Source: Escherichia coli
GTDB lineage: Bacteria; Pseudomonadota; Gammaproteobacteria; Enterobacterales; Enterobacteriaceae
DNA length: 64,000 nucleotides
NCBI RefSeq assembly: GCF_017348835.2
Contig: NZ_CP071375.1
Strand: one strand, 5' to 3'
Numbering within the stretch: the stretch's first letter is position 1; each line of letters starts with the position of its first letter. The position numbers and the translations under genes were made by a program. This document shows, in pieces, positions 1 through 64,000 of this stretch. The notes beneath the pieces are model-generated. The model ran no database searches and was not told the origin of the DNA. It worked only from the letters and a program-made list of their open reading frames with translations.

Positions 1-45561: not shown

Positions 45562-46185
45562 TTAAATTTTATTTGCTTTAATCACCACCAGATGACGTTC
45601 GCCATCCAGGGCTGGAACCTGAAGTTTAACCACTGATTCGACCTGATATTCTTCGGGCAACAAAGCGATTTCATCTTCCGGCATTTGCCCTTTCAGCGCG
45701 TAGAAACGGCCTTGCTCACCAGGAAGATGGTGGCACCAGCTCACCATATCGTTCAGAGAGGCAAAAGCGCGGCTAATTACGCCATCAAACGGCGGCTCTG
45801 AAGGAAACTCTTCTACCCTGCTCTGTACTGGCTCAATATTCTCCAGTTTAAGCTCATGTTGCACCTGACGAAGGAAACGCACGCGTTTACCAAGGCTATC
45901 CAACAGAGTGAAATGGGCTTCAGGACGCACGATAGAGAGTGGAATGCCAGGCAGTCCAGGACCGGTGCCGACATCGATAAACCGTTCACCTTGCAGATAC
46001 GGTGCCACCACAATGCTATCGAGAATATGGCGTACCAGCATCTCATTAGGATCGCGGACCGAAGTCAGGTTGTACGCTTTGTTCCATTTATGCAGCATAT
46101 TCACGTAGGCAATAAGCTGGTTTTTCTGGTGATCGGTAAGCGAAATACCTGCGTCTTTCAGCAGTAAGGAGAGTTTATTGAGCAC
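45562..46185 (-). CDS. rsmG: 16S rRNA m7G527 methyltransferase (GidB)
   Basis: 207-aa ORF; SAM-binding motif [11 protein letters not shown]. Confidence 0.95.
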
Positions 46186-46248
46186 GGTGATTACCTGTTC
46201 TTGATGCGTTGCCTGGTAAGCGGGGGCTTACCAGGCATTTTTAATGCG

Positions 46249-48138
46249 TTATGCGCTACGACGCAGCATACCCTGTTTTTTCAGCCACACCAGCAGAATG
46301 GAGATGGCCGCAGGCGTGACGCCAGAAATACGTGAAGCCTGGCCGATAGAGGCCGGTTTGTGATCGTTAAGTTTGGCGATCACTTCGTTAGAAAGACCGG
46401 ATACCTGGCGGTAATCCAGTGTCGCGGGTAGCAGGGTGTTCTCGTTACGCAGCTGCTTTTCGATCTCATCTTGCTGGCGCGCGATATAACCTTCGTATTT
46501 AACCTGAATCTCAACCTGTTCCGCCGCCTGTTCGTCTGTCAACGCAGGGGCAAACGGCGTCAGCGTGGTTAATTTTTCATAAGTCATTTCCGGACGACGC
46601 AGCAGATCTTCACCACTGGCTTCACGGGAAAGCGGCGCAGTCAGGTGAGCATTCACTTCGGCTGCAGCTTCCGCCGACGGGGGTACCCAGGTCGATTTCA
46701 GACGCTGACGCTCACGCTCGATATTCTCAAGTTTCTCGTTAAAGCGCGCCCAACGTTCGTCATCCACCAGGCCCAGTTCACGACCGATTTCAGTCAAACG
46801 CAGATCCGCATTATCTTCGCGCAGCATCAGACGATATTCTGCACGCGAGGTAAACATACGATACGGTTCTTTGGTTCCTAAAGTGCACAGGTCATCAACC
46901 AGTACGCCGAGATACGCCTGAGAACGCGCCGGAGCCCAACCTTCTTTGTCAGCAGACAGACGGGCAGCGTTAAGACCGGCCAGCAAACCTTGCGCAGCGG
47001 CTTCTTCGTAACCGGTAGTGCCGTTAATCTGACCAGCAAAGAACAGCCCCTGGATAAACTTGCTCTCCAGCGTCGGTTTCAGGTCGCGAGGATCGAAGAA
47101 GTCATACTCAATGGCATAACCCGGACGCACGATCTTCGCGTTTTCCATCCCCTGCATAGAGCGGACGATTTGCATCTGCACATCGAACGGCAGGCTGGTG
47201 GAGATACCGTTCGGATAAATTTCGTTAGAGGTCAGCCCTTCCGGTTCAAGGAAGATCTGATGCTGATTTCTGTCGGCGAAGCGCATGACTTTGTCTTCGA
47301 TCGACGGGCAGTAGCGTGGGCCGACACCTTCGATCACCCCTGCGTACATTGGGCTACGATCGAGGTTACTGCGGATCACATCATGGGTTTTCTCGTTGGT
47401 ATGAGTGATATAACACGGCACCTGCTGGGGATGCTGGGACGCATTGCCCATAAACGAGAATACCGGCATTGGGTTATCGCCATGCTGTTGCGCCAGTACG
47501 CTAAAGTCGATGGTTCGAGCATCAATACGCGGTGGTGTCCCGGTTTTCAGACGACCAACGCGCAGCGGCAGTTCACGCAAACGGCGAGAAAGCGGAATGG
47601 ACGGCGGATCACCAGCACGGCCACCGCTGTAATTATCCAGACCGATATGAATTTTACCGTCGAGGAACGTCCCAACGGTGAGCACGACGGCTTTGGCACG
47701 GAACTTCAGTCCCATTTGGGTAACAGCACCGACCACGCGATCGTTTTCGACAATAAGATCTTCAACCGCCTGCTGGAAGATCATCAGGTTCGGTTGGTTC
47801 TCCAGCGCCGTGCGTACCGCCTGACGGTAGAGCACACGATCCGCCTGAGCGCGGGTAGCGCGAACCGCCGGTCCTTTGCTTGCGTTTAGTATCCTAAACT
47901 GGATACCCGCCTGATCGATCGCTTTCGCCATCAGACCGCCGAGTGCATCCACTTCTTTTACCAGATGTCCCTTCCCAATACCGCCGATCGCCGGGTTGCA
48001 GCTCATCTGCCCCAGAGTGTCGATATTGTGTGTCAAAAGCAGAGTCTGTTGACCCATACGCGCCGCGGCCATCGCGGCCTCGGTGCCTGCATGACCCCCA
48101 CCAATGATGATGACGTCAAAAGGATCCGGATAAAACAT
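46249..48138 (-). CDS. mnmG: tRNA uridine 5-carboxymethylaminomethyl modification enzyme (GidA)
   Basis: 629-aa ORF; N-terminal FAD-binding motif [15 protein letters not shown]. Confidence 0.96.
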
Positions 48139-48226
48139 GGTGATTGCCTCGCATAACGCGGTATGAAAATGGATTGAAGCCCGGGCCGTGGATTCTACTC
48201 AACTTTGTCGGCTTGAGAAAGACCTG

Positions 48227-48497
48227 GGATCCTGGGTATTAAAAAGAAGATCTATTTATTTAGAGATCTCTTCTATTGTGATCTCTTATTAGGATCGCAC
48301 TGCCCTGTGGATAACAAGGATCCGGCTTTTAAGATCAACAACCTAGAAAGGATCATTAACTGTGAATGATCGGTGATCCTGGACCGTATAAGCTGGGATC
48401 AGAATGAGGGGTTATACACAACTCAAAAACTGAACAACAGTTGTTCTTTGGATAACTACCGGTTGATCCAAGCTTCCTGACAGAGTTATCCACAGTA
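48227..48497. other. oriC: Chromosomal replication origin oriC (AT-rich 13-mers, DnaA boxes R1 tgtggataa and R4 ttatccaca, dense GATC sites)
   Basis: Sequence ggatcctgggtattaaaaagaagatctatttatttagagatct…tgtggataacaaggatccgg…gttatccacagtagatcgc recognised as E. coli oriC; located between mnmG and mioC. Confidence 0.93.
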
Positions 48498-48516
48498 GAT
48501 CGCACGATCTGTATAC

Positions 48517-48960
48517 TTATTTGAGTAAATTAATCCACGATCCCAGCCATTCTTCTGCCGGATCTTCCGGAATGTCGTGATCAAGAATGTTGATCTTCAG
48601 TGTTTCGCCCGTCTGTTTTGCACCGGAATTTTTGAGTTCTGCCTCGAGTTTATCGATAGCCCCACAAAAGGTGTCATATTCACGACTACCAATACCGATT
48701 GCGCCAAAGCGGACCGCAGAAAGATCGGGCTTCTGTTCCTGCAATGCTTCATAGAAAGGAGAAAGGTTGTCCGGAATATCTCCGGCACCGTGGGTGGAGC
48801 TGATAACCAGCCAGATCCCCGAGGCAGATAAATCTTCCAACAGCGGACCGTGCAGCGTTTCGGTGGTAAAACCCGCCTCTTCCAGCTTTTCAGCCAGGTG
48901 TTCTGCTACATATTCGGCACCGCCGAGGGTGCTGCCGCTGATAAGAGTGATATCTGCCAT
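48517..48960 (-). CDS. mioC: Flavodoxin-like FMN protein MioC
   Basis: 147-aa ORF MADITLISGSTLGGAEYVAEHLAEKLEEAGF…. Confidence 0.95.
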   Translation of the reverse strand: MADITLISGSTLGGAEYVAEHLAEKLEEAGFTTETLHGPLLEDLSASGIWLVISSTHGAGDIPDNLSPFYEALQEQKPDLSAVRFGAIGIGSREYDTFCGAIDKLEAELKNSGAKQTGETLKINILDHDIPEDPAEEWLGSWINLLK

Positions 48961-49049
48961 AAACCGCCACCTTTATTAAGAGTGGCGTATTGTACGCTGT
49001 GAATGCGTTGGGATCTACCTGTGGAAAAGTATGGGATTAAAAAAGCCGA

Positions 49050-49508
49050 TCAGGGCTTGATGGTACGCATGATCGGGTTTTGCAGGACGATCAATGTCTC
49101 GGTGGACTGAATTTCATCAATTGTTTGGATCTTGTTGATAAGTACATGCTGGAGAGCATCGATCGAACGGCACATCACTTTTATAAAGATGCTGTAGTGG
49201 CCGGTGGTGTAATAGGCTTCAGTGACTTCATCAAGGCTTTCCAGTTTCGCCAGCGCCGAAGGATAGTCTTTGGCGCTCTTTAATATAATGCCGATAAAGC
49301 AGCCTACGTCATAACCGAGCTGCTTCGGGCTGACATCAATACGCGCCCCGGTAATGATCCCCGCCTGCTTCATTTTCTCTACTCGAACGTGAATCGTCCC
49401 CGGACTGACGCCAAATTGTTTCGCCAGTTCGGCGTAAGCGGTGCGCGCATTGCCCATTAATGCTTCCAGGATGCCACGGTCCAGATTGTCGATCAGATAA
49501 TTTTCCAT
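49050..49508 (-). CDS. asnC: Lrp/AsnC-family transcriptional regulator AsnC
   Basis: 152-aa ORF; divergent from asnA. Confidence 0.95.
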   Translation of the reverse strand: MENYLIDNLDRGILEALMGNARTAYAELAKQFGVSPGTIHVRVEKMKQAGIITGARIDVSPKQLGYDVGCFIGIILKSAKDYPSALAKLESLDEVTEAYYTTGHYSIFIKVMCRSIDALQHVLINKIQTIDEIQSTETLIVLQNPIMRTIKP

Positions 49509-49659
49509 AGGATTTTCTTATGCGGATTGATGATTCATTCTATTTTAGCCTTCTTTTTTAATGAATCAAAAGTGAGTTAGGCTTTTTATTGAATGATTAT
49601 TGCATGTGTATCGGTTTTTGTTGCTTAATCATAAGCAACAGGACGCAGGAGTATAAAAA

Positions 49660-50652
49660 ATGAAAACCGCTTACATTGCCAAACAACGCCAAATTAGCTT
49701 CGTGAAATCTCACTTTTCTCGCCAACTGGAAGAACGTCTGGGGCTGATCGAAGTCCAGGCGCCGATTCTTAGCCGTGTGGGGGATGGCACGCAGGATAAC
49801 TTGTCGGGCTGTGAAAAAGCGGTGCAGGTAAAAGTGAAAGCTCTGCCTGATGCCCAGTTCGAAGTGGTTCATTCACTGGCGAAGTGGAAACGTCAGACCT
49901 TAGGGCAACACGACTTCAGCGCGGGCGAAGGGCTGTACACGCACATGAAAGCCCTTCGCCCCGATGAAGACCGTCTTTCTCCGTTGCACTCGGTCTATGT
50001 TGACCAGTGGGACTGGGAACGCGTAATGGGCGACGGTGAGCGTCAATTCTCGACTCTGAAAAGCACGGTAGAGGCGATCTGGGCGGGAATTAAAGCAACC
50101 GAAGCTGCGGTTAGCGAAGAGTTTGGCCTGGCACCGTTCCTGCCGGATCAGATCCACTTCGTACACAGCCAGGAGTTACTGTCTCGTTATCCGGATCTTG
50201 ATGCCAAAGGGCGTGAGCGGGCGATAGCGAAAGATCTTGGTGCGGTATTCCTTGTCGGGATTGGCGGCAAGCTGAGCGATGGTCATCGCCACGACGTGCG
50301 CGCACCGGATTATGATGACTGGAGCACCCCGTCAGAGCTGGGCCATGCGGGTCTGAACGGCGATATTCTGGTGTGGAACCCTGTACTGGAAGATGCGTTT
50401 GAGCTTTCTTCCATGGGGATCCGCGTGGATGCCGACACGTTGAAGCATCAGTTGGCGCTGACCGGTGATGAAGATCGTCTGCAGCTGGAATGGCATCAGG
50501 CGCTGCTGCGCGGTGAAATGCCGCAGACCATCGGCGGTGGTATCGGCCAGTCTCGTTTGACCATGCTGCTGCTGCAACTGCCGCATATCGGCCAGGTTCA
50601 GTGTGGAGTATGGCCAGCTGCTGTTCGCGAGAGCGTCCCTTCTCTGCTGTAA
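49660..50652 (+). CDS. asnA: Aspartate-ammonia ligase (asparagine synthetase A)
   Basis: 330-aa [41 protein letters not shown]…. Confidence 0.96.
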
Positions 50653-50656
50653 TAAT

Positions 50657-52108
50657 TTATCGCCGCCAGCGTCTGAGCAGGCGGCTTCGCATCCCGGTAT
50701 CAAAGCGCCAGATATGATCGAAAATGCGCATGATGCCGGGTTTGCCGTGTGCCGACATCGCCACGGCATGAAAGCGATGCTGATGTACCCGCTGCAGCTC
50801 TTTCACTTTACTCGTCACGTCGTCAGGCAACCGCTGAGCGATAAAATCAGAAATCACCACCGCATCGGCATCAAACCATTCCCTGCTTTGCAAGCGTTCC
50901 ATAATGGCGCGAAAACAACTGGCAAGATCGGTGCCGCCACGAAACTGCTGGCTTAAAAAACGGATTGCTTGTTCGATGCCTTGTGGGCCTGAAAGCTCAT
51001 AACGGACGATCTCGGTGGAAAATAGCATAATATAGCAGCGCCGGTTTTCAGCGAGAGCAATGCGCATCAAGGCCAGGCAGAACGCTTTCGCACACTGTTC
51101 ATTAAAGCCGCCCATTGAGCCGGAAGTATCCACGCAGACAAAAAACGGTCCGCGCGGCTGTTCGTCGTAATCTTTATGCACCACCGGGCGTTCGATCACT
51201 TTTTCACGCCACGACTCACCGTGCAGGCGATAGGTGAGCAACTGTTTTTCCACCAGCCGACGGTAAAACTCATACTCCAGTTCCGTTATCCCTAGTGTCG
51301 CCAGTTCTGGCGGCAGAAGACGTAAAATATCATCGCTTTGTTGCAGACCATCAACCTGCTCAGGAACAGTTGCCGGTTCGCGCACCATGGTGCGGAAGGT
51401 TTCCATCTGCGCATCGTTGCGCGGTATTGATTTGGCTTCCCGGGAACGCCCCAGTTTTTCTGCCAGGCGTTTCAGTTCCGGCTGTTCGTTAAGAAATTCA
51501 CCGTATTTCACAATCAACTGATAGTCGCCACGTTTAAGCTGACCGGCGCTCATATCCCACAGACGACCAGCTGCGGTATTGTTATCTGCGAGAATCGGTT
51601 CAAGTTGTCCGCTCAGCGTCATGCGTTCCTGAACTTCACTCAACAGTTGTTCGCGTTCTTCTTCTAATAGCTGTTGATTTAACGTCGTTGCTTGCACGAT
51701 CAGACTTAAACGCCAGCGCTGGAGAAAATGCGTGTGTAACGCTGAAGTGATCGTGCTGTTAGCATCAACCAACTGTCGGGCTTGTTCTGCCCATGGGGAA
51801 TTCAGACGATGCAGTAAGTCCAGGATCTGTGGTAGCTGCACAATAAACTGCGGCGTGGAGAGGAGCTGGCTTTGCTGATAGCACATCACCTCTTCGGTGA
51901 GTTCCGGCGGGACTCGGGCATCTTTCAGCCGACTGCGCAGCGCCTCACGCCAGCGGGGAACATCATCAGTGATTGCCGCCTTCAGTCGTGGGAATTTTTC
52001 AAAGAAGACTGCCAGCTGCGGTGAGGCCAGCAGCGCGATGATCATCTCTTCGATCAATCCCTCTTCGCTGACGGCCAGCATCACATTAAGCGTATCCAGC
52101 GTTAGCAT
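50657..52108 (-). CDS. viaA: VWA-domain protein ViaA (YieM)
   Basis: 483-aa ORF; overlaps ravA stop by 7 nt (operon). Confidence 0.92.
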
Positions 52109-53598
52109 TGTTGTGCCTGGCGAATCTGTGCGCCGACATCCTGTAGGCTGGCTTCAATGCGACCTAACCAGTCGCCAGGGATAAACAGACATCTTTGCTG
52201 TTCGCTGAATAAAGCGTGTTGCTTGCGCCAGTCGCTTTCAAGCTCTTCCAGTTGTTGTTTTATTTCACCTGGCAGACCTTCAGCCGATGAACCGGGAAGT
52301 GCCAACGTACTGCCTTGTAAACTTACATCGCGTACAACAAGATGTTGGGCGCTATCCACTTCCAGATTCAATTTCTGGGCAAAGCCGATACCGTTCAGTT
52401 TGCCGCGAATTTCACCACCTTTACTCAGCCACTGTTCCAGCGCGTTACGCTCAAAGGAGATATGAACCACTTCCATATCATGCAGTTTTAACGGTTTTTG
52501 CAGCAGCAGAGTCAGAGTGGAAGCAGTAACGTTAACAGGGAGTTGATACTGCTGACGACGGCTGAAAATGCCGCCCAGACGAATTACCGTTAAGGCTGTT
52601 TTATCGTTTTGTTGCTGCTGGAGTTGCAGGTGACGTTGCACAATCGCGCCCAGGCGGGTCAACATCCCTTGCTGTTGCCAGGCATGACCGGTCATCAATA
52701 CATCAATTTGTTGTTGTATCAAATTCAGGCTTTGCGCGTCATACCACAGGCAATCTTTCAGCAAAATGAGATCTACCGGGGCAACAGCACTGCGACCGCT
52801 AAAAAAGGCGCTGGCCTGCAATAAGCGGATCGCTTTTTTCCAGCGACGATCCGAGACATAAGGCGCATCCGGTAATTTATCCAGTTGCTGGCGCAGCATA
52901 AAAATCAGCTCAAATACATGATCGGGCAGCGTAATTTCACCAATCTCTTTCTGCCAGCGTTCATATTCTTCATCTGTGACCTGCAAGGCATCAGGAACCG
53001 GATTGTCATTTTCATCCTGTTGACTGGTCAGCATGGAGCGGAAATTCGCTTTATCCTGCACTTTATCTAACCACAGACGAATCAGCATGCGGTCATATAA
53101 CGCTTCCAGACTGCTGTCTGCTTCCGGCAGCTCGTTGGAGGCCGCGACCAGCAGACGCATCGGGATTTTTTCTACGTGTGCACCGTTGCGGAACTGGCGC
53201 TCGTTAATGGCGGTGAGCAAGGTATTAAGAATTGCCGGGCCCGCTTTCCAGATCTCATCCAGAAAGACAATTTCTGCTTCCGGCAGGTAACCGCTGGTTA
53301 AACGTTCATAGCGCCCTTCATCTTTTAGCGCCTGAATAGAAAGGGGACCAAAAACCTCTTCCGGCGTGGAGAAGCGAGTCATCAGATATTCAAACGCGCG
53401 GGCATTCTGAAAGGCGAATTTTAAGCGCCGGGCGATCAAACTTTTGGCAATACCTGGCGGGCCAAGGAGGAACACACTTTCACCACTTAATGCCGCTAAT
53501 AAACACAAGCGGATGGCGTGGCTACGTTCATAAAGCCCCTTTTCCAACGAACTGCTCAGGCGGGAAATTCTTTCCGCTAATAAATGAGGGTGAGCCAT
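52102..53598 (-). CDS. ravA: MoxR-family AAA+ ATPase RavA (YieN)
   Basis: Start set at [13 protein letters not shown]… (498 aa); Walker A GPPGIAKS. Confidence 0.93.
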
Positions 53599-53820
53599 AA
53601 TGAAGTGGCGTCCTTTCGTCAAAAGTTCTGCGTAAATTGCGAGTATAGACGTTTCTTGCTGGTGGCTAAAATAGTCTCAAAGGGGGGGGATTTTTCTTTG
53701 AGCCAGGTTAATGTGGCCGCATTTAGGAGTACGATTTTGCCGTTAATCGTGCATACTGTGCGCTTTTTTGTGGGCCAAGGGACTAAGCACACATTTCATA
53801 TTTCAACGAAAGACTAGTCT

Positions 53821-55689
53821 ATGAGCACTGATAATAAGCAATCATTGCCCGCGATTACCCTCGCGGCGATTGGAGTTGTCTACGGCGATATTGGTACCAG
53901 CCCGTTATATACACTTCGTGAATGTTTGTCCGGCCAGTTTGGTTTTGGCGTTGAACGCGATGCCGTGTTTGGCTTTTTATCGCTGATCTTCTGGCTGCTA
54001 ATCTTTGTGGTTTCCATTAAATATCTCACCTTCGTGATGCGGGCAGATAACGCCGGTGAAGGGGGGATCCTGACGTTGATGTCGCTTGCCGGGCGTAATA
54101 CGTCGGCGCGAACCACATCAATGCTGGTGATTATGGGGCTAATCGGCGGCAGCTTTTTCTATGGTGAAGTCGTCATAACACCCGCTATTTCGGTGATGTC
54201 AGCCATTGAAGGTCTGGAAATCGTCGCCCCGCAGCTGGATACCTGGATAGTTCCCCTCTCAATTATCGTTCTCACTTTATTATTTATGATTCAAAAGCAT
54301 GGCACGGCTATGGTCGGTAAGCTGTTTGCGCCGATCATGCTGACCTGGTTTTTGATTCTGGCAGGACTGGGGTTACGTAGCATTATTGCTAACCCGGAAG
54401 TGCTGCATGCGCTGAATCCGATGTGGGCGGTGCATTTCTTCCTTGAATACAAAACGGTTTCTTTTATTGCATTAGGGGCAGTGGTGCTGTCGATTACGGG
54501 GGTCGAGGCGCTGTATGCTGATATGGGGCACTTTGGTAAGTTCCCTATTCGCCTGGCGTGGTTCACCGTCGTATTACCTTCCTTGACCCTTAATTACTTC
54601 GGTCAGGGAGCGTTGTTGTTAAAGAACCCGGAAGCGATTAAGAACCCGTTCTTCCTGTTGGCACCGGACTGGGCGCTGATCCCACTGCTGATCATCGCCG
54701 CACTGGCGACGGTAATTGCCTCGCAGGCGGTTATTTCTGGCGTCTTCTCATTGACGCGTCAGGCGGTACGTCTGGGGTATTTGTCGCCGATGCGCATTAT
54801 TCACACCTCCGAAATGGAGTCAGGGCAAATCTATATTCCGTTTGTGAACTGGATGCTCTATGTCGCGGTCGTGATTGTGATTGTCAGCTTTGAGCACTCC
54901 AGCAACCTGGCGGCGGCGTACGGGATTGCGGTGACCGGAACCATGGTGCTGACGTCTATTCTCTCGACTACCGTGGCACGTCAGAACTGGCACTGGAATA
55001 AGTATTTTGTTGCGCTGATCCTGATTGCTTTCCTTTGTGTCGATATTCCATTGTTCACCGCTAACCTCGATAAACTGCTCTCCGGCGGCTGGTTGCCATT
55101 GAGCCTCGGTACTGTGATGTTTATCGTGATGACCACCTGGAAGAGCGAGCGTTTCCGCTTGCTGCGGCGGATGCATGAACATGGTAACTCTCTGGAAGCG
55201 ATGATTGCTTCGCTGGAGAAATCACCGCCTGTTCGCGTGCCCGGGACCGCGGTGTATATGTCGCGTGCAATCAACGTCATTCCCTTTGCGCTGATGCATA
55301 ACCTTAAGCATAACAAGGTATTGCATGAGCGGGTGATTCTGTTAACTCTGCGCACCGAAGACGCGCCATATGTCCATAACGTCCGTCGGGTACAGATTGA
55401 ACAACTGTCGCCCACTTTCTGGCGCGTGGTGGCAAGTTATGGTTGGCGAGAAACGCCAAACGTGGAAGAAGTTTTCCACCGCTGCGGTCTGGAAGGATTA
55501 AGTTGCCGGATGATGGAAACCTCCTTCTTTATGTCGCATGAGTCGTTGATCCTCGGCAAACGCCCGTGGTATTTGCGTCTGCGCGGCAAGCTGTACTTGC
55601 TGCTGCAACGTAATGCGCTGCGTGCACCAGATCAATTTGAAATCCCGCCAAACAGGGTTATCGAACTGGGTACTCAGGTCGAAATCTAA
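53821..55689 (+). CDS. kup: Low-affinity potassium uptake protein Kup (TrkD)
   Basis: 622-aa polytopic [35 protein letters not shown]…. Confidence 0.96.
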
Positions 55690-55824
55690 CGCCAGACGCC
55701 TCCTTTCTTCATAAGGGGGCGTTTTTGTTTTCATGGTTAATCACCATGTAAAACGTTTCGAGGTTGATCACATTTCCGTAACGTCACGATGGTTTTCCCA
55801 ACTCAGTCAGGATTAAACTGCGGG

Positions 55825-55844
55825 TCAGCGAAACGTTTCGCTGA
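55825..55844. promoter_or_regulatory. Candidate RbsR operator: perfect 20-bp palindrome tcagcgaaacgtttcgctga just upstream of rbsD
   Basis: Perfect inverted repeat read in sequence, ending 12 nt before the rbsD ATG; LacI-family operator geometry. Confidence 0.6.
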
Positions 55845-55855
55845 TGGAGAAAAAA

Positions 55856-56275
55856 ATGAAAAAAGGCACCGTTCTTAATTCTGATATTTCATCGGTGATC
55901 TCCCGTCTGGGACATACCGATACGCTGGTGGTGTGTGATGCTGGTTTACCCATCCCCAAAAGTACAACGCGTATCGATATGGCATTAACCCAGGATGTAC
56001 CTTCTTTTATGCAGGTGCTGGGCGTCGTCACAAATGAAATGCAGGTCGAGGCTGCCATTATCGCGGAAGAGATCAAACACCATAATCCGCAACTCCACGA
56101 AACGTTGCTCACTCACCTTGAGCAGCTGCAAAAACACCAGGGAAATACCATTGAAATTCGTTACACCACGCATGAACAATTCAAACAACAAACCGCAGAA
56201 AGTCAGGCGGTAATTCGCAGCGGAGAATGTTCTCCGTATGCGAATATCATTCTCTGTGCTGGCGTGACGTTCTGA
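55856..56275 (+). CDS. rbsD: D-ribose pyranase
   Basis: Start set at [20 protein letters not shown]… (139 aa). Confidence 0.95.
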
Positions 56276-56282
56276 GGCCGTC

Positions 56283-57788
56283 ATGGAAGCATTACTTCAG
56301 CTTAAAGGCATCGATAAAGCCTTCCCGGGCGTAAAAGCCCTCTCGGGCGCAGCGTTAAATGTCTATCCGGGCCGCGTGATGGCGCTGGTGGGCGAAAACG
56401 GCGCGGGTAAATCCACCATGATGAAAGTGCTTACTGGCATCTATACTCGCGATGCCGGTACGCTTTTATGGCTGGGGAAAGAAACGACATTTACCGGGCC
56501 GAAATCTTCCCAGGAAGCCGGGATTGGGATTATCCATCAGGAACTGAACCTGATCCCGCAGTTAACCATTGCCGAAAACATTTTCCTCGGTCGTGAGTTT
56601 GTTAATCGCTTTGGCAAAATTGACTGGAAAACCATGTATGCCGAAGCGGATAAATTGCTGGCTAAACTTAACCTGCGCTTTAAAAGCGACAAGCTGGTGG
56701 GCGATCTTTCCATCGGTGACCAGCAAATGGTTGAAATCGCCAAAGTGCTGAGCTTTGAGTCGAAAGTCATCATTATGGATGAACCGACCGATGCGCTGAC
56801 CGATACCGAAACCGAATCCCTGTTCCGCGTCATCCGCGAGCTGAAATCGCAAGGCCGCGGTATTGTCTATATCTCCCACCGCATGAAAGAAATCTTCGAG
56901 ATTTGCGATGACGTTACCGTTTTTCGTGACGGACAATTTATTGCTGAGCGCGAAGTGGCATCACTGACCGAAGATTCGCTGATTGAGATGATGGTGGGTC
57001 GCAAGCTGGAAGATCAATATCCGCACCTGGACAAAGCGCCGGGAGATATCCGCCTGAAAGTCGATAATCTCTGCGGACCTGGCGTTAACGATGTCTCTTT
57101 TACTTTACGCAAAGGCGAAATTCTTGGCGTCTCTGGTTTGATGGGCGCAGGTCGTACCGAACTGATGAAAGTGCTCTACGGCGCACTACCGCGCACCAGC
57201 GGTTACGTCACCCTGGATGGGCATGAAGTCGTTACCCGTTCACCGCAGGATGGCCTGGCAAACGGCATTGTGTATATCTCCGAAGACCGTAAACGTGACG
57301 GTTTAGTGTTGGGCATGTCAGTAAAAGAGAACATGTCGCTGACAGCGCTGCGCTACTTCAGCCGCGCTGGCGGCAGTTTGAAGCATGCCGATGAACAGCA
57401 GGCAGTGAGTGATTTTATTCGCCTGTTCAATGTGAAAACGCCGTCGATGGAACAGGCAATTGGTCTGCTTTCCGGTGGCAATCAGCAAAAAGTGGCGATT
57501 GCCCGCGGTCTGATGACACGCCCCAAAGTGTTGATCCTTGATGAACCTACCCGTGGCGTAGATGTCGGCGCGAAAAAAGAGATCTATCAACTGATTAACC
57601 AGTTCAAAGCCGATGGCTTGAGCATCATTCTGGTGTCATCGGAGATGCCAGAAGTATTAGGCATGAGCGATCGCATCATCGTCATGCATGAAGGGCATCT
57701 CAGCGGGGAATTTACTCGTGAGCAGGCCACCCAGGAAGTGTTAATGGCTGCCGCTGTGGGCAAGCTTAATCGCGTGAATCAGGAGTAA
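56283..57788 (+). CDS. rbsA: Ribose ABC transporter ATP-binding protein (two ABC domains)
   Basis: 501-aa ORF; Walker [10 protein letters not shown] and a second ABC cassette. Confidence 0.96.
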
Positions 57789-57792
57789 AAAA

Positions 57793-58758
57793 ATGACAAC
57801 CCAGACTGTCTCTGGTCGCCGTTATTTCACGAAAGCGTGGCTGATGGAGCAGAAATCGCTTATCGCTCTGCTGGTGCTGATCGCGATTGTCTCGACGTTA
57901 AGTCCGAACTTTTTCACCATCAATAACTTATTCAATATTCTCCAGCAAACTTCGGTGAACGCCATTATGGCGGTCGGGATGACGCTGGTGATCCTGACGT
58001 CGGGCATCGACTTATCGGTAGGTTCTCTGTTGGCGCTAACTGGCGCAGTTGCTGCATCTATCGTCGGCATTGAAGTCAATGCGCTGGTGGCTGTCGCTGC
58101 TGCTCTCGCGTTAGGTGCCGCAATTGGTGCGGTAACCGGGGTGATTGTAGCGAAAGGTCGCGTCCAGGCGTTTATCGCTACGCTGGTTATGATGCTTTTA
58201 CTGCGCGGCGTGACCATGGTTTATACCAACGGTAGCCCAGTGAATACCGGCTTTACTGAGAACGCCGATCTGTTTGGCTGGTTTGGTATTGGTCGTCCGC
58301 TGGGCGTACCGACGCCAGTCTGGATCATGGGGATTGTCTTCCTCGCGGCCTGGTACATGCTGCATCACACGCGTCTGGGGCGTTACATCTACGCGCTGGG
58401 CGGCAACGAAGCGGCAACGCGTCTTTCTGGTATCAACGTCAATAAAATCAAAATCATCGTCTATTCTCTTTGTGGTCTGCTGGCATCGCTGGCCGGGATT
58501 ATTGAAGTGGCGCGTCTCTCCTCCGCACAACCCACGGCGGGGACTGGCTATGAGCTGGATGCTATTGCTGCGGTGGTTCTGGGCGGTACGAGTCTGGCGG
58601 GCGGAAAAGGTCGCATTGTTGGGACGTTGATCGGCGCATTAATTCTTGGCTTCCTTAATAATGGATTGAATTTGTTAGGTGTTTCCTCCTATTACCAGAT
58701 GATCGTCAAAGCGGTGGTGATTTTGCTGGCGGTGCTGGTAGACAACAAAAAGCAGTAA
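57793..58758 (+). CDS. rbsC: Ribose ABC transporter permease
   Basis: 321-aa polytopic ORF. Confidence 0.95.
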   Translation: MTTQTVSGRRYFTKAWLMEQKSLIALLVLIAIVSTLSPNFFTINNLFNILQQTSVNAIMAVGMTLVILTSGIDLSVGSLLALTGAVAASIVGIEVNALVAVAAALALGAAIGAVTGVIVAKGRVQAFIATLVMMLLLRGVTMVYTNGSPVNTGFTENADLFGWFGIGRPLGVPTPVWIMGIVFLAAWYMLHHTRLGRYIYALGGNEAATRLSGINVNKIKIIVYSLCGLLASLAGIIEVARLSSAQPTAGTGYELDAIAAVVLGGTSLAGGKGRIVGTLIGALILGFLNNGLNLLGVSSYYQMIVKAVVILLAVLVDNKKQ

Positions 58759-58782
58759 TAACGACTACAGGACATCTTGAAT

Positions 58783-64000: not shown

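Follow-up and report, generated by a model that had tools for sequence, protein, structure and literature searches.

oriC and two variable accessory sites in the origin region of a PE164-like Escherichia coli chromosome

Two blocks of accessory DNA lie to the left of the replication origin in the window, the whole 64,000-nucleotide stretch of E. coli DNA that was analysed. Is this an unusual chromosomal context, and are the blocks connected in any way with the origin? The initial annotation of this DNA recognized the origin and both blocks, and judged the context to be slightly unusual. Our best explanation, which is very probably correct, is that the window contains a single canonical chromosomal oriC in the universal mnmG-oriC-mioC setting of a PE164-like strain, and that the leftward accessory blocks occupy two variable hotspots of long standing and have no mechanistic link to the origin.

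The region first delimited as oriC (48227..48497, plus strand) corresponds to classical positions 1-271, and it begins with the BamHI site GGATCC at 48227, which is classical position 1. The K-12 RefSeq oriC feature (3925744-3925975) maps inside it, to 48249-48480 of the window, and the classical 245-bp minimal origin maps to 48249-48493. The AT-cluster and the duplex-unwinding element (DUE) together occupy 48237..48292 on the plus strand. The AT-cluster, TATTAAAAAGAA (48237-48248, plus strand), is followed by the 13-mers L (GATCTATTTATTT, 48249-48261), M (GATCTCTTCTATT, 48265-48277) and R (GATCTCTTATTAG, 48280-48292), which show one, one and two mismatches, respectively, to the consensus GATCTnTTnTTTT; the M 13-mer bears a rare G-to-C change at 48270. 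Both ssDUE motifs for DnaA binding, TTGT (48276-48279) and TTATT (48286-48290), are intact by the definitions of PMC9198467. The DnaA-oligomerization region (48306..48494) contains the DnaA boxes R1 (48306-48314, classical position 80), R5M (48361-48369, position 135), R2 (48412-48420, position 186), R3 (48447-48455, position 221) and R4 (48486-48494, position 260), with names and sequences as established in the oriC literature (PMC5716108). Between R1 and R5M lies the IHF core, GATCAACAACCTA (48333-48345), with one purine-to-purine change relative to K-12. Another DnaA box, TTTTCCACA, was found upstream of mioC at 49020-49028. The mioC promoter is known for a DnaA box.

There were 12 copies of 5′-GATC in the 271 bp of oriC, where 1.34 were expected from the density in the window (4.95 per kb). 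The Poisson probability of such a cluster is about 2e-8, or about 5e-6 once corrected for window positions, and no other 271-bp stretch of the window is as dense in this sequence. The cumulative GC skew reached its minimum for the window in the 48-49 kb bin, at oriC, as is expected at an origin. Over the whole 64 kb, by contrast, neither the matches to the DnaA box (11, against 6.8 expected from shuffled sequences) nor the 13-mer-like matches (36, against 27.5 expected from shuffled sequences) were significantly in excess. The evidence for oriC is, therefore, the clustering of these elements at the K-12 spacing together with homology, and not the presence of the motifs alone. The initial annotation had called oriC unambiguous from its 13-mers, DnaA boxes and GATC density; all of these are present in the segment that it delimited, but counts of the 13-mers and DnaA boxes are not above chance in the window as a whole. 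Outside oriC, DnaA boxes with the perfect consensus TTATCCACA occur at 67-75 and 13732-13740, the second of them within the accessory block farther from the origin; their occurrence is compatible with chance.

Comparison with complete E. coli genomes, the check that had been proposed for this locus, placed the segment in the E. coli oriC region. A 501-bp sequence around oriC was matched in 5,424 of the 5,426 genomes, on chromosomes only and with mioC/mnmG annotation. The median was one copy of the oriC region per genome in this collection, and PE164 has one. This pig strain (E. coli PE164 from Nanjing, NZ_CP114128.1) is collinear with the window at 99.997% identity, the two mismatches in the 64 kb being at 5147 and 7409, and the gene annotation of the window used here was transferred from it. 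The gene to the left of oriC is mnmG (gidA; 46249..48138, minus strand) and that to the right is mioC (48517..48960, minus strand). In K-12 MG1655, oriC likewise lies between mnmG and mioC, and its elements, their position, orientation and spacing are the same as in the window. Within positions 1-271, the two differ at two sites, G to C at 48270 and G to A at 48345. Over 376 bp, three mismatches were counted against what we take to be the K-12 oriC sequence.

All the features of an enterobacterial-type oriC are present: 13-mers, DnaA boxes, an IHF site, a GATC cluster, the mnmG/mioC setting and a GC-skew switch. We found nothing against the assignment, by which origin function is predicted from the sequence. 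Under the established model of oriC, DnaA-ATP would oligomerize across the array of boxes from R1 to R4, IHF would introduce a bend between R1 and R5M, and the AT-rich 13-mers would unwind, while the dense GATC sites would permit sequestration by SeqA after firing. The identification of oriC anchors the window on the chromosome, around the origin of a porcine E. coli that resembles PE164.

The gene order of the left part of the window is tnaB', mdtL, yidZ, yieE, yieF, adeP, yieH, the first accessory block (island 1), a yieK pseudogene, yieL, bglHBFG, phoU, pstBACS and the second accessory block (island 2). The right part continues with glmS, glmU, atpC-I, rsmG, mnmG, oriC, mioC, asnC, asnA, viaA, ravA, kup, rbsDACBKR, mdtD and yieP. 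Within it, the segment 34343..59342, which carries glmS, glmU, atpCDGAHFEBI, rsmG, mnmG, oriC, mioC, asnC, asnA, viaA, ravA, kup and rbsDACB, forms a conserved origin-proximal core block with 99.2% identity to K-12 and a single gap. That the region flanking the origin is conserved, as had been claimed, was evident across the species, where this 25-kb block from glmS to rbsB formed one uninterrupted stretch in at least 4,958 of the 5,426 genomes. In one genome with low coverage of the block that we inspected, the numbering of the record begins at oriC. Extrapolating from this one case, we expect the same to account for many of the other low-coverage matches.

Both accessory blocks are borne out by the comparison: each is low in GC, is delimited by comparison with K-12 and is present in only part of the species. 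They had been placed about 15-40 kb from oriC, which agrees with the distances we measured, 33.8-41.4 kb for island 1 and 13.9-20.8 kb for island 2.

Island 1 is a block of 7.55 kb with 31% GC (6846..14395), named here for its EspY4/EspX-like genes, that takes the place of cbrB and most of cbrC at yieH-yieK. It contains an intact EspY4-like gene for 802 amino acids (6988-9396, minus strand), orthologous to espY4 of O157:H7; a pentapeptide-repeat (EspX-like) pseudogene with one internal stop (9705-10892, plus strand); and a large paralogous gene that is a pseudogene through one frameshift (11346-13868, minus strand). Two of the three genes are thus pseudogenes and the EspY4-like gene is the only intact one. 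RefSeq annotates island-1 product(s) as 'type III effector', and the O157 ortholog bears the name espY4. NCBIfam gave no match to the island-1 proteins, and the Pfam matches, to pentapeptide repeats, were all below threshold, so that the names of these putative effectors rest on the RefSeq annotation of orthologs. The block was present in 1,108 of the 5,426 genomes, at one place per genome and on the chromosome. The allele found in the window was matched at 99% identity or more in two genomes only, the next best match being about 93% identical.

Comparison with the EspY4 block of O157:H7 showed a common left junction at yieH and a common layout of three genes: espY4, a small gene on the opposite strand and a large paralog. 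The two blocks are about 87% identical overall and 76% identical in the second large gene. They also differ in what surrounds them, since the window retains bgl-yieL-yieK, whereas the O157:H7 block abuts phoU, with bglGFBH, yieL and yieK deleted; the pseudogene state of two of the three genes is a further feature of the window's copy. The yieH allele at the border of island 1 (6186-6851) is about 81% identical to that of K-12 but 97% identical to that of O157:H7. As the allele is linked to the island, this suggests that the yieH flank and island 1 may have been transferred together.

Internally, island 1 is a diverged tandem duplication of a module of about 4.4 kb. Two pairs of repeats with 73-79% identity were found (6817-6941 with 11190-11313, and 9508-9573 with 13976-14041), with the first copy reaching into the 3′ end of yieH. 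One large effector-like gene is present on the minus strand of each module, and the N-terminal regions of the two genes cross-match at about 70%. The adjoining yieK (14396-15143) is a pseudogene: it has a frameshift and, compared with K-12, lacks about 60 bp.

Island 2 is an lpf2 operon of the O-island 154 type (6.96 kb, 27379..34342, minus strand). It substitutes for 206 bp of the K-12 intergenic region between glmS and pstS, and 2 bp separate its right edge from the glmS stop codon. The location of lpf2 between glmS and pstS is that described for OI-154 (PMC6033998). The full layout of lpf2/OI-154 was found between these genes in the window: lpfA2 (33043-33645), the chaperone gene (32254-32940), the usher gene (29698-32232) and two genes for fimbrial proteins (28595-29686 and 27485-28567). 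An AT-rich upstream region of about 700 bp lies beyond lpfA2, within the island. Insertion site and gene order are the same as in O157:H7, with about 98% nucleotide identity. One difference is in the chaperone gene, which is annotated as intact (687 bp) in the window but as two short fragments in O157:H7 strain Z1813. The O157-type lpf2 was found in 354 of the 5,426 genomes, at one place per genome and on the chromosome, and an O113-type lpf in about 1,470 further genomes. Altogether, an lpf operon of one type or another is present in at least 1,830 genomes, and in those checked it occupies the same site.

These frequencies bear on whether two accessory blocks near oriC form an unusual context. 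A K-12-like state was found in only 3,161 of the 5,426 genomes (58%) for cbrBC and in only 3,063 (56%) for the glmS-pstS intergenic region. Both sites are species-wide variable hotspots, and the arrangement of origin and islands is ordinary. Accessory DNA close to oriC should accordingly not be seen as unusual: the first variable hotspot is only 14 kb away from the origin, and about 44% of genomes are unlike K-12 there. When one fragment per island was used as the query, 1,455 places were matched in 1,100 genomes. By the difference between these numbers, about 355 genomes, or some 6.5% of sequenced E. coli, have both islands; this indirect count may be off by a few, as a few genomes had three places. 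The union of carriers is about as large as the set of island-1 carriers, so the carriers of O157-type lpf2 are essentially nested within the latter. Across E. coli, the two islands near the origin show strong linkage, with about 354 lpf2 carriers within about 1,100 carriers of the EspY4 island.

The same layout is seen in O157:H7. In strain Z1813, whose record was compared from 1 to 37226, glmS follows oriC, and after it come lpf2, which occupies 14.9-21.0 kb from oriC, the pst genes and, at 26.3-33.1 kb, the EspY4 island. The absence of bgl, yieL and yieK brings the islands nearer to oriC. The islands of Z1813 are only about 5 kb apart, and both are within 33 kb of oriC. The window strain has this haplotype, with lpf2 and the EspY4 island close to oriC, in common with O157:H7.

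Gene flux in E. coli is limited to about 133 hotspots, whose positions do not differ between genomes; most of them lack integrases and tRNAs, and their contents have been proposed to spread by recombination in the flanks (Touchon et al. 2009, PMC2617782). The two sites in the window resemble these hotspots in occupying the same pair of core genes across genomes, in the lack of an integrase or tRNA, and in a diverged flanking allele. With about one hotspot per 38 kb, the probability of two within 41 kb is about 0.3 by our own arithmetic, which also argues against the view that the context is slightly unusual.

How did the islands come to be where they are? In our preferred reading, they would be passed on as a haplotype tied to the lineage, with probable transfer from one lineage to another by homologous recombination in flanking core genes and not by site-specific integration; this reading is drawn from one diverged flank allele and the literature. 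A different origin would be recent site-specific insertion, either of a Tn7-like element into attTn7, downstream of glmS, or of a pathogenicity island that carried an integrase. Such an insertion would fit the low GC of both islands and the closeness of island 2 to the glmS stop codon, which puts its edge in the attTn7 zone at the 3′ end of glmS. It is, however, extremely unlikely. No match to the Tn7 end was found even with up to three mismatches allowed; the PE164 annotation of the region has no tns, integrase, transposase or IS genes; the window has no tRNA gene; and neither island was found to have direct repeats at its boundaries. In addition, an identity of only 76-95% to the O157 copy implies that island 1 is old and diversified. 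Two more narrowly defined candidates were also set aside. One was a classical tRNA/integrase genomic island, of whose hallmarks (a tRNA, an integrase, boundary repeats and low GC) only low GC was present, and the other was a Tn7-like element at attTn7 as the source of the lpf2 block, which has no Tn7 end and only fimbrial genes annotated. Whatever their route of entry, might the lpf2 and effector islands have been kept near oriC by selection, for expression raised through gene dosage in fast growth? By Cooper-Helmstetter arithmetic with a C period of 40 min, the copy number of both islands is 0.98-0.99 of that of oriC, the maximum, and at a doubling time of 20 min it is about 4 times that of the terminus. 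The use of the same position by lpf-type operons in so many genomes would agree with such selection, as would the established enrichment of highly expressed genes near the origin (PMC2617782). Yet a copy number near the maximum is common to every gene in the window and is not evidence of selection, and only one of the three genes of island 1 is intact. With 31-40% GC, both islands are strongly rich in AT, and such DNA is typically silenced by H-NS rather than limited by dosage. Moreover, 56-58% of genomes carry neither alternative to the K-12 content at these sites, and hotspot density alone predicts about 1.1 hotspots per 41 kb. We consider selected proximity very unlikely, and infer that the near-maximal dosage of the islands in fast growth is a passive consequence common to all genes of the region.

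The two substitutions within oriC raise a comparable question about the origin itself, namely whether they form a natural allele that alters DUE unwinding, binding of DnaA to the ssDUE or of IHF, or the timing of initiation in a pig-associated lineage. Both are rare and both are inside functional elements. The change from G to C at 48270 is at position 6 of the M 13-mer, and the 61-bp DUE segment of the window is shared without mismatch by only 2 of 5,420 complete genomes, those of the pig isolates PE164 and F2_81. The segment is exactly as in K-12 in 5,081 of 5,421. The change from G to A at 48345 concerns the final base of the IHF core; the window's 61-mer for this site had exact matches in 14 of 5,412 genomes, whose sources are varied (mutton STEC, APEC, human and seawater). 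The lineage of PE164 and F2_81 has the two variants together, with 100% matches. Against an effect on initiation, 48270 is the 'n' of the 13-mer consensus, the new C is the base already present in the R 13-mer, and the site is outside the DnaA-ssDUE motifs TTGT and TTATT (PMC9198467). The DUE segment has some variant in about 6% of genomes, so the variant of the window is rare but not unique in kind, and the DUE is not strictly invariant. At 48345, the base is still a purine and agrees with the R at the matching position of WATCAANNNNTTR, which we take to be the IHF consensus. An allele with altered initiation is, on these grounds, very unlikely. We assume instead that 48270C and 48345A are neutral lineage markers, both being on degenerate positions of their consensus sequences. 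As a very rare natural variant of the DUE, the 48270 form might be used in work on oriC unwinding, as a control for neutral variation. The notion of the DUE as an invariant sequence was rejected in view of the variation in the 61-bp segment.

Low GC was also seen in parts of the window that are not islands. Two core stretches with 41-44% GC, 21001-23000 (bglG and the phoU-bglG intergenic region) and 45001-46000 (the rsmG-atpI intergenic region), are 98-99% identical to K-12.
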